Part shown: one piece after another, positions 1 through 64,000 of the stretch | Position numbering within the stretch: the stretch's first letter is position 1 | How the letters are laid out: the number at the start of each line of letters is the position of its first letter | NCBI GenBank assembly: GCA_026395815.1 | Contig: JAPLXZ010000011.1 | Span: forward strand, 1,638 to 65,637 | Direction: 5' to 3' | Origin: Candidatus Pacearchaeota archaeon | Lineage (GTDB): Archaea; Nanobdellota; Nanobdellia; Pacearchaeales; GW2011-AR1 | Length of the DNA stretch: 64,000 nucleotides | Made by a program: the position numbers and the translations under genes | The notes under the pieces: model-generated | What the model saw: the letters and a program-made list of their open reading frames with translations, nothing else | Databases searched by the model: none | What the model was told of the DNA's origin: nothing

Positions 1-1
1 T

Positions 2-1021
2 GCAAATGATGATAGTTCATTTATAAATATAGTATTATCTTCTGATGTACCTGTAAGAATAACTAATATTTATTTCAAATACCCCCTAACTAATCTAAAT
101 GCACATGCAGTTGGTATCGGGGGGAAAAGCTTTGGTTATACTAAGATACGAATAGATCATAATAAGTTTGAGAAGGGTTCAAGAATGATTTATTCCTCTG
201 GGTGGGTGGAAGCAGTGGTAGATCATAATGAGTTTCTTAATTGTAACATTGCAATTGGTATTAATGGAGATGATAACGCTGCATGGAACCGTCCAATTGC
301 AGCAGGAACATCTCATGCATTTTTCATCGAAGATAATACCTTTATCATAAATAACAATGTTGATCTTGAACCACAAGAAATGATTTATCCCCAAGAAGGT
401 GCTAGAATAGTTACGAGATATAATAAATTTGATTCAACAGCATATACTGGAGGTAGTACATTTTTCCAAACTTCACATGGAAACCAGGGTTATTACACTG
501 GGACTGGTGATTTCAGGGGCCAACCATTGATGGAGATTTATGGAAATATAATACATATTCATTATTCATATGATTATCAACTTGTATCCAGGGGAAGTTC
601 GTGGATTGTTTACGATAATAATATTATCTTTGAGACAGGAACACCCCTTGGCATAAAACTAACAGAAGAGGAAAATTGGCAATCGGCATTCTTCAACCCA
701 CTTAGGACTGTATGGCCTGCTGAAGACCAAATAATAAACAGCTTTTTTTGGAATAATACTCGAAATGGAGCCCTTATAACAGATGTTGGATTTAACTCTG
801 TTAGTGATTCAACAATATTTATTCTACAGAATAGAGATTACTTTATGCACAAACCACAATCAACTGGGGGTTATGAATATTATACTGGGCGCCAAGGTGC
901 ATCAAATGCAACACCAACAACCAGTAGTGGTTCGAATACTATGATATTTAATGCATCAGGAGCAAATGCCTATTATCCCTACACCCCTTACGCTTATCCT
1001 CATCCACTCACTTTAATATAA
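2..1021 (+). CDS. Beta-helix-like repeat protein, 5' end cut by window edge
   Basis: The frame of ORF 185..1021 stays open back to nt 2 (ANDDSSFINIV...), so the gene starts upstream of the window. N/G/I-rich strand repeats (NIIHIHYSYDY, IVYDNNIIFE, FFWNNTRNG) resemble right-handed parallel beta-helix proteins. Product is tentative. Confidence 0.5.
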   Translation, partial: ANDDSSFINIVLSSDVPVRITNIYFKYPLTNLNAHAVGIGGKSFGYTKIRIDHNKFEKGSRMIYSSGWVEAVVDHNEFLNCNIAIGINGDDNAAWNRPIAAGTSHAFFIEDNTFIINNNVDLEPQEMIYPQEGARIVTRYNKFDSTAYTGGSTFFQTSHGNQGYYTGTGDFRGQPLMEIYGNIIHIHYSYDYQLVSRGSSWIVYDNNIIFETGTPLGIKLTEEENWQSAFFNPLRTVWPAEDQIINSFFWNNTRNGALITDVGFNSVSDSTIFILQNRDYFMHKPQSTGGYEYYTGRQGASNATPTTSSGSNTMIFNASGANAYYPYTPYAYPHPLTLI

Positions 1022-1080
1022 AATAAATAAATTTTTTAATTCTCCAATAAATTTATATATTCTTTCTTGTTTTATTTAAT

Positions 1081-1365
1081 ATGACACAAGTTATAAAAAG
1101 AGGCGGAAAGAGAAGACAAATTTTCAGCCCTTCAAAAATAAAAAAATCCATAAAAGGAGCTGCAAGAGAAGCCGGATTTTCTGCTTCGAAAGCTGAAAGA
1201 GTTGTCAATGAAGTTGGAGATGGGGTAATCAACTTTTTCAAGAAAAAAAGAGTTGTTAAAAGCGTTGACATAAGAAAATCAATTCTTAGAAGGCTCAATA
1301 GAAAAGCAAAGGCAGTAGCTGCTAAGTGGAGAAAATTTGAAAAGAGAAAAGCGGGGAAATTTTAG
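1081..1365 (+). CDS. Stand-alone ATP-cone domain protein
   Basis: N-terminus VIKRGGKRRQIFSPSKIKKSI matches the ATP-cone pattern (VIKRDG..E.F...KI) seen in RNR/NrdR regulatory domains. 94 aa with a basic tail. Confidence 0.65.
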   Translation: MTQVIKRGGKRRQIFSPSKIKKSIKGAAREAGFSASKAERVVNEVGDGVINFFKKKRVVKSVDIRKSILRRLNRKAKAVAAKWRKFEKRKAGKF

Positions 1366-1620
1366 TTATCTTCTTTTAAAAAACTCTATTTGCCTGAATC
1401 TTTTCATTACTTTTTCATAATTGGTTTTATCAACAAGAATCTTAGTCTTGCTTTCATTTAGCAATCTGAAATCATATTTGCTTACTGAAAGCTTTAACTT
1501 ATCTTTTCCAGAATACTTCTTCCATCTTTTTTCTTTTTTTAATTTATATTGGAGTACCATAGTTTCAAAAAATAAAAGAAATATATAAATTTTTACGTCT
1601 AAGTAAGCATTCTGCTTCAA
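1366..1620 (-). CDS. Hypothetical small basic protein
   Basis: ORF only. The true start may be the internal Met (MVLQYKLKKEKRW...). No recognisable motif. Confidence 0.3.
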   Translation of the reverse strand: MKQNAYLDVKIYIFLLFFETMVLQYKLKKEKRWKKYSGKDKLKLSVSKYDFRLLNESKTKILVDKTNYEKVMKRFRQIEFFKRR

Positions 1621-1642
1621 TTCGGGGTAGATAGTATAAGAA

Positions 1643-1927
1643 CTATTTGATAAGCCTTTGGATATTTTCTATTGCATCTGCAACTTCTTTTCCTTTCTTA
1701 GTTAGTTGTATCACTTTTATTCTACCCCTTTTTTCAAAAGCAACTAACTTTAAGGCTTCTAAAGTCTGTAAAATTTTTACAGCGTGGCTATAAGTACAGT
1801 CTACTTCTTTAGCCAAAATACTACCATATCTCATTCTTGTGTTCTTTTTTAAAGATACCAGCATCAAAGCCGGCTTTCTCCTGAAAAAGATATCAAAATT
1901 GTCTTTCATTTTATCTATGAGGTTCAA
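1643..1927 (-). CDS. Winged-helix (MarR/ArsR-like) transcriptional regulator
   Basis: SILAKEVDCTYSHAVKILQTLEALKLVAFEKRGRIKVIQLTKKG is a typical HTH plus wing. The first codon is TTG; an alternative ATG lies at 1909. Confidence 0.6.
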   Translation of the reverse strand: MNLIDKMKDNFDIFFRRKPALMLVSLKKNTRMRYGSILAKEVDCTYSHAVKILQTLEALKLVAFEKRGRIKVIQLTKKGKEVADAIENIQRLIK

Positions 1928-2078
1928 TGTATATATTCTGATAGTGATGTGCTTTTAAATCTTTTGTATCGAACATATTAAAATATAATACAAAAGTTTA
2001 TCGAGGTTCTTCCGAGTGTTAAATCTTTTGGAAAGCATATTTGAAAATGTTTATTAAGCAATACCACTGTTAAATTTT

Positions 2079-2690
2079 ATGGGAAAAAAGACAAAAATCC
2101 TTGCTGTAGGGGATATTCATGGGGATACTGGTTTAGTGAAAAGACTAGCTGAAAAAGCAGTAAAAGAAAACATTGATTTAGTAATATTAGCAGGAGATTT
2201 AACTTTTGCCGAAAGCTCTGTAAAAAATCTAATCGGTCCATTCATAAAAGCAAAAAAACAAGTTCTTCTAATTCCAGGAAATCATGAATCAATGGCAACA
2301 GCAGATTTTTTAGCAGAAATGTACCCTAATACAAAAAACATTCATGGTTATTCATTCAGAAAAGATGATTTAGGAATTTTTGGAGCAGGAGCAGGGGATA
2401 TAGGAATAAATCAGATTAAAGATTCAGAAATCTTTGAATTATTGAAAAGGGGGCATGAAAGCATTAAGGATTTGAATAAGAAAATCATGGTAACTCACAT
2501 GCATCCAAAAGGAAGCAAGCAAGAATTTTCTGGCTTCCAGGGAAGCGATGCAGTTAGACGTGCAATAAAACAGTTCAAACCAAATGTTTTGATTACTGCT
2601 CACATACACGAAGCAGCAGGCATGGAAGAAGAAATAGGAAAAACAAAGGTAATTAATGTAAGCAGGAAAGAGAAAATCTTTGAGATTTAG
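2079..2690 (+). CDS. Calcineurin-like metallophosphoesterase
   Basis: Motifs VGDIHGD, AGDL, GNHE and HMHP/AHIHE appear in the canonical order. Confidence 0.85.
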   Translation: MGKKTKILAVGDIHGDTGLVKRLAEKAVKENIDLVILAGDLTFAESSVKNLIGPFIKAKKQVLLIPGNHESMATADFLAEMYPNTKNIHGYSFRKDDLGIFGAGAGDIGINQIKDSEIFELLKRGHESIKDLNKKIMVTHMHPKGSKQEFSGFQGSDAVRRAIKQFKPNVLITAHIHEAAGMEEEIGKTKVINVSRKEKIFEI

Positions 2691-2707
2691 ATATGGATTA
2701 CTAACAT

Positions 2708-3037
2708 TTAAAAAATATCAAGAGATAAACAAGTATTTTCATAAATTTCTCTCAATTTATCATGAGTTCTTTTGAAAGATTCTTCATCTAAATTTACAAG
2801 CCTGAAATAACTTTTTCCAATGTATGCTACTGGAAGAATCTGCCCCCCTATTTTAGGATGTTCATCATGAGGATTTGCAACATAAACATGTCCTTTGGGT
2901 TGAACATTAAATCCTGCTTTAGATAAGTTATTAATCATCCTGTTTCTTCTTTCAAAAAATAAACTTCCTATTTCTTCTATGCATCTAACCATAAAAAAGT
3001 GTAAATCAATACATTTATAAAAATTACCATAAAGCAA
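2708..3037 (-). CDS. Hypothetical protein
   Basis: ORF only. TTG first codon, with internal ATGs at 2992 and further in. Confidence 0.3.
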   Translation of the reverse strand: MLYGNFYKCIDLHFFMVRCIEEIGSLFFERRNRMINNLSKAGFNVQPKGHVYVANPHDEHPKIGGQILPVAYIGKSYFRLVNLDEESFKRTHDKLREIYENTCLSLDIF

Positions 3038-3094
3038 TATACTTATTAAAACAAATAATTAAAAATATAAATACTTTATTAGACACTCTTAAAC

Positions 3095-5428
3095 ATGCGA
3101 AAAAAGAAGCAAAAACCAGCTGAACAAAAAATAGCAGAAAATTATTTTCCTGTTAATGAAGGAGATTTAAAGTATGCGATAGAAAAATCATACAGTCCTA
3201 TGAATGTAGAAATAACTCCAACAAGAATAAAAACCAAAAAAACTTTTAAAAAACCAAAAAACCAAAAAAAACCAAAAAAAAGTTATAAAAAAGCAGGATT
3301 AAAATCAATAAAAGAATACAGTGTTCCAGATATCACTCTAAAAAAAGAAGGATACGAACTTATCATTACAGAAAAACCACAAGCGGCATTAAAAATAGCA
3401 GATGCCTTGGGAAATTCAACAAAAAGGAACTTGCAGGGAATTCCCTATTATGAAGTTTCAAGACAAGGAAAAAAAATAATTGTTGCTTGTGCTGTAGGAC
3501 ATTTGTTCACATTAAGTCAAACACAATCCAACTCTAGCTATCCTGTCTTTGATATTATATGGATGCCTAATTTTTTAGTAAGAAAAGGAGATTTTACAAA
3601 AAAATACTATGATACCCTGTTAAGTCTTGCAAAGAATGCAGGAAGTCTTACTGTTGCTACAGATTATGATATTGAAGGAGAAGTCATAGGATTAAATGTT
3701 GTTAGATTTATTTGCAATCAAAAAGATGCAAATAGAATGAAGTTTTCAACCCTCACAAAAAACGAATTAAATGAAGCTTATGAAAAAAAATCAAAAAGCA
3801 TAAATTGGGGGCAGGCGATTGCAGGAGAAACTCGGCATTATTTAGATTGGTTTTATGGTATCAATTTATCAAGAGCCTTAATGGATTCAATAAAAACAAC
3901 AGGAAAATTCAGAATTATGTCTGTAGGAAGAGTTCAAGGTCCTACCCTGAACTTAATAGTCGAAAGAGAAAGAAAGATTCAAGCATTTATTTCACAGAAA
4001 TACTGGCAGGTTTTTATTAAAATAAAAAATTCGCATGAATTAGAATTAAAATATAATAAAGATATCTTTAACAAAAAAGAACTTGATAAGTTTAAGGATA
4101 TTGTTGGAAAAACCGCTATTGCAAATACCACAAAAAAAGAAGAGACTCTTCCCCCAAATCCTCCTTTTAATCTAACTACTTTACAAATGGAAGCATATCG
4201 GCTTTTTGGCACGACTCCTGCAAGAACTCTTCAAGTAGCACAATCATTATATCTCGCTGGACTCATTTCTTATCCAAGAACATCAAGTCAAAAACTCCCT
4301 GATTCAATTGATTATGAAGATATTTTAAAAAAATTAGCAGGAAGATATAAAGTTGAAAGATTAATTACAAGAAATAAGCCAATAGAAGGAAATAAATTAG
4401 ATCCTGCTCATCCATCAATTTATCCAACAGGAGAGTCACAGATTTTATCTGGAGAAGAAGAGAAGATTTACAGTCTTATTGTTAAAAGGTTCTTATGCCT
4501 TTTTTGTGATAATGCGATTGTTGACAATAAAACTGTATCTGCCAGTTTAGATAATATGCTCTTTTCTATTAAAGGTTCTTCAGTGAGAAAAAAAGCGTGG
4601 CTTGAGATTTACCCTTCTAAAATAAAAGAAACAGAACTCCCTGATTTGAATGGGGAAGTAAAAATAGTAGATACAAGAACAGAAGAAAAAGACACACAAC
4701 CTCCAAAACGTTATTCTCCTGCTTCAATAGTTGCTGAACTTGAAAAGAAAAATTTAGGAACAAAAGCAACAAGGGCGAATATAATTGAAACTCTTTATGA
4801 TAGAGGCTATATTAAAGAAAAAAGCATTGAAGCAACTCCGTTTGGAATTTCTTTAATTGTAACATTAGAAAAATATTCTCCTGTAATAATAGAAGAAAAA
4901 CTTACAAGAAGATTTGAAGATGAAATGAATTCGATTTCACAATCCAAAAAAAATTTTGAAGAGAAGGAAAAGAAAGTCGTTGATGAAGCGAAAGAAGCGA
5001 TAATAAAAATATCAGAAGATTTTGAAAAAAACAAGGAAGAAATAGGAAAAGAGTTAGTGGTAGCAGAAGTTAAATTAAGAGAGCAAGAAAGAGAAGGAAA
5101 TAAATTAAATATCTGCCCTGTATGCGGGAAAGGATTTCTTTCAATAACATATTCAAAAAAGAACAGAAAGCAATTTATTGCGTGCAATGCATATCCAAAT
5201 TGCAAGAATACCTATTCTCTTCCTCCAAACAGTTTAATAAAAAAAGCAGACAAAATCTGTGAGCAATGTGGCTTTCCAATGTTAATAAGCATAAGAAAAG
5301 GAAAAAAACCATGGCAATTCTGCTTCAATCCTCAATGTCCAACAAACAAGCAGAGAATTGAAGAATATCAAAAAAGGAAATTGGAAGAATCTACAAATGA
5401 AAATGATAATTCCAAAAATTTAAATTAA
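3095..5428 (+). CDS. topA: DNA topoisomerase I (type IA)
   Basis: Toprim start LIITEKPQAALKIADAL, DYDIEGE acidic cluster, active-site region GLISYPRTSSQKLP, and C-terminal Cys4 zinc ribbons (CPVCG...CNAYPNC, CEQCG...CFNPQC). Confidence 0.95.
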   Translation: MRKKKQKPAEQKIAENYFPVNEGDLKYAIEKSYSPMNVEITPTRIKTKKTFKKPKNQKKPKKSYKKAGLKSIKEYSVPDITLKKEGYELIITEKPQAALKIADALGNSTKRNLQGIPYYEVSRQGKKIIVACAVGHLFTLSQTQSNSSYPVFDIIWMPNFLVRKGDFTKKYYDTLLSLAKNAGSLTVATDYDIEGEVIGLNVVRFICNQKDANRMKFSTLTKNELNEAYEKKSKSINWGQAIAGETRHYLDWFYGINLSRALMDSIKTTGKFRIMSVGRVQGPTLNLIVERERKIQAFISQKYWQVFIKIKNSHELELKYNKDIFNKKELDKFKDIVGKTAIANTTKKEETLPPNPPFNLTTLQMEAYRLFGTTPARTLQVAQSLYLAGLISYPRTSSQKLPDSIDYEDILKKLAGRYKVERLITRNKPIEGNKLDPAHPSIYPTGESQILSGEEEKIYSLIVKRFLCLFCDNAIVDNKTVSASLDNMLFSIKGSSVRKKAWLEIYPSKIKETELPDLNGEVKIVDTRTEEKDTQPPKRYSPASIVAELEKKNLGTKATRANIIETLYDRGYIKEKSIEATPFGISLIVTLEKYSPVIIEEKLTRRFEDEMNSISQSKKNFEEKEKKVVDEAKEAIIKISEDFEKNKEEIGKELVVAEVKLREQEREGNKLNICPVCGKGFLSITYSKKNRKQFIACNAYPNCKNTYSLPPNSLIKKADKICEQCGFPMLISIRKGKKPWQFCFNPQCPTNKQRIEEYQKRKLEESTNENDNSKNLN

Positions 5429-5434
5429 TTCTAA

Positions 5435-5632
5435 TTACCTTCTTCTTTTTTTCTTAGGTTTTTTTAGTTTTTTAGAACAACAGCATTTACATGCAAAGAG
5501 ATGTATAACTAAAGCTAATACTGCTATAAGAATAATCCATTTAGAAGGCAGCCAAATAACAGTTGAATCCAAAAAAGTGAATGCAACTATAATCAAAAGT
5601 AAAATAGCCTGCCAGATTTTACATTGACACAT
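5435..5632 (-). CDS. Small membrane protein with Cys clusters and poly-basic tail
   Basis: AGGAGG lies 8 nt upstream of the second ATG (MCQCKIW...). Two hydrophobic helices, then CKCCCSKKLKKPKKKRRR. Confidence 0.35.
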   Translation of the reverse strand: MCQCKIWQAILLLIIVAFTFLDSTVIWLPSKWIILIAVLALVIHLFACKCCCSKKLKKPKKKRRR

Positions 5633-5689
5633 TTTTTCATTCCTCCTTTCAAACATATAATAGAAATACCTTAATAAAATTAACTAAAC

Positions 5690-6895
5690 TTAAATCCACT
5701 GATTCAGATTTCTCTGCGTCTTAATCTGACTTAAGAGCTTGCTCTTTTTTAGTATTTGTTCATAATCAAAATTATATTTTATTTTTCCTATCTTTTTTAC
5801 ACTATCAATCATCTCATCAAAATTATTAAAATTCATTGGTCCTTTAGCAAGAGCTTTTCTTACACTTTCTCTTACAACCCAAACTCCTAATGAAGCCCAA
5901 TAACTTGGAGTTTCAATCCTAATTGCAAGAACACTCGCTTGCCTTTTTACATTATTTAAATATTCTAAAATAGGAAGTTTTGACGCATAATAACCTCCTG
6001 CTGTAGCTGTAGCATAATCCCTCCTTCCCCTATAACTTTCAAAATCAGTAGATGCCTTTAACTCCTTACTTGGATTCCAGCTGCTGCCCGGCATGTACAA
6101 TTCAAACAATTCATAACTCCAAACATTAGGAAAAAGCATTATTGCATACCAATTTCCTAAGAATCCACCAAAGAATAATTCGTAATTTTCTATCCAATTG
6201 TATTCTTTTATTTTTTTAATGATTGATTTTCCAATTGTATCATCAGTTGCAGTAATGCTCCATCTTGTAGGAACAAGCCTTTTGTTTTTCCGTAGCCCCA
6301 GCACTCCTACGCTTAAAATTTTGCTTAGGGTATATTCATTAAAACTGTTTTTGTATAAATATTCCATTCCTTCACTAGATTTTATTTCATCATTTATTAC
6401 TCTGTCAACTTTTTTATGAACCTTTACATTGCCTGTTATTTTAGCTGATTTTAATCCTGCTCTCATTCCATGAGGAGTTAAAACTCTGTCTGCATTTCTT
6501 CCTACATTAACCTTATTTTTCAGTTCAATTTCTACATCTACTGGCTTAGAAGCAATTGCAATATCTTGTGCAAGCTGAACAAAATGCTTGTTTGTTCTTG
6601 AATCTTGAACTTGTGATTGAAACCTAGAATTTAACAAACTGTCTCTCAATCTTAAAACATCATTAATCTGAAAATCATTGTTAGCCCAATATTTTGCATC
6701 ATCATATATCCATGCATTTTCATCCCTTTCTAATGGGCTTAAGATTCCTACATTAACTAAGGGATATTTTAGCTTGCTTCCTATAAAAACGCTTGGAGGA
6801 GAATTGCTGTCCAATTTTGATATATTCCTTAAGTTTTTATATTTAAAACTCAATTCAGATATCTTTCTTATTACTTCAAATTTAATGTCTGACAT
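5690..6895 (-). CDS. Nre-family (DUF650/DUF651-like) DNA repair protein candidate with C-terminal PIP box
   Basis: About 400 aa, with PTRWSITA-type motif. The extreme C-terminus QRNLNQWI fits the PCNA-interacting consensus Qxx[ILM]xx[FYW][FYWLI]. Directly upstream of radB on the same strand. Confidence 0.55.
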   Translation of the reverse strand: MSDIKFEVIRKISELSFKYKNLRNISKLDSNSPPSVFIGSKLKYPLVNVGILSPLERDENAWIYDDAKYWANNDFQINDVLRLRDSLLNSRFQSQVQDSRTNKHFVQLAQDIAIASKPVDVEIELKNKVNVGRNADRVLTPHGMRAGLKSAKITGNVKVHKKVDRVINDEIKSSEGMEYLYKNSFNEYTLSKILSVGVLGLRKNKRLVPTRWSITATDDTIGKSIIKKIKEYNWIENYELFFGGFLGNWYAIMLFPNVWSYELFELYMPGSSWNPSKELKASTDFESYRGRRDYATATAGGYYASKLPILEYLNNVKRQASVLAIRIETPSYWASLGVWVVRESVRKALAKGPMNFNNFDEMIDSVKKIGKIKYNFDYEQILKKSKLLSQIKTQRNLNQWI

Positions 6896-6899
6896 TTTT

Positions 6900-7640
6900 T
6901 TATATCCAACCTCTCCTAAAAATTCCCTTCTCTTTTATTTCAAATTCTAATTCTTTCCAAGGCAAGCTTCTATGTTTTAATAAAATTAATTTTCTTTTTC
7001 CCTTTTCATTCTTTAATTCAATTATGCATTTGCTCCAATATTGAAATAAATCTCCTCCCACAATATTTACTTCTTTTTCAATTCCTTTTTTCCATTCTTC
7101 TTCAGTCAAAAAAGATTCATAGACTTGATTTGTAATGATTATTGGAATATTCTGTTTTCTTGAAATCTCTGCCAGTATTTTCATTTGCTTTGCAGCTTCC
7201 TGATTTATTTCTTTAATCTTTTCCTTGCCTTTTTTATTTGCATCTCCTAACTCCAATCTGTAAAGCATGACCATCCCATCTACAATAATCAGACTGATTT
7301 GTTCTTCTTTTAATTTGTTGTTTAGATTAAGAAAAAACTTTTTTTGTTCTTCAAAACTATAAGGAGATATCAAAAGAATATTTTTTAAGATTTCTTCAAA
7401 GCCTTCTCCAATAATCTGTTTAATTCTTTCAACACTAAATCCCCCTTCTGTATCAACAAAAATAACTTTATTGCCTTTTTTAGCTTGACTGCATGCAACC
7501 AGTTCTGTCATATTTGTTTTTCCGCTTCCAGGAGGTCCTGCAATCATAGTTATTATTCCTTTCTCATAACCCCCATAAAGCCATTTATTCAAATCGTAGC
7601 TTCCTGTAGAAATCTTTCCTGATTTTTCAACCATTAACAT
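6900..7640 (-). CDS. radB: DNA repair and recombination protein RadB
   Basis: STGSYDLNKWLYGGYEKGIITMIAGPPGSGKT (Walker A) and IIVDG (Walker B). Size is about 245 aa, typical of the short RadA paralogue. Confidence 0.8.
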   Translation of the reverse strand: MLMVEKSGKISTGSYDLNKWLYGGYEKGIITMIAGPPGSGKTNMTELVACSQAKKGNKVIFVDTEGGFSVERIKQIIGEGFEEILKNILLISPYSFEEQKKFFLNLNNKLKEEQISLIIVDGMVMLYRLELGDANKKGKEKIKEINQEAAKQMKILAEISRKQNIPIIITNQVYESFLTEEEWKKGIEKEVNIVGGDLFQYWSKCIIELKNEKGKRKLILLKHRSLPWKELEFEIKEKGIFRRGWI

Positions 7641-7675
7641 AAAAGTTTTTCAGAATTAATAAGGATTATTATAAT

Positions 7676-7939
7676 CTATTTCAATTTCTTGAAATCTGTT
7701 TCCAATTTTTCCAAATCTTTTGTAATCGCAGAAACAGCATCTTCAATTGCTTTCTTTGCTGTTTTTCCTTTTGTTTTTACTAAAAAGACGGGCTTTTTAG
7801 TTGGATGCTCCCTTTTCCATGCTGCGAAGGTTACGTTTGCATCTTCATTGAGATAAACTCTTAAAATTTCTGCAATTGTAAGGTTTTCCAACTCAACTTC
7901 CATTTCTTCTTTACTGCTTTTAAGAATGTTAATCTCCAT
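7676..7939 (-). CDS. rpoL: DNA-directed RNA polymerase subunit L (Rpo11)
   Basis: 87 aa. EVELENLTIAEILRVYLNEDANVTFAAWKREHPTKKPVFLVKTKG matches the RpoL/Rpb11 dimerisation fold pattern. Confidence 0.8.
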   Translation of the reverse strand: MEINILKSSKEEMEVELENLTIAEILRVYLNEDANVTFAAWKREHPTKKPVFLVKTKGKTAKKAIEDAVSAITKDLEKLETDFKKLK

Positions 7940-7980
7940 AATATGAATTCTAAAACTATATTTATAAAAGTTGTGTTTGC

Positions 7981-8760
7981 TTAAAAGAACTCGTCAATGT
8001 CTCCTTCAGAAATAGTATAATCAGAACTTTCTCTTTTTTCTTCATTTGCATCTTCTTTTTTCTCTTCGCTATTTTCTATTCCCTCCCCCCAAGTTTCAAC
8101 ATAACTATTGAAATCTTCTTCTTGTCTTCTTTTTTTCATATTCCTTAAATCAGAAATCTTAAGATTCTTAGCAGTGTAATCATCAAAACTCAATTTTTTT
8201 TGTTCTTCAGCACTAAGTTTTTGTGAATCCTTAGGCAATAGCAAGCTCTTTGGGGGGTTTGCTAAAACTCCTGGTCTTCTTAAGCTGATTCTCAAATAAT
8301 TTTCTACTTTACTAATTAGTTTATTGTCATTCTCTGGAACAATTCCTTGTTCCAACAGTTGAATCACTGTCTCAGTTTCCCCTAAATCCTTAGCAAATTG
8401 TTCCCTAGAAATATGTTTCATTCTTCTAATTCTCATGATAGTCCAATGGAAATTATCAATCAAATCTGGCCTTGGTTGAATCTGTTTAGATGAAGTCTCC
8501 CTGAATTTTTTGTCTACAAGTTCCCTAAGGCTAACTTCTCTCCCAATTGCAGAAGGCGTACTTCTAAATTGGGCTATTTTTTCCTTAGTTGTTTGTTGCC
8601 TTTCTGACTGCCGAAGTTGGTCTGTCGTTGGTCTCTTTATGAGTGGAAGTTTTTCAATGGCATTACACATACTGCAAATTCTCACAATACCTCCCCCAGA
8701 AATAGCGTCATACAATCTAACTTTATCCTCAGAAACTCCGCATCTAAAACATTCGGCCAT
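7981..8760 (-). CDS. MBF1-like zinc-ribbon plus XRE-type HTH protein
   Basis: N-terminal CFRCG...RICSMC zinc ribbon, central HTH (ISREQFAKDLGETETVIQLLEQG), and an acidic C-terminus. The architecture matches archaeal MBF1 but with a long linker. Confidence 0.55.
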   Translation of the reverse strand: MAECFRCGVSEDKVRLYDAISGGGIVRICSMCNAIEKLPLIKRPTTDQLRQSERQQTTKEKIAQFRSTPSAIGREVSLRELVDKKFRETSSKQIQPRPDLIDNFHWTIMRIRRMKHISREQFAKDLGETETVIQLLEQGIVPENDNKLISKVENYLRISLRRPGVLANPPKSLLLPKDSQKLSAEEQKKLSFDDYTAKNLKISDLRNMKKRRQEEDFNSYVETWGEGIENSEEKKEDANEEKRESSDYTISEGDIDEFF

Positions 8761-8813
8761 GAAAAATTGGGGTAATGCCTCTTTTTTAATATTTCTATGG
8801 TAAGATATATCCT

Positions 8814-9482
8814 CTAAACAAGATACTTCTCTATGTCCTCTTTAGTATGATATCCATTAAGCACAATTTTTTCATCAATAATAATCGAAGGCAGGTAAGT
8901 AATACCATAAATCTCCTTTTGTAGGTTGACAGAATCAATTCCTAAGTCTCCTGCTATAGGCAATAAAACTATCTTATTGCCCTGTTCTTCTTTTATTTTC
9001 TTTAATATGTCTGATATAGCTCCTTGTTCTGCTCCTTTAGCTTGGTTATAATTTTGAGAATAAAGATAAGCAACAGTGTGAAATGGATTATTACATTTTT
9101 TCTTGAGTAAAATACTGTTCAACCATAATTCTGTCTTTAACAGTACATATCTTTTTTTCTCAGTAAGAATTTGATCAGAAATTTGGTTCGCTTCTTCATA
9201 TTGCTCAATAATTAAACCAGTCTTATAGATCTCATCAGCAAAAATAAAATTTTGTTTAATTGCTTTGTCGCAAGAAGTCTCATCCATAATCTGATAGTAA
9301 TAATTTTGAAGCTTTAAATCAAGGGCTTCAATTTCAAAATTTTTATAATAGTTTAAAGTTTCTTGGATTCGAAGGGATTCTACATAAAATCCAATTGAAA
9401 AACCAATTACGAGTATTGAAAGAGTTATAATCAAAGTTTCTAAGAAGATTTTATTTTTACTTTTAATTATTTCGTATACCAT
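8814..9482 (-). CDS. Membrane-anchored hypothetical protein
   Basis: Single N-terminal TM helix (LIITLSILVIGFSIGFYV). Its start overlaps the stop of the upstream GT2 gene by 16 nt. Confidence 0.5.
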   Translation of the reverse strand: MVYEIIKSKNKIFLETLIITLSILVIGFSIGFYVESLRIQETLNYYKNFEIEALDLKLQNYYYQIMDETSCDKAIKQNFIFADEIYKTGLIIEQYEEANQISDQILTEKKRYVLLKTELWLNSILLKKKCNNPFHTVAYLYSQNYNQAKGAEQGAISDILKKIKEEQGNKIVLLPIAGDLGIDSVNLQKEIYGITYLPSIIIDEKIVLNGYHTKEDIEKYLV

Positions 9483-10693
9483 CTTATATCCCGTTTAATT
9501 ATTTTGTATAATGCCATTAGATATGGAACTAAATATAAGGGTCTGTATATAAATACGTATACTAAAATTGTGGACATATTCCTTTTTTTAAATTCTGAGC
9601 TGGACATTATAAATTTATAATAAATCAAACTTAAAACAAGGAAAATTGTTCCGAGAATAAAAAGCAAAGAAACAAAAAATTGAAAATTCCAGAATTTAAA
9701 TGGATTATAACCCAAGAAAAAATAAGATAAGAATTTAGAGTAAAACATCGATTTTAAAAGTATGAACCTTAAAAGTAATAAAAAGCCTATAAAAGTAAAA
9801 AAGAATGAGAGGGTAACATAATTTAAAACAAAATATCCGAAGAGATTTTCGGTTCTAAGAAAAAACTTTTTATATTTATTTATAGTCTGCAGTCCGCCAA
9901 GATTCCATCGTATTCTTTGCTGTATCCATTTTTTGAGTGTGTTTGGGACAATGGTATAGACTTCTGTAGCATAGGACATTTTTGTTTTATAACCAAGACT
10001 CAAAAGATGCCATGTAATTTCTATATCTTCTGTTAAATTTTTTGGATCAAATCCGCCTGCTTCAGCTACATATTTTTTTTTATATAGACTTAATGGCCCA
10101 TTTGTAACATAAACACAATTGATAAAATCTAAAATCTTCCTTCCCCAAGCAATAACAATATAGTCTACAGCCTGAAATTTTTCAATAAAATTTTTCTTGT
10201 TCTTTACCAGAACTCTTGATGTTACTGCTCCTACTTTTTCATCTTCAAAATATCCAATCATTTTCATAAGACTATCTGGAGTCGGATAGCTATCTGCATC
10301 AACAACTGCAATTATCTCTCCTTTTGCAGCTTTTATGGCTAAGTTTAGAGAATCTGCTTTGCCAGAATTTTCTTTATCTATCAATTTTAAATTCTTATAT
10401 TTTCTCATTAGTTTTTTCACAATTTCGGCAGTTTTATCTTTACTGCCATCATTCACTATTATATGCTCAATCTTATTTTTTGGATAGTTAAGATTCATTA
10501 CTGCTTCAATTGTTTCTTTAATGCCATCTTCTTCATTATACGCAGAAGTTATTATTGATACATAAGGAAATTTTTTTGGTTTTGGGTATTCATAAAACTC
10601 TTTTTTGTTTTTTAAGTATAATAAAATAAAAAGAAGCAGAAAATAAATGCCAAAAAAGAACATAATTGTATAGATTGTTATGATAAAATCCAT
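9467..10693 (-). CDS. Family-2 glycosyltransferase, processive type
   Basis: VSIITSAYNEE, NDGSKD, DADS and QQRIRW motifs, plus flanking and C-terminal TM helices, as in chitin/cellulose/PNAG-type synthases. Confidence 0.85.
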   Translation of the reverse strand: MDFIITIYTIMFFFGIYFLLLFILLYLKNKKEFYEYPKPKKFPYVSIITSAYNEEDGIKETIEAVMNLNYPKNKIEHIIVNDGSKDKTAEIVKKLMRKYKNLKLIDKENSGKADSLNLAIKAAKGEIIAVVDADSYPTPDSLMKMIGYFEDEKVGAVTSRVLVKNKKNFIEKFQAVDYIVIAWGRKILDFINCVYVTNGPLSLYKKKYVAEAGGFDPKNLTEDIEITWHLLSLGYKTKMSYATEVYTIVPNTLKKWIQQRIRWNLGGLQTINKYKKFFLRTENLFGYFVLNYVTLSFFFTFIGFLLLLRFILLKSMFYSKFLSYFFLGYNPFKFWNFQFFVSLLFILGTIFLVLSLIYYKFIMSSSEFKKRNMSTILVYVFIYRPLYLVPYLMALYKIIKRDIRWYTK

Positions 10694-10694
10694 T

Positions 10695-11240
10695 CTACTT
10701 TTCAGGATTATTTCCTTTTAAAGATTCTTGTGTTCCATTATTCTGAACATTAAAATAATCATAAAAATCATCAGAAAGGGAAAGTTCATTTGTATGTCCT
10801 GTCTTTTTCTTTTTTAATAATCCTAATTCAACAAACTTGTTTATATGGTCATAAGCCTTATTTCCTCTAATTTTTATTATAACCGATTGTTTTATCGGCT
10901 GTTTAAACGCGATAATTGCAAGAGTTTCCTGTTCTGCTTTTGAAAATTCAGACCTTCCTCCAGCAAGTTTATTTATCATTCCTTGATATTGAGGTTTAAC
11001 ATCCATTTTCCACATATTATTCTTTTCAATGATTTCAATTGCAGAATCATTCTTTTCATACTTTTCCATAAGTTTTTCTATTAATTCGTGGAGGATTATA
11101 GGATTCAAATCGGTAAGGGAAATAAGTTCTTGCATATTGAGAAATCTTCCACACACAAATAATATCGCTTCAACTTTCTTTATGTCCTCTTTTTCTCTTG
11201 CTTCATCAATTTCCTCAATTGTCTTGCTTGTTGGTTCCAT
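10695..11240 (-). CDS. scpB: Segregation and condensation protein B
   Basis: VEAILFVCGRFLNMQEL and SKAEQETLAIIAFKQPIKQSVIIKIRGNKAYDHI match the tandem winged-helix ScpB signature. The ATG at 11240 is preferred over the TTG at 11261. Confidence 0.75.
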   Translation of the reverse strand: MEPTSKTIEEIDEAREKEDIKKVEAILFVCGRFLNMQELISLTDLNPIILHELIEKLMEKYEKNDSAIEIIEKNNMWKMDVKPQYQGMINKLAGGRSEFSKAEQETLAIIAFKQPIKQSVIIKIRGNKAYDHINKFVELGLLKKKKTGHTNELSLSDDFYDYFNVQNNGTQESLKGNNPEK

Positions 11241-11274
11241 AAAAATAGAAGAAGAATGCAATTTAAAAGGATTA

Positions 11275-12363
11275 TCAAATCTTAAATCTGAGAATTGCGC
11301 CTATTCCAGAGAGGTTATTGAATTGCTCTCCTTCTGTTGTGTCTGTTGAAACAATTTCTACTGTTGAACCTATGTTTTCTGCAAGTTGCCGAAGTTCTTT
11401 TGACAATTTCTTTTCAACTTGTTTGGATAATATCAAAACTTCAACAGCCCCATATTCCAATGCTTTTCTAACATCTTTCTCCCTATAAACTGCCATGTCC
11501 GGTTTTTCTCCAAGAAATTCAAAGAATCTTTCCAAAAGTTTTTTTTCATAAACTATTTCTTGGTCTGAAAGGATATCCCTTGACTTTTCAACAAGTTCTT
11601 TCAATCCAGACTCATCGCTCCCCCCAATATCAATTCTTCCGATTACTTTTTCCTGAAGTTTATTCGTCATATATTCTCCATCAAGAAATTCATCTTTTGT
11701 TGGTATAGGCCCTCCTACTAAAATTCCTTTTAATTTTGGCATTTCAAAAAATATTTTTTTCATTTCTTCTGCTATTCTTTTATAAAACTTTTTTGTTAAT
11801 CCTTCTGTAATCCTACTAAAACGAGCAGCACTTTGCCCACCTGCTCTGACCTTGCTTGGAACACCAGAAGTCATTTTTTGCAAAACTTCAATTCTTTTTC
11901 CTTCAAGCATGCCTATTGCCGCTTCTTTTCTATCCATAACAAGCAAACCGAATACTTCTGAAACTTCAAGCATAACTTTTAATGGCTCTAAAACAAATTC
12001 TTTATCACATCTGTATAATCTTGTTTTTAGTGGAGATGGTGGTTCAATATCCCAAAGTTGCAAATCAATTTGCCCTTCCACTTTTGAAATATTTCCACAA
12101 AATAAAGCCAAACCATTTTCAGGCGTTCTTTTTAGTGCTTTCAAATGTCTAACAATTTTATCAAGTGCATCAGTAACATCATTTCTAGTTGTAGTTGATT
12201 TGATATTCTTTGCAGTCGATTTTTCTGCTTCTAATTGTTTTTGTACTGAATTAACATCATAATCTGTAGAAATATAAACCGTTATTAATTCTGTATGTCT
12301 TCCTTTATGGATTTCTAATTCTTGTAAGACTTGTTCAAGTTCTTCTTTAGTTAATTTAGCCAT
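11275..12363 (-). CDS. prf1: Peptide chain release factor aRF1
   Basis: NIKS motif (AKNIKSTTTR) and GGQ motif (RAGGQSAARFSR). Confidence 0.95.
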   Translation of the reverse strand: MAKLTKEELEQVLQELEIHKGRHTELITVYISTDYDVNSVQKQLEAEKSTAKNIKSTTTRNDVTDALDKIVRHLKALKRTPENGLALFCGNISKVEGQIDLQLWDIEPPSPLKTRLYRCDKEFVLEPLKVMLEVSEVFGLLVMDRKEAAIGMLEGKRIEVLQKMTSGVPSKVRAGGQSAARFSRITEGLTKKFYKRIAEEMKKIFFEMPKLKGILVGGPIPTKDEFLDGEYMTNKLQEKVIGRIDIGGSDESGLKELVEKSRDILSDQEIVYEKKLLERFFEFLGEKPDMAVYREKDVRKALEYGAVEVLILSKQVEKKLSKELRQLAENIGSTVEIVSTDTTEGEQFNNLSGIGAILRFKI

Positions 12364-12409
12364 AAAGAAAAAAGAGGAATCTAATTTATAAAATTACGTA
12401 TCAGCAAAG

Positions 12410-12697
12410 TTAGGGTTTAAAAATTGCTTTTGTGTTAAAGTAAGAAAAATGCATCTCTTTGCCATTAACATTCATTGAATAACCTGCCAAGTTTGTCCAA
12501 TTTAGTTCTCCAACAAAATAACCGCCATTCGAAGTTTGAACAACCATGCAAGAATCATGAAATAATCTGCTTATTGTCTTTCTTTTTTCTACATTACTTT
12601 CAGGCAAAAAAACTTTATGTGAACCTTTAATAAATCCTAAGAGTTCATCTTCATTAATTGAAATTCCATTCCCGTTACATTGTCTATTTTGTTCCAT
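12410..12697 (-). CDS. Hypothetical protein (possible Sm-like fold)
   Basis: ORF only. MVVQTSNGGYFVGELNW weakly resembles an Sm1 strand pattern. Confidence 0.35.
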   Translation of the reverse strand: MEQNRQCNGNGISINEDELLGFIKGSHKVFLPESNVEKRKTISRLFHDSCMVVQTSNGGYFVGELNWTNLAGYSMNVNGKEMHFSYFNTKAIFKP

Positions 12698-12754
12698 GAG
12701 AAATTAAGATAAGAATGATGATTTAAAAAGATTTAGTTAATTTAAAAGGTAATT

Positions 12755-15118
12755 TTATAAAAATTCAACCTTAAATTTTCCTTCTTTGATTAAATCAGCT
12801 CCAGAAACAGCCTTCAAATCATTCAAAATTTCTTTTAACATTTCCTTTTCCTTTTTATCAATGGTTAATTCAATTTTAGAGTTCATTGATTTTTTCGCAA
12901 TAGACTTTTCCTGTCTTACCTTACTTATTATATCCCGCAATAAATTGTATATTTCTTTATCATCTTTCTTTTTTTCTATTTGAATTTCTTTTGGCCATTC
13001 ACTAATGTGAATGCTTTTTGCTTTTTCTTTATCCTTAAAGTATTTTTGATAAATTTCTTCTGTTACAAATGGTGTGAAAGGTGCCATTAATTTCAAAATA
13101 GTCAGCAAAGAATTGTAGAGGACATAAAAGGCAGAATCTTTCTCTTCTTTTGTTCCGTTATAAACTCTGTTTTTGACTATTTCAAGATAATTATCACAAA
13201 AATTATTCCAAAAAAAGCCGTCTGTTTCTGACTTTACTTTAGAATATTCATAACTCTCAAAAGACTCTGTGCACTTTATTATCAATTCATTCAGCATAAC
13301 TAAAAATATTCTGTCTGTATCAACTAAATGTATTTTTCTTGGTCTATAATCTTTTAAATTCATAAAAATGAAATTTGTTGCATTCATTAGTTTTGTAATA
13401 AATCTTTTTCCTGTAATAACATCTTTTTCCTGATAATCAAAATCTTCCCCTAATTTTGAAGAAGCTGCCCAATATCTTAAAGCATCTGCACCGTAATTTT
13501 TTAGAACATCCTGTGGCTGAATTATATTCCCCTTGCTCTTTGACATTTTCTCTCCTTTTAATGTAACAATTCCGGAAATAACTACATCTTTCCATGGATT
13601 TTTGTTAAAATGTAAATTGCTTTTTACAACTGTATTAAAAAGCCAGAAACTTATAATTTCATGTGCCTGAGGACGAAGGCTCATAGGAAAAGTATTTTCC
13701 TGATTTTTTCTGTCTAAAAGTCTTGTTGAGATTATAGGTGACATTGATGATGTAAACCATGTATCTAAAACATCTTTCTCTGCTATGAAATCCTTGCTTC
13801 CGCATTTACATTTTTTGTTTGGTTTGTCAACTAAAGGGTCTACTGGCAAATCTTTTTCATCTGCAACAACAATTTCTCCACATTTTTTGCAATACCAAAC
13901 AGGAAAAGGAATACCAAAATACCTTTGCCTTGAAATAAGCCAATCCCATTGCAGTCCATTAATCCAGTTATCATATCTGACTTCCATAAATTTAGGATAC
14001 CAATTTAGTTTTTCTCCCCATTTTATCATTTCTTTTTTCAAGTCAAGATATTTAACAAACCATTGTTTGCTTTTTACAAATTCTATCTCTGTCCCACAAC
14101 GCTCATGAACATTAACAATATGAACGATTTTTTTATGGTTCTTTAATAAATCGTGTTTTTCTAAATCTTCAATAATCGTTTTTCTTGCTTCTTTTATTTT
14201 CATGCCTTTGTATTTTCCTGTAATCTCTGTCATTCTTCCTTCTTCTGTTATTGCAAGTTTAATAGGAAAATTGTAAGCTTTTTGCCATTCCATATCTGTT
14301 TGGTCTCCAAAAGTACAACACATGACAATACCTGTTCCTTTCTTCATATCCACTCGTTTATCTTCTAGAATAGGAACTTCAAAAGCAAACAAAGGAACTT
14401 TTGCCATTTTTCCTTTCAGTTTTTTGTATCTTGAATCTGAAGGATAATAAAAAACAGCAACACATGCGGGCAATAATTCTGGACGCGTAGTAGCAATAAT
14501 TAAATCCTTATTTTCTACTTTAAAGACAATATCATTAAATGTTGTTTCTATCTCCTTATCTTGCGCTTCTACTTGGGAAATTCCTGTCTGACATTCAGGG
14601 CACCACATTGCCGGAGCATCTTTTCTGTAAACTCTTCCTTTATTATACAAATCGAGAAAACTCCACTGGCTTATCTTTCTTGAATGTTCATTTATAGTTG
14701 AATATTCCATATTCCAATCACAGCTTATCCCAATATTCTTCCAATCCTGAATAAACAAGGGAAGTTCCTTTTTCAGATAATTCAGACAAAGTTTTATGAA
14801 AGCTTCTCTTGACATGTCTCTTGAACGAACATGTTCTTCTTTTTCAATAAGTCTTTCTGTTGCAACTCCATTATTATCTACTCCAAATGGATAAAATATA
14901 TTATTTCCTCGCATTCTCATGAATCTTGCAATAAAATCTTGTTGGCTATAAGAACAGGCATGCCCTATATGCATTCTTCCGGAGACAGTTGGAGGGGGGG
15001 TATCAATGGAATAAATCTTTTTTTTGCTTGATGGATCAAATCTATAAATGCCCTCTTTTTCCCAAAATTTCTTCCATCTTTCTTCAATATCCTTTAAGTT
15101 AACAATTTCTCCAGCCAT
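12755..15118 (-). CDS. valS: Valyl-tRNA synthetase
   Basis: IDTPPPTVSGRMHIGHA (HIGH) and KMSKSKGN (KMSKS), with class Ia editing-domain architecture of the archaeal ValRS type. Confidence 0.93.
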   Translation of the reverse strand: MAGEIVNLKDIEERWKKFWEKEGIYRFDPSSKKKIYSIDTPPPTVSGRMHIGHACSYSQQDFIARFMRMRGNNIFYPFGVDNNGVATERLIEKEEHVRSRDMSREAFIKLCLNYLKKELPLFIQDWKNIGISCDWNMEYSTINEHSRKISQWSFLDLYNKGRVYRKDAPAMWCPECQTGISQVEAQDKEIETTFNDIVFKVENKDLIIATTRPELLPACVAVFYYPSDSRYKKLKGKMAKVPLFAFEVPILEDKRVDMKKGTGIVMCCTFGDQTDMEWQKAYNFPIKLAITEEGRMTEITGKYKGMKIKEARKTIIEDLEKHDLLKNHKKIVHIVNVHERCGTEIEFVKSKQWFVKYLDLKKEMIKWGEKLNWYPKFMEVRYDNWINGLQWDWLISRQRYFGIPFPVWYCKKCGEIVVADEKDLPVDPLVDKPNKKCKCGSKDFIAEKDVLDTWFTSSMSPIISTRLLDRKNQENTFPMSLRPQAHEIISFWLFNTVVKSNLHFNKNPWKDVVISGIVTLKGEKMSKSKGNIIQPQDVLKNYGADALRYWAASSKLGEDFDYQEKDVITGKRFITKLMNATNFIFMNLKDYRPRKIHLVDTDRIFLVMLNELIIKCTESFESYEYSKVKSETDGFFWNNFCDNYLEIVKNRVYNGTKEEKDSAFYVLYNSLLTILKLMAPFTPFVTEEIYQKYFKDKEKAKSIHISEWPKEIQIEKKKDDKEIYNLLRDIISKVRQEKSIAKKSMNSKIELTIDKKEKEMLKEILNDLKAVSGADLIKEGKFKVEFL

Positions 15119-15194
15119 TAATTAAACATAACCATGAAAACTTTTAAACTTTCGTATTACAAAAGTTTTTATATTCCCCTTTCATAAAAAAAGT

Positions 15195-15290
15195 ATGACA
15201 GAACAGGAGTTCGTTGCAGACAGGAAATCAGCCACTCGTTCGTCAAAGACAAACGACAGCACAAATAAAAATTCAGGAGAATTTTCATAA
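15195..15290 (+). repeat. Copy 1 of a ~96-nt repeated leader element (31-codon ORF-compatible)
   Basis: 86/96 identical, without indels, to the reverse complement of 34983..35078 (hand alignment). Core GCAGACAGGAAATCAGCCACT is shared with 39789..39887. The element ends CAGGAGAATTTTCATAATG, where ATG is the Sec61-beta start. Confidence 0.6.
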
Positions 15291-15448
15291 TGGCTGATGA
15301 TGGAATAAATATGCCCACGGGCTTTGGTGGTTTGATGAGGTTTAAAGATGAGTATGACAGTTTTCTAAATTTAAAACCAGTCCATGTAATCGTATTTATA
15401 ATTTTAATTGTAGTATTCAGAGTTCTATTACAGATTTTTATGAAGTAA
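15290..15448 (+). CDS. secG: Preprotein translocase subunit Sec61-beta (SecG)
   Basis: 52-aa ORF absent from the track: MADDGINMPTGFGGLMRFKDEYDSFLNLKPVHVIVFIILIVVFRVLLQIFMK. It has the GL.RF motif plus a single C-terminal TM anchor. AGGAG lies 8-12 nt upstream. Confidence 0.75.
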   Translation: MADDGINMPTGFGGLMRFKDEYDSFLNLKPVHVIVFIILIVVFRVLLQIFMK

Positions 15449-15449
15449 A

Positions 15450-15770
15450 ATGTTTCCAAATCTTGACCCAAAAAAAATGCAGGCTGTTATGAAACAGATG
15501 GGAATAGCTCAAGAAGAAATTTCTGCATCTCGTGTTATAATAGAAAAAAAAGATGGAAACAAAGTAATAATAAAAAATCCAGCAATTACCAAAATAAAAA
15601 TGCAGGGTGAAGAATCATTTCAAATTGCAGGGGAAGTTAGTGAAGAAAATGGTACATCTGAAGAAGATATTAAAACAATAATGGGAAAAACTTCTTGTAG
15701 TTATAAACAGGCAAAAGAAGCATTAGAACAAACAGGTGATTTAGCAGAAGCAATTTTGAAGCTGAGTTAA
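15450..15770 (+). CDS. nac: Nascent polypeptide-associated complex protein (NAC)
   Basis: MFPNLDPKKMQAVMKQMGI start, NAC beta-barrel, and C-terminal UBA-like domain (SYKQAKEALEQTGDLAEAILKL). Confidence 0.9.
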   Translation: MFPNLDPKKMQAVMKQMGIAQEEISASRVIIEKKDGNKVIIKNPAITKIKMQGEESFQIAGEVSEENGTSEEDIKTIMGKTSCSYKQAKEALEQTGDLAEAILKLS

Positions 15771-15818
15771 TCAGTTTATCACCACAAATCATATTAATTT
15801 CAACCTCTTTCTTCTTTC

Positions 15819-16283
15819 ATGGAAAAATTCTTGGAGAATCTTCAAGAAGCTGAAAAAACAATAAGAATAGTAGATCACATTGTGTATGTTACCTTTCCTC
15901 TTGTGAAAGACAAAAAAATTTTGATTAAAATGCTTTTAGAAACAAAAAAAGCAATTGCTAATTGTATTAATTCAGCACTCCAATATGAATATCTTTACAA
16001 AAGAATAAGTCTTTCAAAAGATCCTAAAATTAATTTTGATACATTCATAAAAAAATGTTCTTTGCGATTTGGAATAACAAGAGAAGAAACAATCTTAATT
16101 GTCCATCTTTTTGATTTAGTAAAAAAACATGAAGAAAGCACGATGGAATTCATAAAGAATGGAAAAATAATTATTTTATCTGATGATTTAAATCCAGAAA
16201 TAATAACCTTGGAAAAAACAAAAGAATTTTTGAATTTAGCGAAACAGATTCTTAGGAAGACAATGAAGAAAATAAGAACTTAA
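15819..16283 (+). CDS. Hypothetical helical protein, paralogue of 16345..16785
   Basis: Shares VDHIVYVTFPLVK / ADHLLYVSLKYTK and EFIKNGK...LEKTKEF / EFRKNV...LEKLKEY blocks with the next ORF. Confidence 0.5.
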   Translation: MEKFLENLQEAEKTIRIVDHIVYVTFPLVKDKKILIKMLLETKKAIANCINSALQYEYLYKRISLSKDPKINFDTFIKKCSLRFGITREETILIVHLFDLVKKHEESTMEFIKNGKIIILSDDLNPEIITLEKTKEFLNLAKQILRKTMKKIRT

Positions 16284-16344
16284 GTGCAGATAAATATAAA
16301 AAGACTTTAATCTTAAAGATATATAGTTCTAAATCGGGGATTTG

Positions 16345-16785
16345 ATGGAGGAAATAATTCAAGAGAAGATAAGTGCAGATCATTTGCTTTATGTTAGTTT
16401 GAAATACACAAAAACCTGCGACGTCATTATGAATCTTATCTTAAGATGGAGAAGGCTGATTGAAATAAGCATAGAAAAACTATTAGAACATGCAAAGAAA
16501 AGAAAAAAGATTTCTTCTATTCCATCAAATCCTGTTGGGGTGATAGAAGAAATAAAAAAACTTTTCAAAAAAGACAAAGAATTCTTGGAAGTTATCAAAT
16601 TGTATGAAATGTTTAGAAAAATTAAAGAACTAAAAGTGGAAAGGATTGGAGAATTCAGGAAAAATGTAACTTTAAAGATATTCTATCAGGGAGAAGAGAT
16701 AGATGTAAATTTGGAAAAACTAAAAGAATATGCAGAAATGTTAGAAAAGTTTATAAGTAAAGTAAAGCAATTTCTTTTGTCGTAG
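16345..16785 (+). CDS. Hypothetical helical protein, paralogue of 15819..16283
   Basis: Same motif blocks as the previous ORF. The ATG at 16345 immediately follows the TTG at 16342. Confidence 0.5.
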   Translation: MEEIIQEKISADHLLYVSLKYTKTCDVIMNLILRWRRLIEISIEKLLEHAKKRKKISSIPSNPVGVIEEIKKLFKKDKEFLEVIKLYEMFRKIKELKVERIGEFRKNVTLKIFYQGEEIDVNLEKLKEYAEMLEKFISKVKQFLLS

Positions 16786-16806
16786 AAATAACTTCTACAC
16801 TTTAAA

Positions 16807-17589
16807 ATGAGAAAAATAATCGTTATAACTTCTGGTAAAGGGGGGGTTGGAAAGACAACAACAGCAATAAATCTCGGTGCTGCTATAAATTATTTTGGAA
16901 AAGATGTATTAATCATTGATGGTAATTTAACCACTCCAAATATAGGAATTCACTTAAATTCCCCAGAAGTTCCGATAAGTTTGAATCATGTTTTATCAGG
17001 AAAAGCTGATGCATTTGAAGCAGTTTATGAACATGAATCAGGAATGAAAATAATTCCCTCTTCATTATCTATAAAGGAATTAAGAAAAACAAAAACAGAA
17101 AAGATAAAAGATTTTAAGGATGACTTCAAGAAAATTTCTGAATATATCTTGATGGATAGTGCAGCAGGTTTAGGTCATGAAGCTATATCTATGATAGAAA
17201 TAGCAGATGAACTCATTGTAGTAACAAATCCAGAATTGCCTGCTGTCACAGATGCATTAAAAACAATTAAAATAGCAGAACAATATAAAAAGAAAGTTTT
17301 AGGGGTTATTGTAACTAGAGTTAAAAGAAATAAAATTGAAATGAACCCAGATGCAGTAAGAGAGATGTTGGAATCGCCGATTCTTGGTATGGTGCCAGAA
17401 GATTTTTGCATTCAAGAAGCTTTAAGCATGAAAGATGCAGTAATACATACACATCCAAAGAGTAAATCTGCTCGAGCTTACAAGGAAATCGCATCAAAGC
17501 TTTTGAATGTTGAATATGATTCAGACAAAGATAAAGAGAAAATATTTGAAAGACTTTTTAAAAGATTCAAGAAAAAAAAGAAAAAATAA
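16807..17589 (+). CDS. minD: MinD/ParA-family ATPase
   Basis: Deviant Walker A (ITSGKGGVGKTTTAINLG) and a DSAAG switch region. C-terminal amphipathic/poly-K tail IFERLFKRFKKKKKK. Confidence 0.9.
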   Translation: MRKIIVITSGKGGVGKTTTAINLGAAINYFGKDVLIIDGNLTTPNIGIHLNSPEVPISLNHVLSGKADAFEAVYEHESGMKIIPSSLSIKELRKTKTEKIKDFKDDFKKISEYILMDSAAGLGHEAISMIEIADELIVVTNPELPAVTDALKTIKIAEQYKKKVLGVIVTRVKRNKIEMNPDAVREMLESPILGMVPEDFCIQEALSMKDAVIHTHPKSKSARAYKEIASKLLNVEYDSDKDKEKIFERLFKRFKKKKKK

Positions 17590-17643
17590 TTCTTAGAAAC
17601 CGATTAATAATATAACTAAAGTCTTTTGTAGTCTGTATTAAAT

Positions 17644-17928
17644 TTATTTATATTTATATAAAGAATATTCACAAGAAATATATTCTGCTAAAGGAGTAAA
17701 TTCATGAGTTTGACGTGTAATAACTGCTACATCTGCTTTTTCTCTCTTAGCACTTCTTTCTATATACTTTCTTAACCTTTTTTCGTTCATAGGAAAAACT
17801 GAATTAATTGATTTAGAAGGAGTACGAAAATTATCTATCTTTTGTAATCTGTTCAATTTTATGCCCAATTTAATAATATCCTCCTCAGACATTATTACAA
17901 ACATTCCTAAATCTTGCCTTCCTATCAT
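17644..17928 (-). CDS. Hypothetical protein
   Basis: ORF only. Its start ATG overlaps the TGA of the upstream tRNA-binding-domain gene (ATGA). Confidence 0.4.
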   Translation of the reverse strand: MIGRQDLGMFVIMSEEDIIKLGIKLNRLQKIDNFRTPSKSINSVFPMNEKRLRKYIERSAKREKADVAVITRQTHEFTPLAEYISCEYSLYKYK

Positions 17929-18269
17929 CTTACCTTACTTCCTATTTCAATATCTTCTTCAGGAGAAAGAAGGATTATCTTGCTTTCGTCATTGTTTACT
18001 GCTGCTAATACCATTCCTTGACTTTCAATTCCTTTTAATTTTCTTGGAGATAAATTTGTAAAGATTATTACCTTTTTTCCTTTAAGTTCTTCTTTTGAAT
18101 AATTTTTTTTAATTCCAGCACATACAATTCTCTTTCCTATTTCCTCTCCCAAGTCTACAGTTAATTTGTAAAGCTTGTCTGCCCCTTCAATGTTTTCAAC
18201 CCCGAGGATTTCTCCAACTCTGAAGTCTAATTTTTCCCAGTCAGAAAAGTTAATTATTCCTTCTGCCAT
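17925..18269 (-). CDS. Trbp111/EMAP-like tRNA-binding domain protein (detached MetRS C-terminal domain)
   Basis: MAEGIINFSDWEKLDFRVGEILGVENIEGADKLYKLTVDLGEE...IESQGMVLAA is the OB-fold tRNA-binding domain normally fused to MetRS. Its ATG at 18269 lies 1 nt after the MetRS stop codon. Confidence 0.8.
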   Translation of the reverse strand: MAEGIINFSDWEKLDFRVGEILGVENIEGADKLYKLTVDLGEEIGKRIVCAGIKKNYSKEELKGKKVIIFTNLSPRKLKGIESQGMVLAAVNNDESKIILLSPEEDIEIGSKVR

Positions 18270-18270
18270 T

Positions 18271-19638
18271 TTATACCTTCCTGAATAAAATTTCACTTTT
18301 TTTAATTTTTTCTGTAAATTGTTTTGTAATTTTCTCACTTGTTTCTGGAATAAAAGGTAATAACAATTCAGCAATCTTTTTTATGCTTTCAACCAATTCA
18401 TATAATATTTTTTTATCATGAGTTTCCCAGGGCTTTTTTTCTTGAACATATTCATTGCATTTGTCTATAAAAGAAAAAATTTCGCTTAATGTTCTATCAG
18501 TCTTAAATTCTTCAAAAAGTTTTTCAATTTGTTTTATTTTTAATTTTTTTAAAAGTTTATTTTCTGTTTTTTCAATTCCAAATTTCTCTACTAAAGCAGC
18601 AACTCGACTAACAAGATTTCCTAATTTATTTGCAAGTTCATTATTATTCCTTTCTATTAGAATTTCTTCTGAAAAATCAGAATCTTCAAAAATTGAGCAT
18701 CTCAAAAGGGAGTATCTTACAGAATCAGTTCCGTATTTTTTAACTAATTCGAGTGGGTCAATTACATTTCCAAGACTTTTTGAAATTTTTTGTCCTTCTA
18801 AATTCAAATATCCATGAACAAGTAATTTTTTTGGAAGTTCATATCCAGCAGAAATTAAAATTGCAGGCCAGATAACAGAATGAAACCAGTTAATTCCCTT
18901 GCCAATAACGTGCAAATCTGCAGGCCAGTTCCCATCTGATGCAGAAATATAGTTTACAAGTGCGTCAAACCAGATGTAAATTTTGAAATTTTTGTCAATT
19001 GGAGAATCAATTCCCCAGTCTAAACCAGTTCTTGAAACACACAAATCCTTCAATCCTTCCTCTTTTAATCTGGTTAAAATTTCTTTTTTTCTCTCTTCTG
19101 GAATAATATAATTTTTAACAAATTTTTCAATTTTATCCTGATGTTTTGAAAGTTTGAAAAAGTAAGCATCTTCTTTTAAGGAAGTTATTTTCCTATTGGG
19201 ATGTTCGGGACATTTTCCATCAACTAAATCTTTTTCTGTTTTATAAGCTTCACAACCACTGCAATACAATCCTTCATATGTCCCTTTGTAGATATCTCCT
19301 TTTTCATACACTTGCTTAAAAATAGACTGGACGATTTTTTTATGTCTCTCTTCTGTTGTTCTAATGAAATCATCATTTGAAATATTCAATTTTTTACATA
19401 GTTCAATAAAAGATTTTGAGTTTTCATCAACAAATTTCTTTGTTGAAATTCCTTTCTCTTTTGCAGCAATTGCATTTTTTTGCGCATTTTCATCTGTACC
19501 AGTTAAAAACCAAACACTCTCTCCTTTTTGTCTGTGATATCTGGCTATAGCATCAGCTAAAACTTTCTCAAAAGCATGTCCTACATGAGGTTTTGCATTG
19601 ACATAATCAATTGCAGTTGTTATGTAAAATTTTTTCAT
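18271..19638 (-). CDS. metG: Methionyl-tRNA synthetase (catalytic plus anticodon-binding core)
   Basis: YITTAIDYVNAKPHVGHA (HIGH), KISKSLGN (KMSKS) and the CSGCE/CPEH zinc knuckle. Confidence 0.95.
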   Translation of the reverse strand: MKKFYITTAIDYVNAKPHVGHAFEKVLADAIARYHRQKGESVWFLTGTDENAQKNAIAAKEKGISTKKFVDENSKSFIELCKKLNISNDDFIRTTEERHKKIVQSIFKQVYEKGDIYKGTYEGLYCSGCEAYKTEKDLVDGKCPEHPNRKITSLKEDAYFFKLSKHQDKIEKFVKNYIIPEERKKEILTRLKEEGLKDLCVSRTGLDWGIDSPIDKNFKIYIWFDALVNYISASDGNWPADLHVIGKGINWFHSVIWPAILISAGYELPKKLLVHGYLNLEGQKISKSLGNVIDPLELVKKYGTDSVRYSLLRCSIFEDSDFSEEILIERNNNELANKLGNLVSRVAALVEKFGIEKTENKLLKKLKIKQIEKLFEEFKTDRTLSEIFSFIDKCNEYVQEKKPWETHDKKILYELVESIKKIAELLLPFIPETSEKITKQFTEKIKKSEILFRKV

Positions 19639-19672
19639 ACAAGAACTAAAAGATGAACATATAAAAAACTAA

Positions 19673-20050
19673 CTAAATATTCCCGCTATAGACTTTATCT
19701 ATAAAATCAAACCACCCGTCTTTGCTTCTTCTTGGTTGTAATCTTCTGTCCCAATTTACTTTTCCTTGATATACATTAGAGAAATTTATAGCAGATACTG
19801 TAGATTCTAAACAAAGAAGTTCATAATGTAACCTTCCAGAATGTTTAATTTTTCCTTTATCAATTACAGTTTCACTAACAATTGGATTGAATGAAACCAA
19901 GGTATCTTCTACAAGAGGATTAAGCTCTTCATGAAGTTTCTGTCTTATCAATAATATTTGTCCTGGATCATTAATCAAAAGAACATTCCAAAAATGCCTT
20001 TCGGGCATATCTGTAGAATACATATACCAAAGCAACTGTCTTTCAATCAT
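19673..20050 (-). CDS. Hypothetical protein
   Basis: ORF only. First gene of the same-strand run that leads into metG. Confidence 0.4.
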   Translation of the reverse strand: MIERQLLWYMYSTDMPERHFWNVLLINDPGQILLIRQKLHEELNPLVEDTLVSFNPIVSETVIDKGKIKHSGRLHYELLCLESTVSAINFSNVYQGKVNWDRRLQPRRSKDGWFDFIDKVYSGNI

Positions 20051-20102
20051 GCAAAAGCAGATATGATAATCTTTAAAATAATTGCGGTATTATAGATTAT
20101 AT

Positions 20103-20173
20103 GCGCTGTTAGTTTATTGGTAGAATATGAGCTTCCCAAGCTCGTGAGCCGGGTCCGATTCCCGGACAGCGCA
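20103..20173 (+). tRNA. tRNA-Gly(CCC)
   Basis: Hand-folded cloverleaf: acceptor GCGCUGU/ACAGCGC, anticodon stem UGAGC/GCUCG, loop UUCCCAA, T stem CCGGG/CCCGG. The T loop is UCCGAUU, with C where U55 is expected. No encoded CCA. Confidence 0.8.
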
Positions 20174-20232
20174 TTTAGGCACATATAGAACCTACCAAAA
20201 TTATTTAAACGCGATTTGATATAAAGTTAAAC

Positions 20233-20898
20233 ATGTTCAAAAAAAAGGAATGTAATAAATGTGGGGAAAAATTAAGCGACAAATATGATTTTTGTCCTTA
20301 TTGTGGAAATAGAATAAAAGAAGGTATAAACAATGAATGGGGAATGTTGGGAAAAAACGACTTGATGTCTCAAATGGATGATATAAAATTACCTCTTGGA
20401 TTTAAGACTCTATTTAATGCTTTGATGAAAGATATGAATAAACAATTCAATCAATCTGAAAAAGAAATGAAAGATGAAACTCCACAGAATAAGATTAAAA
20501 AAGATGGTATAAGTATCAGCATTTCTACTTTCGGTGATGGGCCTCCAAGAATAAGTGTTAATCCTCTTGGAAACAGGCAAGAAGTAGAAGTTGAAAAAGA
20601 AGATTCAAGAGTAAAACAGAGTTTATTTTCTAAGGAAAAGATAAAGAAATTTTCAAGTTTGCCAAGAAAAGAACCAAAAACCAACATTAGAAGACTATCA
20701 AATAAAGTAATCTATGAACTTGAAATGCCCGAAGTTGTATCTATAGAAGATGTTTCAGTAGTAAAACTTGAAAGCAGCATTGAAATAAAAGCTATTGCAA
20801 AAGACAAATCTTATTTTAAATTAATTCCAATAAACCTCCCCCTAAAAAAGTGCGATTTAAGTGAAGGAAAGTTAATTCTTGAATTAGGAGTTAAATAA
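20233..20898 (+). CDS. Zinc-ribbon protein with C-terminal Hsp20/ACD-like domain
   Basis: N-terminal CNKCG...CPYCG. The C-terminus (YELEMPEVVSIEDVSVVKLESSIEIKA...GKLILEL) resembles alpha-crystallin domain strands. Confidence 0.45.
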   Translation: MFKKKECNKCGEKLSDKYDFCPYCGNRIKEGINNEWGMLGKNDLMSQMDDIKLPLGFKTLFNALMKDMNKQFNQSEKEMKDETPQNKIKKDGISISISTFGDGPPRISVNPLGNRQEVEVEKEDSRVKQSLFSKEKIKKFSSLPRKEPKTNIRRLSNKVIYELEMPEVVSIEDVSVVKLESSIEIKAIAKDKSYFKLIPINLPLKKCDLSEGKLILELGVK

Positions 20899-20967
20899 TA
20901 GTTAGATTTAATTAGAATCTATAAGATTATTATAATCTATAACATCTAAAAATTCGTGATTATAAAA

Positions 20968-21086
20968 TGAGCCTGCACGGATTTGAACCGTGGACCCCTG
21001 CCTTCCCGAATTCTGAAAGATTTCAGCAAATGGAACTTGTTCCGATTTATCAGAGCAGTGCTCTAACCGGGCTGAGCTACAGGCTC
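20968..21086 (-). tRNA. tRNA-Ile(GAU) with ~44-nt intron at 37/38
   Basis: Acceptor GAGCCUG/CAGGCUC, D arm GCUC/GAGC, anticodon stem CUGCU/GGCAG, loop CUGAUA|intron|A, T arm CACGG-UUCAAAU-CCGUG. The intron spans roughly 21004..21047. Confidence 0.8.
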
Positions 21087-21164
21087 ACAACATCTCATAG
21101 AAGTGAAGTTATTTAAAAGTTTTTGTACCCTAAGTTTTAAAAACCAATTTTATTTAAGATTAAT

Positions 21165-21737
21165 ATGTCAGAAGGACTATATCATTATATAGGAAAAGCT
21201 TGGAGGAAACCAAGTAAAGAGATATTGAGAAAAAGGATGACAGAATGGCGTAAAAGCTCTGTATTCACTAGGTTAGAAAAACCCTTAAGATTAGATAAAG
21301 CAAGAGCTCTTGGTTATAAGGATAAAAAAGGATTTGTTATAATTAGAGTAAGAATAAAAAGAGGAGGGCATAAAAGACCTAGACCAAACAAGGGAAGAAG
21401 AAGCAAGCGATTAACAATAAGAAAAAATCTTAAGATGAATTATAAATGGATAGCAGAACAGCGAGTTGCGAAAAAATACAAAAATCTTGAAGTTTTAAAT
21501 TCATACATCATTGGAAAGGACGGGATAAACTACTTTTATGATATTATTCTTGTGGATCCTCAAAGACCAGAAATAAAAAACGATAAAACAATAAACTGGA
21601 TTTGTAATCCATCAAACAAGAATAGAGTTTTTAGAGGATTAACTTCCTCTGCTAAAAAGTCTAGAGGATTAAGAAGCAATTCCAAAAAGAAGAAAAAGAA
21701 ACAGAATATAAGATGGAGTATGAAAAGCAGATTTTAA
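21165..21737 (+). CDS. rpl15e: 50S ribosomal protein L15e
   Basis: GLYHYIGKAWRKP start and highly basic eL15 pattern (VRIKRGGHKRPRPNKGRR). Confidence 0.95.
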   Translation: MSEGLYHYIGKAWRKPSKEILRKRMTEWRKSSVFTRLEKPLRLDKARALGYKDKKGFVIIRVRIKRGGHKRPRPNKGRRSKRLTIRKNLKMNYKWIAEQRVAKKYKNLEVLNSYIIGKDGINYFYDIILVDPQRPEIKNDKTINWICNPSNKNRVFRGLTSSAKKSRGLRSNSKKKKKKQNIRWSMKSRF

Positions 21738-21820
21738 AGAAAAATTATTAAACCTGACTTATTATAATCTATCATGAAATTAAGCGAGAATTAAAATTCT
21801 CACTAATTCGCCTCTTAAAA

Positions 21821-22405
21821 ATGAGTCAAATTAAAGGAAGTGAAACAGAAAAAAATCTTTTGAAGGCATTTGCAGGAGAAAGCCAAGCGAGAAATCGTTA
21901 CACCTTCTTTGCAAGTGTTGCTAAAAAAGAAGGGTATGAACAGATATCTACAATCTTTCAAGAAACTGCAGATAACGAGAAAGAGCATGCAAAAATATTC
22001 TTTAATCATTTAGAAAGTTCTGGAGGTAGTTTATTAGAAATAGATGCAAAATATCCTGCTGGAAAAATAGGAAATACAAAGGAAAATTTATTAGCTTCTG
22101 CAAATGGAGAAAAAGCAGAATGGAGTTCTATCTATCCAGAATTTATGAATATTGCAAAGCAAGAAGGATTAAAGAATGTAGCAGAATCTTTTAAACAAAT
22201 AGCAGAAGTTGAAGAAAAACATGAAGAAAGATATAGAAAATTATTAGAAAATATTAAAGAAGGAAAAGTTTTCAAAAGAAACAAAACAGTAAAATGGAAA
22301 TGCAGAAATTGCGGCTATGTTCATGAAGGCAAATCTGCTCCTAAAATCTGCCCGGCATGCAAACATCCTCAAGCATTCTATGAACTGTTTGTAGAAACAT
22401 ATTAA
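21821..22405 (+). CDS. rbr: Rubrerythrin
   Basis: [26 protein letters not shown] ferritin-like di-iron domain plus C-terminal rubredoxin-like CRNCG...CPAC. Confidence 0.95.
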
Positions 22406-22406
22406 A

Positions 22407-22526
22407 ATGACTAGAAAAGGGGAAGTATACAAATGTGAAATATGTGGAAATATAATAGAAGTTTTACATGAAGGAGCAGGAACCTTGGTTTGTTGTGGAA
22501 AACCAATGGTATTAGTGAAAGAATAA
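22407..22526 (+). CDS. Desulforedoxin (39 aa)
   Basis: ORF below the track cutoff: [39 protein letters not shown]. It has the CxxC...CC metal site and the VYKCE.CGNI.EV signature of Dx / the Dfx N-domain. It starts 2 nt after the rbr stop. Confidence 0.75.
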
Positions 22527-22582
22527 TCTTCAAGAATTTGGAAAAGCAAATAAGTTAAAAACTTCTAATTCTTAATTTTTGT

Positions 22583-24286
22583 ATGAGATATCTAAAACTA
22601 GCAGAGACTTATGAATCGCTTTCTAGCACAACAAGGAGATTAGAAAAAATAAAAATTCTCTCTAATTTTTTAACTGGAATAAGCGAATCTGATAGAGAAG
22701 TTATATATTTATTATTAGGACAAATTTATCCAGAATATGATGCAAGAAAAATCGGAATAAGCAACCAACTTGCGATAAAGGCTATTTCAAAAGCAACAGG
22801 AACAGAAAAAGAACAGGTAGTCAAGGAATGGAAAACAAGCGGAGATATTGGAAGAGTAGCAGAAAAACTGACAAAAAACAAGAAACAGTCAACATTACAA
22901 AATCATATTTTAACAACTGAAAAAGTTTTAGAAAATTTGAAGAAACTTCCTGGATTAGAGGGCAAAGGAACAGTTGACAAAAAGATTTCATTAATAACTG
23001 AATTGTTAACTTCTGCTTCTCCAATAGAAGCACTTTATCTTGTAAGAACATTGATAGGAGATTTAAGAATTGGAATACAAGAAAGCACTATAAGAGAATC
23101 TATGGCTTCTGCATTTTTTAAAGGTGACAAAGAGTCTTCAAAAGAAATTCAAGAGGCTATTGATAAAACAAATGATTTAGCAAGAGTTTTTGATTTGGTA
23201 AAAATGGGAAAAATCAAAGAATTGAAGAAAGTCAAACTTGAAGTAGGCAAACCTGTCAAGGTTATGTTAGCTAAAAAAGCAAAAACAATAAAAGAAGGAT
23301 TTGAAGCTGTTGGAAAACCTTGTGCAATAGAATATAAATATGATGGGTTTAGGCTCGTAATTCATAAAAAAGGAGATCAAATTAATCTTTTTACAAGACA
23401 TTTAGAAAATGTAACCAAACAATTTCCAGAAGTAATAGAATACATAAAAAAATATGCAAAGGGAGATTCGTTTATACTTGATTCAGAAGCAGTTGGTTTT
23501 GACAATAAAACAAAAGAATATAAACAATTCCAAAGCGTAAGTCAAAGAATAAAAAGAAAATACGACATAGAAAAATTACAAAAAGAGCTTCCAGTAGAAG
23601 TAAACATATTTGATATTATTTATTATAACGGAAAATCTCTTCTTAAAGAACCATTTGAAAAAAGAACAGAATTAATAAAAAAAATAGTAACCAATCATCC
23701 ATATAAAATAATTCATGCAAAGCAGATAATAACAGGAGATGAAAAAAAAGCGGAAGAATTCTACAAAAAAGCATTGAAAGATAGACAAGAAGGAGTAATG
23801 ATGAAAAGGCTTAGCTCTGAGTATAATCCTGGAAGCAGAGTTGGTTTCATGTTAAAGATAAAGCCAGAAGAAAGAGATTTTGATTTGGTTATCACAGGAG
23901 GAGAATATGGAACAGGAAAACGTTCTGGGTGGATTTCTAGTTTTATACTTTCATGCAAAGATAAAGATAAATTTTTAGAAATTGGAAAAGTGGGAACAGG
24001 ATTTAAAGAAAAAGAAGGAGGAGGAGTTTCTTTTGATGAACTAACAAAAGAGTTATTTCCTTTAATAACAGAAGAAAAGGGGAAAAGTGTAAAGATAAAA
24101 CCAAAGATAGTTGTTTCAGTGACTTATCAAGAGATTCAAAAATCTCCAACATATTCTTCAGGTTTTGCTTTAAGATTTCCACGATTCACTGCAACACGTC
24201 CAGATAGGTCCCCTTTTGATATAACCAGTTTAAATGAAATTGAAGAAGAGTTCGAAAAACAAAGAAGAAACTGGAGATACGGTTAA
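22583..24286 (+). CDS. lig: ATP-dependent DNA ligase
   Basis: Adenylation motif EYKYDGFR (KxDG), plus the DSE, EGVMMK and LKIK motifs and a C-terminal OB domain. Confidence 0.95.
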   Translation: MRYLKLAETYESLSSTTRRLEKIKILSNFLTGISESDREVIYLLLGQIYPEYDARKIGISNQLAIKAISKATGTEKEQVVKEWKTSGDIGRVAEKLTKNKKQSTLQNHILTTEKVLENLKKLPGLEGKGTVDKKISLITELLTSASPIEALYLVRTLIGDLRIGIQESTIRESMASAFFKGDKESSKEIQEAIDKTNDLARVFDLVKMGKIKELKKVKLEVGKPVKVMLAKKAKTIKEGFEAVGKPCAIEYKYDGFRLVIHKKGDQINLFTRHLENVTKQFPEVIEYIKKYAKGDSFILDSEAVGFDNKTKEYKQFQSVSQRIKRKYDIEKLQKELPVEVNIFDIIYYNGKSLLKEPFEKRTELIKKIVTNHPYKIIHAKQIITGDEKKAEEFYKKALKDRQEGVMMKRLSSEYNPGSRVGFMLKIKPEERDFDLVITGGEYGTGKRSGWISSFILSCKDKDKFLEIGKVGTGFKEKEGGGVSFDELTKELFPLITEEKGKSVKIKPKIVVSVTYQEIQKSPTYSSGFALRFPRFTATRPDRSPFDITSLNEIEEEFEKQRRNWRYG

Positions 24287-24339
24287 AAATTCCTTTATAA
24301 AGCTTTATAAACCATTTTTTCTATTTATAAATAAGGAAT

Positions 24340-24897
24340 ATGACAACAAAAAGCAATTATAAGATTCAAAATATTGTTGCTACTGCTTCTTTAGGAAAAC
24401 CAGTTCCATTAACAAAACTTGCAAGAACTCAGCCAAATACAGAATATAATCCTGAAACTTTTCCTGGGTTGGTATTAAGAGTCAAAGAACCAAAGTCTGC
24501 TGTTCTTGTATTCTCATCAGGAAATTTAGTCTGCACTGGAACAAAGTCAATTGCTCAAGTTAGACAAGTTATTGACGCTGTTATAAAACAATTAAGAAAA
24601 ATAAACGTCAAGATTACAACAAAACCTAAAATAACTGTCCAGAATATTGTTGCATCTGGAACAATCAACTTAAAACTCAATCTTAACTTTTTAGCTTTAG
24701 AAATGGAAAACACAGAATATGAACCAGAGCAGTTTCCTGGACTAGTTTACAAGCTGATAGAACCAAATGCAACCTTTTTGTTATTTAGCAATGGAAAATT
24801 AGTCTGTACAGGAACAAAAAATAAGCAACAGCTTGAAGATAGCATGACTCAGCTGTTAAAAAACGTTAAAACAGCATTAAAGGAATACGAAAAATAG
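24340..24897 (+). CDS. tbp: TATA-box binding protein
   Basis: Two direct repeats: IQNIVATASLG...FPGLVLRV...LVFSSGNLVCTG and VQNIVASGTIN...FPGLVYKL...LLFSNGKLVCTG. Confidence 0.95.
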   Translation: MTTKSNYKIQNIVATASLGKPVPLTKLARTQPNTEYNPETFPGLVLRVKEPKSAVLVFSSGNLVCTGTKSIAQVRQVIDAVIKQLRKINVKITTKPKITVQNIVASGTINLKLNLNFLALEMENTEYEPEQFPGLVYKLIEPNATFLLFSNGKLVCTGTKNKQQLEDSMTQLLKNVKTALKEYEK

Positions 24898-25005
24898 TTC
24901 TGAATTCATTTAATAATTATAAAAAACATATTCTTTGGTTTTATATAATCAAAAATTACATTCATATATATAAAACTATAAAAAGTTGAATCTTTTTTTT
25001 AAAAC

Positions 25006-27030
25006 ATGGCTGAAGAGAACAGATCTAAAACAGAAGAGTTGATTATTGAAGCTAAGAAATTTTTCGATTTTTACAAGAGAGACATGGGAAGGGCTATAAG
25101 AAAGGGGAATAATGTTATAATTCTTGATTTCATGAAATTGACAGAATTTTGCGAGAAACTTCCAGAAGAACTCCTTTCAAATCCAGAAGAAGCTCTTGGG
25201 ATTATAGAACTTGCAATAGAAGAGTCTGGATTGATAAAAAACGTAAGAGTTCGGCTTATCAATCTGCCAAAAAGCCAGGAAATGAAAGTCAGGAATATAC
25301 GTTCAAAGCATTTAAACGAAATGATTGTAATTGAGGGGATTATAAGGCAAGCTTCAGATGTCAGACCGCAGGTTGTAAATGCTAAATTTGAATGTCCAAG
25401 TTGTGGAACTGTAATTTCTGTTCTACAAATAGAAAAAAAATTTAGAGAACCTTCAAGATGTTCGTGTGGAAGAAGAGGCGGATTTAAGTTATTAAGTAAA
25501 GAAATGGTGGATACTCAAAGATTAGTTGTAGAAGAAGCCCCTGAATCTTTATCAGGAGGAGAACAACCAAAGCGTATAAATGTATTTGTGAAAGAAGATT
25601 TGGTAGAACCAAAAATGGAGGAGAAAACAACTCCAGGAAGCAGAATAAAAGTTATTGGAATGCTAAAAGAAGTTCCTGTTCCATTACAAACTGGCGGTTT
25701 ATCAACAAGATTTGAATTAGCAATTGAAACAAATAACATAATTCCGCTTGAAGAAACATTTGAAGAATTGGATATAGGTGAGGAAGATGAAAAACAGATT
25801 CTTGAATTAGCTGCAGACCCCAATATATTTGAAAATTTAGCGAGAAGTATTACTCCAAGCATATGGGGCTATGAAGAGATAAAGAAGTCCCTTGTTCTTC
25901 AGCTTTTTGGAGGAGTTAAAAAAATTCACGCAGATGGACAAAAGAGCAGAGGAGATATACATATTTTATTGATTGGCGATCCAGGAGTTGCTAAATCAGT
26001 AACTTTAAGTTTTATGGCGAATATCTCACCAAAAGGAAGGTATGTTGTAGGAAAAAGTGCGAGTGGAGCTGGTTTAACAGCAACAGTTGTACGGGATGAA
26101 TATTTAAGAGGATGGAGTTTAGAAGCAGGGGCAATGGTTTTATCAAACAAAGGACTTGTATGCATAGACGAATTAGAAAAAATGGACCCAAACGATAGAA
26201 GTGCTATGCATGAAGCAATGGAACAGCAAACAATAACAGTAAGCAAAGCAAATGTTCAGGCTACATTGCGTGCAGAAACTTCTGTTTTAGCAGCAGCAAA
26301 TCCAAAATTCGGAAGATTTGATCCAAACCAACCAATTGCACAGCAAATTGATCTTCCGCCTACTTTAATCAACAGGTTTGATATAATCTTTACATTAAGA
26401 GACATTCCAAACAGAGAGAAAGATGAAAAAATTGCAGATCATGTATTAAACGAACATAGAAAAGAAGGAGAGAGCATGCTAATTCCAAGAGAAATCTTCA
26501 GGAAATATGTTGCATATGCAAAACAAAGAATAAAACCAGAACTGACTGATGAAGCAGTTGAAGAGATTAAAAAATTCTACATTGAATTAAGAAATCAACC
26601 AGTATCTTCTGAAAGTGCCTTAAGACCGATTCCTATTTCAGCTCGGCAATTGCAGGCATTAATAAGAATGTCAGAAGCTTTAGCAAAAATGCGATTAAGT
26701 AAGAAAGTAAGCAGAAATGATGCAAAGAAAGTTATTGAATTAATGAGATATTATCTTATGCAGATTGGTTATGACCAAGATACAGGAACAATTGATATTG
26801 ATAGAATTTCTGGAAAATTTTCAGCTTCTCAAAGAGGCAAGATATTGACTGTAAGAGATACTATAATCGATTTAGAAAACAGGATAGGAAAGATGATACC
26901 ATTAGAAGAAGTAGAAAAAGAACTTGAAGGAAAAATGAAAAAAGAGGAGATTGAAGAGGCATTAAGCAAACTAAGTTCTTCAGGAGATATTTACAAACCA
27001 AGAAGCGGGTATATAAGCAGAACGAGTTAG
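25006..27030 (+). CDS. mcm: MCM replicative helicase
   Basis: Zinc motif CPSCG...CSCG, Walker A IHILLIGDPGVAKS, Walker B CIDELEKM, arginine finger region SVLAAANP, and a C-terminal winged helix. Confidence 0.95.
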   Translation: MAEENRSKTEELIIEAKKFFDFYKRDMGRAIRKGNNVIILDFMKLTEFCEKLPEELLSNPEEALGIIELAIEESGLIKNVRVRLINLPKSQEMKVRNIRSKHLNEMIVIEGIIRQASDVRPQVVNAKFECPSCGTVISVLQIEKKFREPSRCSCGRRGGFKLLSKEMVDTQRLVVEEAPESLSGGEQPKRINVFVKEDLVEPKMEEKTTPGSRIKVIGMLKEVPVPLQTGGLSTRFELAIETNNIIPLEETFEELDIGEEDEKQILELAADPNIFENLARSITPSIWGYEEIKKSLVLQLFGGVKKIHADGQKSRGDIHILLIGDPGVAKSVTLSFMANISPKGRYVVGKSASGAGLTATVVRDEYLRGWSLEAGAMVLSNKGLVCIDELEKMDPNDRSAMHEAMEQQTITVSKANVQATLRAETSVLAAANPKFGRFDPNQPIAQQIDLPPTLINRFDIIFTLRDIPNREKDEKIADHVLNEHRKEGESMLIPREIFRKYVAYAKQRIKPELTDEAVEEIKKFYIELRNQPVSSESALRPIPISARQLQALIRMSEALAKMRLSKKVSRNDAKKVIELMRYYLMQIGYDQDTGTIDIDRISGKFSASQRGKILTVRDTIIDLENRIGKMIPLEEVEKELEGKMKKEEIEEALSKLSSSGDIYKPRSGYISRTS

Positions 27031-27278
27031 TCATTTGAACATCTATATTACGTTCGCTCGTAAAACTCGCTCACTAATTAATAAAAACTGTTAATAAGAA
27101 AATATAAAAATTTATTCATTAATTATTATAAACAATTTGCGAATGAACAGAGTGAATGAGCCGTATTTTGCTATATTAAAAACTTCACAAATCTTTAAAA
27201 ATCTCTTTCAATTTTTCTTATTATGATTCAATTAAATAAAGGGAAGTTAAGTGTCAAGAAACCGTAGGTGTCTTACAA

Positions 27279-27905
27279 ATGCCAGACGAGCAATACAAAA
27301 GAAATATAGCATATAAATTTAGAATTGGAGAAGTTTTAATGGGAAAACCTATAATGGATGGCGAAAGATTTTCTTTTTTGGAATTGGGAAACAAGAAGAT
27401 AGTAAGAGTGAATATAATCGGCAATATAATAGAAAAGTATGAAAGTGAAGGGGAGAAGAAATATATCTTTTTCACTTTAGATGATGGTTCAGGGCAGATA
27501 AAATTAAAATCTTTTGGCGATGATGTGAATAAGTTCAAGAATTTAATGCAAGGGCAAACAGTTCTTGTTATTGGTGTTCTAAGAAATTTCAATAATGAAA
27601 CTTATATCTCCCCAGAAATTGTAAGAGAACAGAATCCAAAATATTTGCTGATTAGAAAATTAGAAACAGAGAAAGAAAGAAGCAATAGTTTTCAACCAAT
27701 GGCAAAAGAGCAGATTATTGCTGTTAAGGACAAAATTTTGGATATAATAAAGAATGCAGAGAAAGATGGCGGAATTGAGATGGATGTTATCATAATGAAT
27801 CTAAGGGAAATTTCCCCTGAAATAATAAATCAGGAAATTAAAAGGCTTTTAGAAGAAGGAATTATCTTTGAACCTCGTCCTGGAAAGATGAGGTGGTTGG
27901 GGTAA
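27279..27905 (+). CDS. RPA32/Stn1-like OB-fold protein with C-terminal winged helix
   Basis: OB-fold pattern (VRVNIIGNIIEKY...IFFTLDDGSGQIKLKSFG...VLVIGVLRNF) followed by a wH (DVIIMNLREISPEIINQEIKRLLEEGIIFEPRPGKMRW). Immediately downstream of mcm. Confidence 0.55.
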   Translation: MPDEQYKRNIAYKFRIGEVLMGKPIMDGERFSFLELGNKKIVRVNIIGNIIEKYESEGEKKYIFFTLDDGSGQIKLKSFGDDVNKFKNLMQGQTVLVIGVLRNFNNETYISPEIVREQNPKYLLIRKLETEKERSNSFQPMAKEQIIAVKDKILDIIKNAEKDGGIEMDVIIMNLREISPEIINQEIKRLLEEGIIFEPRPGKMRWLG

Positions 27906-27906
27906 A

Positions 27907-28211
27907 ATGAGAATTCCCTATTCAATAACAGTAAATACAGGAGAACAAGATGAGGCTTATTCAATTATTGAAAGATTTTTTTAGAAGCAAAGTCAGAAAT
28001 TGAAAAAAAGGTTAAGATAAAAGAATGCCCTTCAAAATTCAGGACTGATGTTAAAAGTTTATGCACGCTCTCAGCAGGAAATCCTTTAGCATCAAATGAA
28101 TTTGCACATATGTTATTTTACAAAAATAGTGTAGTTGCTGCGGTTCTTGAAACAAGGACAGATTCAAATTATATACGTTTTGATTATTTCTTTAACACAA
28201 AATCCTTATAA
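27907..28211 (+). pseudogene. Frameshifted ~100-codon ORF of unknown function
   Basis: An ATG 2 nt after the previous stop opens 25 codons that end at TAG 27982..27984, inside a T7 run (27976..27982). The -1 frame is then open for 76 codons with no start codon of its own (LEAKSEIEKK...RFDYFFNTKSL, stop 28209..28211). Confidence 0.5.
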
Positions 28212-28233
28212 ACCAATTCCTTCTTTAATTTTT

Positions 28234-28644
28234 ATGGAAAACTACGAAAAATTACTTGATGAAGCATATTTCAAAATAAAACCAATCGTTAGTTCTAGTG
28301 GTAGATTTGAAATTCCAAAAATAGAAGGACACTTTGAGGGGAAAAAAACAATTTTGACGAATTTTCTTCAGATTGTTTCATATGTAAGAAGAACTCCAGA
28401 ACATTTCCAAAAGTTCATGCTAAGAGAACTTGCAGCATCGGGGCAAATAGAAGGAGATAGGCTTGTATTAAACATGAAAGTTCCAAGTGCAAAGATAAAT
28501 CAAAAGATAGAACAATATGTAAAAGAATTTGTTTTATGCAAGGAATGTGGCAAGCCAGATACAGAACTGACAAAAGAAGACAGGCTTTCATTCATTCATT
28601 GCCTGGCTTGCGGAGCTAAACATTCAGTAAGAAGCAAGATATAA
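28234..28644 (+). CDS. eif2b: Translation initiation factor aIF2 beta subunit
   Basis: MENYEKLLDEAY..., RFEIPK, and C-terminal zinc ribbon CKECGKPDT...CLACG. The ATG at 28234 is preferred over the upstream TTG at 28135. Confidence 0.9.
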   Translation: MENYEKLLDEAYFKIKPIVSSSGRFEIPKIEGHFEGKKTILTNFLQIVSYVRRTPEHFQKFMLRELAASGQIEGDRLVLNMKVPSAKINQKIEQYVKEFVLCKECGKPDTELTKEDRLSFIHCLACGAKHSVRSKI

Positions 28645-28682
28645 AAGGAAGATTAAGCGAAGGAAACCTTGGTGTCCTCGCT
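28643..28682. repeat. Exact 40-nt hairpin-forming repeat, copy A
   Basis: AAAAGGAAGATTAAGCGAAGGAAACCTTGGTGTCCTCGCT is identical to 61161..61200. It forms the stem AGCGA(A)GGA / TCCTCGCT. It starts inside the aIF2-beta stop codon. Confidence 0.85.
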
Positions 28683-28781
28683 TTCCCTCATAATTCTCTC
28701 ATATAAACATTTAAAAGTGATATTAATTTCTAAATGTCATACAGATTCATAGAATTTGTCAATTAAATCGAAAAACAAACA

Positions 28782-28787
28782 AGGAGG
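28782..28787 (+). promoter_or_regulatory. Shine-Dalgarno-like site
   Basis: AGGAGG lies 4 nt upstream of the ATG at 28792. Confidence 0.5.
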
Positions 28788-28791
28788 CCAA

Positions 28792-28938
28792 ATGGTACAA
28801 GCTTATTGTGTGAAATGCAAGCAGACTGTAGAAATGAAAGACGGAAAAGAAACTAAGACTGTAAGGGGCACTAGAATGATGAAAGGCAAATGTCCTAAGT
28901 GCGGGATTACTGTCTGCAGAATGATGGGTAAGAAATAG
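28792..28938 (+). CDS. Small zinc-ribbon protein (DUF5679-like)
   Basis: MVQAYCVKCKQTVEMKDGKETKTVRGTRMMKGKCPKCGITVCR has a CxxC...CxxC ribbon. SD-supported start. Confidence 0.65.
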   Translation: MVQAYCVKCKQTVEMKDGKETKTVRGTRMMKGKCPKCGITVCRMMGKK

Positions 28939-28968
28939 ATTTATTAATCAGTTTATTTTTTCTTTCTT

Positions 28969-29265
28969 ATGTTAGTTAAAGTTATGAGTGCATATAGAGA
29001 CATTGTCGCAATTTGTGATTCTGAATTACTTGGGAAAAAGTTTGAAGAAGGAATATTCCAATTGGACATAAAAGAGAGTTTTTTTGGTGGAGGAGAGTTA
29101 GAAGAAGAAGCAGCAATTAAAATAATGGAAGAGATGTCAAAAAATGACGCCACGTTTAATATTGTTGGAAAGAATTCTGTCGATGCTGCGCTTAAGGCAG
29201 GCATAATAACTGAAGGAGGAATCAGACAAATTCAAGGAATTCCTTTCGCACTTGTGTTGTTATAA
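28969..29265 (+). CDS. DUF424-family protein
   Basis: VKVMSAYRDIVAICDSELLGKKF...FFGGGELEEE...NIVGKNSVDAALKAGII...IQGIPFA matches the archaeal DUF424 pattern recalled from memory. Confidence 0.6.
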   Translation: MLVKVMSAYRDIVAICDSELLGKKFEEGIFQLDIKESFFGGGELEEEAAIKIMEEMSKNDATFNIVGKNSVDAALKAGIITEGGIRQIQGIPFALVLL

Positions 29266-29425
29266 CCTTTGGATAAACTATTTTTATATAACAACATTTA
29301 TATAGCCAAAATTTTTTCAAGAAATATCTAATTCATTTAGATAGGTGATTTATTCATGAGATTAAAGAAAATTTCATTTAATTCAATTAAACATAAAATG
29401 GAAGACGAACCTCCCGATATAGAAA

Positions 29426-29686
29426 ATGATAAAAGAAATAGTAGGAATAATGATCTTGGGAATAGTCAGCGACATATTAGTGACTCTTTATTATATCTTC
29501 GTTGGAAGACTGCAGGCAATACCTGCATCATTACTGACAATTTTAATAACTTTGTTAAACTTCTTTATAATTGAAAAAGTAGTAATTAGCACAAATTGGG
29601 TGTTGATTGCAGCATATGCTTTTGGCTGTTCATTTGGATGTTTTTCTATAATCATGCTTCAGAAATCTAAATTAAAAAAAATATGA
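29426..29686 (+). CDS. Small integral membrane protein
   Basis: Three predicted hydrophobic helices. Preferred over the overlapping ORF 29356..29574. Confidence 0.45.
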   Translation: MIKEIVGIMILGIVSDILVTLYYIFVGRLQAIPASLLTILITLLNFFIIEKVVISTNWVLIAAYAFGCSFGCFSIIMLQKSKLKKI

Positions 29687-29779
29687 AAAAAAAGGGAAGA
29701 CAAAAAAAAGACGCTAAATAGTATCTATTTTAAATTTTATTCTGCATACTTTTATAAATAATCTATCAATTTAATATTC

Positions 29780-30136
29780 ATGCCAGAAGAAGAATTTAAG
29801 GATATTAGCGAAGAAGAAAATGAAGGAACTGCAGAAAATGGAGAACAAATAGTAAGCCGTGCTCCATTGCCAAGAGGAGAAGAAACAATAGGAATTATAG
29901 AACAAAGACTTGGGGGGAATAAAATGCTTGTAGACTGCTTAGATGGAAAAACAAGAAACTGCAGAGTTCCTGGAAGATTGAAGAGAAAATTATGGCTTCG
30001 TCCAGGAGATGTAGTTATGGTAGAGCCATGGGAACTTGATAAAAACAAAGGAGATGTAATACTAAAATATAAGCCAAATCAAATAGAATGGCTAAAAAAG
30101 AAAGGTTATCTTTCAAAAGGAAAAGCAGAATTCTAA
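29780..30136 (+). CDS. eif1a: Translation initiation factor aIF1A
   Basis: S1-like OB fold: GIIEQRLGGNKMLVDCLDGKTRNCRVPGRLKRKLWLRPGDVVMVEPWE. Confidence 0.92.
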   Translation: MPEEEFKDISEEENEGTAENGEQIVSRAPLPRGEETIGIIEQRLGGNKMLVDCLDGKTRNCRVPGRLKRKLWLRPGDVVMVEPWELDKNKGDVILKYKPNQIEWLKKKGYLSKGKAEF

Positions 30137-30139
30137 AAA

Positions 30140-30364
30140 TTAATGACAGCTAACACATCCAGTATCTCTATGCAGATTATCAAAGAGCTCTTTTACATCT
30201 TCTTCAGTCATCTTTTCTAATTTCTGTCTAAACACACCCTCTAACATTTGAGGATTAGTAGTTAGTATTTTAGATTTATCTCCGTCAATCTTTAAATAAA
30301 TCTCTTCCCATGAAGCACCATGTGTTAATCCTTTCAAAAGAGATAGCCTATAATATTCAACCAT
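30140..30364 (-). CDS. Hypothetical protein
   Basis: ORF only. Confidence 0.35.
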   Translation of the reverse strand: MVEYYRLSLLKGLTHGASWEEIYLKIDGDKSKILTTNPQMLEGVFRQKLEKMTEEDVKELFDNLHRDTGCVSCH

Positions 30365-30462
30365 AGTTTAAAAGAATAAAACCAGTATAAAAATATTATT
30401 GTAATGATTAAAAGATATTTATCCTTAACAAAGCATAAAAAGAATTACAAATCTTGCTTTTT

Positions 30463-30792
30463 ATGACAGAAAATTTAGAAGAAAAGGCAAAAAATAGGGT
30501 TATTATCTTGGGATTAAGAACAGAATTAGAAGAGATAGAAAATAATCCTTTAAAATTTATAGAAGAAAAAGATGCAGAAATAATATACTGCAGAACTATG
30601 GATTCATTCACTAAAGCAGTATTAGAAAAAATGCCTGTAAGCGTATATTATACTGGAAAAATTAGGCAGTGTTATGATGCTAATGGCATGGAGTATTGGA
30701 TGACTATAAATAATCCAAGAAGGATAAGAAAATATATCAAGTCAAAGGGAATTAAAAAAATAATCAAGATAGATATACAAGAAACTATCTAA
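30463..30792 (+). CDS. Hypothetical protein
   Basis: ORF only. The ATG at 30463 follows the TTG at 30454. Confidence 0.35.
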   Translation: MTENLEEKAKNRVIILGLRTELEEIENNPLKFIEEKDAEIIYCRTMDSFTKAVLEKMPVSVYYTGKIRQCYDANGMEYWMTINNPRRIRKYIKSKGIKKIIKIDIQETI

Positions 30793-30824
30793 ATGCTTAA
30801 AAATAAATTATTATCTTTAAAATT

Positions 30825-31001
30825 ATGGCAAAAAAATTAGAGAAAACAGTAAAAGAAGAAAAGCCCAACAACTTAGAAAGATTTGGGCATTATTTATTAG
30901 ATGTTATGGGTACAATAATGGACGGAAGAACAATGCATCATCATAAGATGTATAATACTAGCCGAGAAAACAAGGTAATCCATCCATACTTTAGTTATTA
31001 A
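30825..31001 (+). CDS. Hypothetical 58-aa protein
   Basis: ORF below the track cutoff (MAKKLEKTVKEEKPNNLERFGHYLLDVMG...). Weak resemblance to the next small ORF (MAK.L.K, E.FG.Y). Confidence 0.25.
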   Translation: MAKKLEKTVKEEKPNNLERFGHYLLDVMGTIMDGRTMHHHKMYNTSRENKVIHPYFSY

Positions 31002-31037
31002 CAAAATATTTAAAAGGAGATTAATTTTTAACCAAAC

Positions 31038-31229
31038 ATGGCAAAAACTTTAGATAAAAAATTTAATAGAATAAGAAAAATAAAAAAACAGTATAAAAAA
31101 TACGCAACAGGGGACTATGAAAATTTTGGGTATTACTTTTCAAATATGATTAAGATACTATTTGGTAAAGAACCAAATCATGTTTCTCCCCATAACAGAA
31201 TTGTTAATTGTGATCTAAAGGGCTGGTAA
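31038..31229 (+). CDS. Hypothetical 63-aa protein
   Basis: ORF only. See 30825..31001. Confidence 0.25.
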   Translation: MAKTLDKKFNRIRKIKKQYKKYATGDYENFGYYFSNMIKILFGKEPNHVSPHNRIVNCDLKGW

Positions 31230-31274
31230 TCTTCCAGCAAAACCCTTAAAAATATCTATCTTCTTTGTAATCTT

Positions 31275-31805
31275 ATGAAAATAATTCTTTCTGAAGAAAC
31301 AGCGAACATAATAAAGAACAAAAAAAGACTTTAAAGATTACTAAATGTAAAAATAACAATCAAAGGAGAAGAAATCTCAGTAGAAGGCAGTCCAGAAGAC
31401 GAATACATTGCAGAGAAAGTTATTGATGCTATAGGTTTTGGGTTTCCTCTTTCAGTCGCACTATCTATAAAATTAGAAGATTTTCTTTTTGAAATTTTGA
31501 ATATAAAAGATTATACACCAAGAAAAGATTTTGAAACAATAAGAGCAAGAATAATAGGAAAGGGTGGAAAAAGTCTCAAAACTTTAAACACTTTGACAAA
31601 TTGCCATTTTGAACTTAAAGATAATGATGTAGGCATTATAGGTTCGCCAGAATGCATAAAAAATGCTCAAGATGCTGTTATTATGGTAATACAAGGCTCA
31701 AAACATGCGAATGTTTATAGTTATCTTGAAAAACATCATGTTCAACCCATTCTAGATCTAGGATTGAAAAAAAAGAAAAGGACTAAAAAGAAATCTGAGG
31801 AATAA
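31275..31805 (+). pseudogene. KH-domain RNA-binding protein interrupted by an in-frame TAA
   Basis: ATG 31275, then 19 codons, then TAA at 31332..31334. The same frame continues RLLNVKITIKGEEISVEG...RIIGKGGKSLKTL (GxxG KH motif)...VIQGSKH to the stop at 31803..31805. There is no ATG/GTG/TTG between the TAA and 31497. Confidence 0.6.
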
Positions 31806-31807
31806 AA

Positions 31808-31880
31808 CGTCCCGGAGAGGACTCGAACCTCTGACATCGTGGTTAACAGCCACGCGCTCTACCAGCTGAGCTACCAGGAC
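31808..31880 (-). tRNA. tRNA-Asn(GUU)
   Basis: Acceptor GUCCUGG/CCGGGAC, D arm GCUC-AGCUGGUA-GAGC, anticodon stem CGUGG/CCACG with loop CUGUUAA, T arm AGAGG-UUCGAGU-CCUCU. Confidence 0.9.
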
Positions 31881-31946
31881 CTAATCAACCAAATTTTTTT
31901 TGATATTTAAAGTTATTCTTTAGTATTTCGGATAAGTAATTTAGAA

Positions 31947-32108
31947 TTAAATTTGTCCCGTCTCATTAAACTTCTTCATCATCTTTTCTATAATAACCTG
32001 CATAGCAAATCCTTTCCTGCTGCAGGTCTTAGCAAATTCGTCATAAGTTTTTCTATCAATGTTATAATCGATTCTTGCCTTTTGAGGTCCTGGTGGATAT
32101 GATGCCAT
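31947..32108 (-). CDS. Ribbon-helix-helix (CopG-like) small protein
   Basis: 53-aa ORF below the track cutoff: MASYPPGPQKARIDYNIDRKTYDEFAKTCSRKGFAMQVIIEKMMKKFNETGQI. It shows a beta-strand plus two helices typical of RHH. Confidence 0.45.
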   Translation of the reverse strand: MASYPPGPQKARIDYNIDRKTYDEFAKTCSRKGFAMQVIIEKMMKKFNETGQI

Positions 32109-32182
32109 AATTAAACAATACAAAGATATTTTATAAATGTTTTTAACACAATATTTATTAATTAAAATTTCCTCTATTTTCT

Positions 32183-32734
32183 ATGGAATTGGATAAAGCA
32201 ATCCAGAATAGGCATAGTGTAAGAAAGTTTAGCAATAAAAAGCCAGATTGGAGAACGATAATCGAATGCCTTGATGCTTCTCGTTTTGCACCAATGGCAG
32301 GAAACATATACACTGCCAGGTTTATAATTGTGGATGATGTAGAAAAAATAAGAAAAATAGCAGAAGCTGCACAACAGGACTTTATCTCAGAAGCAAAGTA
32401 TCTCCTTGTAGTTTGTTCTGCTCCTTCAAAAACATTAAATGCATATGAAGAAAGAGGAAAGAATTATTATAAACAACAAGCAGGAGCAGCAATCCAAAAT
32501 TTCCTGTTAAAGATAGAGGAAGCTGGTTTGGCAACTTGCTGGATAGGGCATTTTGTAGAAGAACAAGTAAAAGATGAATTAAAAATTCCTGATGACATAA
32601 CTGTTGAAGCTTTGTTTCCTATTGGTTATGAGTTTACAAAATCAAGAAGAAAATCAAAAATAGATTTGGATAGAATTCTCTATTTTAATTCTTACCAAAA
32701 TAAAAAGATGAAAAATCCTGTTAGAGGGGATTAA
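32183..32734 (+). CDS. Nitroreductase-family protein
   Basis: AIQNRHSVRKFSNKKP start and a conserved C-terminal region IPDDITVEALFPIGY. Confidence 0.88.
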   Translation: MELDKAIQNRHSVRKFSNKKPDWRTIIECLDASRFAPMAGNIYTARFIIVDDVEKIRKIAEAAQQDFISEAKYLLVVCSAPSKTLNAYEERGKNYYKQQAGAAIQNFLLKIEEAGLATCWIGHFVEEQVKDELKIPDDITVEALFPIGYEFTKSRRKSKIDLDRILYFNSYQNKKMKNPVRGD

Positions 32735-32775
32735 AAAAAGAAAAAAGGGAAAAATAAAAAATAAAAAATTCCTTT

Positions 32776-33855
32776 TTATCTCCAAACTTCAATTCCTAAA
32801 TCAGTCATTTCTCTAGAGACAGGACTTGTAGTTTGTTCGATGTTTCTTCCTAAGACATATGGGGATTTGACGCCAGTCATTATTGTTATTACTCTAACTT
32901 TTCCAGTAAATTCCTTGCTGATTCTGGCTCCTATAATCACCTGTGCATCTGGACTTAAATTTTCAGATACGACTCTCCCTATAAGATCAAATTCTTCCAA
33001 TTTTAAATCAGGGCCACAGGTTACGTGTATCAATGCTCCAGTAGCACCTTTATAATCCACGTCAAGTAGAGGATGTGTAAGGGCTTGCTGAACAGATTCC
33101 ATAACCTTATTTTGAGTGTCTGCTTCTCCAATTCCAATTACTGCAACACCGCCGTCTTTCATTATAGCAGAAACATCTGCATAGTCTAAATTAATTAAGC
33201 TTGGTAAGGTTATTGTCTCAACAATTCCTTTAACCATTGTGCTTACAAGTTCATTTGCAACAGCAAAAGCCTGTTCAATTGGCAATTGTCCTGCAATGTC
33301 AACAAGTCTATTGTTGTCAAGAACAATTGCAGTATCACTAACTTCTCTTAATTCTTGCAAGCCAAATTCAGCCTTGTCTACTCTAGCTCTTTCTGATTCA
33401 AAGGGCATAGTAACAACACTAATAACTACTGCTCCTGATTCCTTAGCAATTTGAGAAATTACAGGAGCTGCTCCTGTTCCAGTGCCTCCACCCATTCCTG
33501 CAATGACAAACACCATATCTGCTCCGCCTACTGCTTTTTTCAAATCAACAAGTGCTTCTTTTGCAGCTTCTCTTCCTGTTTGAGGCTTTCCTCCTGCGCC
33601 TAATCCTCTTGTAAGCTCCTTACCAATAAGAATTTTCTCATCAGCTTTGGATACACTAAGATGAAGCGCATCTGTATTAGCTGCATAAACTGTTGCCCCA
33701 TTGATTCCTTTGTTAAAAAGCCATGTTACTGCATTGCAACCCATTCCACCAACTCCGATAACTTTTATGTTAGCCTTTCCAGCTTTTAGTTCATCAAAGT
33801 TGATGCTATGCGTTTCTGCGTTTTGTATCGCTTCTTTTGCGAAATCTAATACCAT
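32776..33855 (-). CDS. ftsZ: Cell division protein FtsZ
   Basis: IKVIGVGGMGCNAV and the tubulin signature GMGGGTGTGAAPV. The ATG at 33855 is preceded by GGAGG; the track start at 33876 is a TTG. Confidence 0.95.
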   Translation of the reverse strand: MVLDFAKEAIQNAETHSINFDELKAGKANIKVIGVGGMGCNAVTWLFNKGINGATVYAANTDALHLSVSKADEKILIGKELTRGLGAGGKPQTGREAAKEALVDLKKAVGGADMVFVIAGMGGGTGTGAAPVISQIAKESGAVVISVVTMPFESERARVDKAEFGLQELREVSDTAIVLDNNRLVDIAGQLPIEQAFAVANELVSTMVKGIVETITLPSLINLDYADVSAIMKDGGVAVIGIGEADTQNKVMESVQQALTHPLLDVDYKGATGALIHVTCGPDLKLEEFDLIGRVVSENLSPDAQVIIGARISKEFTGKVRVITIMTGVKSPYVLGRNIEQTTSPVSREMTDLGIEVWR

Positions 33856-33865
33856 CTTTTCTTTT

Positions 33866-33870
33866 CCTCC
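33866..33870 (-). promoter_or_regulatory. Shine-Dalgarno-like site for ftsZ
   Basis: GGAGG on the minus strand, 10 nt upstream of the ATG at 33855. Confidence 0.5.
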
Positions 33871-34064
33871 TTTCAATTGTTAATGCCAGATTTGCAACCC
33901 TATGGAAAAGTTTATATATTTCATACATTTCCGGCTATTATCAAAAGAAAAAGATGCCTCATCAAAGAATATTAATTTATTCTACATGACGTTTAAATTA
34001 ATATTAAGAAAGTGAGGCACCTTTTATTTAAATATATTTTGATTCTTGAGAATATCTTTTATTT

Positions 34065-34634
34065 TTAATCAATTAAGAGTTTTTCTAACTTTTTTATTTT
34101 CTCCCAACTCTTTTTCAGCTTTTTATTTGCCTCTTCAATCACGATTTTTAAAAATTCATCATCGACTAGCATTTTCTTCTGATTAATAATCGGAAATTCC
34201 AGCCTTTCTGTACTGTTCAATTCCAAAGTAAAGCCATTTTTCATTCCGACTATGCCAGATTTTTTCCATCCTGCTAATTTTGCCTTGTTGTAAAGTTTCT
34301 GAGCATCTTCTAAAGTTCTGCACGCAACATGCAAGATACAGGGTTCCAGTTTGAATTTTATTTCTTTATTTTTTTTCAAAGCAGTATCCAAATCTTCCTT
34401 TAGTTTTTCTAAAGAAATATTATTATGATAAACAAAAACAAAAAGATTTTTCTCTTTTTTATCTTGGTCTATCATCAGTACTATTCTTCCAGAACAAGAA
34501 GAAGTTGTATAATACTCACTTGATAAGTTTATTTTATTGCATAGAATAGTAATTCTTTCATCCCATATATTCTTATTAGATTTGTCAAGTTTTGAAAGAA
34601 CATCTTTTTTTCTTTTTGAAAATTCTTCTATCAT
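34065..34634 (-). CDS. taw3: tRNA wyosine-derivative methyltransferase Taw3 (TYW3 family)
   Basis: DKSNKNIWDERITILCNKIN...YYTTSSCSGRIVL is the TYW3 hallmark. ATG at 34634 (MIEEFSKRK). Confidence 0.8.
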   Translation of the reverse strand: MIEEFSKRKKDVLSKLDKSNKNIWDERITILCNKINLSSEYYTTSSCSGRIVLMIDQDKKEKNLFVFVYHNNISLEKLKEDLDTALKKNKEIKFKLEPCILHVACRTLEDAQKLYNKAKLAGWKKSGIVGMKNGFTLELNSTERLEFPIINQKKMLVDDEFLKIVIEEANKKLKKSWEKIKKLEKLLID

Positions 34635-34665
34635 AAAAAATAAATGAAAAGGCAATTTAAATATC

Positions 34666-34944
34666 TTAATTAGAATGAACTTCTCTCTTTGTTGTATAAT
34701 AGGGAGATTTTTTATTTGTTGTTGTACTTCTCCAGATATCTCTCTTCATTTTTTCAAATCTTTCTTCATCTACAGACTTTCCTTCTTGCAACATAAGTCG
34801 ATCGTCTGTTGTAGAAAAAATAGGAAACTCTGCTCGGTATCTTCTGTCTCCAACTTGTTTCATAACATCTCTTAAATTAGTTATTGATTCATTTCTATAT
34901 CCTCCTGAAGGATTAGTCTTTTTCGGAGTCTTAGTGTTTTCCAT
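34666..34944 (-). CDS. Hypothetical protein
   Basis: ORF only. Lies 39 nt downstream of repeat copy 2. Confidence 0.4.
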   Translation of the reverse strand: MENTKTPKKTNPSGGYRNESITNLRDVMKQVGDRRYRAEFPIFSTTDDRLMLQEGKSVDEERFEKMKRDIWRSTTTNKKSPYYTTKREVHSN

Positions 34945-34982
34945 TTTATAACAGATATCATAAAGTATATAAGATTATTCCT

Positions 34983-35078
34983 TTATGAAAATTCTCCTGA
35001 ATTTTTATTTGTGCTGTCGTTCGGCTCTGACAAACGAATGGCTGACTTCCTGTCTGCAATGAACTTTAGTTCTGTCAT
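34983..35078 (-). repeat. Copy 2 of the ~96-nt repeated leader element
   Basis: See 15195..15290. Preceded by TTTAGGAGATTTTGCATA, which is an SD plus spacer for its own ATG at 35078. Confidence 0.6.
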
Positions 35079-35125
35079 TATGCAAAATCTCCTAAATTTT
35101 GTATCCGGAACAAAGTGAGGATATT

Positions 35126-35158
35126 ATGAAATATCCAAATTCAGATGGTATGTTTCAT
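35126..35158. repeat. Short 3'-flank hairpin repeat, copy A
   Basis: ATGAAATATCCAAATTCAGATGGTATGTTTCAT versus 51248..51279 (ATGAAATTTCCAAATTCAAAGGTATGTTTCAT). ATGAAA/TTTCAT inverted ends. Lies 16 nt past the stop of the minus-strand MBL gene. Confidence 0.5.
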
Positions 35159-35174
35159 CCGGAATAATCGGAGA

Positions 35175-35840
35175 TTATTCCTTCTCTAAAATTTCTGCGT
35201 TAATTCCTTCTTCTTTGCAAAGTTTTACAAATTCCTCTGCATCTCCCATTGTTCCTACAACGCTGCCATAATGGATAGGAATTGCTAATGAAGGTTTGAT
35301 TAATTTTGCTGCTTCTGCTGCTTCTTCGGCACTCATAGTAAATCTTCCACCAACAGGAAGCAATGCAATAAATTTTTTATCTGGTTGTTTATGCCCTGTA
35401 AGTTTTTGCATTTCCGGAATAAGGTCTGTATCTCCTGCATGATAAATAAGAACATCCTTCATTTTTAGGATATACCCAACCCATCCATCTTCTTTTGGAT
35501 GAAAGGATTTATCTATATTGTATGCAGGCAGGACAGAAATCTTAATCTCACCAAAACTCAATTCTTGTCCGGGCTCAACAATCTGAATATCAATTGGAAC
35601 ATCAAATCTGGTTATTTTGCTCTGACAATCTGCTGTGAGAAAAATTTTAGTTCCTTCTTTGATTATTTTTTTCATGTCAGCTACACTGCAATGGTCATAA
35701 TGACTATGAGTTATAAGAATGGCATCTGCTTTTTCTGAATTTTCTTTTATATTATAAGGGTCAATATAAATAATCTTGGTGTTTTTTATTAAAAAACCAG
35801 AGTGTCCAAGCCATTTAATTTCAATATCATCTATTTTCAT
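35175..35840 (-). CDS. MBL-fold metallo-hydrolase (UPF0173-like)
   Basis: WLGHSGFLI and THSHYDH motifs, plus a C-terminal PIHYG. ATG at 35840. Confidence 0.88.
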   Translation of the reverse strand: MKIDDIEIKWLGHSGFLIKNTKIIYIDPYNIKENSEKADAILITHSHYDHCSVADMKKIIKEGTKIFLTADCQSKITRFDVPIDIQIVEPGQELSFGEIKISVLPAYNIDKSFHPKEDGWVGYILKMKDVLIYHAGDTDLIPEMQKLTGHKQPDKKFIALLPVGGRFTMSAEEAAEAAKLIKPSLAIPIHYGSVVGTMGDAEEFVKLCKEEGINAEILEKE

Positions 35841-35914
35841 ATAAAAAGGAATCAAGAAGTACTTTTAAAGATTTTTATATTTAAATTCAGAAAGATTTAT
35901 TATTAAATTAGAAC

Positions 35915-36949
35915 TTATTTTTTTAAAGAAATATTAATCTTCAAAAATTTCCTGACTAATACAAATCCAGCAACCCCTGCAATTAAAAATCCTAAAATGA
36001 TAAATGCTCTTGTTTTATTTCCAAGAATTTCTTTTTGGAAAAATGTTTTTCCTGAATTAATCGGTCCATTTACAGCACTGCCAATAATAGTGAATATGTT
36101 CTTCTTGCACTTCTCACATACTCCGCCACAATCAATATCTTCTTCATTTTGATTCTTTATTCCATCACCACAAGTTTCTTCTACAACACAATCCTGAGTT
36201 CTTGGAGGACTTCCTTCTTCAGTTCCACACGCATTGCTGTCTATGCATGCTCTTGTTTGTTGTCCGCTAACGCATTCTGACCATACTTCATCGCACTGCC
36301 AATTTGGAGTACATAAAGGTGTAACTTCTACAGTAGTAGTCTCAGAAGCTACAACTTCTCCTGTTGCAGGAGTAACTACAGTTGTATGAATTTCTTCTGT
36401 ATCTTTTTGTTCTTCTTCTGCTTCGCATGTTCCTGAAGAGCAAGTGTATCCTTCATCACAATCTCCACAATTTCCTCCACAACCATCATCACTGCATTCT
36501 TTTCCAGAACACTCTGGAACACACTGTTCTTCTGCATTGCAAACGCCATTATACCAATATCCCGTAGCAGCAGTACAAGTAGGTTCATCTAAACATAGAG
36601 TTAAATGAGTTGTATCACAAACAGAAGCTGGTTCAGCATTACATAAACTATCATACCAATAACCAGTAGCAACAGTGCAAGTAGGTTCATCTAAACATAG
36701 AGTTAAATGAGTTGTATCACAAACAGGAGTTACAACTTCAGTACATACAATTGGTTCACCATCACAAACCCATCCTGTTTCAACAAGACCTGCTGCAGAA
36801 CATCCATCCCCATCAATAGTATTATTATCATTACAACTCTGTCCTGCAATCGCATAACCAGTAAATTTTGTAAATAGAAATAAGCTTCCAATAGCTACTA
36901 CTAAGATTAATAATATAACAAAACTATGAATTAAATCCCTTTTTTTCAT
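35915..36949 (-). CDS. Cysteine-rich repeat surface protein (signal/TM at both ends)
   Basis: N-terminal hydrophobic segment, DGDGCS motif like myxococcal cysteine-rich repeats, a duplicated 34-aa module VCDTTHLTLCLDEPTCT.ATGYWY..CNAE, many CxxC/CGG motifs, and a C-terminal TM helix. Confidence 0.7.
   Translation of the reverse strand: MKKRDLIHSFVILLILVVAIGSLFLFTKFTGYAIAGQSCNDNNTIDGDGCSAAGLVETGWVCDGEPIVCTEVVTPVCDTTHLTLCLDEPTCTVATGYWYDSLCNAEPASVCDTTHLTLCLDEPTCTAATGYWYNGVCNAEEQCVPECSGKECSDDGCGGNCGDCDEGYTCSSGTCEAEEEQKDTEEIHTTVVTPATGEVVASETTTVEVTPLCTPNWQCDEVWSECVSGQQTRACIDSNACGTEEGSPPRTQDCVVEETCGDGIKNQNEEDIDCGGVCEKCKKNIFTIIGSAVNGPINSGKTFFQKEILGNKTRAFIILGFLIAGVAGFVLVRKFLKINISLKK
36576..36726. repeat. 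Tandem 102-nt duplication inside the Cys-rich gene
   Basis: The 49-nt string CAAGTAGGTTCATCTAAACATAGAGTTAAATGAGTTGTATCACAAACAG occurs identically at 36576..36624 and 36678..36726. Confidence 0.85.
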
Positions 36950-37009
36950 CTTCCCTCTCTTTTATATAAAAGATGAAATATGTTTAAATATTTATCTGTT
37001 GGTGAAAAC

Positions 37010-38044
37010 TTATAATTCTAGCAAATTCTCTTTAAATTTATCTAAATCACGTTTCATGAAGCTTGCTCCTGATGCTTTCACATGTCCACCAGCACTTGCA
37101 TTTTTCAAGCCTGAAATTCCTTTTTTCATTAGCAAGTTCAAATCAACATTTCCGCTCTGATTTCTTGCACTTACTTTAACAAATCCTTTTTTATCTTTTA
37201 AATCTGAAAGAAAAACAAAAGTTTTGTCTTTTTGTTGCACTGATAAAGTTGTAATTATAAAAGAAGATATATCGAATTTTTTTAATGGACTATAAAAGAA
37301 ATAAAGTTCTTTATCTGAAGAATATTCTGCTTTTTCCTTAAATTCATCTGAAACTTTTTCAACTTCTGACCGAATAATTTTATCATATCTCTTCAATTCA
37401 TTAATTTTTCCTTTTTTTACTAGATGATAAATCCTTTTTTCTCTTCCATGAAGGTATATCAATCCAGAGGAAATTAACTGAGAAACTTTTCCAGGAATCG
37501 AATTCAATATGCTCTCTCTTGTAACTCTTGGATAAAGTTTTTGTATAAACGCAAGATTTGAATCATCAGTATAAGAAAATTCAGTAATCATTGTAGCACA
37601 AACCAATCCCTTCCATCTCTCTAAATGATACTGCCCTTCTCCTATTCTATACAATGTTAGAGCACTACAGTCTTTTGTTTTTGTCTTTATAACTCCTTTA
37701 TCGTAAGCTTTAGAGGGATGGTGATCCACTAAGAATGTTCCAAAATTCTCTTGAATTTTTCTAAATCCTTCATAATCACTGCTTTCATTTATATCTAACA
37801 AGAAAGCTTTTCCTATTTTTTTACTTTTTAGTTTTTTATAAACAATATTAAACATATCGTTTCCATAATTAATAAAATTGATAAATTTAGGTTTAATATT
37901 TGTTTCAGAAAGCATTTCTTCCATAAGGACAGCAGAAGTTAATCCATCCAAGTCAGTATGAGAAATGATTGCTATTCTATCCTTTTTTGAAAGCGAATTC
38001 ATAAATTCAAAAAATTCTTCTTTGCTTCCTGATAAAAATTCCAT
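37010..38044 (-). CDS. DHH/DHHA1-family phosphoesterase (RecJ/NrnA-like)
   Basis: ISHTDLDGLTSAV, LVDHHP (DHH) and the AGGHVKASG (GGGH-type) motif. Confidence 0.8.
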   Translation of the reverse strand: MEFLSGSKEEFFEFMNSLSKKDRIAIISHTDLDGLTSAVLMEEMLSETNIKPKFINFINYGNDMFNIVYKKLKSKKIGKAFLLDINESSDYEGFRKIQENFGTFLVDHHPSKAYDKGVIKTKTKDCSALTLYRIGEGQYHLERWKGLVCATMITEFSYTDDSNLAFIQKLYPRVTRESILNSIPGKVSQLISSGLIYLHGREKRIYHLVKKGKINELKRYDKIIRSEVEKVSDEFKEKAEYSSDKELYFFYSPLKKFDISSFIITTLSVQQKDKTFVFLSDLKDKKGFVKVSARNQSGNVDLNLLMKKGISGLKNASAGGHVKASGASFMKRDLDKFKENLLEL

Positions 38045-38068
38045 CTAAAATTTAGAAGATAACCACTT

Positions 38069-39385
38069 TTAAACCTTTTCAAAACTTCTTGCAATTTGAA
38101 ATAGCTTTTGTTCCTGAAACTTATCGCAAATTATTTGCATTCCAACAGGAATTCTGTTTATTTCTCCAGCAGGAATGCTAATTGCGCAATTTCCAGCAAG
38201 ATTTATAGGACAAGTAAGAGCATCATACTGAAACATCTCCCCAATGGATATTTTTTCTCCAATCTTATGCGGCAACCTGGGAACTGTTGGAGAAATAATG
38301 CAGTCAACCTTCTTGAATGCTTTCCTTATTTCTTCTTCAATCAATTTTCTTGCTTTCAAAGCCAAATAGTAATATCTTCCTGCTTGTTCTGCTTTGCTTA
38401 TTTCGCTTCCTCCAAGAATCCTTCTTAGAACCTCTTCTCCACAAACTTCTTCAATTCTTTTCCCATATCTTCTTCCATCAAATTTCCTTGTAGCAGAAAA
38501 AAATTCAACATAAACAATAGGAAAATAAGTCGCAATAGCCAAATCAATATAATCTATCTTAATTTTTTGTATTTTCCAGCCATATTTATTTTTCGCTTCT
38601 TCAACTTTCTTATCAATTAGCTTTTGAATTCTTTCATCTTTTACTTTAAACTCTAAAATTCCAACTTTAATGTTTTTAGGAACTTTTTCAATTTCTTTCA
38701 GATTTGTTCTGCTTCCTAAACTTACTGCATCTTTCTCATCCTTGCCATTTATTATTTCAAAAAGCAAAGCAGCATCAGATACGCTTTTTGTTATTGGACC
38801 TATTTGGTCTAAGCTCATGCTCATGTCAATTAAGCCATATCTGCTTACAGAGCCATAACTCGGTTTCAATCCTACTACACCACAATGACTTGCAGGAACT
38901 CTTATGCTTCCTCCTGTATCGCTTCCTAAAGCCATATCACACATTTTGGCAGACACAGAAGCACAACTTCCGCTTGAACTTCCTCCTGAAACAAATCCTA
39001 ATGCCTTAGGATTATTAGTTGCTCCAAAAGCACTTGTTTCTCCACTCCAGCCACAAGCAAACTCATCCATATTAGTCATTCCAATGATTAATCCATCTTC
39101 TTCTCTAATTTTTTTGATTACTGTTGCATCATAAGGACTTTTATAGTTCTCAAGAGTTTTACTTGCACATGAAGCATTCATTCCATTAACATTTATATTT
39201 GCCTTAATTGCAATGATTTTTCCTGCAAGTTTTCCTGAGTTTCCTTTTTTTATTTTCTCATCAATTTTCTTCGCTTCTTCAATTGCTCTTAAATTCAGTT
39301 GAAGAAATGCATTTATCTTATTTCCTTTCTTGTCGTTTTTTTCTATTTCTTTCAAATATGATTTAAGCCTTTCAAGAGTTGTCAT
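38069..39385 (-). CDS. gatA: Asp/Glu-tRNA amidotransferase subunit A
   Basis: Amidase signature GGSSSGSCASV plus GSDTGGSIRVPAS. Confidence 0.93.
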   Translation of the reverse strand: MTTLERLKSYLKEIEKNDKKGNKINAFLQLNLRAIEEAKKIDEKIKKGNSGKLAGKIIAIKANINVNGMNASCASKTLENYKSPYDATVIKKIREEDGLIIGMTNMDEFACGWSGETSAFGATNNPKALGFVSGGSSSGSCASVSAKMCDMALGSDTGGSIRVPASHCGVVGLKPSYGSVSRYGLIDMSMSLDQIGPITKSVSDAALLFEIINGKDEKDAVSLGSRTNLKEIEKVPKNIKVGILEFKVKDERIQKLIDKKVEEAKNKYGWKIQKIKIDYIDLAIATYFPIVYVEFFSATRKFDGRRYGKRIEEVCGEEVLRRILGGSEISKAEQAGRYYYLALKARKLIEEEIRKAFKKVDCIISPTVPRLPHKIGEKISIGEMFQYDALTCPINLAGNCAISIPAGEINRIPVGMQIICDKFQEQKLFQIARSFEKV

Positions 39386-39789
39386 TTTATCTCTCCCTTT
39401 TCAACCAGAAATTTTATATTTGGGGCAACATTATATTTACCTCGCTTAATCTCTTTTATATCTAACCACTTAATCTCCTTAATAGGATGAACCGGTTTAA
39501 TCTCATTAAGATTGTTTAAATCTGCTAGATAATGATGCAACTCAATTCGCATTTTCTTGTGTGTTGTTGGATTTCTATTAAGAATTAGTGTGGATAATTT
39601 TTTTATTATGATAATGTCAGCATTAACTTCTTCCCATGCTTCTCTTATGCAAGTCTCATCTAAACTCTCATTCTCTTTTAATCTCCCCCCAGGAAGTTTA
39701 TAAAAATCATCTTTATCATCCTTGTCAACTAACAATTTTCCTTCATTAATAATTATGGGTCCAGATGCGATAATTTCTTCTACTACCAT
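39382..39789 (-). CDS. NUDIX hydrolase
   Basis: Nudix box GGRLKENESLDETCIREAWEEVNA. The ATG at 39789 (MVVEEII) is preceded by GGAGG. Its stop overlaps the gatA ATG (ATGA). Confidence 0.85.
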   Translation of the reverse strand: MVVEEIIASGPIIINEGKLLVDKDDKDDFYKLPGGRLKENESLDETCIREAWEEVNADIIIIKKLSTLILNRNPTTHKKMRIELHHYLADLNNLNEIKPVHPIKEIKWLDIKEIKRGKYNVAPNIKFLVEKGEIK

Positions 39790-39887
39790 TATGCAAAACC
39801 TCCGGTTTTGTATTTTGGTTGAATTTCCTGTGCACAAATTCCTCGTCTTGTGCAGTGGCTGACTTTCTGTCTGCTACGTTCTACCAT
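39789..39887 (-). repeat. Copy 3 (diverged) of the repeated leader element
   Basis: Core GCAGACAGAAAGTCAGCCACT, then the perfect hairpin TGCACAA-N10-TTGTGCA, then CCGGAGGTTTTGCATAATG, ending on the NUDIX ATG. It starts at the gatC stop. Confidence 0.5.
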
Positions 39888-40135
39888 TTTTTCTTCTCCG
39901 CAACTATAAAATCTTTATTTTTATCGGGAGCATTTTCAAACATGATTTCTCTTGAAAAATTTTCTTTATTCTCTTCTTTTTCAATTCTCTCGCAGTTTTC
40001 CCTCTCAATGAATTGTTCTTTTACAGCTTTATCTATTTTAGAAAGCTTGTTTGAGAAAAAATCAATTATAGATTTAACTTGTTTTCTTATTTCTTCTTTC
40101 CCTTTTTCAGATATTTTATGGAACAGGAAATCCAT
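39881..40135 (-). CDS. gatC: Asp/Glu-tRNA amidotransferase subunit C
   Basis: 84 aa. The C-terminal REIMFENAPDKNKDFIVAEKK resembles the GatC tail (..NAP....F.VP..). Sits upstream of gatA on the same strand. Confidence 0.6.
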   Translation of the reverse strand: MDFLFHKISEKGKEEIRKQVKSIIDFFSNKLSKIDKAVKEQFIERENCERIEKEENKENFSREIMFENAPDKNKDFIVAEKKKW

Positions 40136-40203
40136 TATAATTCAAAAGAATTCATATTTATAAGATTAATTAAAATTAATCTATTGATACTCTTAACACA
40201 AAA

Positions 40204-40275
40204 CTATCTTTTCTTCTTTGACTTCTTCTTTACTGGTTTCTTTTTCTTAACTTTACATCCACAACTACCACACAT
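40204..40275 (-). CDS. Possible 23-aa Cys/Lys-rich micropeptide
   Basis: MCGSCGCKVKKKKPVKKKSKKKR. Speculative; it echoes the CKCCCSKKLKKPKKKRRR tail of 5435..5632. Confidence 0.15.
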   Translation of the reverse strand: MCGSCGCKVKKKKPVKKKSKKKR

Positions 40276-40298
40276 TTTAATCACTTCTTTGATTATGA

Positions 40299-40544
40299 TT
40301 AAATAGATTGTTTCTCTTCTACTTCTAAATGTTCTTTATGTGTTATCCCAAAAATTGAAATAAAGAGTATTATAAAATACATAACCAATCCATAAAGGCA
40401 AGCAGGCAAATTCAAGAAAAGAGTGCATCTCCCACCAATTGGACAAGTACCTGCAAAAAGCTCAAAATATGAAAGAAAACCCGAGAACAAAACCCCAAGT
40501 ATCGAAATTATCAAAATTATTTTGAGTGCTGTTTTCGTTTTCAT
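40299..40544 (-). CDS. Small membrane protein with paired cysteines (VKOR/DsbB-like?)
   Basis: Two to three TM helices with CPIGGRC and PACLYG. Its start overlaps the aspS stop by 4 nt. Confidence 0.45.
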   Translation of the reverse strand: MKTKTALKIILIISILGVLFSGFLSYFELFAGTCPIGGRCTLFLNLPACLYGLVMYFIILFISIFGITHKEHLEVEEKQSI

Positions 40545-41839
40545 GGTGTTAATCTATCCCTATCACGGGGAAACATTGTAGCTTCCTTAACATTGTCCAA
40601 CCCGCAAATTTGTTGTGTTATCCTTTCTAGGCCAATACTCCATCCAGAATGTGGGGGAGCTCCATATCTAAATGAATCAATGTAATCTTTAAAATTCTTT
40701 GGATTTAGGCCCTTCGCTTTCAATCTTTCTATTAATAATTCTGGAAGATGAATTCTCTGTCCACCAGAAGAAATTTCCACTCCAAGATACAAAGCATCAA
40801 ACCCTTCGCTTAACTTGGCATCTGCTTTCTCGTCTTTTGGCATTATATAAAATGGTTTTATAGAAGATGGCCAAGAGTAAGTAAATACTATATCTCCCTT
40901 ATACATAGAACATAATTGCCTCTCTTGTTCTGGTGTGAAATCCTCTCCAATTTTTCCACCCACTTTTTTTATTGCGTCTTCATAACTAAGATAAACTCCC
41001 TTTGGAATTTTCAAATCTTTTATTCCAAGTATTTTTAATTCTTTTTTGCAATTTTCAAGAACTCTTTTAATAATAGCTATTACAACTTCTTCTAATTTTT
41101 TCATGATGCTCATTTGATCAGTGAAAGCTACTTCAATGTCCATCTGTCTTATTTCATTAATATGCCTTGGAGTGTTGTGCTTTTCAGCCCTCCAAACAGG
41201 GGTTATCATGAAAGTTTTTTCCATAGAACATGCAATCATCTGTTTGTATAATTGTGGGCTCTGAGCCAAATAAGCTTTTTTCTCAAAGTATTGAACAGGA
41301 AATAATTCTGTTCCTCCTTCACTGGCAGCTGAAATAACACAAGGTGGCTGCATTTCAATAAATCCTTTTTTATAAAAGTGTTCTCTAAAAGAATTAGCAA
41401 TTTCATTTTGTATTTTGAAGATAGCTTGAGTTCTTTCTCTATGAAAATCTAAAAACCTATAATCCAATCTTTTAGGCAATTCTGTTTTAGAAAATTCAGA
41501 AATGTCTATTGGAATTTCTTCTGCATTGTTTAACAAGGTAATTTCTTCTGGAACAATTTCTCTGCCTCCTGGCGCTTGTTTCGATTCTTTTACTTCTCCT
41601 TTAACATAAATAACAGATTCCCTTGAAATTTTATCCATCATATCAAAAATCTTTTTATCTACCTTGCTTTCAGCAGCAGTAATTTGTATCTCTGCTGTTA
41701 TGTCTCTTAAAACAAGAAATTTTATCTTTCCTAAAGCACGGGTATTTTTGACCCATCCTGCAACAGTAACTTCTTTTTCCTTTTTTGCAAAAACATCTGC
41801 AATTGTAATTCTATCTTCGTTCAATTTTTTTAAATCCAT
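40541..41839 (-). CDS. aspS: Aspartyl-tRNA synthetase, archaeal type
   Basis: N-terminal OB (VAGWVKNTRALGKIKFLVLRD), class II motifs including VWRAEKHNTPRHINE and GAPPHSGWSIGLERI. Confidence 0.95.
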   Translation of the reverse strand: MDLKKLNEDRITIADVFAKKEKEVTVAGWVKNTRALGKIKFLVLRDITAEIQITAAESKVDKKIFDMMDKISRESVIYVKGEVKESKQAPGGREIVPEEITLLNNAEEIPIDISEFSKTELPKRLDYRFLDFHRERTQAIFKIQNEIANSFREHFYKKGFIEMQPPCVISAASEGGTELFPVQYFEKKAYLAQSPQLYKQMIACSMEKTFMITPVWRAEKHNTPRHINEIRQMDIEVAFTDQMSIMKKLEEVVIAIIKRVLENCKKELKILGIKDLKIPKGVYLSYEDAIKKVGGKIGEDFTPEQERQLCSMYKGDIVFTYSWPSSIKPFYIMPKDEKADAKLSEGFDALYLGVEISSGGQRIHLPELLIERLKAKGLNPKNFKDYIDSFRYGAPPHSGWSIGLERITQQICGLDNVKEATMFPRDRDRLTP

Positions 41840-41902
41840 GATAATTAATTATTGAGTTAAGAATATTTAAATTCTTTTGTGTTTGATATTTTATATATAA
41901 AA

Positions 41903-42181
41903 ATGAATGATGAAAAAACAAGAACGTTTATTGGGAAGTTAATAGAAAAAGCCTCTGCTGAAAAAGGCTTTGTTCCGTTATCTATATTGTGTTTTTATGA
42001 CATTGGTTGCGATATAAACAAATGCAGGTCAAAGGATTATGATTCAATAAAGAAAACAGGAGGATGCTGCAAATATTATGAAAATAAATGCAAGCAAAGA
42101 TTAGAGCCATTATTAGAAGATATTGAAAATAATTTTGAATTTTTATTAAAAGATATTGAAAAAAAAGTTAATGGATTTTAG
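41903..42181 (+). CDS. Hypothetical Cys-containing protein
   Basis: ORF only. ATG at 41903 (MNDEK...). Convergent with gatE. Confidence 0.35.
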   Translation: MNDEKTRTFIGKLIEKASAEKGFVPLSILCFYDIGCDINKCRSKDYDSIKKTGGCCKYYENKCKQRLEPLLEDIENNFEFLLKDIEKKVNGF

Positions 42182-42184
42182 TTA

Positions 42185-43645
42185 TCATAAATATTTCTTT
42201 ATCATCTCCCTTGCCTCTTTTCCGCTTATCCCTTTAACTTCTTTCATCACAAGTCCCATATATGCATTTTCAGAAAGTCCTGGCTTGCTTTTTATTATTT
42301 TAGCTATTTTCTCCTCGATTACATTAAAGTCTTCTTTCTTGAAAATAACAGCATCCTTAACATCCACGCCCACGATTATTTTTCCTAACACTCCTTTTAT
42401 TTGCTGTTCAGAAATTTTTTTGTCTCTTAAAGATTCAATAACAAATGTGATTGCATCTTTGTTCAGTATTTTTTCTACTTCCTTGATTGATTTCTTTTCG
42501 TGGCTTGCTATTTCCTTTGGGAAGATTAACAAAACTTTTGCAATTAAAACCGGATTATTTAATATTTTCAATAATTCCTTGAACTCGTTTATTTTATTCT
42601 CTTTAAACAATAATTGAATCATCTCTTGATTTAATCCTGTCTTATTTAATTCTTCTTCTATCTCATCTCTGAGTTTAGGCAGAGTTTTCTTAACCTCATT
42701 TATCAAATCTCTTGATATTTTTAACAAAGGTAAGTCTGTTTCAGGATACATTCTTGCAGCTCCTGACAATGGACGCAAGAATTCAGTTTCTCCATTAGGC
42801 AAAGCGTTCCTTACTTCTTTTTGCACTGGTTTTTTTTCATTCAACAAGGCTAATTGTCTGTTAATCTCCTTATTGATTGTTTGCACCATCATGCTTGGGT
42901 CTTGAAATCCTTTTATTTCAACTCTGTTTCCCCCTTTTACTGAAAGATTCAAATCTTGTCTTATTGTCCCTATTCCCCTCTTGACTCTGCAACTTCTCAA
43001 AACTTTCCCTATATACAAAGCAACTTCCCTTACTTGTTCTGCATTTCTCATATCGGGAGCAGTAGCAATCTCGATTAAGGGAATTCCTAGTCTGTCAAGC
43101 CTGTAAATAGTTCTGTCGTCTTTTCGTTCTATAATTCTTGCTGCATCTTCTTCAAGACAAATGCTATCGATTTCGACTCTTCCGTTTTTTGTTATAATCC
43201 ATCCTCCTTGAGCAAGTAATACTGTTCTTTGAAATCCAGAAGTATTGCTTCCATCAATGACTGTTTTTCTCATAATTTGGCTTATAGGAAATATTTTCGC
43301 ATTAAGAAATATTGAAATTTCCAAGGCTATTTTAAGAGCATCAATGTTAATTTCGTAAGGAGGAGATTCATCAAGCTCAACTAAACAAGTAGTATCATAT
43401 CCTTCATAAACAAAATCTTTCTTTTTTTCTGATTCATGTTTTGCAGCAATATCAATCTCTCCTCCCTCTCCCGCAACAGCATGAAGATTTCTCTTCAAAG
43501 TAAAATCCGGAGCATCTTGTCTTAACAAAGAAGGACAATTGCAGAAAAGTTTCTTTGTATCAAGCTGCTGGTGGATTTCTAATCCTGATTTAAACCCTAA
43601 TTTTTCATAATCAATTTTATTTTGTTTAGAGTTTTCTTCTAGCAT
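42185..43645 (-). CDS. gatE: Glu-tRNA(Gln) amidotransferase subunit E
   Basis: GLEIHQQLDTKKLFCNC, CLVELDESPP, VIDGSNTSGFQRT, LEEDAARII, DRLGIPLIEIATAPD and GTIRQDLNLSV match GatE rather than GatB. It is shorter (486 aa) than the ~600-aa forms I recall. Confidence 0.88.
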   Translation of the reverse strand: MLEENSKQNKIDYEKLGFKSGLEIHQQLDTKKLFCNCPSLLRQDAPDFTLKRNLHAVAGEGGEIDIAAKHESEKKKDFVYEGYDTTCLVELDESPPYEINIDALKIALEISIFLNAKIFPISQIMRKTVIDGSNTSGFQRTVLLAQGGWIITKNGRVEIDSICLEEDAARIIERKDDRTIYRLDRLGIPLIEIATAPDMRNAEQVREVALYIGKVLRSCRVKRGIGTIRQDLNLSVKGGNRVEIKGFQDPSMMVQTINKEINRQLALLNEKKPVQKEVRNALPNGETEFLRPLSGAARMYPETDLPLLKISRDLINEVKKTLPKLRDEIEEELNKTGLNQEMIQLLFKENKINEFKELLKILNNPVLIAKVLLIFPKEIASHEKKSIKEVEKILNKDAITFVIESLRDKKISEQQIKGVLGKIIVGVDVKDAVIFKKEDFNVIEEKIAKIIKSKPGLSENAYMGLVMKEVKGISGKEAREMIKKYL

Positions 43646-43675
43646 GAAATAGAAAGTAAGAAAGAGTTTATTAAA

Positions 43676-44440
43676 TTAATTATCAGAGTTTTCAAAATAG
43701 TAATCTACTTCAGATTCGATAGCAAAAGAAGAAACTCTCCTATTGCTTCTTTTAAGTTCCAGTTCTAATTCTTGGATTACAGTTTCTTTATTAACTCTTT
43801 TTTGTGAATCTTTCAATCCTAAGATTACATTTTTTACATCTGAAACATTAACAACTCCTTTTCTCTTTACAGAACTTGTCCATAATTTTGCAAATTCCTG
43901 AAGATTATAATTTTTTATTACAAGCCCTTCTTTATTCCCATAACGATATTTGCTTCCTTCAATCATTTTTGTAAGTTCATTAAAATCAGTTTTTCCTTTG
44001 AATAAAACTTCAAGATAAATCAAATTCTCAATTTCCATATCCTTAAGAATTTCTCTTGCTTTCTCATAAGGAATAAATCTCTTAGAACCTAAATCAAAAA
44101 GGTCTATCATAAAAAATTTATTTGTAAATTCTGGTTTGTATTCCAAAGTGTGTTTAGAAGTCCATTCTCCGTATATAACCAAATCTTCTAAAAGATTATA
44201 GAAACTATAATTTCCTAAAGCCCATTTATTAAAATCTTTAAACCACTCTTGACTAAAAAATTTCTCTCTTGTTAGAAAATGAGCTCTGCTTCCGCTTAAA
44301 ATTCTTCCATTAATTTTTCTAATCTGAACATTTCCACCGTCAACTTTTTCATAAACTTCAACTAGATTATCTAATATACATGGAACTTCATCCAAATGAG
44401 GAATTCTTCTGTATTTAACAAAATGAGGATTATCTTGCAT
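43676..44440 (-). CDS. ATP-dependent RNA ligase-like nucleotidyltransferase (Rnl2/pfam RNA_ligase type)
   Basis: Motif I EKVDGGN (KxDGxN), motif III VIYGEW, IIIa FFMIDLFD, IV EGLVIK. 254 aa. Confidence 0.65.
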   Translation of the reverse strand: MQDNPHFVKYRRIPHLDEVPCILDNLVEVYEKVDGGNVQIRKINGRILSGSRAHFLTREKFFSQEWFKDFNKWALGNYSFYNLLEDLVIYGEWTSKHTLEYKPEFTNKFFMIDLFDLGSKRFIPYEKAREILKDMEIENLIYLEVLFKGKTDFNELTKMIEGSKYRYGNKEGLVIKNYNLQEFAKLWTSSVKRKGVVNVSDVKNVILGLKDSQKRVNKETVIQELELELKRSNRRVSSFAIESEVDYYFENSDN

Positions 44441-45074
44441 TTTTTATTCTTGGAGACAAAGTGGTGATATTCTTATATCCTAAATCATTTAGCATTTCCA
44501 CCCCTTTAAAAATGTGTTCATCAGAAGAAAAAATAGCAACGGGATTTGCTTTTCTGCCTTCTTTAGAAAAATATTCTGAGAATAAAAGAGCGCTATCAAG
44601 TATTTCTCTGTCTACATCAGAAAAACCTTCTAAATCCTTTTTGCAGTTTTCAGCGCATGAAAGTTTTGTAACCCAATAAACCTTATATCTTTCGCTATCA
44701 TCAGAAACATTACTTAATGCAAATTCCTTTAATCTTTCATAATCTCCTAAAAATTTGTCTATTAAAGGACACACTGTTTCTTTGATCTCCTTGTTATTTC
44801 CATTTAACTTTACACAATAATGTTTAGTTATTTCTGAATGAGTAGAAGGAGAAACTAATGTTTGATATTTTCCTGCAAAGTTCATTAAAAAGTGGTCTGC
44901 ATAGATTTCTTGAAGAGGTATTTCTTTTTTTCCTCTTTGCCTTATTTCTTCTTCTTTTGAAGATTTGCATATGTCAATAATTGCGCTTGTGTCTAAGAAA
45001 ACAATTGGCAGAGTTTTGCCTACAAATGCTTTTTCTGCATCTCTCATCATATCCCTTAAGGTCTTTATTGTCAT
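44430..45074 (-). CDS. PIN-domain nuclease-like protein
   Basis: IVFLDTSAIIDI (first Asp), SEITKH, SDVDREILDSALL and FSSDEHIF fit the four-acidic PIN layout. Its 3' end overlaps the RNA-ligase start by 11 nt. Confidence 0.6.
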   Translation of the reverse strand: MTIKTLRDMMRDAEKAFVGKTLPIVFLDTSAIIDICKSSKEEEIRQRGKKEIPLQEIYADHFLMNFAGKYQTLVSPSTHSEITKHYCVKLNGNNKEIKETVCPLIDKFLGDYERLKEFALSNVSDDSERYKVYWVTKLSCAENCKKDLEGFSDVDREILDSALLFSEYFSKEGRKANPVAIFSSDEHIFKGVEMLNDLGYKNITTLSPRIKNAR

Positions 45075-45158
45075 AGAAATATTAACCTCTTTTCATTTAA
45101 AAGCCTTTCTATTTGTTCCCCCTTCATAGTTACAACAAGATAGATAATATGGATAATT

Positions 45159-45557
45159 TCATAAAATTCTTACAATTTCGCCATTCTTGTCCAATTCAAT
45201 AAAATGATTTACCTGTTCATTTCTGTAAGCATCACACTGGTTTTCTATTAAATCATCTTCACTTGTTCTTGGCACATGAACTATATCAACAGCATAATCT
45301 TCACATGTTCCTAAACACTGAGAATTAACTTCTTCTGCAACTTCATTAAACTTTCCAATAGCACAATTTATTACATTTTGTTGTTTTAAAACATAGTTTG
45401 GAATTTCGGCAGGATTTCCATGTTTAATCCAGATTCCTTTCTCATCTTTAATCCAACTGTCTTCATCTCCTCCTATAACAAATCTCACAAAAAGCCATCC
45501 GACTATTAATAATAAAACAATAATCCCAATTGTTAAATAACTCTTTTTTATTTTCAT
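45159..45557 (-). CDS. Signal-anchored small Cys-containing protein
   Basis: N-terminal TM (LTIGIIVLLLIVGWLFVRFVIGG) and four Cys in the ectodomain. Its ATG overlaps the gatD stop. Confidence 0.5.
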   Translation of the reverse strand: MKIKKSYLTIGIIVLLLIVGWLFVRFVIGGDEDSWIKDEKGIWIKHGNPAEIPNYVLKQQNVINCAIGKFNEVAEEVNSQCLGTCEDYAVDIVHVPRTSEDDLIENQCDAYRNEQVNHFIELDKNGEIVRIL

Positions 45558-46837
45558 TATTCTATTCTATTATTCAATTCCCCTGCAACATTTTCAAGCA
45601 TTTTCTCCTTTACAATCTTCTTGTCTTTTTTCCAGTCTTCATGTCCTAAAACCCATGAAAGCTTTACAAAAGCTGTTTCAGCAAGCATGTCTTCTAAGTA
45701 AATAACGCCTGTTGCTAAAATTTCTCGCCCATTACTATAGACTAAAGGATCTACTCTGCCATTGATGCATTGGGAAACAGCACAAACTATAATCCCTTTT
45801 TTCTGAATCTCTTCGAGTTTTTTTGTCCATGGTTTTCTTGCTCTTTTTGTGGGGGCATGTCCTAATCCAGAAAGCTCAAGAACAATCCCCTTGTACTTTT
45901 CTTTGGCATAATAATCCAAGATATTTGGATTTTGTCCTGGATAGATTTTTACTAAGGCAACTTTATCTTCAAATTTCACATCAGTTTTAACTTTATTCTT
46001 ATTTCTTGTTTTGTAATTTGAAATTAGTTCTATTCTGTCTGGAAAAATTCTTGCATATGGCTTTCCATTTACAACTTTAAAAGCATCTCTTCTTGAAGTA
46101 TGCAATTTCCTTACTTTCACTCCAGGCATAGCATAGCAGTAATCATCATTTGAGGAAGCATGCCCAACAAGCATTACTTCGGCCATGTCTGAAATCGCAG
46201 CTAAAGCAGAACACTGCAAATTTAAATTAGCATCTGAACTTGCTCTATCCACGCTTCTTTGGCTGTAAGTTAAAACAACTGGTTTATTTAAATTTCTAAG
46301 AAAAAAACTCAAAGCAGAAGAAGTGTAATGTAAGGTATCTGTTCCATGTGTTATTATTATTCCCTTGATATTATTATCTTTTAGAAGTTTTTCAGCGACC
46401 CGGGCAATTTTTTGCCAGTCTTTGAAATCCATATCTTCACTGGCTTTCATAAAAGGAATTTCAACTTTTGCTACATTAACTTTATTAAAAAGTTCCGGAT
46501 AAAATTTAAACAGACTTTCTGGAGAAGTCAAAGGATGAACACCTCCTGTTTTTGAATCATAACTGGAAGCGATTGTTCCTCCTGTGATTATCATTGCGAT
46601 GTTTGGTTTTTCATTATCTTTTTTTATCTGTATTTCTTCTTCTTTTTCTTTTGCTTTACCTAAAACATTTATTTTCAGAATATCTTTTTTATTGAATCCT
46701 ATATTATATCCAGAATCCAACTTCAAAAGAACAATTCCTTTTTCATCATCAGGAACTTCCAAGAGAATTCCCTCATAAATCACTCTTGTAAGATGAATCT
46801 CAACATAATCTCCAGGCACAGCATCTGTCTTAATCAT
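45557..46837 (-). CDS. gatD: Glu-tRNA(Gln) amidotransferase subunit D
   Basis: Asparaginase motifs ITGGTIASS and ITHGTDTL after the N-terminal GatD-specific domain. Confidence 0.92.
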   Translation of the reverse strand: MIKTDAVPGDYVEIHLTRVIYEGILLEVPDDEKGIVLLKLDSGYNIGFNKKDILKINVLGKAKEKEEEIQIKKDNEKPNIAMIITGGTIASSYDSKTGGVHPLTSPESLFKFYPELFNKVNVAKVEIPFMKASEDMDFKDWQKIARVAEKLLKDNNIKGIIITHGTDTLHYTSSALSFFLRNLNKPVVLTYSQRSVDRASSDANLNLQCSALAAISDMAEVMLVGHASSNDDYCYAMPGVKVRKLHTSRRDAFKVVNGKPYARIFPDRIELISNYKTRNKNKVKTDVKFEDKVALVKIYPGQNPNILDYYAKEKYKGIVLELSGLGHAPTKRARKPWTKKLEEIQKKGIIVCAVSQCINGRVDPLVYSNGREILATGVIYLEDMLAETAFVKLSWVLGHEDWKKDKKIVKEKMLENVAGELNNRIE

Positions 46838-46908
46838 AAAAGAAGAAATTAGAGGAAATATAAAAAACTATCCATTAACTTAATAAATTCTTTATCTTTT
46901 GTTTTAGC

Positions 46909-48270
46909 ATGGTTAAGATAGGGTTGGAAATCCATGGATATATCAATACGAACGAGAAACTCTTTTGCAGATGCAGAGCGCAACATGGCTTAAAGTTCTC
47001 AAAACCGAATACAAATATTTGTCCTGTATGCACCAGCCAGCCAGGAAGCAAACCAATGCTCCCAAATAAGACTGCAATTGACAAAGCAATTCAGATTGGA
47101 TTAATTTTAAAATGCAAAATAAATTCAAAGTTTATCTGGCAAAGAAAACATTATGATTGGCCAGACCTTCCAAAGGGTTATCAGGATACTGTTTCAGGGG
47201 GGCATGCTATTCCAATAGGAGAAAAAGGAGAGTTTTTAGGAATTAGAATTAGGGAAGCGCATTTAGAAGAAGATCCTGCTGCATGGAATCCAAAAACAGG
47301 AGAAATAGATTACAACAGAAGCGGCTTGCCTTTGATAGAAATTGTTACAGAGCCTGATTTTTCTTCATCTCAGCAAGTTATTGATTGGCTTAAACAATTA
47401 GTAATAACATTAGGATACATAAAAACATTGGACAAATCTGCAGGAATAAAAGCAGATGTTAATATTTCTCTGCCTGAATTAAATGGAAAGAGGATTGAAG
47501 TAAAAAATGTGAATTCATTAAAGAATATTAAAGCACTTATTGAAATTGAAATTGAAAGGCAAAAATCCGATACTCCAAAAATCCAAGAAACAAGGATGTT
47601 TGATGAAGCAAAAGGAATAACAATAAAGATGAGAGAAAAAGAGCAAACAGATGATTATAGATTTATTTCAGATCCTGATTTGCCTGTTGTTATAATCAAA
47701 CAGTCAAGAATAGAAAAAATAAAATCTGCAATTCCTGAAACTCCTTTTGAAAAACTTCAAAGGTTAATAAAAAAATATAATATAGAGAAAAAATCAGCAG
47801 AGGTTTTAACTAAAAAACTCGAAATTGTAGAATTTTTTGAGAAGATTGTAGAAAAAGTGAATGCTAAACTCGCTGTTCCTTGGGTAACTATAGAACTTCT
47901 TTCTGTTTTGAATTACAACAAAAAAGAACTTGATGAAGTCGACATTTCTCCAGAACACTTCATTGAACTTCTTAAACTTGTAGAAAATAAAAAGATTACA
48001 GAACTTAAGGCAAAAGATATCTTAAGAAAATTCATTCCTAAATCTTTTTCTCCCTTAAAAGAAGCAGAAAAACAAGGAAAAATTTCTTCTGAAAATGAAT
48101 TGGAAAAGATTTGCAGGCTTGTTTTGAGCGAAAATCCAAAAGCAATTCAAGATTATAAGGAAGGAAAACAAGAATCCCTTCATTTTTTAATTGGGAAAAT
48201 AATGCAAAAGACGAACAAACGTGCGGATTTCAAAACTACGAGGGAAATTTTGGAAAGAATTTTAAAATAA
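46909..48270 (+). CDS. gatB: Asp/Glu-tRNA amidotransferase subunit B
   Basis: IGLEIHGYI, CPVCTSQPGSKP, RKHYDWPDLPKGYQ, LEEDPA and GLPLIEIVTEPD, plus a C-terminal GatB/YqeY tail. Confidence 0.93.
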   Translation: MVKIGLEIHGYINTNEKLFCRCRAQHGLKFSKPNTNICPVCTSQPGSKPMLPNKTAIDKAIQIGLILKCKINSKFIWQRKHYDWPDLPKGYQDTVSGGHAIPIGEKGEFLGIRIREAHLEEDPAAWNPKTGEIDYNRSGLPLIEIVTEPDFSSSQQVIDWLKQLVITLGYIKTLDKSAGIKADVNISLPELNGKRIEVKNVNSLKNIKALIEIEIERQKSDTPKIQETRMFDEAKGITIKMREKEQTDDYRFISDPDLPVVIIKQSRIEKIKSAIPETPFEKLQRLIKKYNIEKKSAEVLTKKLEIVEFFEKIVEKVNAKLAVPWVTIELLSVLNYNKKELDEVDISPEHFIELLKLVENKKITELKAKDILRKFIPKSFSPLKEAEKQGKISSENELEKICRLVLSENPKAIQDYKEGKQESLHFLIGKIMQKTNKRADFKTTREILERILK

Positions 48271-48271
48271 A

Positions 48272-48389
48272 TGAGCCTGCGAGGATTCGAACCCCGATTA
48301 ACCGGTATCTCCGAAGTTTGCTTGCATATGGATTATCTCGCAAGCTTCCTCGCCGAAGCCGGTTGTGCTGTCCATTACACCACAGGCCC
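48272..48389 (-). tRNA. tRNA-Arg(UCG) with ~46-nt intron at 37/38
   Basis: Acceptor GGGCCUG/CAGGCUC, anticodon stem ACCGG/CCGGU, loop CUUCGG|intron|A, T arm CGGGG-UUCGAAU-CCUCG. The intron (about 48307..48352) contains the stem GCUUGC/GCAAGC. The gene starts 2 nt after the gatB stop, on the opposite strand. Confidence 0.8.
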
Positions 48390-48439
48390 AAAAAACTAAG
48401 TAGGATTAGGTTTTTATATCTTATTTGTCTTGTAAATTA

Positions 48440-49300
48440 ATGTCATTAAAAAGACATCATAAAATAATAATTGGAGGTGTAAGTTCCTTGCTTGTAATAT
48501 TTATGGTAATGAGTACCATATTCATGTACCTTATGTATACAAATCAAAATATGAATTTCCAAGAATTAAGCAATAGAATAAAGAATCTTCAAATAGAAAC
48601 TCAAACAAAATTCAGTGATTTATCAGAAACAGTTCTTAATGCAGAAACAGAATTAAAAACGCTTGGTTCTCATATCGGTTCATTAGATAAAGAAATGGTA
48701 AATTTAAAGGCCTCTGCAAGTGCTGATTTCTCTTCTGTAATTGAAGACTCAATAAAATCCGTTGTTACAGTAAGAACAGATATTTCCCAAGGCTCTGGAT
48801 TTATAATTGCTGATGGTGGTTATGTTGTAACAAATGCGCATGTGATGGAAGATGCAGGAGCAGCAGGAGTAATTACTTATGATGGAGAACTGCATTCTGT
48901 ATCAATAATAGGTGAAGTTACAGAAATGGACATAATCCTTCTGCAGATAAACGGAGATTATGAACCATTAGAATTAGCAGATTCTGATGAAGTTCAGATT
49001 GGAGAGAAAGTAATTGCAATTGGTAATCCATTAGGATTACAGTTTTCAGTTTCTGAAGGAATTGTTTCTGCTGTTCACAGAGCAGGTCCAAATGAACTCG
49101 AAGTTTATATCCAAACTGACGCTGCTCTCAATCCAGGAAATTCAGGAGGGCCATTGATAAATAAAAAAGGAGAAGTTATTGGAATAAATAATTTCAAAAC
49201 AGAAACAGGAGAAAGTTTAGGGTTTGCTCTTGAATCCAACCAGCTTAGAATAGTAGTCAATAAAATAGCTGACGTAGCCTTAGGCAAGACTTTAATATAA
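48440..49300 (+). CDS. Trypsin-like (HtrA/S1C-type) serine protease, membrane anchored, no PDZ
   Basis: N-terminal TM, GSGFIIADGGYVVTNAHV (His) and NPGNSGGPLINKKGEVIGIN (Ser). ATG at 48440. Confidence 0.85.
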   Translation: MSLKRHHKIIIGGVSSLLVIFMVMSTIFMYLMYTNQNMNFQELSNRIKNLQIETQTKFSDLSETVLNAETELKTLGSHIGSLDKEMVNLKASASADFSSVIEDSIKSVVTVRTDISQGSGFIIADGGYVVTNAHVMEDAGAAGVITYDGELHSVSIIGEVTEMDIILLQINGDYEPLELADSDEVQIGEKVIAIGNPLGLQFSVSEGIVSAVHRAGPNELEVYIQTDAALNPGNSGGPLINKKGEVIGINNFKTETGESLGFALESNQLRIVVNKIADVALGKTLI

Positions 49301-49330
49301 ATATATAAATAAAATTTTCATAGTGAAATT

Positions 49331-50809
49331 ATGAATGAAAAAATACCTTGTAGCAGCAATCAAAAAAAACAGGAAGCTTTAACAGCAAAAAAAGATGAAA
49401 ATTTTTCTGAATGGTTTAGTCAAATAATTCAAAAAGCAGAACTTGCTGATTTGAGATATAATATAAAAGGATTTTTAGTTTTTCAACCTTGGGCTGTGCT
49501 TTCAATGGAAAAGATGTTTTCAAATATGGAAAGAGTCTTGCAAAGAAAAGGGCACAAGCCGTATTATTTTCCAACATTAATTCCAGAAAGCAATTTAAAA
49601 AAAGAAAGTTCGCATATAAGCGGTTTTAGCCCAGAAGTCTTTTGGGTTACACATGGTGGAAAAGATAAATTAGAAGAAAGATTTGCATTAAGACCTACAA
49701 GTGAAACTGCTTTTTATCAAATGTTTAATTTATGGATTAGAAGTTACAAAGATTTGCCATTTAAAACTTATCAAAGAGCAAATGTGTTCAGGCATGAAAC
49801 AAAAGCTACTCGCCCATTCTTAAGAAGCAGGGAATTCCATTGGATAGAATCGCATTGTGCTCATGCAAGCGAGAAAGATGCTGAAAAGCAAGTAAGAGAA
49901 GATATGGAAACAACAAAAGAAGTTTTGCACGATATTTTTGGACTTCCATTTATATTTTTTGAAAGACCTTCCTGGGATAAATTTCCAGGAGCTTCAAGAA
50001 CATTTGCAGCAGATGTTTTGAATCCAGATGGAAGATTGATACAACAACCATCAACGCATATGATTTCTCAAAATTTCTCAAAAGCTTTTGATGTAAAATT
50101 CAAAGACAAAGACGGAAAAGAAAAATATGTTTACCTAACTTGTTATGGCCCTGCGATTTCAAGGATATTCGCAAGCGTTATGATTGTTCATGGAGATGAT
50201 AAAGGATTAAAGTTCCCATGGGAAATTGCTCCATTGCAGGTTGTTATTGTTCCTATAGAAAAAGAGGACGCAAAAATAAAAGATAAATCAAAAAAACTTA
50301 AGGAAGAAATTCAAAAATTTGCTTCTGTAGAGATTGACTATGGTGATAAGCGACCAGGAGAAAAATTCAATTACTGGGAGATGAAGGGAGTTCCTATAAG
50401 AATTGATATAGGAACAAGGGATTTGAAAAAGAAAAAGATAACAGTATTCAGAAGAGATTTAAACAAGAAAGAAATTTTCAATGAAAGTACTGCAATCAAA
50501 AAAATAAAGGAAATTTCAGGGGAAATAACAAAAAATTTAACTGAAAAAGCTGATAATTTATTTAAAAATAAAATAAAAGAAGCAAAAAATCTTGCAGAGA
50601 TAAAGGAAATAATAAAAAAAGGCGGAATCGCAAGAGTTGAATTTTGTTCTGTTGAAAAAGAAGGGGAAAAATGCGCTGAGATAATTGAAAAAGAAACTGG
50701 CGCTGAAGTTAGAGGAACAAGATTGGATGAAAAAAAGAAAGTTCATGGAAAATGCGTTATATGCAACAAGAAAGCTAATCACATTGTCTATATTGGTAAG
50801 GCATACTAG
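49331..50809 (+). CDS. proS: Prolyl-tRNA synthetase, archaeal/eukaryotic type
   Basis: FSEWFSQIIQKAELAD, class II motifs (FRHETKATRPFLRSREF), and a C-terminal zinc domain ending ...YIGKAY. Confidence 0.95.
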   Translation: MNEKIPCSSNQKKQEALTAKKDENFSEWFSQIIQKAELADLRYNIKGFLVFQPWAVLSMEKMFSNMERVLQRKGHKPYYFPTLIPESNLKKESSHISGFSPEVFWVTHGGKDKLEERFALRPTSETAFYQMFNLWIRSYKDLPFKTYQRANVFRHETKATRPFLRSREFHWIESHCAHASEKDAEKQVREDMETTKEVLHDIFGLPFIFFERPSWDKFPGASRTFAADVLNPDGRLIQQPSTHMISQNFSKAFDVKFKDKDGKEKYVYLTCYGPAISRIFASVMIVHGDDKGLKFPWEIAPLQVVIVPIEKEDAKIKDKSKKLKEEIQKFASVEIDYGDKRPGEKFNYWEMKGVPIRIDIGTRDLKKKKITVFRRDLNKKEIFNESTAIKKIKEISGEITKNLTEKADNLFKNKIKEAKNLAEIKEIIKKGGIARVEFCSVEKEGEKCAEIIEKETGAEVRGTRLDEKKKVHGKCVICNKKANHIVYIGKAY

Positions 50810-50836
50810 TCAGTAAGCCAAAATGCAATCTTTTTT

Positions 50837-50950
50837 TATTCAAGACTTATTGAGTTCAATTCATCTTCTAATCTCAAAGTAATTTCTATTAATTGGCTCA
50901 ATTCTTTTTCTACATTTTCTTTTTCCATTTTTCTTTCTTTTTTTTCCATC
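50837..50950 (-). CDS. Possible 37-aa coiled-coil micro-ORF
   Basis: MEKKERKMEKENVEKELSQLIEITLRLEDELNSISLE. Speculative; it is the only clean ORF in the 478-nt gap. Confidence 0.15.
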
Positions 50951-50954
50951 TTCC

Positions 50955-51160
50955 GATGTTTTGTTTAATCCCTCTTAAAAACAAAGAATTGAAAACTTCC
51001 TGTTTTCAATCTTTTTCAAACAGAATTCAGAAATCCTCTCAGCCTTGAATTAATTAATCAGAAGCACCTCAAATCAATCCAGGACCAAGAAAAATCCTTG
51101 AATTAGTTTGAGGGGAATTTAATTGAAGTGTAGACTAAGCCACATATATTACAATTCCAA
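50955..51160. ncRNA. Candidate structured non-coding RNA (family unknown)
   Basis: Consecutive hairpins: TTTGTTT/AAACAAA (about 50963..50989), the perfect 9-bp ATTGAAAAC-TTCCT-GTTTTCAAT (50989..51011), and the long composite stem CCTCAAA..TCAA..AGGA-loop-TCCT.TGA..TTTGAGG (51068..51114). Lies between convergent genes. Strand undetermined. Confidence 0.25.
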
Positions 51161-51247
51161 GACATGTTTCTCAATCTGACTTCCATAAAATCTTCAAGAA
51201 AATACTATTTTTATAGTTTTCTATACTCTTATTCCATATTCTCTCTA

Positions 51248-51279
51248 TGAAATTTCCAAATTCAAAGGTATGTTTCATT
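51248..51279. repeat. Short 3'-flank hairpin repeat, copy B
   Basis: See 35126..35158. Lies 8 nt past the stop of the minus-strand DHH gene 51288..52328. Confidence 0.5.
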
Positions 51280-51287
51280 TAGAAAAA

Positions 51288-52328
51288 TTATCTTGCTAAA
51301 TCTTCTAATTTTTCTCTAAACTTTTCAAGGTCTTCTATTTTTACTTTAGCTCCAACAGCATTTTCATGTCCCCCTCCTGTTGCCCCTTCTAATCCTTGAA
51401 TTGCTTTTAAAACAAGGTCTCTAATTTTTTTTCCTCTAATAGAAATGTTTGCTTTTATTCCAGTAAGATATATTACCACCACAATCTTAGAAGGAAAGAG
51501 ATAGGTTAATTCATTAGCCAAATCAGCACTCATGCTTAAATCTCCTGCGTATTGAAAGAACAAAAATTTGCTTTCATCAATTCCTGCTTTGGCTTTTTCC
51601 ATTAGTTTCTGATATTTCTTGTAAACTTGTTTGAATCTTACATGCATGTTTTTGTTGTTGTTCGTTTCTTCCAAAACTTCATAAGGAGTTTTGGCTTTCA
51701 ATAGGAATCTTATCATTCCTATCACATTACTGGTTCTATCTTTCAACCCAAAACAGAACAATTTCACAATTTTTCCTATCTCTGATTTATAAAAAATATC
51801 AAAAGCATCTTTTGATTTGAATGCCAAATCTGGGTAAGTTTTTTCAAATTCAGAATAATACTCCGGGATAAATCTGTCAGATATGCATCCAGCGACTGCA
51901 ATCCATAAATCCTCTTTTCTTTCACTAATTTTATAACAGAGGTATGTTACTGGTTCGTTCTTCTTTAGTTTGTTAAAAAGAGGATTATAGTAATGAACAA
52001 AATCCGGAATCTTTGATTTGTCAATTTCATGATGGTCTATCCAAACAATAGGGATGTTAAAACTATTAACTTCATCAAAGAATTCTTTTGAAACAACAGG
52101 CTTATCCAAGATGAAGATATAATCTGCATTTAATTCATTTACCTTCCTGAAATAATCCGCATTCATCTCTGGGAAAGATTTTATTGCAACCCCTTTTCCT
52201 TTTCCGCAATATTTTTGCAAAAGCAAAAAAGAGCACAATCCATCGGGGTCATTATCAAAAAAGAAGATTGGATTTTGCGCTTTCTCAAGATGTTCTTTTA
52301 TTTCTTTTATCTGTTTTTTAGTCAGCAT
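51288..52328 (-). CDS. DHH/DHHA1-family phosphoesterase, second paralogue
   Basis: FDNDPDGLCSF, WIDHHE and the GGGHENAVGA motif. Confidence 0.8.
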   Translation of the reverse strand: MLTKKQIKEIKEHLEKAQNPIFFFDNDPDGLCSFLLLQKYCGKGKGVAIKSFPEMNADYFRKVNELNADYIFILDKPVVSKEFFDEVNSFNIPIVWIDHHEIDKSKIPDFVHYYNPLFNKLKKNEPVTYLCYKISERKEDLWIAVAGCISDRFIPEYYSEFEKTYPDLAFKSKDAFDIFYKSEIGKIVKLFCFGLKDRTSNVIGMIRFLLKAKTPYEVLEETNNNKNMHVRFKQVYKKYQKLMEKAKAGIDESKFLFFQYAGDLSMSADLANELTYLFPSKIVVVIYLTGIKANISIRGKKIRDLVLKAIQGLEGATGGGHENAVGAKVKIEDLEKFREKLEDLAR

Positions 52329-52333
52329 TTTAT

Positions 52334-53305
52334 TTATTCTTTTATTGAAGCGAGGATTATTGGAAGTGCGATTGTTGCGTCACAAAAAACATCAACAAAT
52401 TCGGCATCTTTTTTCATTTTTCCCCATGAAATGCCTTCTCTCAAAGGAGCTCCTGAACTGCCTCCAGGTTCTGTTCTATCAGTAGTTATTTGTATGCCAT
52501 AATCAGCTCCTTTTGAAAATTGCAAAGATTGCTGAATAAAATTCTTGGGTAATCCCCCTCCAATATAAATAACTCCGCTCTTTTTAGAAATCCATGCAAT
52601 GTCAATTATTTCTTTCATATCGTCAAATACCATTATGTTTGCCTGATTTTTTTCTTTAGAATTTACAAGTCTTTCCTGATTTGGATGCATTGCAGACGAA
52701 TCAGTGGGCGGCTGCAAAGTCCTTTTTACAGTAGTCGCACTCCACATCATTAAGCCGATTCCGGAATCTGCAATGCCGGGGCAGAATATAGGAATTCTTT
52801 TTTCATAGCATTTTTTTAATATTCCGTCTCCAGGAGAAAGTTCTCCAAGTTTCCACAAAAATTCCCTTATATTCCCACATTTTTTCAGTTCCTCAAAGTT
52901 TTTTTCAAAAAATTCTTCAAGTTTTTCATAAACTGAATTTTTCATAAATACATTATAAATCCTATCTATTCCCTGCTTGTTCAAATCAGTATCATCTACC
53001 GCATCGTCTCCTTGATAATGGCTTTCGCCAAGAGATTCAATCAGATCATGTGTTAAATTTGCTCCTGTAGTAACAAATACCTTGCTATAGTCAAGAATAT
53101 CAAGAATTATTTGTTTCATCCCTGCAGGAACCATTGCTCCGGCCACTCCAAAAAAGACAGTGCATTCTTTGTCATCGAACATTTTTTTCATTATGCTGCT
53201 TGCCTTGCCAATTTTTTCAGCTCCAAATCCAGCTTTTTCCATTTCTTCAACTAATTCAGAAACTTTCATGTCTTTCTTCACCTTTATATGTTCTATCTTC
53301 TCCAT
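52334..53305 (-). CDS. dys: Deoxyhypusine synthase
   Basis: FFGVAGAMVPAGMK, TTGANLTHD, and the C-terminal EAISWGK-like GISWGKM motif containing the catalytic Lys region. Confidence 0.92.
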   Translation of the reverse strand: MEKIEHIKVKKDMKVSELVEEMEKAGFGAEKIGKASSIMKKMFDDKECTVFFGVAGAMVPAGMKQIILDILDYSKVFVTTGANLTHDLIESLGESHYQGDDAVDDTDLNKQGIDRIYNVFMKNSVYEKLEEFFEKNFEELKKCGNIREFLWKLGELSPGDGILKKCYEKRIPIFCPGIADSGIGLMMWSATTVKRTLQPPTDSSAMHPNQERLVNSKEKNQANIMVFDDMKEIIDIAWISKKSGVIYIGGGLPKNFIQQSLQFSKGADYGIQITTDRTEPGGSSGAPLREGISWGKMKKDAEFVDVFCDATIALPIILASIKE

Positions 53306-53407
53306 ATTATATCCTTGAAATTCTCTTTTAAAAACATATGCCCTTGTCTTTTAAAAAGTATATTCTACAATAAAAATCTTTTTAAATGAGGAATTTATAG
53401 GAATAAA

Positions 53408-53608
53408 ATGAATAAATGGACAGAAATCTTACTCGGACTGATACTCTTAAACGGAGCAATTTTCGTTTGGAGTTTCTCGCAGCAATGGGGGGGATTTTGG
53501 AATTTCGGCTCAGCTGCATGGGAATTCTTTAAAGGTGGATTAGTCTGGTTCGTGATTTTAATTGGATTTATTTTGATTATGTTGGGAATTAGCGATTTGA
53601 AAGAATAA
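53408..53608 (+). CDS. Small two-TM membrane protein
   Basis: ORF with two hydrophobic helices. Confidence 0.4.
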   Translation: MNKWTEILLGLILLNGAIFVWSFSQQWGGFWNFGSAAWEFFKGGLVWFVILIGFILIMLGISDLKE

Positions 53609-54208
53609 TTATGCTATCAAACTAATCAGAATTCCTTCTATAATTCCTGCAATAATTAAAAGAGGGAGAATAATCAATAAAAAAACCCTTAAGGAATTCA
53701 TAAAGTAATCCTTAAAAAATTCAAGTTTCTTTTTTTGAAAAATAAACATCCCAAGTTTTATTCCTAATCCAAATGAGATAAATACTGCAGGCAGTTCGAA
53801 TATTCCATGCGGAAGAATTCTCCATAATTCCCAAACTCCAGAATTGTTTACAGTTAAGACAAAAACAAAGCCAAGAACATATCCATTTATTATTGTATTA
53901 ATAATTGGAAAAATCCCAAATATTGCCCCAAAAAATATAGATAAGAAGGTGGTTTTGACATTATTTGAAATAATAAATTGTATCAATTCAAATTGTGATA
54001 AGCCTTCTGTTTGATTTAATAAATCTCTTACAAATTTTAAAAGTTCATCTGCTAAAATTTTTGGGGCGGGAATAAGGAAACCAATTAAAAGAAAAAGCAA
54101 AAAAATTCCTATTGCAATATAAATAAAATTCTTAGATTTCTTGATATAATCCCAACTCTTTTTGTATTCTTCAATTATAGAAAATTTTTTCCTCTTTTTT
54201 CTTTTCAT
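53609..54208 (-). CDS. SpoIIM-like (DUF95) membrane protein
   Basis: Multi-TM protein with ILPHGIFELPAVFISFGLG, characteristic of the stage II sporulation protein M family. Confidence 0.7.
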   Translation of the reverse strand: MKRKKRKKFSIIEEYKKSWDYIKKSKNFIYIAIGIFLLFLLIGFLIPAPKILADELLKFVRDLLNQTEGLSQFELIQFIISNNVKTTFLSIFFGAIFGIFPIINTIINGYVLGFVFVLTVNNSGVWELWRILPHGIFELPAVFISFGLGIKLGMFIFQKKKLEFFKDYFMNSLRVFLLIILPLLIIAGIIEGILISLIA

Positions 54209-54209
54209 A

Positions 54210-54875
54210 TCAGCTAAAATATTTGCTTATATATCTTGTTTTGTTTTTATACTTATTCTTTAAATATAAACCATAAATCAGTCCGATTACAAATCCACCA
54301 AGATGGGCAGTATTGCCTACAGGAACATTTCCAAGAATTGAGATTAACCATAAAAGAACAAGCATTATTGGTGCCGCAAATTTCATTTTGATTGGGATTG
54401 GAATAAACATTATTGAAACCGGGAGATTTGGTGTTATTATCATAAATAATCCAATAAGCCCAAACAAAGCGCCAGAGGCTCCTACTGCATAAGTGTTAAA
54501 ATCAGAAGGCAAAAGAAAACTTGATGCAACAAAAGAAATTCCCGCAAATAATCCTGCTATTATATAAAAAATAAAAAATCTCTTTTTTCCAAGAATTTTT
54601 TCTGCGAGATTTCCAATGAATAATAATGAGAACATATTAACAAATAAATGGAAAAAACCTCCATGCATAAACATGCTAGTCAAAAAAGTCCAGAGATATT
54701 TTCCTTGCAGGATATTAGAAGGTTTTAAGGCAATATAATCAAGCAGATTGACATTAAAATAGATTATAACACTAAAGAGAATATAACAAAGAACATTGAT
54801 GATTAGCAATAAAAGGTTAATCTTAAGATTAAAAATTGATTTTTTCTTTGGATAGAACCTATAAATTTGAGCCAT
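54210..54875 (-). CDS. Rhomboid-family intramembrane serine protease
   Basis: MHGGFFHLFVNM, GASGALFGLIG (catalytic Ser) and HLGGFVIGL (catalytic His). Confidence 0.9.
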   Translation of the reverse strand: MAQIYRFYPKKKSIFNLKINLLLLIINVLCYILFSVIIYFNVNLLDYIALKPSNILQGKYLWTFLTSMFMHGGFFHLFVNMFSLLFIGNLAEKILGKKRFFIFYIIAGLFAGISFVASSFLLPSDFNTYAVGASGALFGLIGLFMIITPNLPVSIMFIPIPIKMKFAAPIMLVLLWLISILGNVPVGNTAHLGGFVIGLIYGLYLKNKYKNKTRYISKYFS

Positions 54876-54881
54876 ACTTTA

Positions 54882-55592
54882 TTACTTTTTCTTCTTCTTA
54901 ATTTTCTTTTTTGACTTTTTTGGCTTTTTTCTTTTAATTTTTTTAATTTTTTTCTTGATTTTACTCTTTTTGTTTTTTGTTTTCTTAGTTTTCTTTACAA
55001 TTTTTTTAGTTTTTTTCTTCATCTTCTCTTCTTTTTTAAGTTCTCTTACTTTTACTTTATCCAATCTGTCTTTTTCTTCTTTGATTTCTTTCTCTACCAA
55101 TTCTAATTCTTTCCTTAACTTATCCAAATCTCTATTGAATTCTTTCAGAAGAGGAGCATTGTCTTTTCTAGTAAAAACATTTCCACATTCGTTGCAGATA
55201 AAATTGTAAAGTAAGGCATTTTCCTCGTTAAATTCGATATTGCATCTCTCGCAAACATAAAATTCTTTTGTTTCTCTGCTCTTTACCTGATGATGAATCT
55301 GATCCATCTTTTTTAATATCCCCCCTCTTAAGAATTCTAAACATTTCAAAATTTCTATTTTCCAAAAATAAGTGTACCATCCTTTTCTTTTGTCTTTTTT
55401 TCTTATGAATGAGACTAATCCATGGTCAGATATTTTGTAGAGAATATTCCTTGTTTGATTAATAGTCAGGTTTAATTTCTTTGCAATTATAAATTCGTTT
55501 ACATATTTTTTTCCTTCTAGTAAATCGGCTATTTCTTCTGCTTGTTTTCCGACTACCATAATCATAACATCTTTTAAAAATTTCTTTAACAT
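54882..55592 (-). CDS. tfe: Transcription factor E (TFE-alpha) with poly-lysine tail
   Basis: N-terminal winged helix (NEFIIAKKLNLTINQTRNILYKISDHGLVSFIRKKDKRKGWYTYFW), zinc ribbon CERCN...CNECG, then about 55 aa that are almost pure K. Confidence 0.8.
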   Translation of the reverse strand: MLKKFLKDVMIMVVGKQAEEIADLLEGKKYVNEFIIAKKLNLTINQTRNILYKISDHGLVSFIRKKDKRKGWYTYFWKIEILKCLEFLRGGILKKMDQIHHQVKSRETKEFYVCERCNIEFNEENALLYNFICNECGNVFTRKDNAPLLKEFNRDLDKLRKELELVEKEIKEEKDRLDKVKVRELKKEEKMKKKTKKIVKKTKKTKNKKSKIKKKIKKIKRKKPKKSKKKIKKKKK

Positions 55593-55710
55593 TAGAATAC
55601 TAAAAAAAAGTTGAATAAATATCTTTCGGTTTAATTGAAAAAATAAAGATTTTTAAACCTGTATTGTATTTTATATATATCAAAAAGGTATATTCAGTTT
55701 AACAAAAAAG

Positions 55711-56310
55711 ATGGGATTATTCAATAAGAAAGAAAAAATCGGTGAACCTACAAAAATGCCGGAAATTCCGGAATTGCCAGAACTTCCTGAACTTCCTGAA
55801 TTGGACAGGGAAGATAGAGAAGAAGAGCTGCCGCAATTACCAAGTTTTCCAAGCGATTCTTTCGGGGGAAAATATTCTCGAGACAGTATTAAAAATGCCG
55901 TAACTGGGAAAAAAGAGGAAAGGGTTTTTGATGCAGATGAATTCGCTAAAGAAGAGTGGGAAGAAGAATCGCGAATGATGCAAAGACCCTTACCAAACAA
56001 GGAAATAAAAACTCCTATGGCAAAAGAAATAAAAGAAGAAACGAAATTTGATTATCCTAAGAGCTTTGAAAAATTGTCTAGAGAAAAAGAAATTAATCCT
56101 ATCTTTATTAAAATTGATAAATTTGAAGAAAGTGCACAAATATTTGAAAAAGCAAAAAAGCAACTTCTGGGTATAGAAAAAAGACTTGAAGAAATAAAGG
56201 AACTTAAAGAAGAAGAAGGAAAAGAACTAGAAGCGTGGGAAAAAGAGATGAAGGATGTTAAGAGCAAAGTTGAAAGGATAGATAACGACATTTTTTCTAA
56301 GGTGGATTAA
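55711..56310 (+). CDS. Coiled-coil protein with PE[IL] tandem repeats, paralogue of 56312..56662
   Basis: MPEIPELPELPELPEL near the N-terminus. The C-terminal block NPIFIKIDKFEE plus coiled coil is shared with the next ORF (NPIYIKFEKYEA). Confidence 0.5.
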   Translation: MGLFNKKEKIGEPTKMPEIPELPELPELPELDREDREEELPQLPSFPSDSFGGKYSRDSIKNAVTGKKEERVFDADEFAKEEWEEESRMMQRPLPNKEIKTPMAKEIKEETKFDYPKSFEKLSREKEINPIFIKIDKFEESAQIFEKAKKQLLGIEKRLEEIKELKEEEGKELEAWEKEMKDVKSKVERIDNDIFSKVD

Positions 56311-56311
56311 T

Positions 56312-56662
56312 ATGGAACCTGAAAATCCAATCTATATAAAATTTGAAAAGTATGAAGCACTTCAATCAAAAAGAGACATTCTTTTCTTGGAAATATCTCT
56401 TTTGAATATCATGAAAACAATGAGAAGATATCATCTCCTAAGAGAAGAAGAGTTAAGTAAAAAAAAGGAATTAATTAGAGAAATAAAAGCATTGAAGACA
56501 AATCTAAGAAGATGTAATAGCTTTCCATTGATTAAACTTCCTAGAAGAATAAGAATAAAGGAATTGGAAGAAAAACCAACAAAACCAATTAAAATTTTTG
56601 GTGATGATTTAGAATCTCAACTCAAAAACATTCAAGAGAAATTAAAATCTTTAGGCGGATAA
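56312..56662 (+). CDS. Coiled-coil protein, paralogue of the C-terminal half of 55711..56310
   Basis: Starts 2 nt after the previous stop. Shares the NPI[FY]IK[IF].K[FY]E block. Confidence 0.5.
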   Translation: MEPENPIYIKFEKYEALQSKRDILFLEISLLNIMKTMRRYHLLREEELSKKKELIREIKALKTNLRRCNSFPLIKLPRRIRIKELEEKPTKPIKIFGDDLESQLKNIQEKLKSLGG

Positions 56663-56739
56663 AGACTTACATTTAATTTCTCAAATGAACTTTTTTGTTC
56701 TTTAGTTATCTTTTTATACTTACCTTTTTTTTTGTTCTA

Positions 56740-58221
56740 ATGAATATTCTTATGATTTATCCCAAATACCCAGATACATTCTGGAGTTTTAGGCATGTAC
56801 TCAAATTTATATCCAAAAAAGCTACTTTTCCTCCATTAGGATTATTGACTGTTGCTTCTATGCTGCCAAAAGAATGGAATAAAAAATTAGTTGACCTCAA
56901 TGTTAGAAGCTTGGAAGATAAAGAGATTTTATGGGCAGATTTTGTTTTTATAAGTGCAATGATTATCCAGGAAGAAAGCGCCAAAGAGGTAATCAATAGA
57001 TGTAAGTCTTTTAATAAAAAAATTGTTGTTGGAGGACCTGCATTTACAACAGGATTTGAGAGATTTAAAGATGTGGATTATTTTGTTCTAAATGAAGCAG
57101 AGATTACTTTGCCTTTATTTCTTAAAGATTTACAAAAAGGGAAATTAAAAAAGATTTATTTTTCAACTAAACGGCCAGATATAACAAAAACCCCAATCCC
57201 CTCGTGGAATTTAATTAATTTTAAAGATTATGCCACAATGCCTATTCAGTATTCAAGAGGATGCCCCTATAATTGTGAATTTTGCGATATAATTATTATG
57301 AATGGAAGAATTCCAAGAGTTAAAAATGAAGAACAAATGCTTAATGAATTTCAGATATTATATGATTTAGGATGGAGAGACTCTGTTTTTATCGTCGATG
57401 ATAATTTTATTGGTAATAAAGAGGGGGTTAAAAGATTATTACCTCATATTATCAAATGGCAGAAAGAACATAAATATCCTTTTAAATTATTTACTGAAGC
57501 AAGTGTTAATCTGGCTGATGATGAAGAATTGATGGGACTAATGAGTTTAGCTAATTTTGACAAGGTTTTTTTAGGGATTGAAAGTCCCGATGTGGATAGT
57601 CTCAAAGAATGCAATAAAATATTAAACGTTAATACCAACTTAGGAGAGGCTGTTAGAAAAATACAAAGGAAGGGTATGCAAGTTATGGGGGGTTTTATTG
57701 TTGGTTTTGATAATGATAATGAAAAAATATTCGACTCTCAGATTAAATTTATTCAGAAAGTTGGAATTGTTACTGCGATGGTTGGGCTTTTAGTTGCTTT
57801 ACCCCAAACAAGATTATGGAATAGGTTAAGAAAAGAGAAGAGATTAGTTAAAATAAGTTCTGGGGAAAATACAGACGGGACTTTGAATTTTATTCCTAAG
57901 ATGGATAAGGAAAAGTTAATCGGGGGTTATAAAAAAATAATCGGCACAATTTATCATCCAAAAAATTATTATAAAAGAATTGAAGTCTTTACTAAAAATT
58001 ATAAACAAACTGCTAAAGGTAAAATTAAATTTGAAAATTTAATCTCTTTTTTGAAAAGTGTTTGGTTTATAGGAATTCTGTCTAAAGCCAGGTTATTTTA
58101 CTGGAAATTATTGATAAGAACAGGAATTACTAAACCCTCGGCTTTTCCAACTGTTATTGAAATGGCAGTTGAAGGGGCTCATTATGAGAAAGTATCTAAA
58201 AGAATTTTAAGCTCTAATTAA
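56740..58221 (+). CDS. B12-binding-domain radical SAM protein (class B, DUF4070-type C-terminus)
   Basis: N-terminal PPLGLLTVASML cobalamin-domain pattern and the radical SAM cluster motif CPYNCEFC. ATG at 56740 (MNILMIYPKYP). Confidence 0.88.
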   Translation: MNILMIYPKYPDTFWSFRHVLKFISKKATFPPLGLLTVASMLPKEWNKKLVDLNVRSLEDKEILWADFVFISAMIIQEESAKEVINRCKSFNKKIVVGGPAFTTGFERFKDVDYFVLNEAEITLPLFLKDLQKGKLKKIYFSTKRPDITKTPIPSWNLINFKDYATMPIQYSRGCPYNCEFCDIIIMNGRIPRVKNEEQMLNEFQILYDLGWRDSVFIVDDNFIGNKEGVKRLLPHIIKWQKEHKYPFKLFTEASVNLADDEELMGLMSLANFDKVFLGIESPDVDSLKECNKILNVNTNLGEAVRKIQRKGMQVMGGFIVGFDNDNEKIFDSQIKFIQKVGIVTAMVGLLVALPQTRLWNRLRKEKRLVKISSGENTDGTLNFIPKMDKEKLIGGYKKIIGTIYHPKNYYKRIEVFTKNYKQTAKGKIKFENLISFLKSVWFIGILSKARLFYWKLLIRTGITKPSAFPTVIEMAVEGAHYEKVSKRILSSN

Positions 58222-58303
58222 AAAGAAAAATCAAGTATTTTTTATAAAAATCCCTTTTAGGCATTAACAAATAATTTTTAAAATCTTTCTTCTTAGATTA
58301 AGC

Positions 58304-60058
58304 ATGATAAATAGAAAAGAATTAATCAGAAGATATTTAGAATTTTTCAAATCAAAAAACCATAAAGAAATTCCAAATGCAAGTCTCATTCCTGAAAATG
58401 ACCCAACAGTTTTATTTACAACAGCAGGAATGCACCCTCTTGTTCCCTACCTCCTCGGTCAAAAACATGCATTAGGAAAAAGGCTGTGCAATGTCCAAAA
58501 ATGCATTAGAACAGGAGATATTGAAGGAGTTGGAGATGAAACGCATTATACCTTTTTTGAAATGTTGGGAAACTGGAGTCTAGGTGATTATTGGAAAAAA
58601 GAAGCAATAAGTTATACTCTTGAATTTTTAACTGAAGTTTTAAAGATTCCAATTCAAAAACTCGCAGTCAGTTGTTTTATAGGGGACAAAGACGCCAAAA
58701 AAGACGAGGAATCTGCTAAAATATGGCATTCCTTGAAGATACCAAAAGAAAGAATCATCTTTCTTCCAAAAAAAGAAAATTGGTGGGGTCCTGCTGGAAA
58801 ATGCGGACCATGTGGTCCCGATACAGAAATATTTTATTGGGCTTCTGATTCAGGAAAGATTCCAAAAGTCTTTAATCAAAAAGATAAAAATTGGGTTGAG
58901 ATTGGAAATAATGTTCTGATGCAGTATTCCAAAGATGGAAAAGGAGATTATCATTTGGCTAATCAAAAAAATGTTGATTTTGGCGGTGGTGTAGAAAGAA
59001 CAGTCTCAGCATTAAATAGAATAAAAGACGGCTATCTTGATGATTATTTTAAACCAATTATAGAAGAAATAGAAGAACTATCTGGAAAGAAGTATGGAAA
59101 AAATAAAGAAATAACAAAAGAAATGAGAATAATTGCTGACCATATAAAATCTTCTGTGTTCATAATCGCAGATGGGACAACTCCAGGAAATAGTGAACAG
59201 GGTTATGTACTAAGAAGATTGATTAGAAGAATCGTAAAATACGGAAAAGAATTAGGATTGGATAATTTTACATCAAAGATTGCTGTTCCTGTATTTGATA
59301 TTTACAATGATTACTCAGAATTAAAAGAAAATAAAGAATTTATTTTGAGTGAATTAGAAAAAGAAGAGAAAAAGTTTAGATTGACATTAGAAAAAGGGAT
59401 GAATAAATTCAAAAAATTTTCCAACAATAAAAAAATCTCTGGAGAAGAAGCATTTTTGCTTTACCAAAGTTATGGATTTCCTATAGAGATGATTGAAGAA
59501 GAATGCAAAAAGAAAAAAATAAAGTTTGACAGAAAAGATTTTGAAAAAGAGCAAGATAAGCACAAGGAACTTTCAAGAACAGCGACAGAAGGGAAATTCA
59601 AATCTGGACTTGCAGATAATTCAGAAAAAACAACAAGGCTTCATACAGCTTCTCATTTGCTCCTTGCTGCCCTAAGAATCGTCCTAAAAGATAGCAATAT
59701 AATACAAAGAGGAAGCAACATAACTCCTGAAAGGCTGAGATTGGATTTTTCATTTTCGAGAAAATTGACAAAAGAAGAGATAAAAGAAGCAGAAGATTTA
59801 GTGAATGCAGAAATTCAAAAATCCTGTGAAGTTGTAAGAGAAGAAATGTCCAAAGATGAAGCTAAGAAAAAAGGTGCCTCTGGAATTTTTGATAATAAAT
59901 ACGGAGAAAGAGTGTCGATTTACACAATAGAAGATTTCTCAAAAGAAATATGCGCAGGCCCCCATGTTAAAAATACTTGTGAAATGGGAAAATTTAAGAT
60001 CCTCCAAGAAGAATCTTCCTCTTCTGGTGTTAGAAGAATAAAGGCTGTTTTGGAATAA
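58304..60058 (+). CDS. alaS: Alanyl-tRNA synthetase, short bacterial-type (no C-Ala domain)
   Basis: NDPTVLFTTAGM, QKCIRTGDIEGVGDETHYTFFEMLGNWS and WWGPAGKCGPCGPDTEIF, with editing-site motifs HTASHLL and CAGPHV. The protein ends at 584 aa. Confidence 0.9.
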   Translation: MINRKELIRRYLEFFKSKNHKEIPNASLIPENDPTVLFTTAGMHPLVPYLLGQKHALGKRLCNVQKCIRTGDIEGVGDETHYTFFEMLGNWSLGDYWKKEAISYTLEFLTEVLKIPIQKLAVSCFIGDKDAKKDEESAKIWHSLKIPKERIIFLPKKENWWGPAGKCGPCGPDTEIFYWASDSGKIPKVFNQKDKNWVEIGNNVLMQYSKDGKGDYHLANQKNVDFGGGVERTVSALNRIKDGYLDDYFKPIIEEIEELSGKKYGKNKEITKEMRIIADHIKSSVFIIADGTTPGNSEQGYVLRRLIRRIVKYGKELGLDNFTSKIAVPVFDIYNDYSELKENKEFILSELEKEEKKFRLTLEKGMNKFKKFSNNKKISGEEAFLLYQSYGFPIEMIEEECKKKKIKFDRKDFEKEQDKHKELSRTATEGKFKSGLADNSEKTTRLHTASHLLLAALRIVLKDSNIIQRGSNITPERLRLDFSFSRKLTKEEIKEAEDLVNAEIQKSCEVVREEMSKDEAKKKGASGIFDNKYGERVSIYTIEDFSKEICAGPHVKNTCEMGKFKILQEESSSSGVRRIKAVLE

Positions 60059-61123
60059 TTAAAATACATAAGAATCACTAAAATCTTCTAATCCATATTT
60101 CTCTTTTAGTTTATTGAATCTATAATACTGAAACATATTTATTCTGCCGTATTTTTGCATTGCTTCTCTTATACTCATCAGTTTTTCTGCGTCTTTATAT
60201 TCATATATCTTATTTCCTAAAGAAATTCCGTTTGATACTTCTACAATTTCTGGAACTGAACTTAGTTTTCCAAACTCAGAATACTCTGTTTCATCGTCTG
60301 TGATTATTGAAGGTCCTGTAGTCTCAACAAAGCAATATTCTGTATTATCAACCCCATATTTTATTGGACATTTTATTCCTACTGCTTCATGATTTTCTGA
60401 CTGATAATGTATAAATGCAGTTCCGTATCCTAATTCTCTTAGAAGAAAAATTAATAATTCTGTTTTTTCGCCACAAATTCCTTCCATGTCATAAAGAACC
60501 TCATAGGGATATCTGGAATACTCCATTTCGCTATTTCCAAATTTAAAAGTTTTGTTAGAACTCCCAAAAGGAATATTTTGGATTATGCTTATCGCAATTC
60601 TTGCTTGGTCTTCTTTGTTGCTTGCTATATTTTGTATTTTTGTAACAAATGGAAGAAGCAACTGTCTTTGTTGTATTTCATCTATTTTCATTAGCTTAAA
60701 GTCTAATAAAGATGGCTCTTCTCCAGCAGAATAATCTATTGAACGTGAAAGTTTTGAAACATAATCATATAATTTCTTATAAACTAAAATATTCATTATA
60801 TACTCTTCCCCTCTTAAAACATATTTCAGATTGATTTGTTTAGATTCTCCTTCATATTTTGATACGCATTCATCTTCATTAACTTTATTAATCGTTAAAA
60901 TTTCAGGACATCCACAAATTGAAGCTTTTTTTAAAAGAATGCCATCTGAACAGAAATAAGGTTTTCTAAAAGAGCATTCTTCATACAATGTTCCATCTCC
61001 GCAGGTTGTAATTGTTTTTTTAAAAAAGAAAAAATAATTAAGGATAAGCAAAGATAAGACAAGAAAGATTAAGATACCAATGATTAAATGGATTTTCCAA
61101 GGAATCTCCTCTTTTTTTTTCAT
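60059..61123 (-). CDS. Membrane-anchored transglutaminase-like cysteine peptidase candidate
   Basis: N-terminal TM. GICGEKTELLIFLLRELGYGTAFIHYQSENHEAVG resembles the Cys...His core of transglutaminase-like domains. Confidence 0.45.
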   Translation of the reverse strand: MKKKEEIPWKIHLIIGILIFLVLSLLILNYFFFFKKTITTCGDGTLYEECSFRKPYFCSDGILLKKASICGCPEILTINKVNEDECVSKYEGESKQINLKYVLRGEEYIMNILVYKKLYDYVSKLSRSIDYSAGEEPSLLDFKLMKIDEIQQRQLLLPFVTKIQNIASNKEDQARIAISIIQNIPFGSSNKTFKFGNSEMEYSRYPYEVLYDMEGICGEKTELLIFLLRELGYGTAFIHYQSENHEAVGIKCPIKYGVDNTEYCFVETTGPSIITDDETEYSEFGKLSSVPEIVEVSNGISLGNKIYEYKDAEKLMSIREAMQKYGRINMFQYYRFNKLKEKYGLEDFSDSYVF

Positions 61124-61160
61124 CTATTAAAAAGTTCATAGAATTATAAAAACCTATCTA

Positions 61161-61200
61161 AAAAGGAAGATTAAGCGAAGGAAACCTTGGTGTCCTCGCT
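61161..61200. repeat. Exact 40-nt hairpin-forming repeat, copy B
   Basis: Identical to 28643..28682. Overlaps the leuS stop codon (61199..61201) by 2 nt. On the minus strand the hairpin is followed by a T5 run. Confidence 0.85.
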
Positions 61201-63649
61201 ATTCAATATAAATCGCGGGTTTTCCTGGCTTTGCTTTTTTTGCTTTTCCATTGGGGTCATGTTTTTCCTTGTCATTAACAGCATAAACAAACACATTCAA
61301 ACCAGTTTTTTTCTTAATCAAATCTGATTCATTAGAATAAAGTAATTTTTCATTCGGAAGAACATAAACAAACACTTTTTCCTTTTTCTCTCCAACAATC
61401 CGTAATATATTGTTTATGTCGTCAATAAGGTTTTCAATAGCCTTTTCCTGCTGTTCAAATCTCTCATCTATTTTTGTGTTATCAAATTCAGGCCAACTCT
61501 CTAAACTAATAAATCCCCTGTTTCCAAACTTTTCCCATAACTCTTCTGTAATATGTGGACAGAAAGGAGAAATTAATTTTAAAAAGATTTCGGCATCTTT
61601 TTTAGAAACTTCTTTTTCAGAGATTAAATCTTCCAAAAGGCTTTTTATTCTTATTATAGCTAAATTATATTTTAAATTCTCTATATTTTCTGTAATTTCT
61701 TTTATTGACTTATTTATTTTGCTTTCAATTTTCGAAGAAGATTTTCCTATTTTTAAGTGTTTATAGAAATCTATTATTTTTTTTATGCTCTTATGCATGC
61801 TCTCAATTCCGGAGTTGTTCCAAGAATAATCGCTATCGGGACTTGCTATAGAAACTAAAAAGATTCTTAACGTATCTGCACTATATTCTTTAATAATATT
61901 AAGTGGGTCAATAACATTTCCTCTTGATTTTGACATCACAAATCCATCTTCTCCATGAACCATCCCCTGATTGAAAAGATTAAAAGTTGGTTCATCCAGA
62001 TTTATTAAACCTAAGTCTCTCAAAAATTTTGTATAAAATCTGAAATAAATCAAATGCATGCAGGCATGTTCTGCTCCCCCAATATATTTGTCTATCGGAT
62101 TCCAATACTCTGCTTTTTCTGTATCAAATATCTTCTTATTGTTTTTTGGATCAGTATATCTAAAAAAATACCACGAAGAATTAACAAAAGTATCCATAGT
62201 GTCTGTTTCTCTTCTTCCTTTTTTTCCACATTTAGGACATCTTGTTTCAACAAAAGGTTTGTAATCAATCAAAGGATTTTTTTCGCTTGTAAACTTTATA
62301 TTTTCAGGAAGTTTGACGGGCAAATCTTTTTCAAGGACAGGAACAATTCCACATTTCTCACAATAAATAATGGGTATTGGGGTTCCCCAAAATCTCTGTC
62401 TTGATATAAGCCAGTCTCTTAATTTGTAATTGACAACACGCTTTCCTATTTTCTTTTTTTCTAAATACTTAGTTATTTCATTTATTGCTTGGTGATTATC
62501 TAATCCATCAAATTCTTTTGAATTAATCAATTTTCCATCTTCAGTATATGCCTCTTTTTTTACATTTCCACCTTTGATAACTTCTTTAACCGGAATTTTA
62601 TATTTCTTAGCAAAATCAAAATCCCGCGAATCGTGAGCAGGAACAGCCATAATCATCCCTGAGCCATAATCAGCGATTACAAAGTTTCCTGCATATATGG
62701 GGACTTTTTCTTTAGTCAAAGGATTTATAGCATAACTTCCTGTAAAAGCTCCTTCTTTTTCAAGTTCTGTAGCATCCTTTTCACTTGTAGATTTAATCTT
62801 TTTAAGAAATTCCTCAATTTCTTTTTTCTGTTTTTCTGTTACTAACTGCATAAGTTTAGGATGCTGTGCAGAAATAACCATAAAGGTTACTCCATAAATA
62901 GTATCTGGGCGGGTTGTAAATATGGGCCACTTTTCTCCATTAATCTCAAATAATATTTCAGTACCATAACTCTTTCCAATCCAATTTCTCTGCATTGCTT
63001 TTATTCTTTCAGGCCAATTCTTCAACTTGTTAATATCTTCATAAAGTTCATTTGCATAATTTGTAATTTTAAAAAACCACTGTTCAAGATGTTTGATTTC
63101 AACATCAGTATCTTTGTGAATCCAGCATTTTCCATTATGAACTTGCTCATTAGCAAGAACTGTTCCACATTTTTGACACCAGTTTACAGGAGACTTTTTC
63201 TTATATGCCAGTCCTTTTTCAAGCATTTTCAAAAAAATCCATTGGTCCCACTTGTAATAATCAGGATTATGAGCAGATACAACCCTGCTCCAATCATAAC
63301 TTATTCCCAAGGCTTTCTGTTGTTTTATAAAATTTGATATTGCATCTTCAGTGTATTTCTTAGGATGGGATTTATTTTTTATAGCCGCATTTTCTGCAGG
63401 CAATCCAAAAGAATCAAATCCCATTGGATGCAGAACATTGGACCCTTGCATTCTTTTGAATCTTGCAAGAATGTCTCCAACAACATAATTAAAAGCATGC
63501 CCAATATGAAGTCCAGAACCAGAAGGATAAGGCCACATTTCAAGAACATAATATTTTTTATTTTTGCTTTTTTCCTTAACTTCAAATATTTTTGCCTTTT
63601 CCCATGCTTTTTGCCATTTTTTTTCTATTTTATTAAAATTTAATTCCAT
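61199..63649 (-). CDS. leuS: Leucyl-tRNA synthetase (bacterial-like signature)
   Basis: MWPYPSGSGLHIGHAFNY (HIGH), HPMGFDSFGLPAENAAIK and VMSKSRGN (KMSKS). The ATG at 63649 (MELNFNKIEKKW) is preferred over the TTG at 63718. Confidence 0.93.
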   Translation of the reverse strand: MELNFNKIEKKWQKAWEKAKIFEVKEKSKNKKYYVLEMWPYPSGSGLHIGHAFNYVVGDILARFKRMQGSNVLHPMGFDSFGLPAENAAIKNKSHPKKYTEDAISNFIKQQKALGISYDWSRVVSAHNPDYYKWDQWIFLKMLEKGLAYKKKSPVNWCQKCGTVLANEQVHNGKCWIHKDTDVEIKHLEQWFFKITNYANELYEDINKLKNWPERIKAMQRNWIGKSYGTEILFEINGEKWPIFTTRPDTIYGVTFMVISAQHPKLMQLVTEKQKKEIEEFLKKIKSTSEKDATELEKEGAFTGSYAINPLTKEKVPIYAGNFVIADYGSGMIMAVPAHDSRDFDFAKKYKIPVKEVIKGGNVKKEAYTEDGKLINSKEFDGLDNHQAINEITKYLEKKKIGKRVVNYKLRDWLISRQRFWGTPIPIIYCEKCGIVPVLEKDLPVKLPENIKFTSEKNPLIDYKPFVETRCPKCGKKGRRETDTMDTFVNSSWYFFRYTDPKNNKKIFDTEKAEYWNPIDKYIGGAEHACMHLIYFRFYTKFLRDLGLINLDEPTFNLFNQGMVHGEDGFVMSKSRGNVIDPLNIIKEYSADTLRIFLVSIASPDSDYSWNNSGIESMHKSIKKIIDFYKHLKIGKSSSKIESKINKSIKEITENIENLKYNLAIIRIKSLLEDLISEKEVSKKDAEIFLKLISPFCPHITEELWEKFGNRGFISLESWPEFDNTKIDERFEQQEKAIENLIDDINNILRIVGEKKEKVFVYVLPNEKLLYSNESDLIKKKTGLNVFVYAVNDKEKHDPNGKAKKAKPGKPAIYIE

Positions 63650-63671
63650 CACTATAAATCGTTTCAGTTGT

Positions 63672-63929
63672 TTAAATTGTTTTTGATTCAAGTGTCTTTT
63701 TAGAATAATGTTCTCCAACTCTCTTTGCTTGCCTTATTTCATACTGCTCAATATCATTCTTAATATCTCCTGACATCTCCAAATCAAATCTTCCACTGTT
63801 GAATAAATCCACTATAGCCTTCGTGCTCTTATTTTCTCCATATTTAAACCAGCCACTTAATTTGCTATCTGTTGGTTTCAACAATTGGTATCTTCCTTCA
63901 AAAATTTTAACTATCTTTCTTCTTTCCAT
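63672..63929 (-). CDS. Hypothetical protein
   Basis: ORF only. Ends 22 nt upstream of the preferred leuS start. Confidence 0.4.
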   Translation of the reverse strand: MERRKIVKIFEGRYQLLKPTDSKLSGWFKYGENKSTKAIVDLFNSGRFDLEMSGDIKNDIEQYEIRQAKRVGEHYSKKTLESKTI

Positions 63930-64000
63930 TTTAACAATACATTGTGTAAAGCATATTTTTAAATATTACTTTATTTTGAAGTATATATGGAAAAAATTAA

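Follow-up and report, generated by a model that had tools for sequence, protein, structure and literature searches.

What is a 96-nt sequence that recurs in an archaeal genome, each time at or close to the start of a different gene? The question arose in a 64,000-nt stretch of DNA (hereafter the window) belonging to G000, an archaeal MAG of 704 kb (32% G+C, 17 contigs, assembly 85% complete). A sequence-only reading of this window had recognised three copies of the element and listed several candidate roles, namely a cis-regulatory leader RNA, a protein-binding operator, a coupled upstream micro-ORF, and a small MITE-like insertion supplying a ribosome-binding site (RBS).

Copies 1 (15195-15290, + strand) and 2 (34983-35078, - strand) were re-measured and share, as reported, 86 of 96 positions with zero indels; the identical run described at their 3' ends also exists, with a length of 39 nt in place of the claimed 36. 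The 21-nt core, GCAGACAGRAARTCAGCCAYT, is indeed found three times in the window (15216 on the + strand, 35037 and 39854 on the - strand), for a chance expectation of 0 and no match in 100 shuffles. Copy 1 reads as a 31-codon mini-ORF from an ATG at 15195 to a TAA at 15288-15290, its terminal TAATG overlapping the start, at 15290, of the Sec61beta gene that it displaces (15290-15448, +; 52 aa; PF03911 at 22 bits, just below the cut-off). Copy 3 (39789-39887, - strand) forms a 32-codon mini-ORF and likewise ends in a TAATG containing the ATG of the displaced gene, here a NUDIX gene (PF00293; 39382-39789, -). Copy 2 is a long form placed away from start codons; its final CATAA precedes a 92-aa ORF by 39 nt, as previously noted.

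These three copies are merely the long forms of a far larger family, the initial count of three being correct for the window. The core occurs nine times in the 704-kb genome, i.e. six times beyond the window, and a genome-wide scan detected about 20 cassettes of ~50 nt in G000. A covariance model that used sequence alone, trained on 12 cassettes, was run on G000, its congeners and other genera, and recovered more copies, with 20 matches in G000 and 2-18 matches in 12 of the 16 other species of the genus; zero matches were obtained with this model in four congeners (G002, G005, G006 and G015) and in 14 genomes of other genera from the same order. The richest genomes were G031 (41 matches), G000 (20), G013 (18) and G011 (16). 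Given the 41 copies in G031, a MAG outside the 17 listed genomes, a strict restriction to the genus does not quite hold; the metallo-beta-lactamase (MBL)-fold protein of G031 is 73% identical to that of G000, a value falling inside the within-genus range. Public records of core-bearing relatives are labelled Pacearchaeota, Woesearchaeota or Nanoarchaeota archaeon, and the family appears limited to a single clade of Pacearchaeota-type DPANN archaea.

Across the cassettes examined, TAATG terminates 100 of ~115. In G000, single or tandem cassettes stand directly ahead of the genes for GyrB, L2, S19, L19e, L32e, L39e, SecY, Sec61beta, aIF5A, prefoldin beta and Rrp42, of a histone-like gene and of the NUDIX gene. 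Tandem forms include a doublet at G000 C2:127213 and an array in G003 (C3:3677-4032, L003), where at least six identical 50-nt cassettes, each encoding MSKHEICHKYKTGGFA followed by a stop, are chained by TAATG ahead of one gene, the array being broken by a run of N. Two degenerate tandem cassettes with in-frame stops were also observed at G000 C7:21838-21939; their ending, TTTTTCGTAA, has its counterpart where the upstream gene ends, ATTTCGTAA, and the cassette 3' end thus appears matched to the local junction.

The 96-nt element is itself a composite, in which a cassette of ~50 nt carries a nested unit of 42-48 nt. The outer cassette is ordered as ATG, head hairpin, A-rich linker, SD in a hairpin loop and TAATG, with the consensus ATG, head hairpin (AGGAA-type loop), CA(G)CACAAAUACAAAA, SD (A/G)GGAG, UUUUGCAUA, next ATG. 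The nested unit is made of hairpin 1 (GCAGAC-AGGAA-GUCAGC), then CAYU, then a variable hairpin 2 that covaries. Copy 1 accordingly divides into a head, ATGACAGAACAGGAGTTC (15195-15212, +; hairpin GAAC/GUUC), a nested 45-nt core unit (15213-15257) and a tail (15258-15290). The unit contains hairpin 1 (15216-15232, GCAGAC AGGAA AUCAGC), CACU and hairpin 2 (15236-15256, UCGUUCG...CAAACGA), and the tail holds the A-rich linker, the SD hairpin (stem 15268-15274/15279-15285, loop AGGA, SD AGGAG at 15275-15279) and UUUUCAUAA. Deleting 15213-15257 (45 nt) joins ATGACAGAACAGGAGTTC to AGCACAAATAAAAATTCAGGAGAATTTTCATAATG and regenerates a perfect short cassette, whose subfamily is also found elsewhere, e.g. 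at L051. Copy 2 has the same parts on the - strand (head 35078-35061, nested unit 35060-35016, tail 35015-34983). Copy 3 had been taken for a diverged third copy; it does contain the core, yet its core unit is nested elsewhere and in a different cassette subfamily. There, the head ATGGUAGAAC (39887-39878, -) is followed by a 48-nt unit (39830-39877) lying between the 5' arm of the head hairpin and its AGGAA loop, with hairpin 1 GCAGAC AGAAA GUCAGC and hairpin 2 UGCACAAG...UUUGUGCA. Removal of 39877-39830 (48 nt) restores a short cassette present at G000 C2:161922.

This modular nesting extends over the whole family. The nested unit occupies three positions in cassettes: after the 3' arm of the head hairpin (copies 1 and 2), between the 5' arm of the head hairpin and the loop (copy 3 and the SecY copy, which differ at 4 of 101 positions on different contigs), or just before the SD hairpin, a position common in metagenomic relatives. 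It is also found alone, free of any cassette, next to a tRNA gene (L187; L245 and L297), and in frame within proteins: it adds 15 aa to the LeuRS of G013 (absent from the LeuRS of G000, G004 and G008) and 14 aa to the N-terminus of PriS in G011 relative to G000, and in G016 and two metagenomic relatives it is joined to the C-terminal end of a ScpB-like protein. The protein-binding operator that had been envisaged, here taken as that of a regulon, is not supported by these locations: the element fronts unrelated genes, and it is also present within coding sequences, next to a tRNA and where the RNase P RNA gene ends. As a separate observation, the L22-like protein of G000 (C2:102950-103140, L028) has a long Lys/Glu-rich N-terminal extension with the core variant GGCAAACAGGAAGTTAGCCAC, read there as GKQEVSH; the same variant occurs in the same frame in the PriS of G011 and the LeuRS of G013.

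Comparing orthologous sites revealed an insertion polymorphism. At Sec61beta, 14 of 16 congeners lack the insertion; in them, a conserved promoter box, AAGAAACTTTTAAATACC or a TTTTTATAC variant located ~20-30 nt before ATGGCAGA, directly abuts this start. Because this geometry is that of a standard archaeal promoter, we infer that Sec61beta is a leaderless gene in these congeners. For the same reason, a promoter role is probable for the TATA-like box TTTTTATATT of G000 (15166-15175, +), which begins 29 nt upstream of the ATG of copy 1. The sites of G010 and G016 have the promoter variant of G000 at the same 29-nt spacing and are empty, and G000 has exactly 95 additional nt between ATG and GCTGAT; from this unchanged promoter-to-ATG spacing, the ATG of copy 1 would occupy the former leaderless start. 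Other short cassettes, differing from that of G000, stand at the Sec61beta start of G014 and G031, and a long form is present there in one metagenomic lineage (L243). These differing cassettes suggest that this start has been hit or overwritten repeatedly. Around this locus, the box AAGAAACTTTTAAATACC, some 20 nt upstream of the Sec61beta ATG, shows strong conservation throughout the genus (window 15120-15194; L125-L141), and the valyl-tRNA synthetase gene is divergent from Sec61beta, an arrangement that fits a leaderless Sec61beta-NAC transcript.

The NUDIX site is empty in G006 and G016, where it reads ..GAAATGGTAGAAA.. with the TAG of the upstream gene within ATGGTAG. In G000, it holds a 98-nt insertion with ATGGTAGAA at both ends, the NUDIX start ATGGTAGTAGAA repeating the ATGGTAGAA of the cassette head, and the TAG of the upstream GatC-like gene (39883-39881) still lies within ATGGTAG. 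A metagenomic near relative (L248) has the G000-type insertion plus one more cassette. At the site of copy 2, G010 and G016 show the MBL-fold gene, a short cassette-free spacer (..GAGTAAGAATAATCCTATAC.. in G010) and the 92-aa gene. By contrast with this empty configuration, G000 displays after the MBL stop a 200-nt composite formed by a second-type cassette remnant and the long form. The remnant (..UCCUC..CCGGAUACAAAAU..AGGAGAUUUUGCAUA; 35079-35124, -), whose full-length relatives are cassettes of the MKNRKFF.. type, lies directly upstream of copy 2 and provides the SD for its ATG. The composite is flanked by a 12-nt direct repeat, AAGGAATAATCT, the left copy of which (35183-35172, -) holds the stop codon of the MBL-fold gene, the right one (34983-34972, -) lying exactly 200 nt away. 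The TATA-like box of the 92-aa gene is downstream of the insertion, so copy 2 does not act as the leader of that gene. On this comparative evidence, all three window copies appear to be insertions and not conserved leaders. The conserved leader RNA of the sequence-only reading is disfavoured by the absence of the element at the same genes in most relatives, together with the lack of an Rfam match. Two other proposals of that reading, the coupled upstream micro-ORF and the RBS-supplying insertion, belong together, and both are supported by the empty orthologous sites and by an ATG-to-TAATG frame that stays open across length variants.

This frame was analysed in 96 cassettes from 13 species with a recognisable ATG and a TAATG end. 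Cassette length equals 2 mod 3, placing the ATG in frame with the TAA, in 81 of the 96, and the frame is fully open in 80; the remaining cassettes, about 15%, are off by one base. The same rule applies to 17 of the 22 distinct lengths (47 to 137 nt), and the mini-ORFs range from 15 to 48 codons. Among 95 distinct sequences, the start-anchored frame is stop-free in 90, the other two frames in 1 and 39. A unit stop-free in all three frames was considered and dropped, as 6 of 17 units contain no stop trinucleotide and the rest have 1-2 in unused frames. The frame is maintained without conservation of the peptide: depending on the copy, the core is translated as ADRKSA, LQTGSQP or SRQEVSH (12, 19 and 2, respectively, of the 33 open metagenomic cassettes). 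Two copies of G013 (L016 and L023) even read the core in different frames, compensating +1/-1 length changes flanking it. Since the core is read in all three frames while the ATG-TAATG frame is kept across length classes, openness of the frame appears to be selected and the peptide does not.

These data bear directly on a functional micro-protein, i.e. selection on the 31-aa product (MTEQEFVADRKSA...GEFS) itself. It could draw on the frame being open in ~84% of copies and preceded by an SD or a leaderless start, and on the recurrence of ADRKSA in one subfamily. Such selection is, however, hard to reconcile with three core frames occurring even within one genome and with products of such unequal lengths, and the constant C-terminal F-A/F-S is merely the nucleotide sequence of the SD spacer. 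In addition, of the 10 differences that separate copies 1 and 2, 9 alter the amino acid in the 31-codon frame and 1 is synonymous, a count from which the sequence-only reading had already argued against a strongly selected peptide outside the ADRKSA block and which we reproduced. We regard this explanation as extremely improbable.

With more copies, hairpins 1 and 2 of the nested unit were both found to covary. In hairpin 1, pair 4/14 is A-U in 17 cases, G-C in 12 and unpaired in 0, pair 6/12 alternates between C-G and U-A, and 80% of cells are paired vs 12-34% with a slid partner column. Hairpin 2 (22 distinct 21-mers) has 83.5% of cells paired vs 20-51% with a slid partner, changes on both sides in 5 of 8 pairs, and a covariation score of 0.38 vs 0.17 when shuffled, a score of 0.38 being reached by 0 of 500 shuffles; other subtypes replace it by unrelated hairpins (CACAAG/CUUGUG, CCGCA/UGCGG). 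The outer cassette behaves similarly, with 36 distinct stem variants of the head hairpin among 95 cassettes, and 62 stem/loop variants of the tail hairpin, whose loop contains the SD in 78 of 95. Wobble pairs are scarce (5/470 in head stems, 19/619 in tail stems). This covariation may reflect either a need in the RNA (stability, insulation of the RBS) or a need in DNA or RNA during copying; the hairpins would serve the spread of the element, or RNA stability or insulation.

Covarying hairpins would also be expected if the core and its hairpin were a riboswitch, or a site for a protein or small RNA, co-regulating the downstream genes as a shared cis-regulatory RNA. Copy 1 offers an example, its predicted fold being stabler than shuffled controls (z = -2.4). 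The core segment AUCAGCCA (15225-15232) is perfectly complementary over 8 nt to the Sec61beta start UGGCUGAU (15291-15298), and the minimum-free-energy fold uses this pairing, which is predicted to sequester the start region. The complementarity (p about 0.004 for copy 1) was, however, seen in 1 of 13 long forms, namely copy 1, so that a general switch based on it was rejected; it is probably a by-product of Ala-Asp codons resembling a hairpin arm. Further evidence runs against a shared regulatory RNA: the orthologous genes of most congeners lack the element, the downstream genes are functionally unrelated, and the core unit is also found in coding sequences, at a protein C-terminus, beside a tRNA and at three nested positions. 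At the gathering score, Rfam returned only tRNAs, and around the elements the best E-values were 0.6-10, far below cut-offs, leaving no known RNA family or riboswitch to which the element could be assigned. We therefore judge this explanation very unlikely. Among the tRNAs detected by Rfam in the window, two of 118-119 nt (20968-21086 and 48272-48389, both - strand) were not reported by ARAGORN and are probably intron-containing tRNA genes.

The interpretation that we favour, and consider probable, is that the 96-nt element is a lineage-specific, MIRU/RPE-like insertion of two nested modules, tolerated because the cassette would relay ribosomes to the displaced start. The ~50-nt cassette would land on a start codon, duplicating the ATG, and its own ATG would inherit the previous initiation context, be it a leaderless 5' end (Sec61beta) or coupling to an upstream stop (NUDIX), the upstream-stop contexts taken over being TAAAATG and ATGGTAG. 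The ribosome would then translate 15-48 codons of stop-free frame, opening the hairpins, with the SD exposed in a hairpin loop that lies 7-9 nt ahead of the displaced ATG; on reaching UAAUG, it would end translation and begin again on the host gene, aided by this internal SD. Independently of the cassette, the 42-48-nt unit would insert at three different points of cassettes, within coding sequences (in frame) and in spacers. Weighing against this interpretation are the ~15% of cassettes that are out of frame, as well as the features of the ends and the enzyme searches described below. The translation and relay steps are inferred; in archaea, termination-reinitiation at overlapping stop and start codons has been demonstrated in Haloferax volcanii (PMC6728339).

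The same architecture could alternatively be that of a host-beneficial translation adaptor, in which the cassette, whatever its origin, is kept for improving or standardising expression. Starts that had been leaderless or tightly coupled would thereby become those of SD-led second cistrons, the loop shielding the RBS from its surroundings and the translating ribosome unfolding the start region, as a natural counterpart of bicistronic design. The correspondence is point for point (leader ORF, SD inside, TAATG overlap), and cassettes are enriched before L2, S19, L19e, L32e, L39e, SecY, Sec61beta, aIF5A, GyrB, prefoldin and Rrp42. Moreover, the SecY and aIF5A cassette sites are common to several species, three different cassettes occupy the Sec61beta start (G000, G014 and G031), and hairpin covariation points to ongoing constraint. 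The cassette is nonetheless dispensable, given the four congeners lacking any detectable copy and the emptiness of most orthologous sites. Copies without a gene start after them (copy 2, those at the 3' end of the RNase P RNA gene and beside a tRNA), the tandem arrays of identical units in G003, which resemble slippage or selfish amplification, and the ~15% of frame-broken cassettes also speak against a benefit to the host, making an adaptor of this kind rather unlikely in our view.

How a tolerated insertion of this type spreads is partly constrained by its ends. The label of MITE-like insertion holds only loosely, the hallmarks of classical MITEs being missing: the ends match as inverted repeats at 6.7 of 12 positions, no better than the 6.3 of 12 of shuffled sequences, and the flanking direct repeats vary in length (3, i.e. 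the ATG, 9, 12, 17 and 23 nt) instead of forming a fixed-length target duplication. A duplication well beyond the ATG was rejected as a rule (identity at positions 4-12 of 3.93 vs 3.70 permuted, p = 0.02); position 4 alone is individually significant beyond the ATG, longer repeats being exceptional (9 nt at NUDIX, 10 nt at Sec61beta of G031). Every copy is co-oriented with genes. Two copies are tails that have lost their 5' part and lie away from start codons; the first adjoins the 3' end of the RNase P RNA gene and the second is at C14:113987. At the former (G000 C8:14298-14658; L206 599-959), a cassette tail of 27 nt, CCAATAAAAAACAGGAGTTTTTCATAA, comes directly after the archaeal RNase P RNA gene (RF00373, 126 bits) and is succeeded by a 23-nt exact repeat of the RNA 3' end, AGGTGGCCTATTCCCAACTTACA, i.e. 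an insertion truncated on its 5' side and bordered by a long duplication. At the latter (G000 C14:113940-114060, L207), the tail has on either side a copy of a gene's final 9-10 codons, ending in GMNNIVVLKN and GMNNIVVLKQ, each before a stop; their first 17 nt are identical and later differences are almost all synonymous, a pattern left unexplained by a simple target duplication.

Regarding enzymes, Y1_Tnp and RVT_1, the families searched, are absent from the 85% complete G000 assembly. Within the genus, Y1 (IS200-type) transposases were found in G008 (three, on C77, C26 and C63) and G010 (one, on C22), and reverse transcriptase genes in G008 (C44) and G011 (C1), and in no other member. Absent from this incomplete assembly and uncorrelated with copy number across the genus, a Y1 transposase of IS200/REP-RAYT type or a reverse transcriptase was put aside as the mobiliser. 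IMG/VR contained no exact core or tail pattern, a weak negative, the tail pattern being rigid. These features would be better accounted for by template switching, by a process resembling retroposition, or by recombination where SD-stop/start junctions look alike, than by a cut-and-paste transposase. The 5'-truncated tails, the 3-23-nt duplications, the strict co-orientation and the lack of terminal inverted repeats and of a transposase of the family searched lead us to suggest, as a less likely possibility, that the nested unit and the cassette spread by a hitherto undescribed mechanism, hairpin-recognising or RNA-templated, that targets start codons and is compatible with coding sequence. If true, this would represent an archaeal "translation-aware" mobile DNA converting leaderless genes to SD-led ones.

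Several known systems share part of these properties. MIRUs (Supply et al. 1997), as summarised in PMC12548453, are mobile repeats that insert at start codons and carry a coupled ORF minimising the impact of the insertion. As an analogy of behaviour only, the cassettes resemble them as short dispersed repeats, apparently mobile and variably present between relatives, that occupy start-codon sites, often in operons, with an ORF stop coupled to the host start making insertion cheap, and that show tandem copy-number variants (the G003 array, the C2:127213 doublet). They differ in their host, a DPANN archaeon (a sequence relation is not expected across domains), in their TAATG overlap (-1, vs the -4 spacing of MIRUs), in their three or four covarying hairpins, SD in a loop and nested second unit, and in also landing on leaderless starts. 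Rickettsia palindromic elements (RPEs) insert in frame within genes (PMC10969869); the nested unit recalls them as a small hairpin repeat of a reduced genome found in frame in genes (LeuRS, PriS, ScpB-like) that it leaves open, although it measures 42-48 nt vs about 100-150 bp, has an unconserved peptide (three frames) where each RPE family has a conserved one, and resides mostly in leaders, not genes. Synthetic bicistronic design (BCD) cassettes, cited in PMC12548453 (ref. 78), are similar in sequence features only, with a short leader cistron that has a start of its own and contains an SD 7-9 nt ahead of the second start, and with the TAATG overlap, whereas the present cassettes are natural, repeated, variably present and endowed with hairpins. 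Finally, Correia, ERIC and REP MITEs and REP-RAYT systems are likewise small repeats co-transcribed with their neighbours, with hairpins kept by compensatory change; unlike them, the cassettes have no terminal inverted repeats or fixed-length duplication, are strictly gene-oriented, and have no Y1/RAYT-type gene in G000. Full-text literature searches brought up no account of elements of this type from DPANN archaea; a census preprint reports a high MITE density in a "Woesearchaea" genome, start codons not being discussed.

For genome annotation, this family explains long "spacers" in ribosomal-protein operons, spurious ORFs of 15-50 codons, and lineage-specific inserts of 14-15 residues at protein termini. 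It also offers a test bed for leaderless vs SD-led initiation and for termination-reinitiation in archaea. More broadly, DPANN genomes of 0.6-0.8 Mb still carry actively turning-over repeats within their mRNAs, exactly at start codons, and the cassette family would survive there through its build as a translational relay, a natural archaeal parallel to MIRUs, RPEs and bicistronic design.

Follow-up and report, generated by a model that had tools for sequence, protein, structure and literature searches.

The window analysed here, 64 kb of the genome of a tiny symbiotic archaeon (Candidatus Pacearchaeota), contains a pair of overlapping genes within a same-strand run on its minus strand. The run starts with gatD (45557-46837; NCBIfam GatD, 451.8 bits against a cut-off of 310) and continues with an ORF for a 132-aa, predicted membrane-anchored protein (45159-45557), which shares 1 nt with the gatD stop. 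After an 84-nt spacer (45075-45158), which could carry a candidate internal promoter, comes the gene for a 214-aa protein, a predicted PIN-like metallonuclease (44430-45074), followed by the gene for a 254-aa ATP-dependent RNA ligase of the PF09414 family (43676-44440). The two reading frames overlap by 11 nt (ATGCAAGATAA, 44430-44440), with the ligase ATG sitting within the final codons of the nuclease gene. A 30-nt spacer (43646-43675) separates the ligase stop from the ATG of gatE, which encodes a short form of 486 aa (42185-43645; NCBIfam GatE equivalog, 488.9 bits against 456), and aspS, known from the ORF list, lies further along the minus strand (40541-41839). The ORF coordinates and the NCBIfam matches of gatD and gatE confirm the gene order given in a preliminary description of this DNA. 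The same description placed the pair in a tRNA-centred run of GatDE, AspRS and GatCAB; this is correct for gatD, gatE and aspS, but gatB (46909-48270) is on the opposite strand and therefore outside the run. The 132-aa ORF is not part of the conserved core, with a homologue detected in only three of the related loci compared (L001, L002 and L012), and gatE, the usual downstream neighbour, is a context gene of the pair and a candidate component at most.

The 214-aa protein founds a DPANN-specific PIN-like family that has no curated model. The family includes 14 close homologues and 114 representative clusters, and the only invariant columns in an 85-sequence alignment are D28, E81, D155 and D185, the very acidic positions that had been picked out by eye in the motifs FLDTS, SEITKH, DREILDSA and SSDEH, respectively. 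They are part of a longer signature: D28-T29-[GS]..I-D34; E81...H85; E96; R129-Y-D-x-Y133-W; K145-K146; S152-x-x-D155; and S183-x-D185-x-H187. The initial assignment of the protein as PIN-like stands at the level of the superfamily; the window protein itself has no match in Pfam, NCBIfam, PADLOC or PHROGs. Among the 85 members there are weak Pfam matches to PIN_4 (11 members, best E 7.8e-5) and PIN_12 (six members), with one or two members each matching PIN, PIN_2, PIN_6, PIN_8 and NYN, and no unrelated Pfam family is matched by more than one of them.

The AF2 model of the nuclease (pLDDT 86.8) is an alternating strand-helix (alpha/beta) fold with an extra N-terminal helix and a helical hairpin of about 50 residues (approximately residues 94-142, with helices at 94-120 and 127-142). 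The four invariant acidic residues are placed relative to the predicted strands and helices as in a canonical PIN domain: D28 follows strand 1, E81 is in the helix behind strand 2, D155 is where the helix behind strand 3 starts, and D185 is where strand 4 ends. Foldseek searches of the PDB and BFVD with this model gave no match at E <= 0.001. The PIN domains 3ix7, 2hwx, 4mj7, 2dok and 1v8p recur among the best PDB fold matches, with E >= 0.19 and TM scores of 0.38-0.47 on the target, and FEN, PIN_53EXO and XRN proteins top the BFVD list at E > 0.1; the family profile searched against PDB sequences found only a designed coiled-coil (E 1.8). The likeness to PIN_4-type proteins (PhoH2, SMG6) and to VapC lies in the four acidic residues at canonical positions and in the weak Pfam matches, most of them to PIN_4, with 3ix7 and SMG6 among the top, non-significant, fold matches. 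The differences are the 50-residue hairpin and the extra N-terminal helix, as well as the lack of an antitoxin partner or a PhoH fusion. Aligned by hhalign to a single canonical VapC, the family scored at control level (P 0.32), a single sequence being a weak test.

The assignment of the downstream protein as an RNA ligase holds on both sequence and fold. It scores 65.8 bits against PF09414 (gathering threshold 27; E 6.9e-18), a domain present in all 32 of its homologues. The residues K32, D34, G35, N37, E92, D113, E171, G172, K176 and K185 are invariant in these 32 sequences, among them those of the three motifs recognised at the outset, KVDGGN (K32/D34/G35/N37), YGEW (E92) and EGLVIK (E171/G172/K176); G50 and R52 are conserved in at least 90% of them. 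K32 is the predicted adenylylation site. The AF2 model (pLDDT 90.3) consists of a nucleotidyltransferase core, approximately residues 1-190, and a C-terminal three-helix module, residues 199-251. The Foldseek check that had been suggested for both proteins gave a significant result for the ligase only: 51 PDB matches at E <= 1e-3, and among the best 50 the first 40 are RNA ligases (the strongest at ~1e-9) and the rest DNA ligases. The matches include Rnl3, Rnl5, Rnl2, Rnl1 and Trl1, from 2e-9 to 1e-5. Searches of PADLOC and PHROGs with the ligase produced nothing meaningful.

The best relatives of the ligase among solved structures and curated models are the Rnl3 enzymes (P. abyssi Pab1020, M. 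thermautotrophicus MthRnl and the P. pacificus ligase). Pab1020 is found by phmmer in the PDB at 3.6e-5, and hhalign against full-length Rnl3 gives 98.3%, spanning Rnl3 positions 88-319 of 401. Mapped onto MthRnl, motifs I, Ia, III, IIIa, IV and V are all conserved; K32, N37, S51-R52, E92, F109, E171 and K185 correspond to MthRnl K97, N102, T117-R118, E151, F175, E231 and K246, residues found important in the study of that enzyme, while the position of MthRnl R104 is taken by Q39, with an invariant R41 two residues further. The DPANN ligase does not, however, match the four-domain architecture of Rnl3 (N-terminal, nucleotidyltransferase, dimerisation and Lig_C domains). It has neither the N-terminal domain nor the C-terminal Lig_C domain, being 254 aa long compared with about 380 aa; PF18330 has no match in it, and its TIGR01209 score of 33 bits falls far short of the cut-off of 136.9. 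In sequence it is closer to uncharacterised PF09414 ligases on viral contigs, which score up to 128 bits with its HMM compared with at most 42 bits for Rnl3. These viral relatives have no dominant recurrent partner (the maximum is 14 of 79 loci), and their neighbours are phage DNA-metabolism genes. The PIN-like nuclease family was found in none of 80 viral loci with related ligases.

Related genome loci were collected through the ligase alignment, yielding 27 informative DPANN loci, DPANN being here the group of Nanoarchaeota, Pacearchaeota and Woesearchaeota that hosts the pair. In every one of the 27 the nuclease gene directly precedes the ligase gene and shares its strand, which answers the question of recurrence in DPANN relatives raised by the preliminary description; no informative locus has one of the two genes alone. 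Two distant members of the nuclease family, looked up directly, show the same adjacency, and so do four loci that have no gatD/gatE. This adjacency in every informative relative, together with the many conserved homologues, makes both ORFs more than chance reading frames. The tight coupling noted from the 11-nt overlap holds as well: across seven further loci with gene calls, the junction lies between a 23-nt overlap and a 14-nt gap. In most of the related loci gatE follows the ligase, with a gap of 30-41 nt in L001, L003, L007 and L199, and in most gatD is upstream of the pair, often with intervening genes; the recorded neighbours are the housekeeping genes gatD, gatE, aspS, PTH2 and Dus. One locus (L034) has Orc1/Cdc6 on one side of the pair and a standard ATP-dependent DNA ligase gene on the other. 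Nuclease and ligase have both diverged far more rapidly than gatD and gatE beside them, which could mean weaker constraint or a role in conflict. The percent-identity correlations among nuclease, ligase, gatD and gatE are modest (Spearman 0.17-0.69) and indecisive on co-inheritance.

The explanation that we favour, and hold tentatively, is that the pair is a housekeeping cassette, conserved and co-translated in DPANN archaea, which couples a PIN-like metal-dependent endonuclease with a minimal ATP-dependent RNA ligase. The analysis establishes the structure of the genes, the families they belong to, the conserved residues and the strict adjacency; nuclease activity, the chemistry of the ends, RNA as opposed to DNA, contact between the two proteins and the nature of the substrate are inferred. 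The four invariant acidic residues of the nuclease would bind divalent metal, and the enzyme would cut a structured nucleic acid. The likeliest target is a stable RNA that belongs to the translation machinery, for example a precursor of tRNA or a small guide RNA, and the helical hairpin, with its conserved R-Y-D-x-Y-W and KK motifs, would grip the substrate. Two-metal PIN nucleases leave a 5'-phosphate, and the cut proposed here would leave a 5'-phosphate and a 3'-OH. The ligase would then adenylylate itself at K32, pass the AMP to the 5'-phosphate and seal it to the 3'-OH, the outcome being circularisation, or rejoining after excision or trimming. No kinase or phosphoesterase would be required, since the products of a PIN nuclease would already be substrates for the ligase. 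The ligase lacks the substrate-binding domains of Rnl1, Rnl2, Rnl3 and Rnl5 and therefore probably relies on its nuclease partner, perhaps through physical contact, to find its RNA. The suggestion that this RNA is tRNA is plausible from the gene neighbourhood, and tRNA is possibly the substrate, but the pair is also found away from gatD/gatE.

It is useful to set this proposed mechanism beside known RNA repair systems. Like bacterial Pnkp-Hen1 (Rnl4) and the Pnkp/Rnl1 system of phage T4, the pair would have an RNA ligase acting on breaks made by a nuclease, and the dependence of those ligases on a partner protein for substrate handling is likened to what we propose for the DPANN pair. Those systems, however, repair 2',3'-cyclic-phosphate/5'-OH breaks for which a foreign or suicidal nuclease is responsible, and include a kinase, a phosphatase and a methyltransferase, whereas the DPANN cassette encodes the nuclease itself and has no end-healing enzyme.

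The closest parallel is in other archaea. The preliminary description knew of no PIN-Rnl family, but a related pairing has been published: the co-occurrence of PIN_5 with the TIGR01209 RNA ligase was noted by Matelska et al. in 2017 (PMC5499597), and the linkage of HARP with Rnl3 was analysed by Seshadri and Gopalan in 2025 (PMC12153264). HARP is a protein-only RNase P of the PIN_5 family (PF08745), a dodecameric assembly that removes the 5' leader of pre-tRNA, and Rnl3 is a homodimer that circularises single-stranded RNA. The DPANN cassette may be regarded as a counterpart of this HARP (PIN_5)-Rnl3 linkage by analogy, and possibly by distant homology. In both, the genome pairs a nuclease of about 200 aa, PIN-type and with a helical insertion, with a ligase that is ATP-dependent and acts on RNA. 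The two ligases have homologous cores, the D-T-S, S-x-x-D and D catalytic positions of the nucleases line up in a weak alignment, and the neighbourhoods are related to translation. HARP cleavage leaves a 5'-phosphate (PMC12217051). The arrangement of the genes is different. HARP and Rnl3 genes are co-localised in about one third of archaea and are mostly on opposite strands, with 10 tandem cases (PMC12153264), whereas the DPANN genes are strictly tandem and tightly joined, and overlap in the window. The distribution differs as well, as no DPANN order is among the HARP carriers of the 2025 survey, in which Rnl3 occurs only in HARP-positive genomes (PMC12153264), and a 2019 survey did not find HARP in DPANN.

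Aligned by hhalign, the nuclease family and HARP give P 7e-4 with a probability of 26% over 58 confident columns, compared with P >= 0.3 for the controls. Local and relaxed-local modes were used; the global mode mis-registers the N-terminus. D28-T29-S30 of the nuclease falls on D10-T11-S12 of HARP, and E81 pairs with E56. The relaxed alignment also matches S152/D155 to S145/D148 and D185 to D166, and it places the helical insertion between equivalent elements. Judged from these alignments, the HARP catalytic residues (taken from PMC12217051) and the helical insertion appear only weakly in register with the DPANN family, and the equivalents of HARP D138 and E141 are not conserved in it. The family is not PF08745: the nuclease has no match to that model, on which true HARPs score E ~1e-65; PIN_5 is not among the families matched by the 85 members; and the invariant E81 and conserved H85 and H187 are features of its own. 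A HARP family HMM found no match in the DPANN nucleases, and the reverse search returned one HARP at a marginal E of 0.028.

These similarities lend some weight to the alternative that the nuclease is itself a protein-only RNase P-like enzyme, a very divergent HARP type that matures the 5' (possibly also the 3') ends of tRNA, with the ligase used for repair, adenylylation or circularisation, in line with proposals made for HARP-Rnl3. This overlaps with the cut-and-seal cassette but commits to a pre-tRNA substrate, and we regard it as unlikely. The D-T-S ... S-x-x-D ... D arrangement, an insertion located topologically where HARP has its tRNA-elbow-binding domain, the similar size (214 aa compared with about 200 aa), the marginal match of the one HARP, and the tRNA-centred neighbourhoods with gatD/gatE, aspS, PTH2 and Dus all speak for it. 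On the other hand, PF08745 is not matched, no HARP structure is among the best 50 fold matches, and of E81, H85 and H187 only E81 aligns to HARP, at E56, which is not among the listed catalytic residues (PMC12217051). Moreover, all archaeal genomes surveyed encode at least one protein of the RNA-based RNase P (PMC6380272), and there is therefore no gap for such an enzyme to fill. The viral relatives of the ligase lead in another direction. A FEN-type 5'-3' exonuclease gene lies about 1.5 kb upstream of the viral ligase in 11 of the 79 loci; given this and the viral kinship, the substrate could still be DNA or RNA-DNA, and the pair might process flaps or nicks, with a FEN-like PIN nuclease trimming a 5' flap or RNA primer before the ligase seals the nick, in replication or in repair. 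Systems of FEN-1 or 5'-3' exonuclease and ligase likewise let a sealing step follow a PIN-like nuclease that has a helical arch, and the best, weak, BFVD matches (flap endonuclease, PIN_53EXO, XRN), the DNA-metabolism genes around the nearest ligase relatives, the nick-sealing Rnl5 and Rnl2 relatives and the position of the pair beside Orc1/Cdc6 in L034 agree with it. It is nonetheless decidedly unlikely. FEN enzymes have 7 to 8 conserved acidic residues compared with 4 to 6 in this nuclease; no FEN similarity or fold match is significant; the context is mostly tRNA-centred rather than replication-centred, the pair lying within aminoacyl-tRNA operons in most loci; and in L034 the standard ATP-dependent DNA ligase beside the pair would make a second DNA sealer redundant.

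An addiction module, with the PIN protein as a ribotoxin whose damage the ligase undoes or neutralises in toxin/antidote or defence fashion, was one of the first ideas about this pair, and it fits poorly. Many prokaryotic PIN proteins are toxins (PMC5499597), a toxin-antitoxin origin has been proposed for HARP (PMC12153264), and the two-gene layout with overlapping frames and the fast divergence of both genes would suit it. Yet the pair keeps the same operon position in about 30 DPANN loci whose gatD/gatE have diverged to 52-78% identity to those of the window. It is retained in reduced genomes, with one syntenic copy per locus, neither patchy nor mobile, and its PIN family is absent from the 80 related viral loci. 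No small DNA-binding antitoxin accompanies the 214-aa PIN protein. With an enzyme of 254 aa at its side, it is quite unlike the genuine VapB (74 aa) and VapC (130 aa) of L199; neither PADLOC nor PHROGs gave a match. In the analogous HARP-Rnl3 pair, knockout of the T. kodakarensis ligase was not toxic (PMC12153264). This alternative is consequently quite improbable, and the strict side-by-side retention favours a housekeeping cut-and-seal step over a poison-antidote pair. The same retention bears on a simpler view, that nuclease and ligase are functionally unrelated operon-mates whose order is kept by inertia. Translation-related 'uber-operons' often contain unrelated genes, but cohabitation of this kind is improbable here: the adjacency outlasts every rearrangement seen while gatD, gatE and inserted genes vary, neither gene occurs alone in any informative locus, and the junction always stays between -23 and +14 nt. 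A role in joining intron-containing tRNAs, with the PIN protein replacing or supplementing the splicing endonuclease and the ATP-dependent ligase replacing RtcB, is very improbable indeed. The window does have intron-bearing tRNA genes, and the 5'-phosphate and 3'-OH ends of a PIN cut would suit the ligase. Both introns, however, are at canonical positions (37/38 and 38/39), as expected for the endonuclease/RtcB route. The archaeal splicing endonuclease, by which introns of this kind are normally excised, leaves 2',3'-cyclic-phosphate and 5'-OH ends. Unless healing enzymes act on them first, an ATP-dependent ligase is unable to join such ends, and the role is therefore chemically mismatched. 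The argument from a missing RtcB does not carry over either: a 64-kb window is uninformative on the whole genome, and a search of the window and 35 loci with regular expressions for RtcB motifs gave no match, which is uninformative as to absence.

On our reading, the pair is a new, minimal, operon-coupled variant of a nuclease-ligase RNA processing module. It provides an independent second case of a PIN nuclease with a helical insertion tied to an RNA ligase, this time in archaea from which HARP is reported absent. The DPANN coupling, tandem, tightly joined and never seen apart, is far stricter than that of HARP and Rnl3, which argues for a functional partnership and against a mere effect of shared habitat. 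A bolder version of the cut-and-seal cassette, which we consider unlikely as a whole, would make it a self-contained RNA cut-and-rejoin pathway without end healing, in which an unrecognised HARP-like lineage of protein-only endonuclease leaves 5'-P/3'-OH ends on tRNA or some other stable RNA and recruits a dedicated minimal ligase, which circularises or rejoins the product. The coupling of nuclease and ligase would in that case be ancient and general in RNA maturation across archaea, not something peculiar to extremophiles, and the DPANN pair would be the simplest system for learning what HARP-Rnl3 does. Apart from this, the work adds a new PIN-like family of about 114 sequence clusters outside all curated libraries, and defines a minimal RNA ligase architecture that may serve as a compact ligation enzyme; two small proteins (214 and 254 aa) in one operon are well suited to reconstitution. 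The HARP-Rnl3 association is itself a recent finding (PMC12153264). At Thermococcales loci the Rnl3 gene lies beside a ribosomal-protein operon with no HARP nearby, and among 80 metagenome Rnl3 loci the HARP-Rnl3 linkage was recovered in 37.

The pair lies in an AT-rich window (G+C about 31%), within a minus-strand run that reads gatD (45557-46837), a 132-aa ORF (45159-45557), the 214-aa putative nuclease (44430-45074), the 254-aa ligase (43676-44440), gatE (42185-43645) and aspS (40541-41839); gatB (46909-48270) is on the plus strand, divergent from this run. Both gatD and gatE score above their curated NCBIfam cut-offs. The nuclease and ligase ORFs overlap by 11 nt (ATGCAAGATAA), and gatE starts 30 nt from the ligase stop; the gene order, overlap and spacing in the ORF list and the sequence are those of the preliminary description. 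Exact protein matches carry the locus tags NTU63_02600 and NTU63_02595, from a Candidatus Pacearchaeota metagenome-assembled genome. The 132-aa ORF encodes a membrane-anchored protein without a family match; in the window it shares 1 nt with the gatD stop, and a homologue was detected only at loci L001, L002 and L012 of the genome scan. At 486 aa, the gatE product aligns to the 630-aa GatE profile as two separate segments and seems to lack the inserted domain that canonical GatE has. All related DPANN loci share this short form, which measures 457-496 aa in the complete copies.

A scan of GTDB with the ligase alignment, using one genome per species, returned 28 loci. They belong to Nanoarchaeota, Pacearchaeota or Woesearchaeota MAGs, or carry the same cassette on contigs with other labels (two “archaeon”, one uncultured archaeon, one Candidatus Nanoanaerosalina, one Omnitrophota and one Methanosarcinales). 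Gene neighbourhoods in related DPANN genomes had been named at the outset as a check on the adjacency, and it recurs throughout: HMM searches of all ORFs placed a nuclease-family gene immediately upstream of the ligase, on the same strand, in 27 of the 27 loci with upstream sequence, the 28th being left out of the count because it starts at a contig end. The overlap itself varies: across the gene-called loci, the two genes share up to 23 nt at one extreme and are 14 nt apart at the other. Two very distant nuclease members (E-values of 5.9e-4 and 4.6e-14 against the seed profile) also have a PF09414 gene directly downstream. In most loci gatE follows the ligase, usually after a gap of 30-41 nt, and gatD is found upstream of the pair, often with unrelated genes between. 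The pair is nevertheless intact in loci without gatD/gatE, where its neighbours are peptidyl-tRNA hydrolase and two AspRS-type synthetases (L006), adenylate kinase and dihydrouridine synthase (L027), PAC2 and a tyrosine recombinase (L033), or, in the 3026-7614 region of L034, an Orc1/Cdc6 gene and a full-length ATP-dependent DNA ligase on either side. The conserved unit is thus the nuclease-ligase pair. In distant loci the nuclease retains 25-36% identity and the ligase 36-52%, compared with 57-78% for gatD and 52-75% for gatE, so the pair diverges faster.

The RNA-ligase assignment made from the sequence is well borne out. The protein matches PF09414 with 65.8 bits (cut-off 27), and its AF2 model, built from 32 homologues (pLDDT 90.3), matches Rnl3, Rnl5 (Naegleria), Rnl2, Rnl1 and Trl1 in Foldseek with E-values of 2e-9 to 1e-5. 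The motif residues are among those invariant in the 32-sequence alignment (K32, D34, G35, N37, E92, D113, E171, G172, K176 and K185). In a profile comparison, the motif and neighbouring residues map to K97, N102, T117-R118, E151, F175, E231 and K246 of MthRnl, the Rnl3 ligase of M. thermautotrophicus, whose K97 is the adenylylated lysine in a mutational study (PMC4797309). Since the conserved residues map onto those mutated in MthRnl, the protein should be an active ligase. It is also a minimal one: the Rnl3 profile aligns over positions 88-319 of 401 (probability 98.3%), leaving out both the N-terminal and the Lig_C domains of Rnl3, and the core is followed by a three-helix module (residues 199-251). 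Among solved structures, the sequences closest to it are those of the Rnl3 enzymes from Pyrococcus abyssi and Palaeococcus pacificus. Ranked by HMM score, however, its nearest non-DPANN relatives come from IMG/VR viral contigs; these are uncharacterised ligases about 320 aa long and reach 128 bits, where Rnl3 enzymes reach at most 42. We therefore place it in PF09414, with Rnl3 as its closest characterised relatives, and do not call it an Rnl3 member. Many such viral ligases occur at L119-L198, and they stand closer to the DPANN protein than solved ligases do; the only one queried, at L167, had no sequence homologue in the PDB.

The nuclease has no match in Pfam, NCBIfam, PADLOC, PHROGs or PDB sequences. 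Close homologues number 14, and an exhaustive profile search (E <= 1e-3) extended the family to 114 representative clusters, nearly all of 200-255 aa. In an alignment of 85 sequences drawn from these clusters (mean column identity 18%), only D28, E81, D155 and D185 are invariant, exactly the four acidic positions singled out in the preliminary description; T29, I33, D34, H85, E96, S152 and H187 are at least 90% conserved. Strands and helices alternate in the AF2 model (pLDDT 86.8), with D28 after strand 1, E81 in the helix following strand 2, D155 at a helix start and D185 after a strand. The modelled placement of these residues is the PIN pattern, with an inserted hairpin of two long helices (94-120 and 127-142). 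In a Pfam scan of the 85 members, 11 match PIN_4 (best E 7.8e-5), 6 PIN_12 and 2 PIN; PIN_2, PIN_6, PIN_8 and NYN are matched by single members each, and unrelated families by at most one each. Foldseek gave no significant match to the model; the best non-significant PDB matches include the PIN domains 3ix7, SMG6, Utp23, EST1A and PAE2754, and flap endonuclease, PIN_53EXO and XRN top the non-significant viral-structure list. The invariant acidic residues and the weak PIN_4/PIN_12 matches support the PIN-like assignment at the superfamily level, where we place the nuclease, outside every curated family.

A related partnership is known. PIN_5 proteins were shown, later than the superfamily census that first bears on this point, to be HARP, a minimal protein-only RNase P. 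In that census, PIN_5 (PF08745) co-occurs with the TIGR01209 RNA ligase and with a tRNA methyltransferase and a tRNA synthetase (PMC5499597). Of 751 HARP-positive genomes in a 2025 survey, 89% have Rnl3, the two being co-localised in one third of archaeal cases, mostly on opposite strands; Rnl3 is restricted to halophiles, thermophiles and alkaliphiles, and the function of the association is not established (PMC12153264). HARP was absent from all DPANN in a 2019 survey (PMC6380272). Our metagenome loci independently reproduce the co-localisation: at 37 of 80 Rnl3 loci (among L055-L118), a convergent candidate HARP gene lies downstream of the Rnl3 match, within about 0.4-1.3 kb, and three recovered HARPs were confirmed as PIN_5 by Pfam (E about 1e-65). 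At the Thermococcales-type loci L036-L038, Rnl3 is called as two genes (NTase and Lig_C) between ribosomal protein L16 and the L3-L4-L23 operon, with no HARP nearby.

Profile-profile comparison of the DPANN nuclease family with HARPs (20 of the 37 recovered genes) gave P 7e-4 and a probability of 26% over 58 columns, aligning D28-T29-S30 with HARP D10-T11-S12 and E81 with the invariant HARP glutamate E56. Relaxed settings further placed S152/D155 on S145/D148 and D185 on D166, with a helical insertion between the same elements in both. The Aquifex HARP equivalents D7-T8-S9, S139/D142 and D160 are catalytic by mutagenesis, and HARP contacts the tRNA elbow through its helical domain (PMC12217051). 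Control comparisons gave P of at least 0.3 (nuclease family or HARP against the ligase, nuclease family against a single VapC) and 0.24 (HARP against the same VapC). The resemblance thus seems real but weak. On the other side, the family failed the PF08745 test, its conserved H85 and H187 have no aligned HARP counterpart, and E56 is outside the listed catalytic residues of HARP. The ligase falls below the TIGR01209 (Rnl3) cut-off (33 bits against 136.9). No description of the DPANN pair was found in the literature searched, which does not prove that none exists. We read the pair as a new, minimal and tightly coupled version of a type of nuclease-ligase partnership that has only recently come to light and is not yet understood.

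Two-metal PIN nucleases, among them HARP, produce 5'-phosphate and 3'-OH ends, which are exactly the ends that ATP-dependent ligases join. The cassette encodes no healing enzyme and would need none, because the PIN products would already suit the ligase. By analogy with Rnl4, which requires Hen1 (PMC4797309), substrate recognition by a ligase that consists of little more than a catalytic core probably depends on a partner. The nuclease would be the obvious candidate, through two conserved motifs, R-Y-D-x-Y-W and KK, that lie within its hairpin and beyond it. As the end chemistries fit and a minimal ligase would need a partner, we tentatively favour, at somewhat short of an even chance, a coupled processing step (trim-and-seal or excise-and-rejoin) whose substrate would be a stable RNA, probably one from the translation apparatus; an RNase P-like role, as a sub-case of this coupled processing, is doubtful.

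Flap or nick processing on DNA or RNA-DNA hybrids would also suit the ligase's viral relatives and the weak FEN-like fold matches of the nuclease; we consider it rather unlikely. The preliminary description was right in what it observed, and its interpretation holds in part. Its toxin/antidote proposal is quite unlikely in view of the strict synteny of the pair, its retention in reduced genomes, the absence of an antitoxin-type partner and the absence of the nuclease family from the viral contigs (0 of 80 loci bearing related ligases). Its tRNA-splicing alternative is very unlikely: the two introns of the window are at canonical positions, and the canonical splicing endonuclease leaves ends that an ATP-dependent ligase cannot use.

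The introns are in tRNA-Pro(GGG) (20967-21087, minus; 44 nt at 37/38) and in tRNA-Arg(TCG) (48271-48390, minus, directly after gatB; 46 nt at 38/39), both detected by Rfam and, once introns were allowed, by ARAGORN; the default run missed them. The loci labelled “Candidatus Omnitrophota bacterium” (L009, also with archaeal gatD/gatE) and “uncultured Methanosarcinales archaeon” (L033) bear the DPANN-type cassette and are probably mis-binned. At L026 (748-1393), the PIN-like gene is broken into two overlapping ORFs by a frameshift, pseudogenisation or an assembly error. Genes near the viral ligases of L119-L198 include HNH, dGTP diphosphohydrolase, ribonucleotide reductase and a FEN-type 5'-3' exonuclease. 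The PIN-ligase pair can usefully be contrasted with a pair in the distant relative L199 (8082-8695), where gatE is followed directly by canonical VapB (74 aa) and VapC (130 aa, PF01850) genes. LAGLIDADG homing-endonuclease-like genes occur a few kb from the cassette in L005 (10812-12081, between the aspS region and gatA) and L006 (4029-4931).
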